IMG/VR virus record: IMGVR_UViG_3300025325_000001
Strand: one strand, 5' to 3'
Source of the DNA: a virus
Length of the DNA: 64,000 bases
In this document: in pieces, positions 1 through 64,000 of the stretch
Numbering within the stretch: position 1 is the stretch's first letter
Layout of the letters: every line of letters starts with the position of its first letter
Made by a program: the position numbers and the translations under genes
The notes under the pieces: generated by a model
What the model was told of the DNA's origin: nothing
The model's input: the letters and a program-made list of their open reading frames with translations, nothing else
The model's database searches: none

Positions 1-51
1 GTAGCCCAGTTCTTTGAAGAGAGTTTCTTTTGAAATATTAAGTTCAGTCAT
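1..51 (-). CDS. hypothetical protein, first 17 codons only (gene continues past left edge)
   Basis: ATG at 51..49 (MTELNISKETLFKELGY...) overlaps the stop of the 48..182 ORF as ATGA. Too little sequence to judge. Confidence 0.3.
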   Translation of the reverse strand, partial: MTELNISKETLFKELGY

Positions 52-182
52 ATAAGGCGAATGAATTGCATAATGACGATGACGGAAAGGAGAGCTAGAA
101 GCCACCTTAAGGTTGTGTCTATTGTTACCAATCTATCTCGTATGCGTTCGAGCACAAATAGGATTCTAGGATCTTCAGTCAT
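48..182 (-). CDS. small predicted membrane protein (44 aa)
   Basis: Own translation MTEDPRILFVLERIRDRLVTIDTTLRWLLALLSVIVIMQFIRLI has a hydrophobic C-terminal helix. Stop is coupled to the next ATG. Below ORF-track cutoff; no clear SD. Confidence 0.3.
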   Translation of the reverse strand: MTEDPRILFVLERIRDRLVTIDTTLRWLLALLSVIVIMQFIRLI

Positions 183-258
183 CGATCTATGGAAGTTTCT
201 GCGAAGTCCCGCAATTGGTGGTCGAGGACACCCTCCGCACTCACCACGCGGGACGGAA

Positions 259-477
259 CTATGCAGCTTCTCTTTCGAACGTTACGGTATAGGCTTCGCC
301 TTCCGCGAACTGTTCTGCTGCTAGTTCATTCTTGATCGTCAGCCGAATCATCCCGGCCGGAGTCGCTTCTGCCCATTCAGCATTACGACCCTGCGCGTAG
401 TCTGGTACAAGTTCGACTTCATGCGCCCAACCCATATCGGATTTCCGCGAGACCTTGAACTTCGCAGTAACAACCAT
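259..477 (-). CDS. hypothetical phage protein (72 aa)
   Basis: ORF track. SD-like GGGGGTG lies a few nt upstream of ATG 477. Balanced composition; same strand as the leftward operon. Confidence 0.7.
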   Translation of the reverse strand: MVVTAKFKVSRKSDMGWAHEVELVPDYAQGRNAEWAEATPAGMIRLTIKNELAAEQFAEGEAYTVTFEREAA

Positions 478-491
478 TTCTCACCCCCTTT

Positions 492-728
492 CTATTCATG
501 CCTTAGAGTTTTTAGGAGAACGCCTTTATAATCGTGAGTTTCATGGTAATTTCCTGGGCAACCATCTACCGCATGATCTACAGATACCCGGCCATTCCAT
601 TGATCCTCATCAAGATAAGCCCACTCTCCACAGCGGGGGCACTCGAATTGCCAGGTATCAACGAACGGTGTAAAAGGGTCATTGGACACCCTACGGAAAT
701 GTCCGAGCGGCGTCCAGATACTAGTCAT
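492..728 (-). CDS. small Cys-containing protein (78 aa, possible zinc knuckle)
   Basis: Internal ATG (M49) of ORF 492..872, chosen because the upstream part overlaps 721..1041 in another frame. Motif FECPRCGEW...DGCPGNYH. Confidence 0.5.
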   Translation of the reverse strand: MTSIWTPLGHFRRVSNDPFTPFVDTWQFECPRCGEWAYLDEDQWNGRVSVDHAVDGCPGNYHETHDYKGVLLKTLRHE

Positions 729-1041
729 CAACTCTAAAGGTAAATGGCCCAAGCCTGGGAACTTCAGGGAGACTAGTAAACTTGAGGAAACAGTTGTATT
801 CTCCTTCTGGAATAAGATCAATAGGTGGAGCCCCACCATCCGTAAGATTGGTATCAATGAGCGGTAGCGCAATCATCCCATCATTGAGCGTAGATTGATT
901 TGCGTATACAAGCGTCTCAGCCTCATCAGCTTTGTAGAGATCGTGTGTGAGCCCAAGCCCGTCAAGGGTCTGCACGTTTTCAAGCGCGTCCAATATCTTG
1001 ATTGGTAGAAACTCTTTCGTGCCCTTCGTTAGCGTAACCAT
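721..1041 (-). CDS. 106-aa partner protein, paralog of 6309..6629
   Basis: Start moved to ATG 1041 (MVTLTKGTKEFLPIKI) by alignment to the paralog (MAIRLTEGTKEYVPVTV). Both contain PRLGP near the C-terminus, both are 106 aa, and both follow a repeat-bearing fibre-like gene. Confidence 0.7.
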   Translation of the reverse strand: MVTLTKGTKEFLPIKILDALENVQTLDGLGLTHDLYKADEAETLVYANQSTLNDGMIALPLIDTNLTDGGAPPIDLIPEGEYNCFLKFTSLPEVPRLGPFTFRVDD

Positions 1042-2831
1042 CTGCGATACATAGCCCCCTTCCAATGCCTATCAAATAGCATTGCCGAAAAGACCCCAAG
1101 AATAAAGAAAGTGCCCGGCGTGAGCTTTAGATACACGAGTTGGGCATCTTCACCCCCTGCAATTGCTCCTGGGGTGAATATGAGCACTACTGTTGCCACA
1201 TCGACGTACTCTGCGACATCAACGGATGTAGGAGTAAAGACTAAAGGCACCACAAATGCATCGGAAAGTTCCGCTATGTCAGCCGATAGCGCTTCCAAAT
1301 CAAGATAGGCAGTGCTCGCATCTGCAAATTCAGCGATGTCAACTGAAGTGATCTGTAGAAGCAAATCTATGGTCGCCTGGTCCTCATTGGTGCCACCCAT
1401 AAATTCTGTCCCTGAAGCTTCTAAATCGAGGTACATCTCCTGTGCCTCGATATAGTCGGCAATGTCGGCACCGCTTGGTAGAAGGCCAAGTGGCACCGTT
1501 TCTGAGTCAACCAAATCAGCTAGGTCAACCGAGCTAGGGGTGAGGATGAGGTAAGTAAGCGCCTCATCCACGAACTCTGTTACTTCTACAGATGCCGGTT
1601 GCAGATTCAATGGAACGGTCTCAGCATCGTATTGCTGTCTTTCCTCAAATGTTGAGATTGCTTCTAGATCCAGGTAGACAGTGTCAGCGTCATACTGCTG
1701 ACGTTCCTCATCTGTGGTAATTGGTTGCAAGTCTAGATAGATTTCGCTGGCATCAACGTATTCAGCAAGCTCTACCCCAGACGCTTCGAGATCGAGATAT
1801 ATCGTCGCGGCATCAGTAGTAATCCCGGTCTCGGCAGGTGGAATTTGCAACCAAACATCGGCAACTTCAAAGACAGTAGAATCTCCCTCAGAAGCCCAAC
1901 CACGGATGCGCAACTCTAGGTTCGAGTAGTCCGTGATGATAGCCGCGTCTCCATCAGCGATAGCAAGTTGATAGCTGGCTAGGGAGGTTGAGAGATTGGA
2001 AGTCTCAAGCTCGGGGCCAATAGGGTTCGCGCCTTCATAAAGCCTCGCGCGAATTGTCCCGGTATGCGCGCCATTTGTCTTACGAGCGCGAATCCAAATC
2101 TTGTGGTCGATTTGAACTTCGGGAAAATCACCGCTTGCAAGGCTCAATCTTGCGTAATCAGTACGCTTTGGAAAGACATCGACACCTGATGGAGTGAGGA
2201 GCAGATAAACAGTATCAGCGTCGGTATATTCTGCTAGTTCGGCAGAAGACGCTAACAGCCCGATGTATACTGTATCAGCATCAAAGGTAGTATGCTCCTC
2301 AGTGCCGGATGGAGTAAATAGAACCGGAACTGTCGCTGAATCAGTGTATTCGGTGCCGGATAGATCAGGTATTTCTAGTTCAGCCCAAGAAACTGCACCG
2401 CCGCGTCGTGCGGCGGGCGAACCGCCCGAAGCTGAGGTCAAGAACTCAAGCCGCAGGTCAGTATAGTTAGTAATTGCATCGGCCTCACCACTTGTTAGGG
2501 TGTAGGCATATTGCGTCCACGTTCCGGTCGCTGTCTGCGCCACGTCGGTCGCGATCTGCGTCGTGCCCTGCATTAATCTCGCAGTGACAGTGACGGCGTT
2601 TCCGCCTCCATCGACTACACCCGCATTGGTCTTCGCGATCCGGTAGCGGAAGGTATGTCCCGAGGAACTGACTGGATCGGTGACATTGGAGAGACTAACT
2701 TCTAGTTCATCAGCTTGATTGTTATCTCCCCACCAAAAATCAGAATCAGAGGGCGTCGTCTCGTCGATGTCTGCGAAGCCGCCATTCCCGGTGTTGGTGA
2801 TATCACCATCTGGGCGCGCTAACTGTGCCAT
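1029..2831 (-). CDS. repeat-rich fibre-like virion protein (600 aa)
   Basis: ORF track. Two related beta-sandwich-like modules (FRYRIAKTN...LRLEF and IWIRARKTN...LELRI). About 17 copies of a ~20-aa repeat resembling TVYLDLQPSGVELAEYVDA. Confidence 0.85.
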   Translation of the reverse strand: MAQLARPDGDITNTGNGGFADIDETTPSDSDFWWGDNNQADELEVSLSNVTDPVSSSGHTFRYRIAKTNAGVVDGGGNAVTVTARLMQGTTQIATDVAQTATGTWTQYAYTLTSGEADAITNYTDLRLEFLTSASGGSPAARRGGAVSWAELEIPDLSGTEYTDSATVPVLFTPSGTEEHTTFDADTVYIGLLASSAELAEYTDADTVYLLLTPSGVDVFPKRTDYARLSLASGDFPEVQIDHKIWIRARKTNGAHTGTIRARLYEGANPIGPELETSNLSTSLASYQLAIADGDAAIITDYSNLELRIRGWASEGDSTVFEVADVWLQIPPAETGITTDAATIYLDLEASGVELAEYVDASEIYLDLQPITTDEERQQYDADTVYLDLEAISTFEERQQYDAETVPLNLQPASVEVTEFVDEALTYLILTPSSVDLADLVDSETVPLGLLPSGADIADYIEAQEMYLDLEASGTEFMGGTNEDQATIDLLLQITSVDIAEFADASTAYLDLEALSADIAELSDAFVVPLVFTPTSVDVAEYVDVATVVLIFTPGAIAGGEDAQLVYLKLTPGTFFILGVFSAMLFDRHWKGAMYRRWLR

Positions 2832-3809
2832 TTAAACAGCCGTCGCAGTTATGATCGTCCCATCGGACTCATCATTCACCTTCGAAAATAGAGGGGCAGT
2901 AGTCCAGGAATCAGCATCGATATCTGCGTCAGGTCGAAGAAATTGGACAACCCCAGGTTCTTCAGTTCCAGATGGTTGCAAGTCGAGATAAACTGTTGCA
3001 GCATCGGAGGCTTCAAGAATATCCGCTGACACTATTTGGAGACTGAGCAATATCTCTTGCGCATCAACATATTCTGCTAATTCAGTCCCGCTTGCTTGAA
3101 GATCGGTAAGAACTTCAGCAGCATCAAAGGTAGTATATTCCTCAGTGCTACTGAATTGCAGATCAAGGTAAACTTCTTGCGTATCTATGAAATCAGCGAT
3201 GTCCGTAGAAGTTGGAGAAAAGCCGAGCAAAACTTCAGCAGCGTCGTATTGCTGTCGCTCCTCAACAGATTGTGCTTCGAGGTCAAGATAGGTTACGTCC
3301 GAATCTATGAACTCTGCGATATCAGTCGTGGAAGTCGTCAGATCAAGATAGATGGTGTCTGCGTCCTCAGTTGCACCCTGGGCATATTCATCCGTACCCG
3401 ACGGCTGTAAATCAAAGTAGGTTTCTTGCGCTTCAGTAGCCTCTAATATGTCTGCGCTCGCAGGACTAAAAAGAAGCCCCACCGTTTGAGAATCCACAAA
3501 CTCAGCAATGTCAACGCTAGAGGGAGCGAGACTAAGAGGTACGGTTTCCGAATCGACATATTCTGCAATGTCTACTCCTGACGCCTGAAGGTCAAGATAT
3601 ACCTCCGCTGAATCATATTGCTGGCGTTCCTCATCTGTAGTGATGGCTTGCAAGTCAAGGTAGACTTCAGCGCTTTCAATAGCTTCGATAAGTTCAACAC
3701 CGGATGCTTGAAGATCAAGATATATGGTCGCAGCATCGGTATATTCTGCGCCCGCCGCAGACTGAATCTGTGCCCCGCCGGGCAGAAGTGGGCCATAGAG
3801 CGGGTGCAT
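2832..3809 (-). CDS. repeat-only fibre-like protein (325 aa)
   Basis: ORF track. Almost entirely ~15 copies of the same ~20-aa repeat (e.g. AEVYLDLQASGVDIAEYVDSETV). The C-terminal 35 aa resemble the start of the module that opens the next gene. Confidence 0.85.
   Translation of the reverse strand: MHPLYGPLLPGGAQIQSAAGAEYTDAATIYLDLQASGVELIEAIESAEVYLDLQAITTDEERQQYDSAEVYLDLQASGVDIAEYVDSETVPLSLAPSSVDIAEFVDSQTVGLLFSPASADILEATEAQETYFDLQPSGTDEYAQGATEDADTIYLDLTTSTTDIAEFIDSDVTYLDLEAQSVEERQQYDAAEVLLGFSPTSTDIADFIDTQEVYLDLQFSSTEEYTTFDAAEVLTDLQASGTELAEYVDAQEILLSLQIVSADILEASDAATVYLDLQPSGTEEPGVVQFLRPDADIDADSWTTAPLFSKVNDESDGTIITATAV
2968..3005. repeat. 38-nt exact DNA repeat, copy 1 (partner 6768..6805)
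   Basis: ccagatggttgcaagtcgagataaactgttgcagcatc is read identically at both sites, inside two different repeat-protein genes. Confidence 0.9.
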
Positions 3810-4156
3810 TAAGCTACCTTACGAATTGACCAATCGACCGTAATCGTGCCGCCCGTAAGGGCAGCCAGAGTTACGTCCCAACCGTGCAAAAGAATCATCG
3901 TTGGCGACACCCATACCGGGGTTGCCTGCGCACCCACGAGAATGAACTCCTCGATAATGCGCTGTGTCGAGGCCGAACCCACCTTCTCGTAAAAGCGGAT
4001 CTGAAGTTGGTCACCTGCGACCATATCCGACACATCGAGAAAGACTTGATAGATGCCATCATCGGTTTGCACGTCCGGCCCGGCGGTGTCCGTCGTAAGC
4101 GACCACTCGGTCGTCGAGACTGCTTCTGAGCCCGCGAATGCCTCACTGATCGCCAC
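3809..4156 (-). CDS. hypothetical virion-associated protein (115 aa)
   Basis: ORF track. One-nt overlap with the downstream gene. Beta-rich composition; no recognisable motif. Confidence 0.7.
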   Translation of the reverse strand: MAISEAFAGSEAVSTTEWSLTTDTAGPDVQTDDGIYQVFLDVSDMVAGDQLQIRFYEKVGSASTQRIIEEFILVGAQATPVWVSPTMILLHGWDVTLAALTGGTITVDWSIRKVA

Positions 4157-4348
4157 TTATACTTCTCCTCGGATTCGTGTAAATTCGGTCTGAAGCTCCG
4201 TTATCAAGGCCAGTAGCTTGCTCCGCAAGTTCGCCCGCGTGGTAAAGGGGACGACAAACTCCGCTATATCCACACCGTTGCTATCCCTGATGTGAATATG
4301 AGTGACCCGCTTGGTATCCGAGACTGTGTATATCGCCGTGATAGCCAT
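4157..4348 (-). CDS. hypothetical protein (63 aa)
   Basis: ORF track. Abuts neighbours with 0-1 nt spacing in the operon. Confidence 0.6.
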   Translation of the reverse strand: MAITAIYTVSDTKRVTHIHIRDSNGVDIAEFVVPFTTRANLRSKLLALITELQTEFTRIRGEV

Positions 4349-4349
4349 A

Positions 4350-5189
4350 TCAATAGAGACAGTAGACGCCTACATCGTACGCTTCGGCTGCTGAGGGCTG
4401 CTCGGCTCGAACTTGCATCTGCGTTCCAGAGGGCAATTCACGCATTACGGGACAAGCAGGTATCGGGCCGTTTACCCACTCACTTGTCGAAGGCCCCCAA
4501 TACCATTCACCAAGCTTTATCGAAGAGTAGCCAACCTCCCATTGCACCGGATTTGCTGACATTGTGGTATCGCCCATCGTTCCTTGGGGAACGACGATGA
4601 CGCCTTTGTAATTACGAGAAAGCGTCGAGCCGATATTCGCCCAGGTTGACTCTACACCCACACCAGGCGTATGAGATGTGCCGATGGAATTGGCGGTGTC
4701 GATCCCGTAATCATCCATCCCGGCGCAGATGGGGAATCCTAGATTGCCCATTCCCTCCACGAGAACGATTTGAACGCTAAGCGTATCGGAAGCGATAAGA
4801 GCCTGAAGCCGAGCCGAAACGCGAAGACCCTTTGGAATAAAGATAGGTAGAAAAAAGCGCCTTCCTAAGCCCATGTTTGCAGCACCGTTGTTGGTCGCGC
4901 TCCACCCGCTGACGAGGTTAGAGACGATCACCTGCTCGGAGCCACCACCTATCGGCCCAATGCCGATATCGAGAAGTTGATCCGTGCGCGTAGCGGTCGC
5001 AGAGGAGTTGCTGAGCCAGAGCCAGAAGCCGAAGGCATCGAAGTCCGTTGAGAGTCCAAGTGATGTCCATGAGCCTTTTGTATGGATCGTCCCCGACGCA
5101 GTAACGGTCGTGCCCGGATTATTCACAGGTACGTCCGCGTCGTTCGATTCCCATATTGCGTTGGCCGGAACAGGAAGTGCAAGTGACAT
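4350..5189 (-). CDS. hypothetical virion-associated protein (279 aa)
   Basis: ORF 4350..5219 trimmed to ATG 5189 (MSLALPVPAN). That start follows the upstream TAA and has GAGG about 9 nt upstream. Beta-rich; no motif recognised. Confidence 0.75.
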   Translation of the reverse strand: MSLALPVPANAIWESNDADVPVNNPGTTVTASGTIHTKGSWTSLGLSTDFDAFGFWLWLSNSSATATRTDQLLDIGIGPIGGGSEQVIVSNLVSGWSATNNGAANMGLGRRFFLPIFIPKGLRVSARLQALIASDTLSVQIVLVEGMGNLGFPICAGMDDYGIDTANSIGTSHTPGVGVESTWANIGSTLSRNYKGVIVVPQGTMGDTTMSANPVQWEVGYSSIKLGEWYWGPSTSEWVNGPIPACPVMRELPSGTQMQVRAEQPSAAEAYDVGVYCLY

Positions 5190-5194
5190 GCTTA

Positions 5195-6289
5195 TTACCT
5201 CGGCGCTACGTCGCGCCATGTTTTAGTTGCTGGATTCCAACGCTGACAAGTCACATTGGTAAATGTAAACAGACTTGTTCTTAGGCAAGGATCGGAGGCG
5301 AAGTAAGGAGTGCATTTAGGATCGCTTCCGTCATTACGTCCTGTGCGAAACTTCGCATCAACTACGACGTTACCCGGCTGAGTCTGTCCACCACCGAAGA
5401 ATCCATGATTGCAAGAGACGTATTCCCCACCATATACGTCCACGTCATAATCGTTCGACCAGAAGATTACTCCACCTGCACCGATGCACGTCGAGGTTCC
5501 AGCGTTCCAGTTTCCCGACGTACCATTCACGATGTCGAGTCTCGCAGGCCGCCAGTTAGGATGAAACTGCCATCCATCCTGATGAGCACCAGAACTTCCA
5601 AGCGGGCCACAATCGAAGTTACCAGTGATTTGAATGTCAACGGGGCCAGCGGTACGGAACTTGCCTGCCCCACCAGCGGCTCCAACAGTTGCACCATTCG
5701 CGTTCGAAGCCACAATTACGTCAATGGTATCGCTATTACCGTCGCCCCGGCAACCGTTGATAAAGTCTAGATGCCCTTGATCGCCAAAGTCAGGATTACC
5801 AGTGAAGTTCCAGACGAGCTTAAGTGGCAATGGCCCATAGTTCGCCAATGGCTGTGAACAACGGAACTGCTGATTCGTGAAGTTGAGTTGTGTTCCGAAG
5901 GCACAGTCCGTTCCTGCAAGCGCCCACTGGCTACGATTGGAAACGAGGCAGTTGCCCAACGGAGGAGGAGGCGGCGGCGCATTGAATTCGTCATCGTCAG
6001 CCGCATCGACACAACCAGGATCGGCTAGATCGATCAACAGATCACCATCATTGTCCTTCAGATCCGAACATTGCGTTAATGGTGGTGGTGGTGGTAAAGG
6101 ATCGGTTTCATCATTATCTAGTGCATCCACACAGCCTGGGTCAGCTAGATCGACTAGCAAATCGAAATCGTTGTCTAGCAGATCCGAACATTGCGGGAAA
6201 GAGCCAAAGCCTCCACCTGCAAAGGCCGCTCCACTCAGTCCGACAGCTAGACCGATCGTTGCGATTATAGTAGCGATGATGTACTTCAT
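5195..6289 (-). CDS. secreted protein (364 aa) with two Cys-bracketed Asp-rich Ca-binding-like modules, polyproline linkers and a Gly/Asn-rich C-terminal domain
   Basis: N-terminus MKYIIATIIATIGLAVGLSGAAFA|GG looks like a Sec signal peptide. Duplicated QCSDLxDNDxDLLxDLADPGCVDAxDxDE, each followed by PPPPPP. Confidence 0.85.
   Translation of the reverse strand: MKYIIATIIATIGLAVGLSGAAFAGGGFGSFPQCSDLLDNDFDLLVDLADPGCVDALDNDETDPLPPPPPLTQCSDLKDNDGDLLIDLADPGCVDAADDDEFNAPPPPPPLGNCLVSNRSQWALAGTDCAFGTQLNFTNQQFRCSQPLANYGPLPLKLVWNFTGNPDFGDQGHLDFINGCRGDGNSDTIDVIVASNANGATVGAAGGAGKFRTAGPVDIQITGNFDCGPLGSSGAHQDGWQFHPNWRPARLDIVNGTSGNWNAGTSTCIGAGGVIFWSNDYDVDVYGGEYVSCNHGFFGGGQTQPGNVVVDAKFRTGRNDGSDPKCTPYFASDPCLRTSLFTFTNVTCQRWNPATKTWRDVAPR
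5985..6225. repeat. two ~120-bp tandem coding repeats
   Basis: 17-nt identity cagatccgaacattgcg at 6059..6075 and 6179..6195. Flanking sequence is similar at a 120-nt offset. Encodes the duplicated Asp/Cys module. Confidence 0.8.
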
Positions 6290-6308
6290 CTGACGACTCC
6301 TTTACAGA

Positions 6309-6629
6309 TTACGGTTCATCCTTTACCTGAATAACAACCGGCCCGAGTCTAGGTGATTCGCCTCCAACCGTAAACTCCACGAATAGGCGAAGTCTAATCG
6401 GTGCCGTCAAATAACCATCCGGGCCACCAGACGAGATATCGATGAGGCAATTGACTATCATCAAAGAGGCGGTCGCGGCCTGATCTTGGTAGAGATATGT
6501 ATCATCATCATACTGGACATCAAACTTGATGCTAGTAGCTTGTGCGTCAAGATTAGTGATTTGTCCTGATCTATCGAAGACTGTAACGGGTACGTATTCC
6601 TTCGTACCTTCAGTCAGCCTTATTGCCAT
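6309..6629 (-). CDS. 106-aa partner protein, paralog of 721..1041
   Basis: ORF track. TAATG junction with the upstream LamG gene. Shares TEGTKEYVPV and PRLGPVVIQV motifs with the paralog. Confidence 0.75.
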   Translation of the reverse strand: MAIRLTEGTKEYVPVTVFDRSGQITNLDAQATSIKFDVQYDDDTYLYQDQAATASLMIVNCLIDISSGGPDGYLTAPIRLRLFVEFTVGGESPRLGPVVIQVKDEP

Positions 6630-7633
6630 TATAGCCGACCCCTAACTGACAATACGAACCTCGTTTGGGCTGTTCCTCTCCATTTGTTCCCTTCGATTTG
6701 GAACCATTTATTTTCACCCTCCGGCAGAGGGTCCCACCAGGGAATAAGCGGGGAGAAGATGTCGAAGCCAGATGGTTGCAAGTCGAGATAAACTGTTGCA
6801 GCATCAGTACGCTCTAGTCCTTCAATACCACTTGGCGTAAAAGCAAGAGGCACTGTAGCAGCATCTATATATTCTGCTAGTTCTACCCCAGACGGCTGAA
6901 GATCAAGATATATCTCTGCCGCGTCGTTAAATCCCGGAAGCACAGGGCCATACCTACTAGGCGGCATCGGAAGGACGAACGGCATAACGGGCGCATGTCT
7001 ATCACCGGCGTTGACCGTTCCGTTCATCGTAGCGGCATTTCCTTGACCGGAATAATCCCGTTCAGGTGATCCAGTTCCCCATAGGGGCCAATATCCCTTT
7101 AGACTCTGCGGCCTAATAAGCAGGGGGCTTACGCCTTTTGCTAGGGCAGCAATCTCAGCAGGTGACAGATCGATATTCCAGATACCGATTTCAGCTATCA
7201 AACCATCCCAAGGAGCTGCCGTTCCGATATACCTTCCGACTAACAACGGCGTGGTCGTATTTATCATTGTTCGAATATTTGTGGCTGAGGCATCTTGAAC
7301 ACCGTTGAGATAGATGTAACGGTTGGTAGCTGTCTGGTATCCGCAAATATGCTGCCAGACCCCAACACTTAACGTAGTGGCTCCAATTGTAAAGGCGGCA
7401 GACGAACCGTTCGCTGTAGCAAATGCAGGCTTACCAGCGCTCGTCATTTCGAGCGTATACTGTCTCGTAGGCTGCGCGGCCGTATCGTACTTCGTGACGA
7501 TTGCCTTCTCAGCGTTGTTCACATCGGGCCTAACCCATGCGCTCACGGTGATTGGCAGACCCGTAATATCGATGGCTGCCACGTCACCAATATCGAGATA
7601 ATTCGCGCCGTCGTTGTCGAATTCTCTAGACAT
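6629..7633 (-). CDS. LamG/concanavalin-like lectin-domain protein (334 aa) with three C-terminal fibre repeats
   Basis: The pattern WVRPD...IVTKYD...YTLEM...WQHICG...IYLNGV...LLVGR...WDGLIAEIGIWNIDLSPAEIAALAKG fits Laminin_G_3-type domains from memory. The C-terminus carries AAEIYLDLQPSGVELAEYIDAATV repeats. Confidence 0.85.
   Translation of the reverse strand: MSREFDNDGANYLDIGDVAAIDITGLPITVSAWVRPDVNNAEKAIVTKYDTAAQPTRQYTLEMTSAGKPAFATANGSSAAFTIGATTLSVGVWQHICGYQTATNRYIYLNGVQDASATNIRTMINTTTPLLVGRYIGTAAPWDGLIAEIGIWNIDLSPAEIAALAKGVSPLLIRPQSLKGYWPLWGTGSPERDYSGQGNAATMNGTVNAGDRHAPVMPFVLPMPPSRYGPVLPGFNDAAEIYLDLQPSGVELAEYIDAATVPLAFTPSGIEGLERTDAATVYLDLQPSGFDIFSPLIPWWDPLPEGENKWFQIEGNKWRGTAQTRFVLSVRGRL
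6768..6805. repeat. 38-nt exact DNA repeat, copy 2 (partner 2968..3005)
   Basis: Identical string read at both positions. Confidence 0.9.
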
Positions 7634-8150
7634 CGGCGTATTCGAAAGTTAGCTCAAACACGTATGCACGACCGGCCATCGTATCGGCAGCGTCAACACC
7701 ATCGCGTCCGAAGAAGAACTCCACGATGTCATCGACAGCAAAGTTGCCTGCCGTTAGAGCAGCAGTAGCAAATAGCTTACGCCGCGCTGTTGCGGGTGCA
7801 GCGTCAGTTACGGTTACGCTCTGTTGCCAGGCGGCAGGGTCGAGCGTTTCAGCGTCGTTCCCACCGACAGCATTGTAATCGAAGTCGAAAACCACATCGC
7901 CAGTTGTCAGGGTAGCCGACCACTCGATGATTACAACAGACGATCCGACGTAGTTCTTAGGAACGCGGAACGCTCCATAGACTCCGTGCTTTACCGTTGG
8001 CTCTGCCGCCAGTGCATTTCCCAACACAAGCACGAACTGTCGCGCCAGATCATTCGTACCGAAGTTCAGGTCGGCAGGCTCAAACCAACAAGCGCCTGTA
8101 TCGTCAGGGCGAGTAGCGAACCCCAAGATTGGGATTCTATGCGCTGCCAT
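7626..8150 (-). CDS. hypothetical virion-associated protein (174 aa)
   Basis: ORF track. Strong SD GAGGAGGGG upstream of ATG 8150. Beta-rich composition. Confidence 0.75.
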   Translation of the reverse strand: MAAHRIPILGFATRPDDTGACWFEPADLNFGTNDLARQFVLVLGNALAAEPTVKHGVYGAFRVPKNYVGSSVVIIEWSATLTTGDVVFDFDYNAVGGNDAETLDPAAWQQSVTVTDAAPATARRKLFATAALTAGNFAVDDIVEFFFGRDGVDAADTMAGRAYVFELTFEYADV

Positions 8151-8183
8151 ACAGCTAACCCCTCCTCAGTTAAGTAGTAGGGG

Positions 8184-8687
8184 TTATCCAGCTTTAAGAG
8201 TAGCCGTGACCTTTTCCGTGTCTCCGTTAGCAAAGGTTCTGGTTGCTGCGGTATCCGCAGCGAAGTACGGGTTGCCTGCGTTTAGAGTAGCTCCATCGGT
8301 CATAACCCAGGAGTTCGCACCGTTTATGTCAGGTGCTCCTGTAAATGCGCCGAACGTCACCTGGTCGGCGGTAGCAGACTGTCCGCCTGTTGCAAAGGTG
8401 TTATCAAACGTCGAAGCTTGCCAGTCGATACCGCCCTGCGCAATCGTGCGTGCAATCGTCTGCCGTGCATAACCATTGGCGGTTACTGCACCAATCTCGT
8501 TGATATTCGTCCCCGATACGGTTGCAGACCACACAGAGTCACGCGCATAGTCAGATGCGCCGCCTGACCCTACATTGGTAGCCGCAAGCCCCATCGTCCA
8601 CGAGGAAGGGGGTACAATCGTACCTGAGTTACCGAGAACGTAATCGGTAACTAGCTGTGACAGTCTTTGGAACGCAATTGTTGCCAC
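8184..8687 (-). CDS. hypothetical virion-associated protein (167 aa)
   Basis: ORF 8184..8780 trimmed to GTG 8687, one nt after the TAA of the upstream gene, with AAGGA upstream. The longer N-terminal extension is Arg/His-rich and overlaps 8689..9126. Confidence 0.7.
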   Translation of the reverse strand: MATIAFQRLSQLVTDYVLGNSGTIVPPSSWTMGLAATNVGSGGASDYARDSVWSATVSGTNINEIGAVTANGYARQTIARTIAQGGIDWQASTFDNTFATGGQSATADQVTFGAFTGAPDINGANSWVMTDGATLNAGNPYFAADTAATRTFANGDTEKVTATLKAG

Positions 8688-8688
8688 T

Positions 8689-9126
8689 TTACTCACCGTC
8701 CTTCGATGGTGATGCAGCCGCCTTCTCAATTGCATCTGCTTCAATAACCCTATCCTCTGGCATCTTGAAGTTGGAGTCATGCGGTGCTGATTCTCTTAGC
8801 ATTGGATGTGAAAGAGCGCGTACCTCTGAGGCAAGACGCCCCACAGAGACTACGCCATTGGGATCTTCTAGTGCTTTGACAAGATTTGGAAGTTCTTTTA
8901 GAAGCTCGTCTGCTGTCAATGCGTCTGCTGTGTTATAGTTGTCTGGGTGCTGGTCATAGACGTAAGCGGCCACAATTCTCTCCGCTGGATGACCTGTAGG
9001 GCCACCCTGTCCCCCCGCCTTAGCTCTGCGATGCTGCTCGCCTGCACCGCGTAGATATTCCTCGTCGTCCTTTGCATAGGCGACCGATGATCTTCCATTT
9101 TCGAAGATCGTCTCGTAAAATGGCAC
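8689..9126 (-). CDS. hypothetical protein (145 aa)
   Basis: ORF track. GTG start with GGGAGG 7 nt upstream. Confidence 0.7.
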   Translation of the reverse strand: MPFYETIFENGRSSVAYAKDDEEYLRGAGEQHRRAKAGGQGGPTGHPAERIVAAYVYDQHPDNYNTADALTADELLKELPNLVKALEDPNGVVSVGRLASEVRALSHPMLRESAPHDSNFKMPEDRVIEADAIEKAAASPSKDGE

Positions 9127-9129
9127 TAC

Positions 9130-9336
9130 TTACCTCCCTTTCCTATGTTCGCGCCTCAACCGATCTTCGTGAAGGCGTGCAAGATTAAGTTGGTCGATCG
9201 TCTTTTGAACCGCCTCTCTACTTTCAGCCACTATTCCGACGTTTCCAGACTTGCTCGCATGGAAGAAGAACTCATCGGTGCTAACCGAGTCTAGCATGCC
9301 TTCCCATACTGTTTTATTGTCTTGGTTAATGACCAT
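9130..9336 (-). CDS. hypothetical protein (68 aa)
   Basis: ORF track; operon context. Confidence 0.6.
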   Translation of the reverse strand: MVINQDNKTVWEGMLDSVSTDEFFFHASKSGNVGIVAESREAVQKTIDQLNLARLHEDRLRREHRKGR

Positions 9337-9346
9337 CTATGTCCTT

Positions 9347-9466
9347 CTAACCTAACCAGAGCCAGAAGAAAGCTCCGGCTAATGCCCATATGACGACAAT
9401 TGCCGCCACCGCTAAACCTAGCTTAAACTCTTCATAGGTAACCAACGGTTGCCAATCGCTACCCAT
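9347..9466 (-). CDS. small membrane protein (39 aa)
   Basis: Own translation MGSDWQPLVTYEEFKLGLAVAAIVVIWALAGAFFWLWLG has one clear TM helix. ATG overlaps the upstream stop (ATGGGTAG). Below ORF-track cutoff. Confidence 0.4.
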   Translation of the reverse strand: MGSDWQPLVTYEEFKLGLAVAAIVVIWALAGAFFWLWLG

Positions 9467-9845
9467 CTACGTCCTCCTGTGGTGCTCTCGGAGCGGTTGC
9501 GGCTGCATGAGCAACTTCCTCGCTCACTACCATATCCTGTATAGGATAGATGCCTAGAGGCACTAGTCGTATCGCTGCCTCAGGCGTCAAAAAGCATCCG
9601 CTCGCTCGCAACTTACGGCTTTCTGCATCGGAATGCCTCTTATTGTGAGTGTCGGCCCAATCTTTCAAAAGAATCTCTACAGCCCACTTTACTTCGGGGT
9701 CAGTAAGCCACTCGACGGCGCGGGCCAGTGGAGGCTGGAAGGAATCTCCGCAAATGCGGCAATGCCTTGCTGGTCTTTCGGGATTGTACTCTAGACCTTC
9801 GAGGCTCGACAGCCCAATAGGAGTGACCTCAAAGTAGAGACTCAC
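9459..9845 (-). CDS. hypothetical protein (128 aa)
   Basis: ORF track. Four-nt overlap with the upstream gene. Confidence 0.65.
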   Translation of the reverse strand: MSLYFEVTPIGLSSLEGLEYNPERPARHCRICGDSFQPPLARAVEWLTDPEVKWAVEILLKDWADTHNKRHSDAESRKLRASGCFLTPEAAIRLVPLGIYPIQDMVVSEEVAHAAATAPRAPQEDVDG

Positions 9846-10222
9846 TCCGTTGCGCTCTCATCATTAGTCTCTTCGAGCACTGGGGTGGCTTGTAGGCGCT
9901 TGAGAAGGGCCATAGCCTTGTCCTCTTCTGCGAGAGTAGGATCGCGGCCGAGCGTCTTGTCAATGATCGTCTGCGCGGCCTTAAGGCGTACCGACTCAGA
10001 TGAGGCCATCGTGCAAAGTTCTACGAGGGTCTTGACCGCATACGGCAATGCCTGTGTGAGCATCTCGCGAGTCTTCTCAGCTTGAAGCTCACTTACGGCA
10101 TTATCCTCTAGCAGAGAGTTATTGCCAAGAAAGTCATTTAGTTTTTCGAAGTTTTGATTGTATTCCTCTAACTTGCGCTGAAGATCATCAGGCAAGTCAC
10201 TGCCCATTGGAACCATATCCAT
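9842..10222 (-). CDS. helical acidic protein (126 aa), first gene of the leftward operon; weak small-terminase-like resemblance
   Basis: ORF track. The segment AVKTLVELCTMASSESVRLKAAQTIIDKTLGR resembles helical repeats I recall in some small-terminase-annotated phage proteins. This is not a secure assignment. Confidence 0.7.
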   Translation of the reverse strand: MDMVPMGSDLPDDLQRKLEEYNQNFEKLNDFLGNNSLLEDNAVSELQAEKTREMLTQALPYAVKTLVELCTMASSESVRLKAAQTIIDKTLGRDPTLAEEDKAMALLKRLQATPVLEETNDESATE

Positions 10223-10305
10223 ATCGTCTCTCTTTTCGTAAGAATAGAGCGCCGATCTACTAGTCGCGCAGGATAGCTGTCAACGGGGTTAGTAACGGCC
10301 GCCAC

Positions 10306-10343
10306 TTGACAAGTTGTGCAAGGTCTATTGTTGTCAAAAGTGG
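10306..10343. promoter_or_regulatory. imperfect palindrome carrying TTGACA on both strands (possible divergent promoter or operator)
   Basis: ccaCTTGACAAgttgtgcaaggtctattgTTGTCAAaagtgg. No good -10 at 17 nt, but TATTGT lies 14 nt after the TTGACA. Confidence 0.3.
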
Positions 10344-10379
10344 CAACGAGCTATTTTAGAAATTGAGATAGGTATGGAC

Positions 10380-11060
10380 ACTCGAAGTCTGTTCGGGCAA
10401 CAGAGTGTTACAGTCCCTCGTTGGCGTGTGACAGCCGGCTGACGAGTTCGGGGTAGCTGCCGGCAGGGGTGACGGCTTGGGGTAGGGCTGACGGCGGGCA
10501 TACCCCGTAGTGGCGCTTGTAGTGCCCCGTAGGGGGATGCAAGCGTCCGGCATAGCTGCTACGCTCCGCGAGTGCTCAGCGAACGGGAGAGGCGCCTATA
10601 GAGAGGCGTAGGGGCATCGCCCCCTAACCACCTGCGAGCGATGCCACGCGACGCAGGCATAAACCCGATACGTGTCGGCAGAATCCGAACGCTGCTAAGA
10701 ACGGGCAACCGGCGGATACGTCATCGATGACTCGACCTACGGCCGCGAATAGCACAGCGAGCACCGTAACTATCGAGGGAGCACGCCTACCATCTGCGAC
10801 GACAGTGGCGGTATGCCCGCACAGTGTCGAACGAACAGCGCGAAGCGGTAGCGGTCTAGCGTGAGCGAAAGGTGACGCAAGCAAGGGGTCATACGCGAAA
10901 CGAGCAATCCTCGAAGCGACCGTAAGCCGTGAGCGAAGTGAGACACGTAGCAGCGGGAACGTCATAACGCCGAGTGTCGCGGGGGAGCCTATAGAGACGG
11001 TTCGGCGTGCTCGTCCCTGGTAAGGGGACAGTGTAAGCCTATGCGCACACACGAAAGGAA
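10380..11060. other. ORF-free GC-rich, purine-skewed (plus strand) block; candidate origin or large structured RNA
   Basis: No plus-strand ORF of 60 aa or more. Minus-strand ORFs are Arg/Ala/Pro-rich noise. GC is visibly above flanking DNA. Many short hairpins, including GGGGC-ATC-GCCCC at 10611 and the palindrome GTCATCGATGAC at 10720. Confidence 0.4.
10437..10510 (+). repeat. three degenerate iteron-like repeats (TGACG-N6-10-GGGGTAG / CCCCGTAG)
   Basis: GCTGACGAGTTCGGGGTAG, GGTGACGGCTTGGGGTAG and GCTGACGGCGGGCATACCCCGTAG occur in tandem. An AT-rich stretch lies upstream at 10351-10378. Confidence 0.4.
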
Positions 11061-11068
11061 CACACAGC

Positions 11069-11422
11069 ATGGCGTTTCTCACTGACATCGATCGTTCTAA
11101 CTACGTCGTCCACCCGTTCCGCACGAATGGCGAAACCCTCGCGGACTTCCGCGCGTTCGTCGCGGGGGACATGGCGCAGGCGTTCGTCCGCTGTTCGTCG
11201 CAATCGGCCAAGACTGCAATGCAGAGGGTCGCGGAGACGAACGGGTGGGAGAAATACCTTGGTAAGAAAGGCAAGAACCTCCGCAAGGCAACCTACTCGG
11301 CCGAAGGGTTTCACCGCGCGGTGACTAAGCTCGCGGAAAGTGGAATCGTCGTCACTCGTCTCGCGAATACGTCCGACGATTCCGACGTTATCTTCGAGCT
11401 ATCCCGCTCGACCGTTAGCTAA
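11069..11422 (+). CDS. hypothetical protein (117 aa), possible winged-helix DNA-binding C-terminus
   Basis: ORF track. GAAAGGAA upstream. Diverse composition despite high GC. FHRAVTKLAESGIVVTRL resembles a wHTH recognition region (weak). Confidence 0.65.
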   Translation: MAFLTDIDRSNYVVHPFRTNGETLADFRAFVAGDMAQAFVRCSSQSAKTAMQRVAETNGWEKYLGKKGKNLRKATYSAEGFHRAVTKLAESGIVVTRLANTSDDSDVIFELSRSTVS

Positions 11423-11552
11423 GCAACTACACACTCCGCGCATAGGCTCACAGTGTCCCCTAGCTAGGCGGAAAGGTGGTGAACCATGCCGCAGTATCCC
11501 TCGCAACAGTCGCGCGGGCTGTTACTGCTACTTGTGCTATGGACACGCGACT

Positions 11553-11804
11553 ATGGCTCGAAAGGCTAAGAGTCGCGGTAGGAACTTGCGCCGCACCGAA
11601 ACGCAAGCGGCGTTAGATACCGCGCGCTACGTATCAGGTGAACGTGGACGTTCGCCGGGAATGGAGCGGATTGCAATATCCGCGTCGGCGCCACGATTGC
11701 CGCGCAAGTTTCCGCGAACGCGTAAGACTCTCGCGGTCGTAGCACCGAACGGAGAACTAGCACACATGGTGACGTACTACGTAGACCCCGCATCGTTGCG
11801 ATAG
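11553..11804 (+). CDS. basic hypothetical protein (83 aa)
   Basis: Internal ATG of ORF 11340..11804 (MARKAKSRGRNLRR...). A 27-codon ORF with a better SD starts at 11486 and overlaps it. GC-rich region makes the call weak. Confidence 0.35.
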   Translation: MARKAKSRGRNLRRTETQAALDTARYVSGERGRSPGMERIAISASAPRLPRKFPRTRKTLAVVAPNGELAHMVTYYVDPASLR

Positions 11805-11914
11805 AAAACTTCTCGCGCATGGATTCTTCGCGCGGCAATACAAAGAGAGCGGAAACGCTCTTTTTGTTTGGCTGCGATCCAAAACCGAAATTTTTACGAA
11901 AGGGGGTGAGTAAG

Positions 11915-12115
11915 ATGACAACGCAGGAGTTGCAGTCGGAGTTCGAGCGGAAAAAGCACACGCTCGACGAGCTTGCAATGCAGGGTCTCATTACGCATGA
12001 AGCGTATGAGAGCCTGCTCGAACGTGTGAAGGACGAGACGTTCTTCGCAGTAAGTGTCCAGTGCGACATCGATGCACTACCCGTTACAGTCTTGCGGAAT
12101 GGACGGGCCTACTAG
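11915..12115 (+). CDS. hypothetical protein (66 aa)
   Basis: Internal ATG of ORF 11819..12115 with SD AAGGGGGTGAG 4 nt upstream (MTTQELQSEFERKK...). Confidence 0.55.
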   Translation: MTTQELQSEFERKKHTLDELAMQGLITHEAYESLLERVKDETFFAVSVQCDIDALPVTVLRNGRAY

Positions 12116-12131
12116 TAGAAAGGACGCCACA

Positions 12132-12407
12132 ATGGACGAAGTGACGCTCACGCAAGAGGAGGTCGCAGATATTGCGCTGGCGCTTAGCTATGACCAGCGA
12201 TATGCGAACTTCACAAATCTTGCGAACAAGCGCGCCGTACAGAAGGAGTGCAAGAGAATTGGACTCCGCACGTTTTCGCGAACGGCGCATGGTTCGCTGC
12301 TCGATCCGCGCTATACCGTCGAGGGACGAGACATTCCTGATCGCGGTCTAGCGAACGACTACAGGCACTACACTCCGAAGTTGTACGTCCTCGAAGTCGA
12401 GCGGTAA
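12132..12407 (+). CDS. hypothetical protein (91 aa)
   Basis: Internal ATG of ORF 12054..12407 (MDEVTLTQEEVADIAL...) with AAAGGA upstream. Confidence 0.6.
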   Translation: MDEVTLTQEEVADIALALSYDQRYANFTNLANKRAVQKECKRIGLRTFSRTAHGSLLDPRYTVEGRDIPDRGLANDYRHYTPKLYVLEVER

Positions 12408-12413
12408 GGAGGG

Positions 12414-12506
12414 ATGATGCAAAAACTGCTCGATATGTTCCGTTGCATTCTTTGCGGCGGGCCGCATCCGTACCGTTACTGCCCCCATAAGGAAAAGGAG
12501 GAATGA
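12414..12506 (+). CDS. 30-aa Cys-rich mini-protein
   Basis: Own translation MMQKLLDMFRCILCGGPHPYRYCPHKEKEE. SD AAGGAGGG upstream. Stop overlaps the next ATG (ATGA). Confidence 0.35.
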   Translation: MMQKLLDMFRCILCGGPHPYRYCPHKEKEE

Positions 12507-12679
12507 TGCATCTTTTCGAGCCAATCCAAGACGAAGGGAAGCTCGAAGCGGCAATCTTCAACGCTTCGAAGTTGCCGACCGCAAACGGAAGCATGATCGA
12601 AGCGTTTGCGAAGGCTCTCGAAGTCAAGAAACTGCAATCTGAGCCGATGGATGGCAACCTTCGCAAAGCTTTCTGTTGA
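12503..12679 (+). CDS. hypothetical protein (58 aa)
   Basis: Own translation MMHLFEPIQDEGKLEAAIFNASKLPTANGSMIEAFAKALEVKKLQSEPMDGNLRKAFC. SD AAGGAGG upstream. Below ORF-track cutoff. Confidence 0.45.
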   Translation: MMHLFEPIQDEGKLEAAIFNASKLPTANGSMIEAFAKALEVKKLQSEPMDGNLRKAFC

Positions 12680-12755
12680 ATCACGCAGGAAGTTTAGTGA
12701 TACATCGAGTTGCCTAGGCATGAGATTCGGTGTATCGCTATGTTTCCTGATCTTT

Positions 12756-12777
12756 ATGAATAGCGAGGGCTATTCAT
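12756..12777. terminator. hairpin between convergent genes
   Basis: ATGAATAGC-GAGG-GCTATTCAT: 9-bp perfect stem overlapping the stop of 12770..13060. Confidence 0.45.
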
Positions 12778-13060
12778 CTGGTGGTTTTCCGTATTTGGCT
12801 ATGGTTTCTTTTACCTGTTTGTCAAGTTCGGAGTCTCTAGCCTTTGTCAAGCCTTTTCGCTGTCTCCAGTGAAATGCGCGTTCGATGTAAAAGCCTGCGA
12901 TATTTTGTGGGCATTTTGAGGGAGATTGCCGAACGCGCAGGGCTATTGTTTTAAGCGCAGTTTCGAGCGTAGCCCTGTCCAACCATTCCTCGGTTATCTC
13001 TTCTCCTTCTTCATCAAGCCATATAACGTAAAATCCCTCGTAATCGGACTGTTGCAGCAT
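12770..13060 (-). CDS. hypothetical protein (96 aa), lone leftward gene inside the rightward block
   Basis: ORF track; protein-like composition (MLQQSDYEGFYVIWLDEEGEEITEEWLDRATLETALK...). Confidence 0.65.
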   Translation of the reverse strand: MLQQSDYEGFYVIWLDEEGEEITEEWLDRATLETALKTIALRVRQSPSKCPQNIAGFYIERAFHWRQRKGLTKARDSELDKQVKETIAKYGKPPDE

Positions 13061-13205
13061 TATCCATTCTCCTCTCGATAGGGGGTGTCATAGTATAACG
13101 TGATTCTCTCGGCCGATCACGTAACAGATTTACGGTTTGTTACTTAGCCTCGAAGCTCGGAGGAAACCCGATCCGCGTTTCTCCTGCTAACCTCCCCTTT
13201 CCTCT

Positions 13206-13250
13206 AAGTAACTAACTAACAACTACTACTACTAACTACTACTACGTACT
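13206..13250. repeat. simple-sequence tract (TAAC)n/(TAC)n
   Basis: aagtaactaactaacaactactactactaactactactacgtact gives stop codons in all plus-strand frames. Confidence 0.85.
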
Positions 13251-13514
13251 GTAGAGGCAATCTGAGTTTCGCAACAATTGACTAAAGTCACGGCATAGTT
13301 TTCCAATTAGTTTCTACCTGCAAAACGGCCGCTTTCACGTAGGCAAACGGAAACCTCGTTGCCTAGTTGAAAACGACCGACCGCAAACCCTTTATCCATG
13401 CGGGCCGTTCTTTAGACTTCCTTTACAATGCGTTCACGAGAACGGCTCTCATTATCGCCTAAGTAACGTTGCACCCGCAAGTGATTGCCTTCGCAGCAAA
13501 CGGAAAGTGCCCGT

Positions 13515-13543
13515 TTGGAAAACGAGCGGGATTCTTCTACAAT
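13515..13543 (+). promoter_or_regulatory. sigma70-like promoter TTGGAA-17-TACAAT
   Basis: -35 at 13515..13520, 17-nt spacer, -10 at 13538..13543, about 40 nt upstream of the SD/ATG at 13584. Confidence 0.45.
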
Positions 13544-13599
13544 CGGCAGGAACGCGAGGCGTTCGCAGAGAGGAGGTAAGCGTATGACGCTCGAACAGA

Positions 13600-13869
13600 T
13601 TGACGGTGCGATTGCAACAGTGCATATCGCATTGTCGATTGCTCGAAGAGACGGATTACCATTCCGTGTCTCTTCGCAGCGTGCTCTACAAACTCGGCTT
13701 CACAGAGATCGAAGCTGATGAGGTCATAGTCGACGTAGCAGCACGCGGTTTCGATTACTGCATCGACAGTATTATCCTTCACGGCGACGGACAAAGATGC
13801 CCAGGTTTCGCAACCTATTGGGGGCCGGATCAACTTCGCTCCCGACTCAACAGCATTAGGAGCCGATGA
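13600..13869 (+). CDS. hypothetical protein (up to 89 aa; start unresolved)
   Basis: ORF track (TTG start). The C-terminal two thirds are clearly protein-like (LRSVLYKLGFTEIEADEVIVDVAARGF) and the stop is coupled to the next ATG. The only strong SD serves ATG 13584 in another frame (see findings). Confidence 0.55.
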   Translation: MTVRLQQCISHCRLLEETDYHSVSLRSVLYKLGFTEIEADEVIVDVAARGFDYCIDSIILHGDGQRCPGFATYWGPDQLRSRLNSIRSR

Positions 13870-14057
13870 TGGAAATGTCCGAGAAGATCGAACTCGGAAA
13901 GATGATCGTACAGACCGCAGAGTTTTTCAATCAGCGCATTACACAGTTGATTGAGAACGCGGTTACTGAGGAGGGTGCCACTATGTCCTCGATGTTCTAC
14001 ACAACCGACGAAGAGTTGCGCGATGCAATACGCGCATACATCGGAAGGCACGCATGA
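13866..14057 (+). CDS. hypothetical protein (63 aa)
   Basis: ORF track. AGGAG upstream; ATGA coupling. Confidence 0.65.
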   Translation: MMEMSEKIELGKMIVQTAEFFNQRITQLIENAVTEEGATMSSMFYTTDEELRDAIRAYIGRHA

Positions 14058-14173
14058 AGCATCAACGTAAGACAAACCGGCCCATAGGTTTGTCAAAGAA
14101 AGCAATCCGCAAGATGGCAGCGAAAGCGAGGAAGGATGCGAGACTACTCCACGCTCAAGAAGCTTCGAGCGGG
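14054..14173 (+). CDS. 39-aa basic mini-protein
   Basis: Own translation MKHQRKTNRPIGLSKKAIRKMAAKARKDARLLHAQEASSG. ATGA coupling to the upstream stop. Overlaps the start of 14136..14390. Confidence 0.3.
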
Positions 14174-14390
14174 TGAGATCGTAGAAGTCGATGGGATCAG
14201 TCTTCGCATGATCGAAGGAGAAATCGAACCCGGAGATTTCTACGTCGGAGAAAGAAATCAGGGGGCGAAACTAGCAATCTGTCGCGAAGTGGTCTATAGC
14301 GGCGGATTTCCAGACTACATCCATGCCGAAGATCCCTACATCTATAGCTACGATTACAACGAGTGCGTGAAAGTCGAGGAGGCATGCTAA
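14136..14390 (+). CDS. hypothetical protein (84 aa)
   Basis: ORF track; purine-rich GAGGAAGG just upstream. Confidence 0.65.
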   Translation: MRDYSTLKKLRAGEIVEVDGISLRMIEGEIEPGDFYVGERNQGAKLAICREVVYSGGFPDYIHAEDPYIYSYDYNECVKVEEAC

Positions 14391-14602
14391 CGCTCAATGA
14401 AGCAAAGAATCTCCAACGCGGGGATATCCTCATCGACCGTCAGAACAAACGGTGGAAAGTGAACGGAATGGTCAAACTTTGGAAGCGTGATGCATCCCGC
14501 ATACGCATTCCATTGAAGCACGGACTTTACTCTTACGATGCAATAACCGGCGCGGATTTCGACCGCGAAGGAAACTGCGAACTGCTCACGAAGGAGGCAT
14601 GA
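14384..14602 (+). CDS. hypothetical protein (72 aa)
   Basis: Internal ATG of ORF 14363..14602 with GAGGAGG upstream (MLTLNEAKNLQRGD...). Confidence 0.65.
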   Translation: MLTLNEAKNLQRGDILIDRQNKRWKVNGMVKLWKRDASRIRIPLKHGLYSYDAITGADFDREGNCELLTKEA

Positions 14603-14790
14603 TGGACGACCCGGTTGGGCATCTTGCGGAGGTTTGGTACAACAATCCTAACCACGATCCTATCGACCGCGCCGGAGAACTTCTCGGAAAAGCGTTCGCT
14701 ACGTGGTGTGAACGGATCGCGAAAGACATTGAGGCTGGAGATTTCCAGCATCTTTGGCACATCTATTACGACCGCAACTACGCATCGTAA
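14599..14790 (+). CDS. hypothetical protein (63 aa)
   Basis: ORF track. AAGGAGG upstream; ATGA coupling. Confidence 0.65.
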   Translation: MMDDPVGHLAEVWYNNPNHDPIDRAGELLGKAFATWCERIAKDIEAGDFQHLWHIYYDRNYAS

Positions 14791-14798
14791 AACTTTAT

Positions 14799-14869
14799 GC
14801 GCCGCTGGTGTAACGGGAGCATACTAGGCTGTAACCCTACAGGACGAGGTTCAAATCCTCGGCGGCGCA
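14799..14869 (+). tRNA. tRNA, anticodon GTA by hand fold (Tyr), short variable loop, no encoded CCA
   Basis: Hand fold. Acceptor GCGCCGC/GCGGCGC (7 bp). D-arm GTGT-AACGGGA-GCAT. Anticodon arm CTAGG-CTGTAAC-CCTAC with one C-C mismatch. T-arm CGAGG-TTCAAAT-CCTCG. Discriminator A. Confidence 0.75.
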
Positions 14870-14923
14870 TTTGTGTAACTCACAATGAGTTGCCAATCTA
14901 CGCACAAAGAAAGGAGGGTAGAC

Positions 14924-15352
14924 ATGAAAGTCGTAGGTTATACGTATGACGCGGACACTCACTGTCCAGATTGCACGAAGGAATATGTCGAGAGCTTATC
15001 AATCAACGACGAGCCCGAATATTCCTGGGAGGAACTAGTCGAGAACGAAGTCGCAACGGATTCAGAGAACAATCCGATTCATCCGTTGTTCTATACGGAT
15101 GAAGCCGGAGATTCTCCCGACCACTGTTCGGATTGTGGCGCGTTCATCGACACGTCATGGACTGGCGAGACGATGAACTACGCAATCGAAGCACTCGCAG
15201 AGTACGCGCTGAACGGTGAAGGAAACACCGAAGCACTTGATGAATGGCGCAAAACGCTGTACTGGTGCGTCGGTGCTACAACCGTTCAAGAAGCTGCAAT
15301 CATAGCGTTCGACAACCGCAGAGAAGTAGAGAAGGATGCAACTACAGCTTGA
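14924..15352 (+). CDS. hypothetical Cys-containing protein (142 aa)
   Basis: Internal ATG of ORF 14885..15352 with AAGGAGGG 6 nt upstream (MKVVGYTYDADTHCPDC...CSDC). Confidence 0.7.
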   Translation: MKVVGYTYDADTHCPDCTKEYVESLSINDEPEYSWEELVENEVATDSENNPIHPLFYTDEAGDSPDHCSDCGAFIDTSWTGETMNYAIEALAEYALNGEGNTEALDEWRKTLYWCVGATTVQEAAIIAFDNRREVEKDATTA

Positions 15353-15386
15353 AATCCCAATCGTCACAACGTGGGGAAGGAGGAAA

Positions 15387-15596
15387 ATGGCCCTCAAGAT
15401 TGTAAAGACGAGGGAATTTGAGCATGTCGGTGGAGAAGCAACTACCGTTCGGCTCTTTCCAAAAGATACTCTCGTCGTCGAAGTGATGGCGGAGGATGAC
15501 GATACCTCTGTCGTTGAAGAGATTGAGATTAAGTGGGATGGGCAATCTCGCGCAGAAATCTCACTCTCTAATGGAAATGCGACTATCTACACCTAG
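15387..15596 (+). CDS. hypothetical protein (69 aa)
   Basis: Internal ATG of ORF 15336..15596 with GGAAGGAGG upstream. Confidence 0.65.
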   Translation: MALKIVKTREFEHVGGEATTVRLFPKDTLVVEVMAEDDDTSVVEEIEIKWDGQSRAEISLSNGNATIYT

Positions 15597-15610
15597 GAAG
15601 GAGGAATGAA

Positions 15611-15793
15611 ATGGAAGCAACCGTAACACTCAAGCTTTCAGTTTCCGAGCTTGACACCATTCGAGACGCACTCGAACGCTATCGGAACCTCCAGCATGCT
15701 CAGGGTCGAAATGAGCGTCTGAACCCGGCCGAAAAGCATGAGGCGCGAGCACTCGAAGCAAAAGCAGCCGAACTACTCGCAAAGCTGAGGTAA
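15611..15793 (+). CDS. hypothetical helical protein (60 aa)
   Basis: ORF track; GGAAGGAGG upstream. Confidence 0.65.
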   Translation: MEATVTLKLSVSELDTIRDALERYRNLQHAQGRNERLNPAEKHEARALEAKAAELLAKLR

Positions 15794-15859
15794 GACGTGG
15801 AAAACAAATGGTTCGAATTCAACATCGGTTTGTACGTTGAAGCGCGGAGCCATAAGTAA

Positions 15860-16219
15860 ATGGACATTCGTGGTCTGACTGTGATCCCCGATGTTGCCAA
15901 TGCACATTATGGCGGCGAAGAGATACCGGAAGTAGTTATCCACCCCGATACCGGCGAAGAAATCGGACGGGTTGGCTATCACTCAATCGACGGTTGGCGA
16001 GGTTACAATGAAGTCGAACCGCTCGACGGATGGAGAAAGGTAGGTGAAGGTTGCAACTGCGGTGATTGGAACGACACACCGCCTGGAACTTCAAACGACG
16101 AATGCGAAGCTCAGATCCGCGAACTTGCAGACGAGTATGGAGAAATCGTACTCGTGCTATGCGGAGGCAGTAACGTCTTTGCAATGCAATACGACGTACT
16201 AGCAAGGGAGGAGGAATAG
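15860..16219 (+). CDS. hypothetical protein (119 aa)
   Basis: ORF track. No clear SD; protein-like composition. Confidence 0.65.
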   Translation: MDIRGLTVIPDVANAHYGGEEIPEVVIHPDTGEEIGRVGYHSIDGWRGYNEVEPLDGWRKVGEGCNCGDWNDTPPGTSNDECEAQIRELADEYGEIVLVLCGGSNVFAMQYDVLAREEE

Positions 16220-16443
16220 TGCTACTAGACGCACAAGATCCATTCGGCGCATGGTCACGTGCGCATAATGGGCAGTTCGATGTTGTTGGATTCATCATCG
16301 ACTTTGAGAGCGGAGAGCTTTCAGACGATGAGTTGATCGAAGGTTTCCAACACCTAATCGACACTGGCACAGTGTGGCAATTGCAGGGTTTCTACGGTCG
16401 CACAGCACAAACCCTAATCGACGCTGGACATTGCCACGTCTAA
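16219..16443 (+). CDS. hypothetical protein (74 aa)
   Basis: ORF track. GTG start with GGGAGGAGG upstream. Confidence 0.6.
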   Translation: MLLDAQDPFGAWSRAHNGQFDVVGFIIDFESGELSDDELIEGFQHLIDTGTVWQLQGFYGRTAQTLIDAGHCHV

Positions 16444-16457
16444 AGAAACGAGGATAA

Positions 16458-16649
16458 ATGGACAAGTACGAGGTAATTATTCGGGACAAGCAGACCGGAA
16501 ACCGTTGGTCGATGATCTTCGATGCGGACGACTTTGGACATGCGGAAGATCAAGCGCGTGAGATTTCCGCCGATGGTCAGGTTTCATATTTGGCCGAGGA
16601 TGACGAAATTATCCGCATCGACAAGGAGTACGAGGTAATCTACAGATGA
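16458..16649 (+). CDS. hypothetical protein (63 aa)
   Basis: ORF track; ACGAGGA upstream. Confidence 0.65.
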   Translation: MDKYEVIIRDKQTGNRWSMIFDADDFGHAEDQAREISADGQVSYLAEDDEIIRIDKEYEVIYR

Positions 16650-16915
16650 GAGGGAAAGAAACCACACGAGCGAATAAGGTTGTCCGAACGTGGGGAGGCG
16701 TGAGGTTTACGCTAAAATTCGCGTGGGATCTCCGACTCGGAGATATCTACATCGAAGGTGCTCAACGCAACCCGGTCGATTGCATGCAAGTGCATGATTT
16801 CGATTGGGAAACGGACACTCTTACGATGCGAGACAGAAAGCAGATTGCCCGTGACTTCGAGGATTGGCTTCTCGACAACGGCGCAAGCTACATCGCAGAA
16901 CTTCCCTATCTATAG
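16646..16915 (+). CDS. hypothetical protein (89 aa)
   Basis: ORF track; ATGA coupling. Confidence 0.65.
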   Translation: MRGKETTRANKVVRTWGGVRFTLKFAWDLRLGDIYIEGAQRNPVDCMQVHDFDWETDTLTMRDRKQIARDFEDWLLDNGASYIAELPYL

Positions 16916-16929
16916 AAAGGAGGGTAGAC

Positions 16930-17526
16930 ATGAAAGTTTGGGGAGTAACTGAAACGCAGCTTATCGAGTGCGCAGAAGGAATCGGAGTGAAGTTGCACGA
17001 GCTTCGCACAGAGGGTCGCGCGCTACGCTTTACACTCCGACCTACCGGACAGAAGATCGACGGTGACCATAAGTACCAGCGCACGAGTGCATCGGGTTTC
17101 CATCCTGATCGAAGGGTGCATGCTGTCTGCTGGCACGGTCATCGCGATTTCATGCTCGCAGTATTCGAGAGAAATCCTGCCGCACGAATCAAGACGATGT
17201 GGTCGGACTACAAAGGTCGTGATGACTTCCTCGAAAACTACGAGATGACTGGCTACAAGCAAGTGGGCGCCGCGTTTGCTCCAATGCAGGCGCGCGAAGT
17301 CTGTAACTGCGCTAACGGAGGTTGGCTCATTGACTTGAGCCTGCGCCATGATGTTCATGCGTATCAGATCAAACAGTCAACGTTCCTCGGTTGCCCCTTC
17401 TACATCATGGACACTTCGCACTATCGCGCAGACGGAACCTGCAAGTGCGACGATCCAGCCGAACAAGAGCGAATGATCCGCGAGTGGGAATACACTCGCG
17501 AAGACTTCGAGAAAGCAGGTGTGTAA
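16930..17526 (+). CDS. hypothetical protein (198 aa)
   Basis: Internal ATG of ORF 16864..17526. It is preceded by the same 24-nt initiation region as 14924 (AGAAAGGAGGGTAGACATGAAAGT). Confidence 0.7.
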   Translation: MKVWGVTETQLIECAEGIGVKLHELRTEGRALRFTLRPTGQKIDGDHKYQRTSASGFHPDRRVHAVCWHGHRDFMLAVFERNPAARIKTMWSDYKGRDDFLENYEMTGYKQVGAAFAPMQAREVCNCANGGWLIDLSLRHDVHAYQIKQSTFLGCPFYIMDTSHYRADGTCKCDDPAEQERMIREWEYTREDFEKAGV

Positions 17527-17529
17527 AGA

Positions 17530-17721
17530 ATGGACGACCGAGAACTTCGTGCAACTGTTCGTTCGCAATTGACCGAAGTAAGCCTCTTTATCGAGTCGTT
17601 GCTTGTAGCTGAGAAAGGAGAGGACGGTACTTACGAAGTCTCCGCAGTCGAGATCGAGATTTCAGAACTAGAGGATTGGCGCAATAAAATCCTCAATTGC
17701 AAGGACGCGCTGACTTATTGA
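17530..17721 (+). CDS. hypothetical protein (63 aa)
   Basis: ORF track; weak SD. Confidence 0.6.
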   Translation: MDDRELRATVRSQLTEVSLFIESLLVAEKGEDGTYEVSAVEIEISELEDWRNKILNCKDALTY

Positions 17722-17736
17722 AACGGGAGGCGAGAA

Positions 17737-18051
17737 ATGTCTCATAGATACCATCCTGATTCTTCGGATGAGTATAACGACGATACAGAGGCGATCCTCT
17801 TCGATGAGTGCGATGATTGTGAGCGACATTCTCATGGTTTGGGTCTTACGCTCGACCAGAGAAATTGGTGGGCGATGTGGGTTCGGATGCTCGCTGTCGA
17901 GATCGAAGAGACAGAAGCATATCGCTCTACGAACGAAGCAAACCTAGGGAGGCAGATGTATTACGTCTACGTCGCTCTAGAACGCCATACGAGGATTGTA
18001 GATCCCTCTCTGAGAAGTCTCGCGAAGCTTCCGCGTCGTCCTTTCTACTAA
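17737..18051 (+). CDS. hypothetical protein (104 aa)
   Basis: ORF track; GGGAGG upstream. Confidence 0.65.
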   Translation: MSHRYHPDSSDEYNDDTEAILFDECDDCERHSHGLGLTLDQRNWWAMWVRMLAVEIEETEAYRSTNEANLGRQMYYVYVALERHTRIVDPSLRSLAKLPRRPFY

Positions 18052-18089
18052 GGCAGAACACAGAATCGCATAGTAGTTACTTAGGAGGA

Positions 18090-18293
18090 ATGATGGACAA
18101 AATCTCGGAACTGCTCGATGATTATGGTTGGGCAGAAGGTGACGATCTACGCAAAACGACTCTGCTCAAATGGATGACCGAAGCAACTAACCGCATCCAA
18201 GAGCTTCAACACAAGGTTGATAATATCGAGAACCTAGAAAGAGGACTCTTCGAGGATCTCGAAGCCAAGCTAATCGAGAAAGGAGTTCTCTAG
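18090..18293 (+). CDS. hypothetical coiled-coil protein (67 aa)
   Basis: Internal ATG of ORF 17865..18293 with TAGGAGG upstream (MMDKISELLDDYGW...). Confidence 0.65.
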   Translation: MMDKISELLDDYGWAEGDDLRKTTLLKWMTEATNRIQELQHKVDNIENLERGLFEDLEAKLIEKGVL

Positions 18294-18601
18294 TGCTAAA
18301 GAAAGACGTACAGATCGGCGCGCTCTATACCGCAAAGATTTCCAACAAGCTTACGAGTGTGCGTATCAGTTCAGTATGCTCATACGGAGGGTGGTGGGGT
18401 ATCAATCTCACTACAGGCCGAAGCGTGAGAATCAAGTCCGCTGCGAAACTCCAGCCGATGCCATATACACAACTACGCTGCAATCATTGTGGTCGCGAAT
18501 TCCGTAATGGCGAGCACCCTCTCGTTTGGGCACCGATGGAAGAAGTCGGTGAACCCGAAGACCAACAGCTAGTTTGTTATGGATGTGAACACGAGCTATA
18601 G
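18293..18601 (+). CDS. hypothetical protein (102 aa) with C-terminal CxxC...CxxC
   Basis: ORF track. GTG start (TAGTG junction) with AAGGAG upstream. CNHCGREF...CYGCEHEL. Confidence 0.65.
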   Translation: MLKKDVQIGALYTAKISNKLTSVRISSVCSYGGWWGINLTTGRSVRIKSAAKLQPMPYTQLRCNHCGREFRNGEHPLVWAPMEEVGEPEDQQLVCYGCEHEL

Positions 18602-18638
18602 CCACCAGGATTCACGAACTATTCGGAGAGTAATGCTA

Positions 18639-18700
18639 GGGCCGGTAGCCCAACTGGTAGAGGCATCCGATAAGTGAGGGTTCGAATCCCTCCCGGCCTA
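18639..18700 (+). ncRNA. 62-nt tRNA-like element lacking an anticodon arm (tRNA mimic or tRNA pseudogene)
   Basis: Hand fold. Acceptor GGGCCGG/CCGGCCT (G-U at 1:72). TA. D-arm GCC-CAACTGGTAGA-GGC. Ten-nt linker TCCGATAAGT where 17+ nt of anticodon arm are expected. T-arm GAGGG-TTCGAAT-CCCTC. Discriminator A. Confidence 0.55.
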
Positions 18701-18735
18701 TTCAGTGTCAAACTAAGGAGAGGAGGTGAAAGGAA

Positions 18736-18855
18736 ATGTGGTTTACTATAAAGGCGAATGTCCGGTATTACTTCCGCCGCGTAGTACGCCTCGTTCGTTA
18801 TGGGCATTGGCGTGACGATGGCGGAGAGGAAGCTTATCGTGAACTGAAGGGCTAG
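18736..18855 (+). CDS. 39-aa basic mini-protein
   Basis: Own translation MWFTIKANVRYYFRRVVRLVRYGHWRDDGGEEAYRELKG. Strong SD AAGGAGAGGAGGTGA upstream. Below ORF-track cutoff. Confidence 0.4.
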   Translation: MWFTIKANVRYYFRRVVRLVRYGHWRDDGGEEAYRELKG

Positions 18856-18931
18856 GTTGACGTTTGCGGAGAATGACCTTTATTACGGGCTCCGCATTCT
18901 TGAGTCAAGTCCAATGGAAAGGAGGTGAAAA

Positions 18932-19612
18932 GTGAAAGACATCTACATTGTCTCCGACGTGCATGGAAACTACGAGGGCTTGCGGAAGGCTCTTTTTTCC
19001 GCTGGTTTGTTCGATAACCACGGAGTAAAAGATCCTAATGCATTCATCGTGCAGATCGGAGACTTGGCAAACTGCGTCTATGGATCGCGCGAGGATGATC
19101 TCCGTTGCCTCGATATGGTCGGAAAAGAAATCGACCTTATGCTAGTCGGCAACCACGAGATTCCTTACTTCGATCCTGAAAACACGTTCTCGGGATTCCG
19201 TTTCAACTTCGACATTTCCCAGACTCTCTGGGCGCACTATGCTAATGGGCTGCTCACTTCATCGTATTGTGAAGACGATAGCTGGCTCGTCACGCACGCT
19301 GGAATCTCACAGTCGCAGTTGAACTTTGGGACGGGAACTACGCCTCTGCTCGTGAATGACAAGTTACAGCATGAGTGGAAGGAAAAGAACTTCGCGCACT
19401 ATCTCTTTCGCGATTGCGGTCGTGTAAGGTTTGGGGATGCGAAGGTCGGTGGAGTGCTATGGTGCGACTTCGATAGGGAGTTCGAGCCGACAGAATTCCC
19501 GCAGATAGTTGGGCATACCCCCGGAGTCCTGCGACAGAAAGGAAATGCGCTTTGCATAGATACTGGAGCGAAGTTCGGAGGAATACCAACAGTCCTAAAG
19601 TTGGAGGTCTAA
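18932..19612 (+). CDS. calcineurin-like metallophosphoesterase (lambda-phosphatase/PrpA-like), 226 aa
   Basis: Motifs in order: SDVHGN, GDLANC, GNHE, THAG, GHTP. GTG start with AAAGGAGGTGA upstream. Confidence 0.85.
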   Translation: MKDIYIVSDVHGNYEGLRKALFSAGLFDNHGVKDPNAFIVQIGDLANCVYGSREDDLRCLDMVGKEIDLMLVGNHEIPYFDPENTFSGFRFNFDISQTLWAHYANGLLTSSYCEDDSWLVTHAGISQSQLNFGTGTTPLLVNDKLQHEWKEKNFAHYLFRDCGRVRFGDAKVGGVLWCDFDREFEPTEFPQIVGHTPGVLRQKGNALCIDTGAKFGGIPTVLKLEV

Positions 19613-19615
19613 AAG

Positions 19616-19852
19616 GTGTACGTTGTAGTCCAGATTGAAAATGAGTCGGATTTTCCGGGGATCGTGGAGGTCTATGGGCTGTTCTCTTGGTATGAGGACG
19701 CCACCGAGTACGCGGAGCACCTACTCAAATTGCGTAAGGATTGGGAAAGGGGTAAGGATTTGCAAATAAGCCGCCTGAATACGATCCCTCTCGATTACCC
19801 GGCTGATTGGAGGAGTAGTGAGCAAGCTGCGAAATGCGCTAAGCGAAGATGA
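19616..19852 (+). CDS. hypothetical protein (78 aa)
   Basis: ORF track. GTG start with GGAGG 8 nt upstream. Confidence 0.6.
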   Translation: MYVVVQIENESDFPGIVEVYGLFSWYEDATEYAEHLLKLRKDWERGKDLQISRLNTIPLDYPADWRSSEQAAKCAKRR

Positions 19853-20132
19853 GATCATCGCTCAGGCGCGTAAGGCGTTTGGAGCAGAGAATGAAGCACC
19901 ATTCGCATTAGTAGATGCGCTCGAAGCGTTCTACATGAATGGATGCGCCGATGACCAAGACGGTGACACCGATACGTTCGGACACTTCTACCGTGTCCAC
20001 CGCTGGATCGTCTGGACAGACGGCCAAGGCTTCCATTATGTCGAAACCCACGATACAGAGGAGGAAGCTATAAAGGCATTCAGGCAGTCGCAGGAAGAGT
20101 ATGACGATCTCCTAGTGAGCGGAGGGGAATAG
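19818..20132 (+). CDS. hypothetical protein (104 aa)
   Basis: ORF track. GTG start with TGGAGGAG upstream. Confidence 0.65.
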   Translation: MSKLRNALSEDEIIAQARKAFGAENEAPFALVDALEAFYMNGCADDQDGDTDTFGHFYRVHRWIVWTDGQGFHYVETHDTEEEAIKAFRQSQEEYDDLLVSGGE

Positions 20133-20136
20133 ATAA

Positions 20137-20337
20137 ATGCAATCGGAGGCTGATCTTTACGTTGTTCTAGTCGATACAAAGACGGACTGGCCCGATTGCG
20201 TCTTTGTTGGTTCGTGGGAAGACGCTTCCCAATTCGACAAGAGCATCTCCCACGATTACCATACTTCGGTTCAGGCCGTTGTAACGATGAATGATGTTGA
20301 TGAACTAACCGCAGAAATGAGGCGGTGGGGAGAATGA
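20137..20337 (+). CDS. hypothetical protein (66 aa)
   Basis: ORF track; GGAGGGG upstream. Confidence 0.65.
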   Translation: MQSEADLYVVLVDTKTDWPDCVFVGSWEDASQFDKSISHDYHTSVQAVVTMNDVDELTAEMRRWGE

Positions 20338-20666
20338 ACTACACGGCTTTGCAGTCAGAGACAGACTGCGACGGTACAACGTTTTGGGCAAAGCGCTACG
20401 CAACGAAAGAGGAAGCGGAAGCATCCTCAGATACGTATGAGGTAATGCTCGAAGCGCACTTTGTCTGCACCGAACAGTTCCACAACCTCGATGAATGGGA
20501 GCGTGCTTATTACAGACGTGTGGGCTATTGTAGTCTCGGAGCACGATGGAATCCTTGGGCTGGACCGAATGGAGACGACACCATCGGAATCCCCGCTCTC
20601 GATACGCGCTACGACGATCCAATCTATTCAGACGATGACATCGAGATGATGCAGATGGGGACCTAA
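20334..20666 (+). CDS. hypothetical protein (110 aa)
   Basis: ATG 20334 inside ORF 20325..20666. ATGA coupling; GGTGGGGAG upstream. Confidence 0.65.
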   Translation: MNYTALQSETDCDGTTFWAKRYATKEEAEASSDTYEVMLEAHFVCTEQFHNLDEWERAYYRRVGYCSLGARWNPWAGPNGDDTIGIPALDTRYDDPIYSDDDIEMMQMGT

Positions 20667-20858
20667 ATGAAATCTGCGCTCGAACTATCTAGCGAACTGT
20701 GGGATCACGAAGATTGCGTATACGTCTTTGTGCTAGTCCGCGATGACATCGAGAACTACGATCCTGCAAAGAAACGCTCATTTCGAAAGACAATGGATAA
20801 TCTCATAAGCGAGGACTGGCGCGAAGCCGTCGAGCTTATCTTCGGAGAGGAGGAATGA
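20667..20858 (+). CDS. hypothetical protein (63 aa)
   Basis: ORF track; zero-nt spacing to the upstream stop. Confidence 0.65.
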   Translation: MKSALELSSELWDHEDCVYVFVLVRDDIENYDPAKKRSFRKTMDNLISEDWREAVELIFGEEE

Positions 20859-20861
20859 GAA

Positions 20862-21023
20862 ATGGCTAGGGAACTTGTCTACTCCTGCGATTCATGCGGG
20901 AAGTCTGGAATAGCGCAAAAGGATATTTGGAAAGTAACTGCGGTCAGTGGTAAGCAGCGTAGAAGTGGCGAGCTTTGTGACGAGTGCGCCTCAAGGCTTC
21001 GCCTCGGAAGAAAGGCAAAGTAA
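20862..21023 (+). CDS. 53-aa zinc-ribbon mini-protein
   Basis: Own translation MARELVYSCDSCGKSG...GELCDECASRLRLGRKAK. GGAGAGGAGG upstream. TAATG junction to the next gene. Confidence 0.5.
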   Translation: MARELVYSCDSCGKSGIAQKDIWKVTAVSGKQRRSGELCDECASRLRLGRKAK

Positions 21024-21268
21024 TGGCACAGTTCTACGCGAAGATCGTAGGCAGTCGAGGCGATGCTTCACGCGTGGGTAGTAAAGAATCTGGTATCTGG
21101 TCTCATACTCGCGGCTGGAATGCAGGTGTCGAGGTCATTGGCTACGTCGATGACGAAGGCCGCGATTGCTTCGAGGTTTGGACAACCGGCGGTTCTATTG
21201 CGCCTTCTAATGGGAGGCGAATGATCGGTACTCTGATCGAAGGTGTCGGCTTCGCATTCACAGCATGA
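21023..21268 (+). CDS. hypothetical protein (81 aa)
   Basis: Internal ATG of ORF 20984..21268 (MAQFYAKIVGSRGD...). Confidence 0.65.
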   Translation: MAQFYAKIVGSRGDASRVGSKESGIWSHTRGWNAGVEVIGYVDDEGRDCFEVWTTGGSIAPSNGRRMIGTLIEGVGFAFTA

Positions 21269-21411
21269 GAAAGATATGTGCGTGTAATTGCGGCTGCGAA
21301 AATTCCCTCGATTGGCATAGAGAGATTCGCTGCGCATGTCACGACCCAAACGTGTGTGATTGTGTCCCTCTCTGGCAGAGGATACTCATTCGCATGGTCG
21401 GAAAGAGGTAA
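21265..21411 (+). CDS. 48-aa Cys-rich mini-protein
   Basis: Own translation MRKICACNCGCENSLDWHREIRCACHDPNVCDCVPLWQRILIRMVGKR. ATGA coupling. Confidence 0.45.
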   Translation: MRKICACNCGCENSLDWHREIRCACHDPNVCDCVPLWQRILIRMVGKR

Positions 21412-21412
21412 T

Positions 21413-21586
21413 ATGATTGAATACGCAAACATGGTGAGAATCCCGAAGGATCTCTTTGCTCGCTTGATCGCAGCAATTGAGACTCCTGATGATCTTACTA
21501 GGCAGGAACGTACTGAGCTACTAGAAGATGCAGACCAGTGGTATCCTTATGAAGCGGAGGATGCACATGACTTGCGTAATTTGTAA
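21413..21586 (+). CDS. hypothetical protein (57 aa)
   Basis: Internal ATG of ORF 21278..21586 with AAAGAGG upstream (MIEYANMVRIPKDLF...). Confidence 0.5.
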   Translation: MIEYANMVRIPKDLFARLIAAIETPDDLTRQERTELLEDADQWYPYEAEDAHDLRNL

Positions 21587-21821
21587 TCTCTTACCTTATG
21601 GGAAATGCGACTATCACATGAAGTTTCAAGACAAGGTAGACGACATTTGTGATCTCGTCTGCGATCCTGAATCCGAGTTCTACTCCCTCGCAAGTTGGGA
21701 TGAATCAGGGCGGGAGGCTACATACGTGACATTCAATGCGCCAATCGCGAAAGAGATCGCGGAAGTCGTGCGAGGGACGGAAGCTCTCGATGCACACGAA
21801 TTGAGGGTGCCATGCCAATGA
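21567..21821 (+). CDS. hypothetical Cys-containing protein (84 aa)
   Basis: Internal ATG of ORF 21528..21821 with GCGGAGG 6 nt upstream (MTCVICNLLPYGKCDYH...). Confidence 0.6.
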   Translation: MTCVICNLLPYGKCDYHMKFQDKVDDICDLVCDPESEFYSLASWDESGREATYVTFNAPIAKEIAEVVRGTEALDAHELRVPCQ

Positions 21822-22000
21822 GATTTTACCTCGTAAGTGTGATGGAGCAATGGAGCCAGAGAGTTTTAATCGAAGCTGAATCTCCTAAGCAGGCAATCGA
21901 GAGGGTGCGAGAAGGTGACGGAGAATATCTCAACAATAGTCTAGAGCACGTGTCTACTCTCGATACGGAAACGTGGTCAGTAGAGGAAAGCGATGTTTAG
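21812..22000 (+). CDS. hypothetical protein (62 aa)
   Basis: ORF track; GAGGGTG upstream. Confidence 0.6.
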   Translation: MPMRFYLVSVMEQWSQRVLIEAESPKQAIERVREGDGEYLNNSLEHVSTLDTETWSVEESDV

Positions 22001-22205
22001 ATGCCCAAACTCTAAAGAACACAACGAGTTTGAGGTTTACCCCCTGGGCGTAGAAATCGGTGTGCTTGTAGATCGCGAGGGTTGTGCTACGAATCGGTGG
22101 GCTGACGGCACAATCGGTGTAAACCGCGAGCTACTGCGAGACGCTGAAGAAGAAACCGAAGCCGTATGCGCCCAATGTGGCAGCTACGTACAGTGGGGTC
22201 ATTGA
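21993..22205 (+). CDS. hypothetical protein (70 aa), CP...CAQCG zinc-ribbon-like
   Basis: ORF track; GAGGAAAG upstream. Confidence 0.6.
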   Translation: MFRCPNSKEHNEFEVYPLGVEIGVLVDREGCATNRWADGTIGVNRELLRDAEEETEAVCAQCGSYVQWGH

Positions 22206-22207
22206 GC

Positions 22208-22402
22208 ATGAATCTCCGGCAGTTGATTGTTGACGAACTGAACGTGGAGATTCTCGACGGAAATCAAGTGGCCCTCAAAGACCTAGAGATGTATGTGCTC
22301 CATCTCTACCGTGAAGGGAGATGCTATCACGTAGATCACGTCTACACAGAGGTCCACGAGAAAGCAGTTGTGGTCGATCTATTTGAAGGGGAAAGAGCGT
22401 GA
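22208..22402 (+). CDS. hypothetical protein (64 aa)
   Basis: Internal ATG of ORF 22166..22402, just after the upstream stop. Confidence 0.6.
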   Translation: MNLRQLIVDELNVEILDGNQVALKDLEMYVLHLYREGRCYHVDHVYTEVHEKAVVVDLFEGERA

Positions 22403-22614
22403 CCAAGAAAGATGGCGACAAGTTACGCAAGATGCAGAGCGATCTCTATGACATGGCAGAGCAGTACGAAGGGGGGAGCCTAACGCATCGGGACATTACG
22501 AAGGTCGCTGCTACCATCGGTGCTACACTACGGGGGCAGAAGTTCTCGGTGATAGGGGTAAATATCAGCGAGGAATTCCGAAAGCATAAGGACTCAAAGA
22601 GGACGGTGGGTTGA
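22399..22614 (+). CDS. hypothetical protein (71 aa)
   Basis: ORF track; GTG start with GAAGGGGAAAGAG upstream. Confidence 0.6.
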   Translation: MTKKDGDKLRKMQSDLYDMAEQYEGGSLTHRDITKVAATIGATLRGQKFSVIGVNISEEFRKHKDSKRTVG

Positions 22615-23283
22615 GTGGACACCAAGATTGAGGAATTCGAGCACGCTGGACTAACGTGCGAGATTCATTGGGAAGAGGATGGCGAGTTTTGCAATCCTCG
22701 CGACAATGACAATCTCGGCATCATGCTCTGCTGGCACCCTGACTATATCCTCGGGGATAAGCAATTCACGAATCCAGACGGTCGGGGTGGCGTAAAGGAA
22801 CGCTTCCACAGGGATGATTTCGAATCGATGGAAGTTCTGAGTAGATACCTTACACTCGTAGAGAAGGCAGTTGTCGTTTTGCCGCTATCGATCTACGATC
22901 ACTCTGGTATCACGATGTTTGTCGGTCATCGATATCCATTCGATTCCCAGGGATGGGATACTACGACGGTTGGGTTTATCTACACAACCACCGAGAGAAT
23001 AATCGAGTGCTTTCCTATGGATCAACCGCTGCCTGATGAAAGCGTGATCGAAGGAGCTTTGCGTCAGGAGGTAAAGGTCTATGACGAGTGGCTTTGCGGT
23101 GAGGTCTACTGGTGGTGCGTTCGCGATAGCGAAGGTGAGATGATTGAGTCCTGTGGAGGATACATCGGAGACATCGACTACGTGAAGGAGGAAGCGAAGG
23201 AATCAGCAGAAGCTCTTGCGAAAGACATCCTCATCAATCAGGAGCCTACTGACATCGCAGAAATTCTAGGGGGCATGTCGTAA
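22615..23283 (+). CDS. conserved-looking phage protein (222 aa), function unknown
   Basis: ORF track. GTG directly after the upstream TGA. Motifs NPRDNDNLGIMLCWHPDY and LSIYDHSGITMF resemble a family I recall from actinophage early regions but cannot name. Confidence 0.8.
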   Translation: MDTKIEEFEHAGLTCEIHWEEDGEFCNPRDNDNLGIMLCWHPDYILGDKQFTNPDGRGGVKERFHRDDFESMEVLSRYLTLVEKAVVVLPLSIYDHSGITMFVGHRYPFDSQGWDTTTVGFIYTTTERIIECFPMDQPLPDESVIEGALRQEVKVYDEWLCGEVYWWCVRDSEGEMIESCGGYIGDIDYVKEEAKESAEALAKDILINQEPTDIAEILGGMS

Positions 23284-23483
23284 TGAATCACGCGATTATT
23301 GACAATGGAATAGACAGCACGATTACCGAGCAACGTGCGAGAGAGCTGCTAGCAATTGAGGCGATCTATGAGTGTGGGGAATGCGAAACGCTCGAAAGTG
23401 AGCACGTTTATCACGTTTGGCCTAATTCAGAACTTGAACGTCAGTATCAAGAGGCGATTGGACCATTCGCGTTCCTCGCATGA
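23283..23483 (+). CDS. hypothetical protein (66 aa)
   Basis: ORF track; TAATG junction. Confidence 0.65.
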   Translation: MNHAIIDNGIDSTITEQRARELLAIEAIYECGECETLESEHVYHVWPNSELERQYQEAIGPFAFLA

Positions 23484-23557
23484 CCGTCGAAATGATCTCC
23501 GCGTTCATCATAGTAGGCGTCGTAATCGCACTATATCTTCTAGCGAGCGGGGGTTAG
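23480..23557 (+). CDS. 25-aa hydrophobic mini-protein
   Basis: Own translation MTVEMISAFIIVGVVIALYLLASGG; ATGA coupling. Confidence 0.3.
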   Translation: MTVEMISAFIIVGVVIALYLLASGG

Positions 23558-23722
23558 ATGACAATCGAGCAAGCAAGAGATTATCTTAGGGAGGCTGAGG
23601 ACATTCTTGATCTTGTAAGGAGATCAATTGAAAACTGGCCCCAAAGTTTCGAAGTTGACGCCGCTCTAAAGTCCCTCAATATGGCGCGAGACGCTACAGA
23701 GGAAGCGAGGACTTGGCTGTGA
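23558..23722 (+). CDS. hypothetical helical protein (54 aa)
   Basis: Own translation MTIEQARDYLREAEDILDLVRRSIENWPQSFEVDAALKSLNMARDATEEARTWL. Preferred over minus-strand ORF 23581..23766. Confidence 0.5.
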   Translation: MTIEQARDYLREAEDILDLVRRSIENWPQSFEVDAALKSLNMARDATEEARTWL

Positions 23723-23737
23723 CAAAGGAGGCTTGCA

Positions 23738-23878
23738 TTGATAGTCTGGCTCCTAAGTAAACGCACAAGACGATACCTCTATCTAGCTCTTGCGCTGATA
23801 GTGCTAGACCTGACTATCGGTCCAATACTCCTAGCCTGGGAGCTACGCCTATTGAAAGGATACATTGATGGCAGTTAG
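23738..23878 (+). CDS. 46-aa membrane mini-protein
   Basis: TTG start 6 nt after AAAGGAGG. Translation (M)IVWLLSKRTRRYLYLALALIVLDLTIGPILLAWELRLLKGYIDGS. Confidence 0.4.
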   Translation: MIVWLLSKRTRRYLYLALALIVLDLTIGPILLAWELRLLKGYIDGS

Positions 23879-24065
23879 GCTCTCAGACTATGACCGTGCT
23901 CATATGGCCGAGATTCTCGTAGGGCGAGGCACTTGGTTTAGCGCAAAGTTGCTGCGGCTCATTTCCGATGCGGATTTTGAGAATCGCGCACGATTGCGAC
24001 TAGGTTTTCCAGATCATGTCCAGGCATATCTCGACTACGTGAACGGGAAAGGAGTAGAAAGGTGA
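23865..24065 (+). CDS. hypothetical protein (66 aa)
   Basis: ORF track; AAAGGA upstream. Confidence 0.65.
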   Translation: MMAVRLSDYDRAHMAEILVGRGTWFSAKLLRLISDADFENRARLRLGFPDHVQAYLDYVNGKGVER

Positions 24066-24283
24066 ACTTCGATAGCATCGAGTATTCGGGGGATGATAAA
24101 ATCCTAACTATCCGCATGAAGGGGCATCCTAGCGATGTAATTCAAAACGCACATGCACTGGCAAACTCGGTGCTCGCATTGGAAGGTCGATGGCGTTTTA
24201 CAACCGTCGAGGGGAGCATCCGGGAAGATGAATATTACGACTCCAACATGCAGTGGCATATCATTGCAGAAGTGAAGCGATAA
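24062..24283 (+). CDS. hypothetical protein (73 aa)
   Basis: ORF track; GTG start with AAAGGAG upstream. Confidence 0.65.
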   Translation: MNFDSIEYSGDDKILTIRMKGHPSDVIQNAHALANSVLALEGRWRFTTVEGSIREDEYYDSNMQWHIIAEVKR

Positions 24284-24284
24284 A

Positions 24285-24473
24285 ATGCCAACGATTGAAG
24301 AACTCCGCGACGAAGCAGAGAAGTTTCTCCCTGATATTGCATTCCGCAGTTGTTGGGACTGCAACTCAGCGCATGAACACCTAAAGCAAATGCCCTATCC
24401 ATTCCTGTGCTTCGTTTGTGGCAAATTCTTCTACAAGGGCCAAGATATAACCGTCTACGAAGAGGAGGAATAA
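24285..24473 (+). CDS. hypothetical protein (62 aa), CWDC...CFVC zinc-ribbon-like
   Basis: ORF track. Confidence 0.6.
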   Translation: MPTIEELRDEAEKFLPDIAFRSCWDCNSAHEHLKQMPYPFLCFVCGKFFYKGQDITVYEEEE

Positions 24474-24733
24474 TGCAGCCCGAACTCTACTTCAATGGAG
24501 AAAAGGTCTCCGAGGAGGAATTCGAGCGCCTTACGGATGAAGCGAACGAGGCGATGGCCTCATACGAGCGAGAGATCGCTGCTAAGTTTGGAGTCTCCGA
24601 TCAAACCGCAAGCGCGATTGCATACCTCCGCTCACGTTCACGGTGGACTGAGGAAAAGGAATTCGAGCTAATCCAGATGGACAAAGCTGGAAATCCTATT
24701 CCTCTGTCAACCGTATTGTCGGGGGAGTTTTAA
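24473..24733 (+). CDS. hypothetical protein (86 aa)
   Basis: Internal ATG of ORF 24407..24733 with GAGGAGGAA upstream; TAATG junction. Confidence 0.65.
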   Translation: MQPELYFNGEKVSEEEFERLTDEANEAMASYEREIAAKFGVSDQTASAIAYLRSRSRWTEEKEFELIQMDKAGNPIPLSTVLSGEF

Positions 24734-24898
24734 ATGACTGACTTTGCGACGGAAGCTGTTGCACTCTTACAATCGCGAAGGGAGTTGAAAATCCAGGGAG
24801 CTACCGAGGACGTTGCGATGCTCTGGGTAATGGAAGCGATCGCGTATGCACTACTTGAAGTCGGCAAGCAAATCTCGATGCTGAATGGAAAGGAATGA
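24734..24898 (+). CDS. hypothetical protein (54 aa)
   Basis: Own translation MTDFATEAVALLQSRRELKIQGATEDVAMLWVMEAIAYALLEVGKQISMLNGKE. Stop coupled (ATGA) to 24895. Preferred over minus ORF 24730..25017. Confidence 0.5.
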   Translation: MTDFATEAVALLQSRRELKIQGATEDVAMLWVMEAIAYALLEVGKQISMLNGKE

Positions 24899-25131
24899 TG
24901 GCTAGATTCAGATGGATAGGTTGGTTCGACGGTGCGGAAGATTGCGAACCTCCTGAGCCTGGAAAGTTCTGGATTGAGATTCAGGACGGGTTTGAGGAAT
25001 ATGCAATTATCGTTCATAGAACCTCAAAGGAATTCGATCAACTCGACGACACGGTTCTACAGAAAGAGCGAGACGCGCGGCATATCGTAGATTGTCTCAA
25101 CTATATGGAAGGAAGGACTATCAATGTCTGA
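24895..25131 (+). CDS. hypothetical protein (78 aa)
   Basis: ORF track; GGAAAGGA upstream. Confidence 0.65.
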   Translation: MMARFRWIGWFDGAEDCEPPEPGKFWIEIQDGFEEYAIIVHRTSKEFDQLDDTVLQKERDARHIVDCLNYMEGRTINV

Positions 25132-25318
25132 GAAGCAGCGTGCAGTAGTCACCCATGAGGTAGACCCACATGGCGATCCTGATGAGCCTGTCATCCGCTT
25201 AGAGGATGGACGCACTACCCGCCCAATTTGGTGCGACAGGTACGTGCTTTTGGGCACAGAAGGATGGGCAGAATTTGTTACCGACCGTAACGCGTGGAGG
25301 TTCACGCCTGATGAATAA
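25124..25318 (+). CDS. hypothetical protein (64 aa)
   Basis: ORF track; GGAAGGAAGGA upstream. Confidence 0.6.
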   Translation: MSEKQRAVVTHEVDPHGDPDEPVIRLEDGRTTRPIWCDRYVLLGTEGWAEFVTDRNAWRFTPDE

Positions 25319-25514
25319 TGACACCTGGACTTGCCATGTCTGCGGAAAGGAACGCCCTGACAATAAAATCTCCGTGTATTCCAGCATTCGATACATTGGA
25401 GATTTACCCTTTACGCAAAACGTGCGTTACTGTAATGACTATCATTCTTGCATTGAAGGAGCCAGGCATGTAAACTTCCTGCGATCTGTCGAGGAGGAAC
25501 CTCGTGGAGCCTAG
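25311..25514 (+). CDS. hypothetical Cys-containing protein (67 aa)
   Basis: Internal ATG of ORF 25206..25514 (MNNDTWTCHVCGKERPDN...). Confidence 0.6.
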   Translation: MNNDTWTCHVCGKERPDNKISVYSSIRYIGDLPFTQNVRYCNDYHSCIEGARHVNFLRSVEEEPRGA

Positions 25515-25719
25515 TGAAAAGAGTCCACAGTGGGGGAAGTTCCTCGAAGAGAACTTCGGACGTACAACTGCAATCACAGGAGGCAACTGTGTACCACCGC
25601 CTATCGGATGCGGTAAGCCAGTAGAAGGTTTCCGCGATAGACTTTCGGAAAAGGAATACACAATCTCAGGTCTGTGCCAGAACTGCCAAGACGAAATCTT
25701 CGGAGTAGATGATGAGTAG
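25504..25719 (+). CDS. hypothetical protein (71 aa), C...CG...CQNC
   Basis: ORF track; GTG start with GAGGAGGAA upstream. Confidence 0.6.
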   Translation: MEPSEKSPQWGKFLEENFGRTTAITGGNCVPPPIGCGKPVEGFRDRLSEKEYTISGLCQNCQDEIFGVDDE

Positions 25720-25939
25720 TTACTTTGCAATCGGTAACGATGAGTTGAACGAATCGCCCCCGCTCAAGATTGGCGATGCAATTCTGTGCCCGAACTGCGG
25801 GGGCAGTCATATCGTGTTTGGGGGCACGAATGCTAAGACGGGTGAGGAAACCGACGAGCTTCTTGCCTACAAATGCGGCGATCAACCATACCTTGCCGGT
25901 GTAGTGGGTAAGAATGTCATGCGGAGGTTTATGAAATGA
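25709..25939 (+). CDS. hypothetical protein (76 aa), CPNCGG zinc-ribbon-like
   Basis: ORF track. Confidence 0.6.
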   Translation: MMSSYFAIGNDELNESPPLKIGDAILCPNCGGSHIVFGGTNAKTGEETDELLAYKCGDQPYLAGVVGKNVMRRFMK

Positions 25940-26029
25940 AGTGGAGGCTAAACTAATGGAGGCGGCAGGATGGAAATGAAAATCTGCTCCGTTTGCGGAC
26001 AAGGAGAATGAGGACGTTGGCTATGTTAT

Positions 26030-26203
26030 TTGGATCGCTTTGAGAAGGCGAAGTTAGCTGTATGCGTGACCGCGGACGAATGGTGTTGGGAATCGAGTAA
26101 CGAAACCGAACGGAAGCTGAGGGACGCTGTGGCAGAATGGCGTACTGCGTTAGGCTTGCTTAGACTACATGAATATACAAAGTACGAGGGAAGGATAGAT
26201 TGA
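26030..26203 (+). CDS. hypothetical protein (57 aa from TTG; start unresolved)
   Basis: Own translation (M)DRFEKAKLAVCVTADEWCWESSNETERKLRDAVAEWRTALGLLRLHEYTKYEGRID. Stop coupled (TGATG) to 26203. Same frame as a 13-codon SD-preceded ORF at 25970, separated by one TGA (see findings). Confidence 0.35.
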   Translation: MDRFEKAKLAVCVTADEWCWESSNETERKLRDAVAEWRTALGLLRLHEYTKYEGRID

Positions 26204-26541
26204 TGATCCCCTGTCTAGGTTGCGGACAACTCGAAGGCATCGAGGAGTATGACGACGCACTTTGGGATCTCTATCACAGATGGGACGGTGGAGGCAGGCA
26301 ATATCAAGAGCCTCTTGTATTTACAGGTGATTGGCTAGCAGAGAATATCTACGACGATGACGACGTTGCGGCGGTCAAACTAGCGATGGAAAAGAACATG
26401 GACGAGCGTGGTCTCTGCACCGAATGTGGCAGACCAGATTTGCGTGGCCTAACCGATAAAGATTTCCTCTCAGAAGAGAATGCTCGTGAAATCGCAGATA
26501 TGTATGCGGAAATGGCGGCCGAAAGGAGGATGGGCGCATGA
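26203..26541 (+). CDS. hypothetical protein (112 aa), CLGCG...CTECG
   Basis: ATG 26203 inside ORF 26200..26541; GAGGGAAGGA upstream. Confidence 0.7.
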   Translation: MIPCLGCGQLEGIEEYDDALWDLYHRWDGGGRQYQEPLVFTGDWLAENIYDDDDVAAVKLAMEKNMDERGLCTECGRPDLRGLTDKDFLSEENAREIADMYAEMAAERRMGA

Positions 26542-26678
26542 AATATCTTGCAGCAATTCCTGTGATCTTAGGATTTATGATCCTTGACATCGTGTTGTGC
26601 CTTCCCGCGATGTTCATAGAAATCGGTAGTTGGCCTTGGTCTTACAATTTCGCTCGCCAGGTCTGGGGATTGAAATGA
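26538..26678 (+). CDS. 46-aa membrane mini-protein
   Basis: Own translation MKYLAAIPVILGFMILDIVLCLPAMFIEIGSWPWSYNFARQVWGLK. ATGA coupling at both ends. Confidence 0.45.
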   Translation: MKYLAAIPVILGFMILDIVLCLPAMFIEIGSWPWSYNFARQVWGLK

Positions 26679-27133
26679 CCTATGAGGAGTACAGGGAAAC
26701 TCTGGTTACAGGCGATTATCCGTGGTTTGTAGCAAGAAAGTTGAGGCAAGGTGAGTCCTGCGTAATCGGCTATGCACCACAGAACGGCACCAACTACACG
26801 CTCGTATTCACGCCTGTAGTGGTTCATCCTGATTTGCTAGTCGAGCTTCCGACTGATAGACCGGGGGGAGAAGCAGTAATCTCTAACTTCGGTTTTCCCG
26901 AAGGTATGACTGGAATTAGCAAGTCGATGATCCAAGAGGGGAGTACATGGGCGTATGTTAGTTGGATGAATCACGGTTGCTATCTTTTCCGACTTGGAGG
27001 TTTTGCTCATTGGAGCTATATCGCTGAGAAGTTCGACATTCGTGAGAGCACAATCGGAGATGCATTTGCACTCGCGGCCCTATTCGAAGATATCGCAAAG
27101 GAGCTAGTCAGAGATGAAGTACAAGCATCGTGA
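26675..27133 (+). CDS. hypothetical protein (152 aa)
   Basis: Internal ATG of ORF 26630..27133 (MTYEEYRETLVTGDYPWF...). Confidence 0.7.
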   Translation: MTYEEYRETLVTGDYPWFVARKLRQGESCVIGYAPQNGTNYTLVFTPVVVHPDLLVELPTDRPGGEAVISNFGFPEGMTGISKSMIQEGSTWAYVSWMNHGCYLFRLGGFAHWSYIAEKFDIRESTIGDAFALAALFEDIAKELVRDEVQAS

Positions 27134-27524
27134 TGAACTGGTCGAAGGTTTGCGAGCACTCGCAGATTTCATCGAAGAGAAAGGTTTGGAACTGCCTATT
27201 GATACTCCATACCTAGCACTTGAAGAGTACATCTACCAGAACTATTCCTCTAGTCGGCATCCGCGTACACAGCGACAAGAGTTGCAACGTGCCGCTATTA
27301 CATTGGGCCGTGCAGAAAAGGAGTTCGAATACAACTTTACGCTTACTCGCAACTTCGGCGAGTTTGTAAAGCTTCGGTTCTCTGTTCCTCGCGAGACTGT
27401 TTGCAAGCGCGTCGTAAAGGGCAAGAGGCATATCCCTGCGCAAACGACCGAAGCCTATGATGAGGAAATTGTGGAATGGATCTGCACCGACCCAATTCTC
27501 GTAGGAGTTTCTAAGGATGAGTAA
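27114..27524 (+). CDS. hypothetical protein (136 aa)
   Basis: ORF track; AAAGGAG upstream. Confidence 0.7.
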   Translation: MKYKHRDELVEGLRALADFIEEKGLELPIDTPYLALEEYIYQNYSSSRHPRTQRQELQRAAITLGRAEKEFEYNFTLTRNFGEFVKLRFSVPRETVCKRVVKGKRHIPAQTTEAYDEEIVEWICTDPILVGVSKDE

Positions 27525-27666
27525 GGCTCGGAGAAATCGGAAGATTCGCGAGGAGGCTCGTGAATTGAATCCCAAAAAGATCCGTTCGATTGCGAGACGC
27601 ATTCGCAGGAATCGAAACCCATCTAAGTACGACGAGAAGAGGATCGATGCTGATTCTGGCGATTGA
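27517..27666 (+). CDS. 49-aa basic mini-protein
   Basis: Own translation MSKARRNRKIREEARELNPKKIRSIARRIRRNRNPSKYDEKRIDADSGD; overlaps neighbours. Confidence 0.35.
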   Translation: MSKARRNRKIREEARELNPKKIRSIARRIRRNRNPSKYDEKRIDADSGD

Positions 27667-27808
27667 GGAACAGCCTGGGGTGCCAAAAACCTACAAAGTA
27701 ATCGTAGATGGAAAGGTCGTCTCAGAGCATCCTTATAGGGGTACGGCATTGATGCAGCTTGCGGAAGAACTTGACAAAAAGATGTTCCCTCGAAGATATG
27801 GAGACTAG
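27647..27808 (+). CDS. hypothetical protein (53 aa)
   Basis: Internal ATG of ORF 27590..27808 with GAAGAGGA upstream (MLILAIEEQPGVPKTYK...). Confidence 0.5.
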   Translation: MLILAIEEQPGVPKTYKVIVDGKVVSEHPYRGTALMQLAEELDKKMFPRRYGD

Positions 27809-27811
27809 CTA

Positions 27812-28051
27812 ATGAATTCTCTACGTGAAGCGGCAGAGAAGGAACTTGTAGGCCACATTCAGAAGTGCTTTGAGACTACAACTGCCATTCGAGATGAGTT
27901 GCGCAAGTTGCAGGGAGTGACCGACTTCTCTGAGCTTCCCGATGAAGAATTGGTACAGTACAATGAGTTCTTGAAAGGGAGCAATGCTAATCTACCATTT
28001 CTTCATATAATAACTCTTATCTTGTCTAAGAGAGCTAAAGTCGATGCCTGA
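27812..28051 (+). CDS. hypothetical protein (79 aa)
   Basis: ORF track; TGGAGA upstream. Confidence 0.65.
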   Translation: MNSLREAAEKELVGHIQKCFETTTAIRDELRKLQGVTDFSELPDEELVQYNEFLKGSNANLPFLHIITLILSKRAKVDA

Positions 28052-28502
28052 AATAGGCTTCACCGGCACGCGCAAGGGGCTGACTCTTGACCAGCGAGAG
28101 ACAGTCAGAGACATTCTTGCGCACTTCTTTGTACCTGATACCGGGTGTGAATTTCATCATGGAAACTGCATAGGCGCAGACGAACAAGCCCTAGAGATTG
28201 CTAGAGCTATTGGCTATTGGATCGTTGCCCACCCTGCTAAGGAACTGGATAAGTACCAGCTCGATATCTTTACCTTTGCCTCCGATGAAGCTCGGAATTA
28301 CAAACTTCCACTCAGGAGGAACAAGGATATCGTAAATGAGACTGATTATCTAATTGCTTGCCCAAACGAACATTCAGAACCTAAGCCCGCTCGTGGGCAA
28401 GGCACATGGTCAACGGTCAGGTATGCAAGGAACTGTCGCTATGGCTATCCATTTGTGATAGTATGGCCCGATGGTACGTTCGTAGAGGAGGGGGCCGAGT
28501 GA
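28044..28502 (+). CDS. SLOG-superfamily (DUF2493/YpsA-like) protein, 152 aa
   Basis: The pattern GFTGTRKGLT...HHGNCIGADEQALEIARAIGYWIVAHPA matches the Rossmann-like GTR...G-GAD...A signature of DUF2493-type proteins, from memory. Confidence 0.7.
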   Translation: MPEIGFTGTRKGLTLDQRETVRDILAHFFVPDTGCEFHHGNCIGADEQALEIARAIGYWIVAHPAKELDKYQLDIFTFASDEARNYKLPLRRNKDIVNETDYLIACPNEHSEPKPARGQGTWSTVRYARNCRYGYPFVIVWPDGTFVEEGAE

Positions 28503-28696
28503 AGAACCCACAAGAGTACGTCGATCTGATGCAGGAATTCATCGAGACGAGACACAAGGCAGTAAAGATCGACAAGGCCACTAAGGAGGACGCAGCCTGC
28601 CTCACAATGGTCGCATACCTAAAGGAGCTTCCCGTTGAAGTCCTTAATCGAAAAGGAATCGTTGCACTAAGGAGACTAGATGCTTCAGAAGATTGA
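28499..28696 (+). CDS. hypothetical protein (65 aa)
   Basis: GTG 28499 inside ORF 28406..28696. GTGA coupling; GAGGAGGGGG upstream. Confidence 0.6.
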   Translation: MKNPQEYVDLMQEFIETRHKAVKIDKATKEDAACLTMVAYLKELPVEVLNRKGIVALRRLDASED

Positions 28697-29378
28697 AGCC
28701 CTACTTAGAAAGGCTGAATCCACTCCCTATGAAGAGGAGGCTGCGCTCTTTTATGCAAAAGCTCAAGAGCTTATGGAGCGCTACGCCATTTCCGAGGAGG
28801 CCCTCTGGCAGCTAGATCCTTCGAAGACTGAGAAGCCGATCATTGAGTCGGTGGAGATAAAGGGCGATGCCTCCTGGGAGAAGTTCTCACTATTCTCTGT
28901 ACTAGCCGATTGTAATCGCTGCAAAGCCTGGAAGGATACTGGGAGGGACTATCGAGGAAGAACATACTACGTAAGGATCGCGGGATATCCATCAGACGTT
29001 GCATTTGTAGAGGCAATGTATGCTTCACTCCTGCTACAGATGGATCTTGCCTGTGTAATTGCGGAGGTAGAGGAGAACTACGTCGAGTCTCTACGGACAT
29101 GGCGAATTTCGTTTACGGAAGGATTTGTTGCACGAGTCGAGCGCCGCCTGAGGGAACAGCATAAAAGGCGAAACCCCTCCACAGGAGGTAAAGAACTCGT
29201 CCTCGCTCGCGAAAAGAAAGTAGATGATTTCGTCGATGCACAGGGTATTTCCTTCAGCCCGCTTAGCTTTAATCGGAATTCCTACGACGAAGTTGCCTAC
29301 GAAGCAGGTTCCAAGGCGGGGGATTCCGCCGATATCGGTAACGTCAGACTTCCCGGAAGGAGGAAAGAACTTGGATAA
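28680..29378 (+). CDS. DUF2786-like protein (232 aa)
   Basis: N-terminus MLQKIEALLRKAESTPYEEEAALFYAKAQELMERYAISEEAL matches the DUF2786 signature from memory. AAGGAG upstream. Confidence 0.8.
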   Translation: MLQKIEALLRKAESTPYEEEAALFYAKAQELMERYAISEEALWQLDPSKTEKPIIESVEIKGDASWEKFSLFSVLADCNRCKAWKDTGRDYRGRTYYVRIAGYPSDVAFVEAMYASLLLQMDLACVIAEVEENYVESLRTWRISFTEGFVARVERRLREQHKRRNPSTGGKELVLAREKKVDDFVDAQGISFSPLSFNRNSYDEVAYEAGSKAGDSADIGNVRLPGRRKELG

Positions 29379-29568
29379 CGATTCAGGATACGAACTTTCC
29401 GATCCAAAGCATCCAACGTTCTATGAGAGGATAGTAGATGTGTGGGACAATCGAGAGAAGATCGAAGCTCCTCGATGTCCGTATTGTGGTCGAGTAATGA
29501 GCAACCGAGAAAAAGCAGAGCAAGGAGCATGCAATGACTGCTATGGAGGAGCATGGATTCCATGCTAG
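29371..29568 (+). CDS. hypothetical zinc-ribbon protein (65 aa)
   Basis: TTG start 7 nt after GGAAGGAGGAAAG inside ORF 29224..29568. CPYCGRVMS...CNDCYGG. Confidence 0.5.
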   Translation: MDNDSGYELSDPKHPTFYERIVDVWDNREKIEAPRCPYCGRVMSNREKAEQGACNDCYGGAWIPC

Positions 29569-29918
29569 CTGAACAGTTCTTTCACACTCTAGACGATAGC
29601 GATCTTGAGCGTTTGCATTGGGCAACTGCCCAAGAGATCGACAGGAGAGGAGGTCATGTGGATAGCTATGCAGCCCCGCACATCTGGAATCTGGTCGCAA
29701 AGATTCTACGTGAGAACTACTCTGTGGAGCCATCTATAACAGATACGGATCTAATTGATAAGCTTGCAAGCAGGCGTGCCGTAGAAGAAATCGCGCTTGC
29801 GTTTGCTAGAAGGTTCGCTGAAGATGAAGGCTTTGATCCGATTGCGTGGCTCGACAAGTGCAGCCCCGATCCAGAAGCATTCCCGTTTAGCGAGCTATGG
29901 GAGGAAGTCGAACTATGA
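29553..29918 (+). CDS. hypothetical protein (121 aa)
   Basis: ORF track; TGGAGGAG upstream. Confidence 0.65.
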   Translation: MDSMLAEQFFHTLDDSDLERLHWATAQEIDRRGGHVDSYAAPHIWNLVAKILRENYSVEPSITDTDLIDKLASRRAVEEIALAFARRFAEDEGFDPIAWLDKCSPDPEAFPFSELWEEVEL

Positions 29919-30088
29919 ATGAAGGAGCGATAGTTCGCAAAACTCTCTTTGTCGTGCAGATATCATACAACGAAATGCTAGTGGAAGACGTGTCGCAAGG
30001 AGAGCCGGGACAGGGATACTACATCATCCGTGCTGTAAATGACGGTCAGGACGCAATGTTTAATGTCAAACGACTAGTGGAGAAATGA
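29915..30088 (+). CDS. hypothetical protein (57 aa)
   Basis: Internal ATG of ORF 29897..30088; ATGA coupling. Confidence 0.6.
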   Translation: MNEGAIVRKTLFVVQISYNEMLVEDVSQGEPGQGYYIIRAVNDGQDAMFNVKRLVEK

Positions 30089-30414
30089 TGGACTTCGAAC
30101 TACACTATTTTGGTCTGAACAGTCTGATTCAGTTCCTCGAAAATAACGGTGATAAACTCCTCCGCGTAGGGTTTTCCAATCCACATTCTTATCGGGGGTA
30201 CTACGAGCAGTTAGCGTTCGAACCTATTACAAGTGGTGCGCAGTCATGCGCCCACGCTCTCGAAATAGTGCGACCGTGCCTTGGGCAAGTCTTCGAAGGC
30301 TACAAAGGGAGCGAATACACAATGCATGGGTATACCGAGTGCTGGTTCGCCTGGTACGGTCAAAGCGGGGGGCAGCAGATTGGGGATATGCTAATGGAGT
30401 TGCTTGTGATGTAG
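30085..30414 (+). CDS. hypothetical protein (109 aa)
   Basis: ORF track; ATGA coupling. Confidence 0.7.
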   Translation: MMDFELHYFGLNSLIQFLENNGDKLLRVGFSNPHSYRGYYEQLAFEPITSGAQSCAHALEIVRPCLGQVFEGYKGSEYTMHGYTECWFAWYGQSGGQQIGDMLMELLVM

Positions 30415-31512
30415 ATGCCTATTCGTAAGGACGTAAACGAAGTTCTCGACATGCTTCGAAGTCTTGGCCTTGAGCCAGTAATGGAGTCTGGTCGAGGACA
30501 TTACAAAGTCCGCGATCCTAGAACGGGGGTATTTCTATTTGGAGTAAGCTCTAGTCCTTCAGATCCGAATTGGCGCTGGATGATTATGCGCCATCTCCGG
30601 CGTTTGGGCTTGCTACGAAAAGGAGAATACAAGAAGTACAAGAAAGGCGGTAACATAAGACGAGGCAAGCCTGCGATCGATCTTGTAGCTTTAAAGAAAG
30701 CACAGGATGCCGCCGCAGCAGCAGGGCAGAGGATTCCAACTCTCGATGATTTGGAAGACTCTACTGAGTTCTTTACCAGGATCAAAGAAGCATCCAATGT
30801 CACCCATTATTCACCAGAAGCACAAGAGGAGGCAATAGAGATAATGGCCGCAACAGCAGACGCACCAAGAGTAAACTACGTGATCCAGCGTCTTCGAAAG
30901 CTGTTTGATGAAAAGTCAGATGAGTTGGAAGCGTTGGGGAGAGAACGCCAAATAGCTAAGATGGGGCACGCAAGAGGCTTGGGCGGTGGCAGAGGCAGCC
31001 GTGCTGAATTTGTCCGCATCGCAATTGAGGACGTTGCACCGAAGCGGAAGCTGCGGGCATGGAAGACTGAAAGCTCGGGTCAGCAAACGCTTCATTCTAT
31101 CTTAGATAAAGACCAGAAAGGTCTCTCCGTATGGGTTCTGACCCTGCTTGAGGCTACAATGGATCATATCGATGGTCTTAAGTGGGGTGAAATCGATGAG
31201 TCTCGTATAGCTCCACCACCCGAGACACAGTTTGCTCCTAAAAGCCCATTTCCTCAGCCGCCTCTTGAGAGCGAAGAAAAGGGATTGCTGCCTGATAAGG
31301 AGATCCCTGGCAAGCCTGCCGATATCGAAGTAGAGGAAATTCCTGCTCGTCCTTGGCCCGCTCTCTTTACTCCCGCAGTAGAGCTTGTAAGCGACGATCA
31401 GATCAAGGAGAAGTATGCAGAGATTCTTCTTGAGCATCTTCGCAACAGCAGTCCTGATAAGCTCCCGAAGGAAGTCCTCGAACGTCTAGATAGGATGGTG
31501 GGTCTTGCCTAA
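30415..31512 (+). CDS. hypothetical protein (365 aa), basic N-terminal domain and Pro/Glu-rich C-terminal half
   Basis: ORF track. ATG directly after the upstream TAG. No secure motif. Confidence 0.8.
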   Translation: MPIRKDVNEVLDMLRSLGLEPVMESGRGHYKVRDPRTGVFLFGVSSSPSDPNWRWMIMRHLRRLGLLRKGEYKKYKKGGNIRRGKPAIDLVALKKAQDAAAAAGQRIPTLDDLEDSTEFFTRIKEASNVTHYSPEAQEEAIEIMAATADAPRVNYVIQRLRKLFDEKSDELEALGRERQIAKMGHARGLGGGRGSRAEFVRIAIEDVAPKRKLRAWKTESSGQQTLHSILDKDQKGLSVWVLTLLEATMDHIDGLKWGEIDESRIAPPPETQFAPKSPFPQPPLESEEKGLLPDKEIPGKPADIEVEEIPARPWPALFTPAVELVSDDQIKEKYAEILLEHLRNSSPDKLPKEVLERLDRMVGLA

Positions 31513-31687
31513 ATCTGTATTAATCGGAGAGATCGAAGGCTTTGTCAGGGTAGTTCAGGAGCAGGATGCCATCCAGATTGGTGAGGACGAATTCGATGTA
31601 GAGTTCCTTGCGGAATGGGTAAGCAACAATCTACCAGCGGAGGGACAATACGTGCGCATCATAGTCATGGCTTTTCCAGGAGCTTGA
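31505..31687 (+). CDS. hypothetical protein (60 aa)
   Basis: ORF track; TTG start. Confidence 0.5.
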   Translation: MPKSVLIGEIEGFVRVVQEQDAIQIGEDEFDVEFLAEWVSNNLPAEGQYVRIIVMAFPGA

Positions 31688-31688
31688 T

Positions 31689-31922
31689 ATGATCGAGGAA
31701 TCTCCGTTCAGACTTTTCGAATTGACTATACGTGTTCATGTCTCTAGGCACCGAACGAGGCTCCCGCATACATTTGCAGAGTGGATCGAAGTGGCGTTTG
31801 GGATATCGGAGGATCAATTAAGCGCAAGCGGGACAAGTCTTGAGCTTATCAAAGAGCTAAGATATCCACTGGCAGAGGATGTAGTTGAATACAGGCGAAG
31901 CGACGACAGGAGGTATTGGTGA
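31689..31922 (+). CDS. hypothetical protein (77 aa)
   Basis: ORF track; CAGGAG upstream. Confidence 0.6.
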   Translation: MIEESPFRLFELTIRVHVSRHRTRLPHTFAEWIEVAFGISEDQLSASGTSLELIKELRYPLAEDVVEYRRSDDRRYW

Positions 31923-32458
31923 ATGCCGCTCAGTTGTACGATGGTGAGCTGTACGCCTACTTCGAAGACCCCCCTCGGGGTCGTACCCCTTTGGGGGCGG
32001 CCAAGGTTAGACTTCGAGGATCTGAGACTCGAAAGTCAACGTGGGACACCAATCGTAGAACCTATGCTATGGTCACTGTTGTCGAACCTGGCAACATAGA
32101 GGGGTCCTACAGTCGGGGGCTACATACGAGAGTCAGAGTGGGGCAGGAGCTTACCGTCCCCGCTAGACATCTGATCGATTTCTGGTCAGACTATGAGGCT
32201 GAAGCTAATCTCCTGCGCCAAGAGCGTGATGAGCGCAAGACCAAAGCGCGCAGACATGCTCTACGAGAGCAGGTCATTAGCAGTCTGGTTACTTGGAAGC
32301 TTCAGCATGAAAAGGGAATTCACATTCCCATTGCAATCCTCGATGTGTATGAGGACGGTTCAGGCTTTGTGAAGTTCCAGCTAAAAGAGATAATGGACTG
32401 GCTAGAGATAGACCCCGAAGCAATCGAAGAGAAGATCGATGAGCTGATGGAGGCTTGA
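31916..32458 (+). CDS. hypothetical protein (180 aa)
   Basis: ORF track; GTG start with AGGAGG upstream. Confidence 0.7.
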   Translation: MVNAAQLYDGELYAYFEDPPRGRTPLGAAKVRLRGSETRKSTWDTNRRTYAMVTVVEPGNIEGSYSRGLHTRVRVGQELTVPARHLIDFWSDYEAEANLLRQERDERKTKARRHALREQVISSLVTWKLQHEKGIHIPIAILDVYEDGSGFVKFQLKEIMDWLEIDPEAIEEKIDELMEA

Positions 32459-32704
32459 GTGGATAGGGCTACAAAGCACCATAAGTGGGAGGGCTGGCAG
32501 AGCAGACTTGGAACGTCCGCTCTAGATCCGCTACAGGTCATGGACATGCAGGAGGCAATTCGCAAGCGTCGCAAGTCTGTGATAGTACAGGGTAAAGAGT
32601 TCCTACTTACGTACTACGGTGACAATCATGTCTACTATCGGCCAGGGGATGACAGCTTCGCTCCTGCTGGTCATCTGAATATCAAACGATTCCTGGAGGA
32701 TTAG
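32459..32704 (+). CDS. hypothetical protein (81 aa)
   Basis: ORF track; GTG right after TGA; GGAGG 5 nt upstream. Confidence 0.6.
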   Translation: MDRATKHHKWEGWQSRLGTSALDPLQVMDMQEAIRKRRKSVIVQGKEFLLTYYGDNHVYYRPGDDSFAPAGHLNIKRFLED

Positions 32705-48388: not shown

Positions 48389-48864
48389 GCATTCTCGATC
48401 TTAGCGATGCTGATACTAGTGGATTTCAGCCCATTCCGGCAGGTTCATACAATGCAACCGTCTTCGAGACTGACCAAGTTGAGACGCAAGGCGGGCCTGA
48501 CGCGAAGTTGCCCGCTGGAGTCAAGATGGCAAAGATTCGCTTTGCCGTGCAGGACGAGCCACACGTCGGACATCCTCTGTTCACAAACTACCCTCTACCC
48601 AATGAAGAGGAACAGCCTGACGCGCAGAAGCGTGCTCGTTCTCTTGGTAGTTTCGTGAACTTCTTGGTTGCACTCGGCTACGACGAGGCTAAGATTAAGT
48701 CTAAGGGCTTCGATCTCGAAAACCTCAGTGAGCTTGAGGGCAAGGAATGTGTAGTCCGCGTCGCTATTGGGAGCTATCAGGACGAACCTACTAACGTCGT
48801 GAAGGGTGTCAAGCCCGCCGGATCTCCCACAAGTTCGGCACAGCCCGACTCAGGAATTCTTTAG
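48385..48864 (+). CDS. DUF669-like (putative ssDNA-binding) protein (159 aa)
   Basis: ORF track. AAAGGAG upstream. N-terminal FQPIPAGSYNATVFE pattern and position after the Sak4-like ATPase. Confidence 0.7.
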   Translation: MSILDLSDADTSGFQPIPAGSYNATVFETDQVETQGGPDAKLPAGVKMAKIRFAVQDEPHVGHPLFTNYPLPNEEEQPDAQKRARSLGSFVNFLVALGYDEAKIKSKGFDLENLSELEGKECVVRVAIGSYQDEPTNVVKGVKPAGSPTSSAQPDSGIL

Positions 48865-48913
48865 CCCAGATATCCGTCGTGCGTGCTATTCTTAAATAGC
48901 GGCGGATCGAATA

Positions 48914-48955
48914 GAGGGGGTAGATGCACTTTGCGCGTACCAAAGCTACCCCCTC
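48914..48955 (+). terminator. 10-bp GC-rich hairpin with 22-nt loop
   Basis: GAGGGGGTAG...CTACCCCCTC. A smaller hairpin GCTATT-ctta-AATAGC lies just upstream. Confidence 0.35.
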
Positions 48956-48973
48956 CTCGCCCTTGGAGGAAAA

Positions 48974-49123
48974 ATGGAAGCTAGTCAACAGGAGCAGATT
49001 GGACAAGCAATCTCTGAGCTAAAGAAACTCTATCCAAACATGAGCGCTTGTGAACGTGCCGACCTTGTACTCTCGAATAAATTTCTAACATTGGCTGTGA
49101 ATAACGGACGTAAGTGGCGGTAG
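48974..49123 (+). CDS. hypothetical protein (49 aa)
   Basis: Own translation MEASQQEQIGQAISELKKLYPNMSACERADLVLSNKFLTLAVNNGRKWR; TTGGAGGAAAA upstream. Confidence 0.45.
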   Translation: MEASQQEQIGQAISELKKLYPNMSACERADLVLSNKFLTLAVNNGRKWR

Positions 49124-51264
49124 TAAGCGATCAAGAATTACGAGTTGACTTCTTCAAATTTCTGTTCGGGAGCAAACGCGGTTACATTTGCATAGCTACT
49201 GACGCTGCCGTAAAGGGCGATTTCAAACAGCGATTTTTTCAATGGCCGACTGAAGAGTCGGCTATGCTGACCCATATTGCAAAGGCGCGTCATAACAGAA
49301 ATGTTTGGTTCTGCGTTAATCTTCTGAAACGGAAAGATCGAGGGAAGGAAGCTTGTCTTGCGGGGAACCTGCTATGGGCAGACCTTGATGAATGCCCACC
49401 GGATATCATCGAACCCCATCCACAGGTGGTCATTGAATCATCGCCCGAGCGATACCAAGCGATCTGGCTTGTAGATGAGGAGCTTGAACCGCAGATCGCC
49501 GAAGACTATTCAAGGCGTATATATACACAGTATAAGGACAACGGCGTCGATTCAGGTTGGGCACTTGGCAAACTCCTCCGCGTACCCTACACATACAATC
49601 TCAAGTACGATTCCAAACCGCTCGTTACTCTCAATCGCACTCTCAATGCATTGCTTCCTCCTGAGCTATTCGAAGCTCTTACAAAAACTCCCGATATCAT
49701 TGCAGAGGATGAAGGTCTGCCGGAGCTTCAGGATGCAGACGAAATCATCGCAAGACATTTCGTGCAACTGCGGGAGCATCATTTCTCAGGGGTATGGGGC
49801 TATGAAGCCACAGAGGACGATGATTGGTCGGGGCTTCTCTGGAACCTCATTCATATCTGCTTTGAGGCAGGACTTACAACTGAGGAAACTTATTCCGTTG
49901 CGAGCGCCTCTACTCTTAACAAGTACCGGCGCGATAATAGACCCGCACGTTATCTCTGGCGCGACGTTACTAAGGCTGCCAAGCTGCAAGAGGGTCTCAA
50001 TGCGTTCTCGCGTCCTTTTGACATGCCTGAGCTTATTCCTGGAGAGCGCTATAAGCTCGGGCAGAGAACGTTTGTTGAGGAGTATGCCGCATGGGGCCGT
50101 GAAGCCACCGACGCCTGCCCACAATACCATGATCTCACAGCGTTCATGCTGCTCTCTTCATTGCTTGCGGGCAACATCAAACTGGAAACATCATATGGCA
50201 AGATCAGGCCGAATCTATGGGGGTTAATTCTTGGAGACTCTACACTTACCCGTAAGTCCACAGCAATGCGCATGGGAATGGATGTCATCGACTTCATTGA
50301 TCGTGATATCTTACTCGCCACCGATGGCTCTGTTGAGGGACTCCTATCAGGGCTGCAAGGTAGGCCCGGTCGCACTTCAATGTTCTTTAGGGACGAGATC
50401 GTTGGGTTCTTTGATTCCATCCGAAAAAAGGATTATCTCGCTGGAATGCCCCAGATGCTTACGCAGCTTTATGATGGAGGCTATATCGCTCGAAGATTAC
50501 GAAAAGAGCTTATCACCGTCTCTGATCCCATCTTCATCTTCTTCGGGGGCGGTATAAAAGACCAGATGTATACCGCTGTAGAGGAATCGTTTGTATATTC
50601 GGGATTTCTTCCGAGATTTCTCATTGTATCTGGCAATACCGATCTAAACCAGTATCGAGCTGAGGGACCGCCGACTCCTGAGATTATCGAGAAGCGGCAG
50701 AAGATTTACAATCGTCTCCACAATCTCTACCACAATTATGTCGCGATGAAAGATGTGGAAATTCTTGGTGAAACCGCACAAATGCCGCAAGATGTAGAGG
50801 CCGTGCTCACGAAGGATGCGTGGAAGCTTTACAATGAGATCGAGCGCCGCGTGATCGAAGCGGCGACGCTTTCACCTAATCCTTCGTTGATCCTTCCTAC
50901 TTTTGAGAGGCTGGTGCAATCGATGCGAAAGATGGCCGTTCTTATAGCAGCATCGAGCCACGATCCTGCGGATGGAAATATTGAAGTAGGTGAGAAAGAC
51001 ATTCGCAGGTCAGCGAAATACGCGCAAGAGTGGGGAAACTACACCATTGAGGTTCTCCTGAATATCGGTCAAACGGTTGCTCAGCGAAAGCTCGATAGGG
51101 CGCTCACCTATATTGTAGAGCGCCCTGGGGTCACGAGAAGTGCCGTAATGCGAGCACTCAATCTCTCTAAGAGAGAGATGCAGGAAATTGAAGAGACGCT
51201 CGATGCGAGAGGACAACTGCAAGTTGCCTCACAAGGTCGCGCAAGGCTCTATACCGCATTATGA
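49114..51264 (+). CDS. primase-polymerase-like N-terminal domain fused to a DUF3987/D5-like NTPase (716 aa)
   Basis: ORF track (GTG). NVWFCVNLL...LLWADLDECPP...ESSPERYQAIWLV looks like a prim-pol catalytic core. GLILGDSTLTRKST is a P-loop-like motif in the central domain. Domain names are from memory. Confidence 0.8.
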   Translation: MAVVSDQELRVDFFKFLFGSKRGYICIATDAAVKGDFKQRFFQWPTEESAMLTHIAKARHNRNVWFCVNLLKRKDRGKEACLAGNLLWADLDECPPDIIEPHPQVVIESSPERYQAIWLVDEELEPQIAEDYSRRIYTQYKDNGVDSGWALGKLLRVPYTYNLKYDSKPLVTLNRTLNALLPPELFEALTKTPDIIAEDEGLPELQDADEIIARHFVQLREHHFSGVWGYEATEDDDWSGLLWNLIHICFEAGLTTEETYSVASASTLNKYRRDNRPARYLWRDVTKAAKLQEGLNAFSRPFDMPELIPGERYKLGQRTFVEEYAAWGREATDACPQYHDLTAFMLLSSLLAGNIKLETSYGKIRPNLWGLILGDSTLTRKSTAMRMGMDVIDFIDRDILLATDGSVEGLLSGLQGRPGRTSMFFRDEIVGFFDSIRKKDYLAGMPQMLTQLYDGGYIARRLRKELITVSDPIFIFFGGGIKDQMYTAVEESFVYSGFLPRFLIVSGNTDLNQYRAEGPPTPEIIEKRQKIYNRLHNLYHNYVAMKDVEILGETAQMPQDVEAVLTKDAWKLYNEIERRVIEAATLSPNPSLILPTFERLVQSMRKMAVLIAASSHDPADGNIEVGEKDIRRSAKYAQEWGNYTIEVLLNIGQTVAQRKLDRALTYIVERPGVTRSAVMRALNLSKREMQEIEETLDARGQLQVASQGRARLYTAL

Positions 51265-51437
51265 CGGATAATGCAAGCAGAGAATTGGCTTGTTCTTTAG
51301 GGCAACACGAGTGGACCGTAGATCCTGAAGATATCCGCTTTCGTGAATGTGTATTCTGTGGAACAACTGAGTATCTTGGGAAGGAGGTCAAAAAGAGTGA
51401 TACCGGAGACAAGAAAAAGCGATCTGGAAAAGATTGA
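51261..51437 (+). CDS. 58-aa Cys-containing mini-protein
   Basis: Own translation MTDNASRELACSLGQHEWTVDPEDIRFRECVFCGTTEYLGKEVKKSDTGDKKKRSGKD. ATGA coupling. Overlaps the next start by 41 nt. Confidence 0.4.
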   Translation: MTDNASRELACSLGQHEWTVDPEDIRFRECVFCGTTEYLGKEVKKSDTGDKKKRSGKD

Positions 51438-51765
51438 AGCTGAGCTTAAGAAGGAAGTAGAAGCATGGAACGAACTTGGAATGTCCCTTGATGGAACAGT
51501 TCACGTTCCAGCCTCAATCTATTTCCTAAAGATGCAAGTGCAGACGATCATTAACTTTATGTTAGAGAAAGAGATTGCCGCCAATGAAGAATTTAATCTT
51601 GAGTTCAAGACGCTAATTTTGAACGATATGCGCAGAATGCGCGAAGAGAATGAGCCAAACATCAAAGAAGCAAGAAGGCAAGCAATTGTAGGAGGAGCTA
51701 AACCACAGATCGCGGTGCCAAAGATCAGGGTTCTTGGCAAAGATGGAAGAGAGTTGGACATATGA
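51397..51765 (+). CDS. hypothetical protein (122 aa)
   Basis: GTG 51397 inside ORF 51343..51765, 8 nt after GGAAGGAGG. Confidence 0.6.
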   Translation: MIPETRKSDLEKIEAELKKEVEAWNELGMSLDGTVHVPASIYFLKMQVQTIINFMLEKEIAANEEFNLEFKTLILNDMRRMREENEPNIKEARRQAIVGGAKPQIAVPKIRVLGKDGRELDI

Positions 51766-52379
51766 GCTTTCAGAGCCCTGCGCGTTGTAATCAAACCGTT
51801 CAGGTCACTGAAAATATGTTTGCCCCGTGTCATCTCCCGATGGGCCATGAAGGAGCGCACGAATCGCCACCACTTCCACAACAGGTGATGGAAACATTAG
51901 GGAAGGTATCTAGGGTGAGCGCTGAGGACGTGCGGCTCGTGCGGGAGGCACAACGTCTCACGCGGGAGTGGTTCGCGGACTGGACACTGCATCAGAAGGA
52001 CGACTGGCGTATCCGCTTACAACAGATCATGCCTGCCCTTGATGCTAGTGATGCTGCCCTCGCCCGCCTCGAAGCCCGCCTCGCGGAGGCTGAGCGGGAG
52101 CGGGACGACGCGGAGCAATCGTGGTCGATGTATGCAAAGGAGGCCGAAGACGCGAATACTCGCGCAGAAGAAGTCGAAGTCCGCCTCGCGCGGCTGGAGC
52201 GGATCGAGTCAAGAGCATGGGCGATTTTCAATCCTGATGGGACATTGGATCACGTTGAAGTTGCGAAGCTCAATGCTGACCTTCGCGTCCTCACCGCCAC
52301 CAAGGAAGGACTGCGCCTAACTCCGGGACAACGCAAGACGATAGAGCGCGCCGCCGCCGAGGAAGGAGCCGAAGATTAA
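51762..52379 (+). CDS. coiled-coil protein (205 aa)
   Basis: ORF track. Ala/Glu/Arg-rich heptad-like central region. Confidence 0.7.
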   Translation: MSFQSPARCNQTVQVTENMFAPCHLPMGHEGAHESPPLPQQVMETLGKVSRVSAEDVRLVREAQRLTREWFADWTLHQKDDWRIRLQQIMPALDASDAALARLEARLAEAERERDDAEQSWSMYAKEAEDANTRAEEVEVRLARLERIESRAWAIFNPDGTLDHVEVAKLNADLRVLTATKEGLRLTPGQRKTIERAAAEEGAED

Positions 52380-52748
52380 GTGGACATAGCAGAGTACCAA
52401 GCAGGTACAGCCGAGACAGTCATCTATCGAGATGGTATTGAAATTGCCATATTAAGTCCTCACGTCCTGAAATCCTGGCTAGCCCTTGATTACTGCACGG
52501 ACAAGCTAGTTAGCGAGGCTGCTGAACTCTCACAAGAAGTCTCGAAGGCATTGCGAGATGACGCCGCAATCATAACAAGCGAGCGCAAGGAAAAGATTTT
52601 CAAGGAGCTTGGTGACAATCAATGGTATGCTTCGCAAATTTGCAACGAGCTTGGCTTCAAACTTGAAGATGTGATGTACGTCAATCTAGCTAAACTCCGA
52701 GATCGCAAAGAGCGTGACATGCTTCAGGGCAGTGGCAGTAGTCGCTAA
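52380..52748 (+). CDS. mazG: MazG-like nucleoside triphosphate pyrophosphohydrolase (122 aa)
   Basis: KLVSEAAELSQEV...KELGDNQWYASQICNELGFKLEDVMYVNLAKLRDR fits the all-alpha NTP-PPase E..E...E..D pattern. GTG after TAA; GAAGGAG upstream. Confidence 0.8.
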   Translation: MDIAEYQAGTAETVIYRDGIEIAILSPHVLKSWLALDYCTDKLVSEAAELSQEVSKALRDDAAIITSERKEKIFKELGDNQWYASQICNELGFKLEDVMYVNLAKLRDRKERDMLQGSGSSR

Positions 52749-53064
52749 ACTATCCGAGCCGGTCAAGTATTGGAGGAACGAGAAGGGCAATTGGGTTCTC
52801 ACCGATGAGTGGAAAGAATGGATCAAAAAGCGACGTGCAGCGGAATCCAGGCCCAAGCCTGCCAAACGAAGCAACAAAGTAACCGTTGAGAATCATAAAG
52901 CCGCATGGAGGGAAGTAGCCTATCATCCAGATAGCGGGAAAAGGATTTACTTTTGCGGTTGTATGAGCATGCATGGCGATCCTTATAAGGGGTGCGGGGC
53001 AGTAGGAATTCAGCAAACACGTACATCGCAAATAATCGAGGTTAAAGGGTCGAGGTTTGAATGA
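52714..53064 (+). CDS. hypothetical protein (116 aa or shorter)
   Basis: ORF track. Overlaps the mazG-like 3' end by 35 nt; GTG 52732 is an alternative start. Confidence 0.55.
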   Translation: MTCFRAVAVVAKLSEPVKYWRNEKGNWVLTDEWKEWIKKRRAAESRPKPAKRSNKVTVENHKAAWREVAYHPDSGKRIYFCGCMSMHGDPYKGCGAVGIQQTRTSQIIEVKGSRFE

Positions 53065-53273
53065 GCGTTGAGTACGCGGACGGTACGCATGAAAATGATA
53101 GGCAGTTTTATACAATTTATGATGATATGCAAATGACGACCGTTGCAGCAAGGTTGGTTACGATCCCTATTTGTCCTGACCTTCTTGAGTACAACATGAT
53201 CGGAGAAGCAGACAACACGCGAGGCAGAACCGTTCGAGCATTCTTTTGGGTGATGAAGCTATGGCCCGTCTAA
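53061..53273 (+). CDS. hypothetical protein (70 aa)
   Basis: ORF track; ATGA coupling. Confidence 0.55.
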   Translation: MSVEYADGTHENDRQFYTIYDDMQMTTVAARLVTIPICPDLLEYNMIGEADNTRGRTVRAFFWVMKLWPV

Positions 53274-53812
53274 TCGGATTTACAGGTGTAAAGGGTTCCG
53301 GCAAAGATACTGCGGCCCAATTCCTCGTAGATCGGGGGTTCCAACGCATAGCGTTTGCCGGCAAACTCAAGGAGGCAGTAGCAAATCTATTCGGTTTGCC
53401 AACAGAGAGGATAGATCCGCTGAAGGAGATGAGCATTGTCTCTGGTCTTCCGGTTTGCGAAGTAATCCTTCAACAGTATAACATTACGGAGTATGCTTAT
53501 TCAATGCGTGAGTTCTTGCAACGTTTCGGAACCGAAATGGGTCGCAATACGTTTGGGCAAGATTTCTGGATCGATCTTGTGCTCTCTGACTTCCCGCGTC
53601 AAGACACGGTGTTCACCGACGTTCGTTTCGATAATGAAGCCACAAGAATCATTAGGTTTGGTGGTTGCGTATATGAGATTGTCCGCCCAGGGTATGAATC
53701 GGACGGCCATGCTTCAGAGGAACCAATCGATCGCAACCTTATAGAAGGAACGATTCAAAACGACGGCTCTATAGAAATCTTTAGGGAACGAATATTGGAC
53801 GAGTGTCTATGA
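53261..53812 (+). CDS. deoxynucleoside monophosphate kinase-like P-loop kinase (183 aa)
   Basis: ATG 53261 inside ORF 53246..53812. IGFTGVKGSGKDTAAQFL P-loop and FTDVRFDNEA motif are typical of phage dNMP kinases. Confidence 0.8.
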   Translation: MARLIGFTGVKGSGKDTAAQFLVDRGFQRIAFAGKLKEAVANLFGLPTERIDPLKEMSIVSGLPVCEVILQQYNITEYAYSMREFLQRFGTEMGRNTFGQDFWIDLVLSDFPRQDTVFTDVRFDNEATRIIRFGGCVYEIVRPGYESDGHASEEPIDRNLIEGTIQNDGSIEIFRERILDECL

Positions 53813-54048
53813 CTTCAAAAGACATTACCGATAGAGAGGTCCTAACCGAAGCGATCCGTCAGACAGAAGCCGATAGTGTCCTTGTCGGTTGGGTAATAAT
53901 TGCCGAGTTTATCGATGAGGAGGGTAATCGTACTCTTAGAAGGCTTGACTCCAACGCGAGCGGCGAAGGCTTGGTAGACTGGATACGCTCGGGTTATCTA
54001 TATGACGCTCTCTTTAGTGGCGGATGGGAAAGCGAAGACGATGAGTGA
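53803..54048 (+). CDS. hypothetical protein (81 aa)
   Basis: ORF track. Confidence 0.65.
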   Translation: MSMTSKDITDREVLTEAIRQTEADSVLVGWVIIAEFIDEEGNRTLRRLDSNASGEGLVDWIRSGYLYDALFSGGWESEDDE

Positions 54049-54232
54049 AGCAGAAAAAGTCTTCAAAAAAGCCGTGCAAGATTGCATCAGGTATGGCATT
54101 TATCCTGGTCCCCAGACGCTAAATGAGCTGATACATGGGCATCGAGGACGAAACATCAATGGAAGAGAATGCAGATGGAGACGTGAAATCTGCAAGGAGC
54201 TAGGATTTAAGCTGCATGGCTACAACTATTAA
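54041..54232 (+). CDS. hypothetical protein (63 aa)
   Basis: Internal ATG of ORF 54002..54232 (MSEAEKVFKKAVQDC...). Confidence 0.6.
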   Translation: MSEAEKVFKKAVQDCIRYGIYPGPQTLNELIHGHRGRNINGRECRWRREICKELGFKLHGYNY

Positions 54233-56588
54233 ACGCAAGCATCCACTTGCTGAGTGCGAAGTCTGCCCTCTCTATGAGAAGCCCTGTGCGAAATCACTGA
54301 TTCCTGCTAATCCTGTGGCTGCGGTTGTGGCTCGCTCACCAGGTTGGAAAGAGGCTAAGACAGGCGAGCCATTTACCGGACTCTCAGGGAGGGTTCTCAA
54401 TCATTTGTTGGAACAGAACGGAGTTAAACGCGAGGAGGTATTGCTTACCAATGTTGTCCTTTGTGCGCCAAATGAAGGTGAAGTACCGGGAGCGGCGATT
54501 AAAGCGTGCGCTCCACGCCTACGAGCGGAGTTGTCCGATTGTTCGCTTATTATTGCCGCTGGAAGAGAGGCGGTTAATCTGCTTGTCGGTAGAGGAGCTA
54601 TCGATCGTCACCGTGGATATAGGATTGCATCCAATGGAAAGACTCTTATTGCTACGAACAATCCCGCACTTGTCCTCAGAGACGACTCGACCTTTCCAAA
54701 CCTCAGAAAAGACTTCAAGAGGGCATTCCATCCTATCCCCGAACCCACTCTGCCACGAGTAGAGGTAATAGAAGATGCCGAGACCGCAGCAGCTTTCCTT
54801 AAAGATGTCCCGCCCGGTTCTGTCGCGGCAGATATTGAGTCTCGTGGCGGACTTTCTCATAGGGCCGAACTTGTATCCTTTCAAATTGCAATTGATGGAG
54901 GACTTGCAACTGTCTTCGGAGAGCGGGGAGGGCTATGGTTCGATACCGCTTTCATTAGAGATCACTTTCGACCCTTCCTCGAATCCAAAAACCACCGTTT
55001 CATTTGGCACAACGGAAAGTTCGACGTTAAAGTCCTCAGACATACCTATGGAATCCGAGCAAGAATAGATGAAGATACCATGCTGCTATCCTATGCGCTT
55101 GATGAGCGCTCGGGACAATCGGAGAAGCAGCACGGTGGATATCATAAGCTAGAATACCTGCTAGCCGAGGAGTTTGGATGGCCCAATTATGAGCCAGAAT
55201 CCGTCAAACAGTTTAAGAAAACCGGCATTGTTACCAATTACGACGAGTTACACACTTATGCCGGGAGGGATGCTAGTGGGACATATCAATTGTTTGAGCT
55301 TCTACCCGGACGAGTCAAGTCTGAAGAAACTGAACGTCCTTACCGAGAATTACTACTCGAAGGTGCGGAGGCTTGCTCGCGAATCGAAGTTGCAGGCTTT
55401 CGATACAACATAGTGGCGGCAGCCGATTTGATGGAAGAGGAAGTTCAGCCTGAGCTTGAGCGCAGGACTAAGAACATGCGGATGATTATTGATGATCCGC
55501 TTTTGAATCCGCGCTCGCCCAAGCAGATTTCCAACATCTTTTACAATCGCTGGAAGCTTCGACATGAGATGCAGTCTCGCCCTAATATGAAGGAATCTAC
55601 CGACGATGCCACGCTTAATGAGCTTACTGCCGGGCGTTTCGTGTCTAGGGCGGATGCTGACGTTACTACAATCAAGACTTTTGCTAAGGAGCTTAAACGC
55701 TTCAGAGAGCTTTCGAAGCAGGCGGATACCTATATTGTCGCGTTGGTCGAGAGGGCAGTTAATGACCCTGAGAATAGGCTCTATACGGATCTCCTTCTAC
55801 ATGGTACTACTAGTGGGCGGCTATCGTCGAGGAATCCAAATCTTCAGAATATCACCCGGACCAAACCCGGATTACCTGATATTCGACGCCTATTCCTTCC
55901 ATCACGGGGACGCCAGATTATACAGGCTGATTATAGCCAAGCTGAACTTCGTTGTATTGCGCACTTTTCTCAGGACAAAGAACTCCTACGAGTCTACACT
56001 GAAGACCTCGATCTCCATTCGGTAGCTGCTGAGAACTTCTATGGCCCTGACTTTATCCCTGAGCAGCGTAACCGCGCTAAGAACATGAACTTCGGTGTAG
56101 CTTACGGGCAGGGTGCTGCAACCTTCCAGGAGAAACATGAAATCCCTGAGAGAGAAGCGCAGAAGTTCATTGATTGGTGGTGGAGATACTTCTCAGGCGT
56201 AGCCGACTGGAAGCAGGAGATTATCAAGGAGATGCGGACGGGGTATGTAACGTCCCCGTTTGGAAGAAGGCGGCGTTTCTATCTTATCACGCCTGAGAAC
56301 AAGAACGCAATGATCCGTGAGGCCGTAAATTTCAAACCCCAATCCACAGCGGGTGACTTTACCCTACGATCTGTAATTCTGCTAGTAAAAGAGATCGATT
56401 GGAAGAAGGCAGCCATCGTCATCACAGTTCACGACAATATCGTGGGGGATGTGAAGGAGAGCTATATTGATGAGTACAAGGCCATTTGTGAGCAGATAAT
56501 GGTGAGCCGTCCTAGAGACGAGCTAGGTTGGACAATACCTTTCAAGATCGACATAGGAGTCGGGCCAAATTGGGCAGAAGCAAAATAG
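54216..56588 (+). CDS. family A DNA polymerase with 3'-5' exonuclease and an N-terminal UDG-like (family 4-like) domain (790 aa)
   Basis: UDG-like: CEVCPLY, SPGWKEAKTGEPFTGLSGRVL, NVVLCAP. Exonuclease: ADIES, HNGKFDVKVL, YAGRDA. Polymerase: DYSQAELRCIAHFS, RNRAKNMNFGVAYGQG, ITVHDNI. Confidence 0.95.
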   Translation: MATTIKRKHPLAECEVCPLYEKPCAKSLIPANPVAAVVARSPGWKEAKTGEPFTGLSGRVLNHLLEQNGVKREEVLLTNVVLCAPNEGEVPGAAIKACAPRLRAELSDCSLIIAAGREAVNLLVGRGAIDRHRGYRIASNGKTLIATNNPALVLRDDSTFPNLRKDFKRAFHPIPEPTLPRVEVIEDAETAAAFLKDVPPGSVAADIESRGGLSHRAELVSFQIAIDGGLATVFGERGGLWFDTAFIRDHFRPFLESKNHRFIWHNGKFDVKVLRHTYGIRARIDEDTMLLSYALDERSGQSEKQHGGYHKLEYLLAEEFGWPNYEPESVKQFKKTGIVTNYDELHTYAGRDASGTYQLFELLPGRVKSEETERPYRELLLEGAEACSRIEVAGFRYNIVAAADLMEEEVQPELERRTKNMRMIIDDPLLNPRSPKQISNIFYNRWKLRHEMQSRPNMKESTDDATLNELTAGRFVSRADADVTTIKTFAKELKRFRELSKQADTYIVALVERAVNDPENRLYTDLLLHGTTSGRLSSRNPNLQNITRTKPGLPDIRRLFLPSRGRQIIQADYSQAELRCIAHFSQDKELLRVYTEDLDLHSVAAENFYGPDFIPEQRNRAKNMNFGVAYGQGAATFQEKHEIPEREAQKFIDWWWRYFSGVADWKQEIIKEMRTGYVTSPFGRRRRFYLITPENKNAMIREAVNFKPQSTAGDFTLRSVILLVKEIDWKKAAIVITVHDNIVGDVKESYIDEYKAICEQIMVSRPRDELGWTIPFKIDIGVGPNWAEAK

Positions 56589-56646
56589 AGGCTCAACTAA
56601 CTATATTAATCGAGCAGTTGATTGGAGCCAAAGCGAGGATGCTTAA

Positions 56647-56865
56647 GTGAAAATTATTGATTGCCCTGACTGTGGTAGCGAAGTAGTCGAGTGCGATAAT
56701 AATGTTTACCTTGATTATCCATCCGTGTCCTATGATGAAGTTAAGGCACCTTGGACGATAATGCGGTTTAGCTCAATGGGAATAGCATCTGTAGGCGATC
56801 CATCACTGGATGGGAAAGGTCATTCGCTACACGGGCATCAGCCGACTGGGGGTGTTATGGCATGA
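56647..56865 (+). CDS. hypothetical protein (72 aa), CPDCGS
   Basis: ORF track; GTG start. Confidence 0.6.
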   Translation: MKIIDCPDCGSEVVECDNNVYLDYPSVSYDEVKAPWTIMRFSSMGIASVGDPSLDGKGHSLHGHQPTGGVMA

Positions 56866-57215
56866 AGTATCGCAAGAAGCCGGTAGAAGTTGAAGCATTG
56901 CTCTGGGATGGGACTTTGGGGAAAGAAAAGGCGATTAGAGCATTTGCCCAAGAAGCCGAGATGCAGTCGAGCGAGGCCGTCCTATGGTTCTCTTATGAGA
57001 CTATTCATATTCGAACTCTAGAGGGTGTTATGAAGGCTAATCTGGGCGACTGGATCATCAAGGGTATCAAAGGAGAGCTATATCCTTGCAAGCCAGATAT
57101 TTTTGAGGCAACTTACGAGCCTGTGATGGAGTACGCTACGAAGATGGTAGAGATTGCTCCTAATGTTTATCGGCCAGAGCGAGTTCCTATTGAGGAGCTG
57201 AACAGGAATGACTAA
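56862..57215 (+). CDS. conserved-looking phage protein (117 aa)
   Basis: ORF track. GGGGGTG upstream. YRKKPVEVEA...GDWIIKGIKGELYPCKPDIFEATYEPV is a pattern common in phage genomes; family not named. Confidence 0.7.
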   Translation: MKYRKKPVEVEALLWDGTLGKEKAIRAFAQEAEMQSSEAVLWFSYETIHIRTLEGVMKANLGDWIIKGIKGELYPCKPDIFEATYEPVMEYATKMVEIAPNVYRPERVPIEELNRND

Positions 57216-57579
57216 GCCGCTTAATACATCAGGACTACCGCCCGAACTTCATCTGGTAGGGATGCTAGGCGAGGGATATATCGAGCGCCAGGAGGCTACT
57301 GGACAAGCCGAGATGGTACTCAGCGACGTTCTACCCGTGAAGATTGGCTACGACGAGTCAGAAGAGGATTATGAAGCGCTTGGTATAAAGCTCGGAGCGG
57401 TTATCGATGCTGATCCGATCTTTCGCGATGCGACTCTCCCCGAAGGATGGAGTAGGCATGGCACTGACCATTCAATGTGGTCCTACATCGCGGACGAGAG
57501 TGGCAGGGAACGAATTGCGATCTTTTATAAAGCTGCTTTCTACGATCGTCGAGCTAACATGAGGATTGTAAGGGAATGA
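57208..57579 (+). CDS. hypothetical protein (123 aa)
   Basis: ORF track. Confidence 0.7.
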   Translation: MTKPLNTSGLPPELHLVGMLGEGYIERQEATGQAEMVLSDVLPVKIGYDESEEDYEALGIKLGAVIDADPIFRDATLPEGWSRHGTDHSMWSYIADESGRERIAIFYKAAFYDRRANMRIVRE

Positions 57580-57716
57580 ATCGAAACCTATCACTCGGTT
57601 GGCCTTGGACGCTGACTTCTATCTACAGTTCGTTTTGTCGGCTCTACCCGCATGAAGTAGCTACTCAATGGGGTGAAGCAACTTGGACGGCGCGCGATCT
57701 GTGGGAGGTTAAATGA
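57576..57716 (+). CDS. hypothetical protein (46 aa)
   Basis: Own translation MNRNLSLGWPWTLTSIYSSFCRLYPHEVATQWGEATWTARDLWEVK. ATGA coupling at both ends. Confidence 0.45.
   Translation: MNRNLSLGWPWTLTSIYSSFCRLYPHEVATQWGEATWTARDLWEVK

Positions 57717-64000: not shown

Follow-up and report, generated by a model that had tools for sequence, protein, structure and literature searches.

Long non-coding stretches are rare in phage genomes and are usually control points. The 64,000-nt stretch of viral DNA analyzed here (the window) contains one of some 850 nt, positions 10223-11068, between a leftward and a rightward block of genes, and the question is what this interval does. An earlier note, made from the letters of the sequence, had proposed either a replication origin or a large structured RNA. 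Its description of the interval as ORF-free was borne out: no credible ORF lies between the start of the leftward block (10222) and that of the rightward block (11069). Stops are present in all frames across the interval, the codon log-odds of the six frames are at or under those of the lowest-scoring real genes, and no translated similarity to relatives was detected by tblastn with all stop-free segments of at least 20 aa. A hidden or frameshifted ORF was ruled out on these three grounds (three-frame stops, codon log-odds and tblastn against the relatives), and an antisense ORF of 154 aa (10624-11088; score -0.06) was discarded as an expected by-product of the A-poor strand. The unusual composition that had been noticed was also confirmed. 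In 550-nt windows, the GC content of 0.627 is the maximum of the 64 kb (median 0.50) and the plus-strand T content of 0.133 is the minimum (1st percentile 0.172), with purines making up 58%; this composition lies beyond that of any coding part of the window.

To gain insight into this region, it was compared with the equivalent loci of about eight related uncultured phage lineages (designated by L numbers below). The comparison divided the interval into four parts, 10223-10299, 10328-10421, 10422-11015 and 11016-11046 (Table 1). No relatives were found in INPHARED (blastn, tblastn) or in GTDB genomes, searches of IMG/VR by protein and by DNA pattern returned none or one chance match, and a single metagenome pattern scan gave 20 matches, all at chance. 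Among catalogued phages, none has a family-A DNA polymerase (PolA) more than 28% identical to that of the window phage.

Table 1. Features in and next to the interval 10223-11068 of the window.
Feature	Position	Strand	Basis or remark
5' UTR and Shine-Dalgarno region, leftward late operon	10223-10269	-	Sequence; equivalent UTRs in relatives
Conserved late-operon box, putative promoter/operator	10270-10293	-	Promoter assignment tentative
Imperfect palindrome CCACTTGACAA-N-TTGTCAAAAGTGG	10300-10345	.	Right arm overlaps motif hairpin
Single-copy 95-nt motif	10328-10421	+	nhmmer and profile matches
Motif hairpin GTTGTCA-AAAG-TGGCAAC	10330-10347	+	
Motif box TTTTAG	10354-10359	+	
Motif box GAGATAGG	10365-10372	+	
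Motif box GACACTC	10377-10383	+	
Motif box TACAGTCCCTCG	10409-10420	+	
Lineage-specific untranslated tract, U-poor (T 0.14), G-rich	10422-11015	+	Putative 5' leader of A-B operon
Helix 5' arm	11016-11046	+	Ends 22 nt before ATG; Shine-Dalgarno AAAGGA (11054-11059) between
Gene A, 117 aa	11069-11422	+	First ORF past tract; codon score 0.22, within real-gene range
Helix 3' arm	11438-11468	+	Starts 15 nt past gene A stop codon
Gene B, 83 aa, basic (RGRNLRRTETQA...)	11553-11804	+	Missing in gene calls of retrieved contigs
Terminator-like hairpin AGAGCG-GAAA-CGCTCT, then TTTTGTTT	11846-11869	+	Read from sequence; end of A-B unit

The first part would comprise the promoter box and 5' UTR of the leftward late operon, and it is conserved in most lineages. 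The first gene of this operon, ORF 9842-10222, is weakly terminase-small-like (PHROG terminase-small matches, E 3e-4). On the minus strand, the box reads ACTAACCCCGTTGACAGC and then TATCCT, a TAnnnT -10-like hexamer (10275-10270). A related box, ACAACC-N3-5-TTGcCaGC plus TAnnnT, precedes the first late gene by about 30-50 nt in L009, L010, L033, L036, L008, L042, L032 and L038. It is tandemly duplicated in L038 and was not evident in L037. The palindrome CCACTTGACAA...TTGTCAAAAGTGG noticed earlier is present next to this part. Its left arm (TTGACA at 10306) occurs in this lineage alone and is not followed by a well-spaced -10 element.

The second part is a motif found in seven lineages (the window, L009, L010, L032, L038-40, L041/43 and L037; nhmmer and profile matches, E 1e-18 to 2e-7), and the 64 kb contain it once. 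The other lineages, whose terS-like neighbours are just 47-80% identical, share 65-80% identity with the window in the first 60 columns, a value that drops to about 30% directly past the motif. The conserved boxes are TTTTAG, GAGATAGG, GACACTC and TACAGTCCCT. The pairing predicted by RNAalifold is limited to the 7-bp hairpin and three GAG/CTC base pairs, and none of these 10 pairs shows a compensatory change; the hairpin loop varies (AAAG, AAAC, AUUA or UGGAUU). As judged from these comparisons, the motif is conserved at the level of sequence, without covariation. The gene content beside it is variable and includes methylases, DpdA, Vut_1, a beta-helix protein and a zinc-ribbon protein.

Could the motif encode a small peptide? 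ATG-GAG-ATA-GG opens short ORFs at the motif in L009, L032 and L037; the frame, however, shifts in L010, stops early in L038/L041 and has no start in the window. The motif was thus considered not coding because the reading frame is not preserved. The best reading is that of a promoter-like or control cassette of the rightward early operon. A sigma-70 promoter scan of the plus strand of 10223-11068 found no site, and the motif lacks a clean sigma-70 register. The homologous site of L009 scores as TTAGCA-16-TATACT, the same register in the window being TTAGAA-15-GACACT; this pair, or TACAGT as a -10 element without a -35, would be the candidates. A sigma-54 or LexA-box reading was rejected by eye, since neither the GG/GC spacing nor the second half-site is conserved. 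The likeness to promoters of single-subunit RNA polymerases (TTTAG...GACACT) was dropped, the motif being single-copy and no such polymerase being seen in the window. The AT-rich stretch at 10351-10378, confirmed as 28 nt with 71% A+T, is the centre of this promoter-like motif.

The motif is followed by an ORF-free tract of about 650 nt in the window, about 410-480 nt in L009, about 530-590 nt in L038, about 240-300 nt in L041, and at least 200 and 190 nt in L010 and L037, respectively. The tract keeps its position even in lineages with 47% terS-like identity, and such persistence is unusual for tightly packed phage genomes. No homology was detected between the tract of the window and the 200-600-nt tracts of the relatives, and shared 8- and 9-mers were not above shuffles except for the GCGCATAGGCTCA/CTAGCTAG element at 11438. 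The T content is 0.14-0.17 in the window, L009 and L010, and this U-poor, GC-rich composition is limited to this close clade, not extending to L038, L041 or L037. No promoter-like site was found by scanning the tract, although the host consensus may differ, so that a promoter could hide there. Given the lack of such a site, gene A most simply depends on a transcription start at or before the motif.

The proposal did not hold for a conserved large structured RNA. Rfam was run at gathering and permissive thresholds (E up to 10), covering ROOL, GOLLD, HEARO, OLE, raiA and the other 4227 families, and none of the large-RNA families matched the window or its relatives. At the gathering threshold, the window gave two tRNA matches only, both elsewhere, and the best match in 10100-11200 had an E value of 0.55 (18.6 bits against a cut-off of 40). 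The 10 related loci gave nothing beyond a sub-threshold match to a miRNA family in L041, which scores 24.8 bits where 51 are required and lies in neither the motif nor the tract. The many short hairpins that had been described found no clear support in folding energy, with sliding-window z-scores of -2.3 to +1.1 on the plus strand. The z-score was -1.7 for 10380-11068 (20 shuffles), and for 10422-11015 it was -1.5 in the sense and +0.5 in the antisense orientation (antisense values being about 0 to +0.5). The tracts of the window, L009 and L038 all fold slightly better in sense than in antisense. The recurring GCGA motif corresponds to a modest enrichment (13 occurrences vs 6.9 expected, p about 0.01). 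GNRA words are also in excess (41 vs 26.4 expected), and GNRA, CGAA and GCGAA words all exceed the dinucleotide expectation. GNRA tetraloops were nevertheless rejected, as none of these words caps a hairpin of at least 4 bp in the region. What survives of the ncRNA proposal is that the tract is best read as transcribed, with its 3' end in a conserved long-range helix.

The repeats noticed earlier fared similarly. Of the three tandem repeats, two are good copies (TGACG-N4-5-GGGGTAG) and the third is only partial. TRF found no tandem repeats, and a repeat search returned only two-copy families of 15-30 nt with 73-87% identity, including a two-copy 15-mer. The TGACG...GGGGTAG repeats, which form a G-quadruplex-type motif at 10450-10487, are not conserved in the relatives. 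The 12-nt palindrome GTCATCGATGAC at 10720 and the 11-nt direct repeat GCCTATAGAGA at 10594 and 10987 do exist, but at chance level (25% of dinucleotide shuffles reach 12 nt for the former, and 11% of such shuffles match the latter). An inserted element is therefore not indicated by the bracketing repeats. With a core without homologues, a motif without covariation and iterons that are not conserved, the region most likely represents neither a large structured RNA of a conserved kind nor an origin of the iteron type. The core is hypervariable, an outcome under which the strong forms of both the origin and the ncRNA proposals fail, whereas the ends are conserved.

The last part of the interval pairs with a segment past gene A. 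In the window, this long-range helix spans 31 positions, with 26 Watson-Crick and 2 G·U pairs; its duplex energy is -51 kcal/mol, and by itself it is marginally significant (shuffle p 0.035). In the whole-transcript MFE fold, 28 of the 31 positions are paired. L038 has a helix of 25 Watson-Crick and 2 G·U pairs out of 27, with no mismatch (-51 kcal/mol, p below 0.005), and L009 one with 23 pairs out of 25 (-43 kcal/mol, p 0.005). All three form in whole-transcript MFE folds. The arm sequences are unrelated among the three lineages, yet they occupy the same position relative to the first ORF, with the 5' arms ending 22-28 nt before the ATG. The 3' arm of the window contains the 13-mer GCGCATAGGCTCA followed by CTAGCTAG, which is also found in the L009 tract. 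Both non-Watson-Crick pairs of L038 are G·U on the sense strand only; overall, four G·U pairs form on the sense strand versus one position that pairs only on the antisense, and pairing in the sense orientation gains 3-8 kcal/mol in stability over the antisense duplex. Inverted repeats this strong are rare: the 64 kb have just two whose arms are 30-1000 nt apart. No clean flanking helix was seen in L041, which has a local 22-bp hairpin past the ORF, or in L037, where the 3' arm is inside the ORF. As in stems cut by RNase III-type enzymes, the duplex is near-perfect over about 20 bp or more, and its complementarity is kept on the transcribed strand in three lineages despite changed sequence. We infer that the helix may be cut by an RNase specific for double strands (RNase III type) or else serve as a 5'-3' clamp.

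The order motif, tract, A, B is common to the window and L038. Protein A has weak collinear similarity to its positional counterpart in L038 (24% identity over 105 aa, E 0.03), and no equivalence of the first ORF was detectable for L009. The product of gene A had been suggested as a possible winged-helix protein; its AF2 model is of low confidence (pLDDT 65) and consists of beta-alpha repeats rather than a winged helix, with a best PDB match at E 0.73. Gene B has a homologue in L038 (6527-6841, E 2e-12 to 2e-15) and about 10 small homologues among 1.84 billion representatives, with no match in Pfam or PDB. Searches of Pfam, PHROGs, a PDB sequence profile and Foldseek gave no function for A or B. 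The region around the terminator-like hairpin folds well on the plus strand (z -5.1 for 11775-11924); the scan tool lists the 11846-11869 hairpin on the minus strand only.

Our preferred reading, held at about even odds and the likeliest of those considered, is that the interval would be a two-way control region of an uncultured phage of ~78 kb, combined with a long untranslated leader that ends in a conserved helix. In such a model, the 10328-10421 cassette would start or gate rightward early transcription. The transcript would consist of ~600 nt of U-poor, G-rich non-coding RNA (10422-11015), followed by A, B and the terminator-like hairpin near 11846-11869. The last 31 nt of the leader (11016-11046) would pair with 11438-11468, forming a ~30-bp duplex that brackets gene A and leaves its Shine-Dalgarno in the loop. 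This duplex would either be processed by an RNase III-type enzyme or act as a clamp of the 5'-3' kind. If cut, it would release the A message from the leader and determine how stable that message is or how well it is translated.

It is rather unlikely that the tract is a stand-alone early ncRNA of ~0.6 kb, released at the long-range stem and working by composition or short motifs rather than by its fold. It could, for instance, titrate a protein (sponge or decoy) or be a U-poor RNA that resists nucleases. Such an RNA would be in line with the situation in L033-35, which lack the motif and carry at the same place a sigma-70-like promoter, a non-coding RNA of about 300 nt (T content 0.19 in L033; fold z -4.35) and a strong intrinsic terminator. 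Early non-coding transcription is plausible in the clade because of this discrete promoter-RNA-terminator unit, which speaks for the preferred reading as well. In L010, moreover, the motif and about 200 nt of tract run into a convergent gene, leaving no downstream ORF to lead; the close clade has its extreme composition in common without a common sequence; and the enriched GNRA, CGAA and GCGAA words and the slightly better sense folding in the window, L009 and L038 point the same way. However, neither sequence nor structure is conserved, the z-scores in the window are weak, the GNRA words lie outside tetraloops, the composition trait is missing in L038, L041 and L037, and the tract in the window has no terminator at its end. 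Another reading that we regard as unlikely is that the phage clade has a conserved early module of 95-nt motif, fast-evolving RNA and a first ORF clamped by the ~30-bp helix, from which the excised U-poor, G-rich 0.6-kb RNA would act alone early in infection. Its possible roles include that of a decoy or sponge for an RNA-binding protein or nuclease of the host and that of a primer forming an R-loop, and selection would be on composition and length, not on sequence. The tract could also be functionless remnant or filler DNA in a hot spot of early-gene gain and loss, its composition inherited from that history. The complete sequence turnover between lineages and the widely varying genes beside the motif would fit, as would a C-terminus-like remnant at 10264-10359 (SIVVKSGNELF and a stop) of the zinc-ribbon gene, which in L010 terminates at the motif. 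The persistence of the tract at one position down to 47% terS-like identity, the stops in all frames without translated similarity to any relative, and a composition beyond that of any coding part of the window make this quite unlikely.

Two further readings place the function in the DNA. In the first, a replication origin, the iterons and the AT-rich patch would be bound by the product of gene A, or the G-rich transcript would prime DNA synthesis through an R-loop or G-quadruplex directly past the motif. The motif occurs once, its DNA sequence is conserved, and it contains a dyad as well as an AT-rich centre. Over its first 150 nt, the tract has a G content of 42% and a GC skew of +0.24, and of the three G-quadruplex-type motifs that the window has in all, one is formed in that stretch by the TGACG...GGGGTAG repeats. 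Protein A also has a weak match, below the Pfam cut-off, to G2P_X_C, the C-terminal domain of the filamentous-phage replication protein G2P (E 0.003). Against this, the repeats are not significant, irregularly spaced and in no array of at least three; DnaA-like 9-mers, with up to 1 mismatch allowed, number 13 in the rest of the window and none in 10150-11150; and the G-tract cluster at 10450-10487 is not kept in L009, L010 or L038. The replication genes are 38-45 kb away, the low-confidence model of protein A has no winged-helix or Rep-like fold, and the G·U pairs of the flanking helix, being on the sense strand, suggest that it functions as RNA. The origin is thus very unlikely, and with the AT patch being the centre of the motif, the earlier proposal finds no support. 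In the second, which we consider highly improbable, the motif would be a packaging site (pac or cos) beside the terminase-small-like gene and the tract would be spacer DNA. The motif is within about 110 nt of the late operon start in four lineages, and its single copy, dyad and conservation in sequence rather than by covariation would suit such a site, as would the weakly terminase-small-like first late gene. Yet that assignment is itself weak, the motif and the late operon have one to four early genes between them in L009 and L037, the motif is inverted relative to the late operon in L010, and independent metagenome assemblies break at other positions.

How does the region compare with known systems? 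The large ornate RNAs GOLLD, ROOL, HEARO and OLE were found via long, unusually GC-rich intergenic regions (PMC12286853, PMC5737381). The likeness is a long GC-rich intergenic region in a phage genome; the interval differs in that no covariance model matches, the core is unconserved, the z-scores are weak and no hairpins are capped by GNRA. Iteron origins, such as lambda ori and those of theta plasmids, are alike in being intergenic, beside a small gene, with a short AT-rich patch and a few similar words. They are recognized by at least three regularly spaced direct repeats of about 17-22 bp, which the interval lacks; its AT patch is just 28 nt and inside a promoter-like motif, there are no DnaA boxes, and the neighbouring protein has no clear likeness to an initiator.

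Phages T7 and lambda offer closer parallels to the preferred reading of a control region with a leader. The left end of T7 has about 900 nt of non-coding DNA, with promoters A1-A3 and the RNase III site R0.3 before gene 0.3. T7 thus opens its early region with a long ORF-free stretch that contains the early promoters and ends in an RNase III site directly before the first early gene, and the window phage would do likewise. T7, however, has several strong sigma-70 promoters in this stretch, whereas none is detectable in the tract of the window; its RNase III site is a local hairpin while the stem here is long-range, and it has no sequence or gene relationship to the window phage. In lambda, the pL-nutL-N region combines an early promoter, a conserved cis element, an untranslated leader and an RNase III-processed duplex before the first gene. 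The two are also alike in encoding a small, very basic protein within the same short operon. The duplex of the window is long-range and encloses the whole first ORF, unlike the local hairpin of lambda, and its leader is about three times longer; no boxA/boxB-like pair was seen in it, and the loop of the motif hairpin is not conserved. No N-family similarity of gene B was found (BLASTP E 19 against lambda N), and its arginine-rich N-terminus is only a resemblance to an N-family protein. Antitermination of the lambda N/nut type is not indicated, given the variable motif loop, the dissimilarity of gene B to lambda N and the lack of a Pfam match.

The comparison resolves what had been an unexplained gap of 850 nt into a putative late promoter box, a single-copy motif, a probable long leader whose presence is kept while its sequence is not, and a helix around the first early gene; it removes a tempting origin/iteron annotation and recovers the small conserved gene B. 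For the helix, the parallel is found in bacterial rRNA operons, where long-range helices flanking the 16S and 23S rRNA are cut by RNase III. As in these stalks, a 25-31-bp helix flanks several hundred nucleotides and is kept by complementarity, not by sequence. Here, what the helix encloses is a 390-470-nt message that encodes a protein and carries a ribosome-binding site, and cleavage is what we would predict from the stem. Should the helix prove to be a processing site, the rRNA processing stalk would have a counterpart in mRNA, and there would be a handle on early gene timing in a phage lineage without a cultured relative.

The window covers most of a phage genome of ~78.5 kb, and near-identical assemblies of this phage are present in several groundwater or sediment-type metagenomes. 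An INPHARED search with the region gave no match and no catalogued relative, and no phage in INPHARED has a family-A DNA polymerase (PolA) more than 28% identical to that of the window. The genes left of 10222 run leftward and are structural or late, the first being weakly terminase-small-like (terS-like), while those right of 11069 run rightward and include early and replication functions (SNF2 helicase, PD-(D/E)XK nuclease, primase-like protein and PolA) as well as a Ro60/TROVE protein and an RlaP nucleotidyltransferase. This last pair suggests that the phage has a module for RNA repair or quality control. The element 3' of the Ro60/TROVE gene, for which Rfam gave no match, fits a Y-RNA-like partner of the phage Ro60 by its shape and position.

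Features of the window, with coordinates and strand
Feature	Coordinates	Strand	Remarks
First leftward gene	9842-10222	-	terS-like
Late-operon box	10270-10293	-	...AACCCCGTTGACAGC then TATCCT; recurs in relatives
Motif, 5' part	10328-10421 (whole motif)		7-bp hairpin GTTGTCA-N4-TGrCAAC, then TTTTAG, then GAG(A/T)TA(GG/CT)
Motif, 3' part			four bases, GACACTC, 24-26 bases, TACAGTCCCT
ORF-free tract	from 10422		~650 nt; L009 ~410-480; L038 530-590; L041 240-300; L010 at least 200; L037 at least 190
Inverted repeat, 31 nt	11016-11046 with 11438-11468		flanks gene A
Gene A	11069-11422	+	117 aa
Gene B	11553-11804	+	83 aa, basic (RGRNLRRTETQA...)
Terminator-like hairpin	11846-11869		3' of gene B
tRNA-Tyr	14798-14870		sole ARAGORN-called tRNA in the window
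tRNA-like element	18639-18700	+	42.9 bits on Rfam tRNA model; acceptor, D and T arms present, anticodon arm essentially absent; not called by ARAGORN
Ro60/TROVE-vWA protein	36732-38282
Stem-loop element	38381-38488	+	~100 nt 3' of Ro60/TROVE gene; 28-bp stem, 52-nt branched loop, then U-run; MFE -52.3, z -10.1; strongest inverted repeat of the window with arms 30-1000 nt apart
RlaP-family nucleotidyltransferase	42424-43173		RNA-repair pathway
Family-A DNA polymerase	54216-56588		N-terminal uracil-DNA-glycosylase-superfamily domain (PF03167, 2.5e-17) fused to exonuclease and polymerase domains

The earlier note had described the interval 10223-11068 as ORF-free, GC-rich and T-poor, and this was confirmed. 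Every frame is interrupted by stops, in none of the six do codon log-odds rise above the lowest value seen for real genes, and translated comparison of the stop-free segments with relatives gave no similarity. Nowhere else in the 64 kb is GC as high (0.627) or T as low (0.133). The smaller features held up less firmly. A direct repeat of 11 nt arises in 11% of dinucleotide shuffles and a palindrome of 12 nt in 25%; the three reported iterons reduce to two copies and a fragment, with none found by TRF; and GCGA and GNRA words are indeed enriched, although none caps a hairpin of at least 4 bp. The supposed hairpin density corresponds to weak folding z scores (-1.7 for 10380-11068, -2.3 to +1.1 in 150-nt windows), and the Rfam search that the note proposed returned zero family matches for the interval even up to E 10. 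Some JGI records carry an antisense gene call at 10408-10965 (-) (L003 2340-2897; L006/L007 2258-2815), whose stated product of 113 aa does not match the 558-nt span; no table 11 ORF has these limits, so the call looks like an artefact of the A-poor strand.

A homologue search with the gene A protein recovered only itself. The terS-like neighbour gave 37 homologue clusters (34-80% identity), and the contigs compared here (L008-L010 and L032-L043) were fetched through its homologues; further scans of public collections for relatives were empty or gave chance matches. In most lineages examined, the late-operon box lies ~30-50 nt 5' of the first late gene, and a TAnnnT hexamer closes it wherever it occurs. 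It is present twice, in tandem, in L038 and is not evident in L037. We infer that it is the promoter of the late operon, with a spacer that is conserved and resembles an operator. Paired direct repeats, (A/T)GTCGGC-N6-7-(A/T)GTCGGC, flank a TAnnnT hexamer just 5' of the first early gene in L008, L033, L037 and L042 (a DNA methylase gene in the last three) and look like an operator at the early promoters of these contigs.

The motif, found with nhmmer and then a profile, is conserved in seven lineages (window, L009, L010, L032, L038-40, L041/43 and L037), with one copy in the window. The other lineages are 65-80% identical to the window in the first 60 columns, and directly after the motif this falls to ~30%. 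Its reading frame is not preserved among lineages, so it behaves like a signal at the level of DNA or sequence; RNAalifold recovered the hairpin and a 3-bp pairing only, with zero compensatory changes, and a peptide or covarying RNA fold was rejected on these two grounds. The motif could be read in a sigma-70 register, though not compellingly: the promoter scan scored TTAGCA-16-TATACT in L009, the window counterpart is TTAGAA-15-GACACT, and TACAGT is an alternative -10. The context 5' of the motif varies. It lies in the divergent gap in four lineages, follows one early gene in L009 and four in L037 (methylase, DpdA, Vut_1 and another), and in L010 the motif unit is flipped with respect to the late operon. 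The DpdA and Vut_1 (7-deazaguanine/queuosine-precursor) genes beside the L037 methylase (1240-2471), in this variable slot, are probably anti-restriction DNA-modification cargo. A stop-free stretch at 10264-10359 (+, frame 2; ...TSCARSIVVKSGNELF, then stop) resembles the C-terminus (ACAVVKTDN, then stop) of an L010 zinc-ribbon gene that terminates inside the motif, and may be what is left of an early gene that once lay upstream.

The most informative result of the comparison is the helix around gene A. The first ORF after the tract is likewise flanked by a 27-nt repeat in L038 and a 25-nt repeat in L009, the arm sequences of the three being mutually unrelated. Sense pairing comprises 26 Watson-Crick and 2 G·U pairs of 31 in the window (shuffle p = 0.035), 25 and 2 G·U of 27 with zero mismatches in L038 (p < 0.005), and 23/25 in L009 (p = 0.005). 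The sense duplexes exceed the antisense in stability by 3-8 kcal/mol, and all three form in whole-transcript MFE folds. The 5' arms end 22-28 nt ahead of the ATG, thus leaving the Shine-Dalgarno sequence in the loop. Among the inverted repeats of the window whose arms lie 30-1000 nt apart, just one other is this strong. Fixed position, free sequence, and kept complementarity with G·U on the sense strand only argue for an RNA helix, and the same complementarity and sense-only G·U pairs argue that the DNA 5' of it is transcribed.

Gene A is weakly similar to its L038 counterpart (E 0.03); in place of the wHTH once suspected at 11069, a low-confidence prediction gave beta-alpha repeats, with no PDB match. 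Gene B, missing from the gene calls of the fetched contigs, has a homologue in L038 (E 2e-12 to 2e-15), where it is the second gene after the tract. Its family is small (~10 homologous small proteins among 1.84 billion representatives), has an invariant RGR..TE.QA, and found no match in Pfam, PHROGs or PDB.

Every lineage with the motif has a long ORF-free stretch after it, and no sequence common to the tracts of different lineages was detectable. The T content is 0.14 in the window, 0.17 in L009 and 0.15 in L010 versus 0.23-0.29 in L038, L041 and L037, so that the U-poor, GC-rich tract is confined to a close clade. That the tract is a stand-alone functional RNA seems unlikely to us. The tracts of the window, L009 and L038 have slightly negative sense z scores (-0.9 to -2.0), below the antisense, and in L041 the two strands score alike. 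The motif is absent from L033-35, where the same position has a good sigma-70-like promoter (TTGACA-17-TAGAGT), a non-coding RNA of ~300 nt (fold z -4.35, MFE equal to centroid) and a 13-bp intrinsic terminator. This unit (L033 ~790-1137, -), identical in L034 and L035 and without an Rfam match, makes a discrete early non-coding transcript in this phage clade plausible.

Filler DNA is a quite improbable account of the tract. An origin, transcription-primed or of the iteron type as the earlier note considered, is very doubtful, since significant repeats and DnaA boxes are absent, the G-tract cluster is not conserved and the neighbour, in a low-confidence model, does not look initiator-like; a pac/cos site next to the terS-like gene has the slimmest chance. 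The reading we favour, at about an even chance, joins a divergent control region to a conserved early cassette, after which genes A and B would have a long untranslated leader ending in a putative RNase III-type stem. The rightward leader of the A-B operon would end in this long-range stem around gene A.

Gene B resembles lambda N only in its arginine-rich N-terminus. The closest analogues of the locus are the lambda pL-nutL-N leader, which carries an RNase III site, the T7 left end, which is non-coding and terminates at R0.3, and the processing stalks of rRNA.
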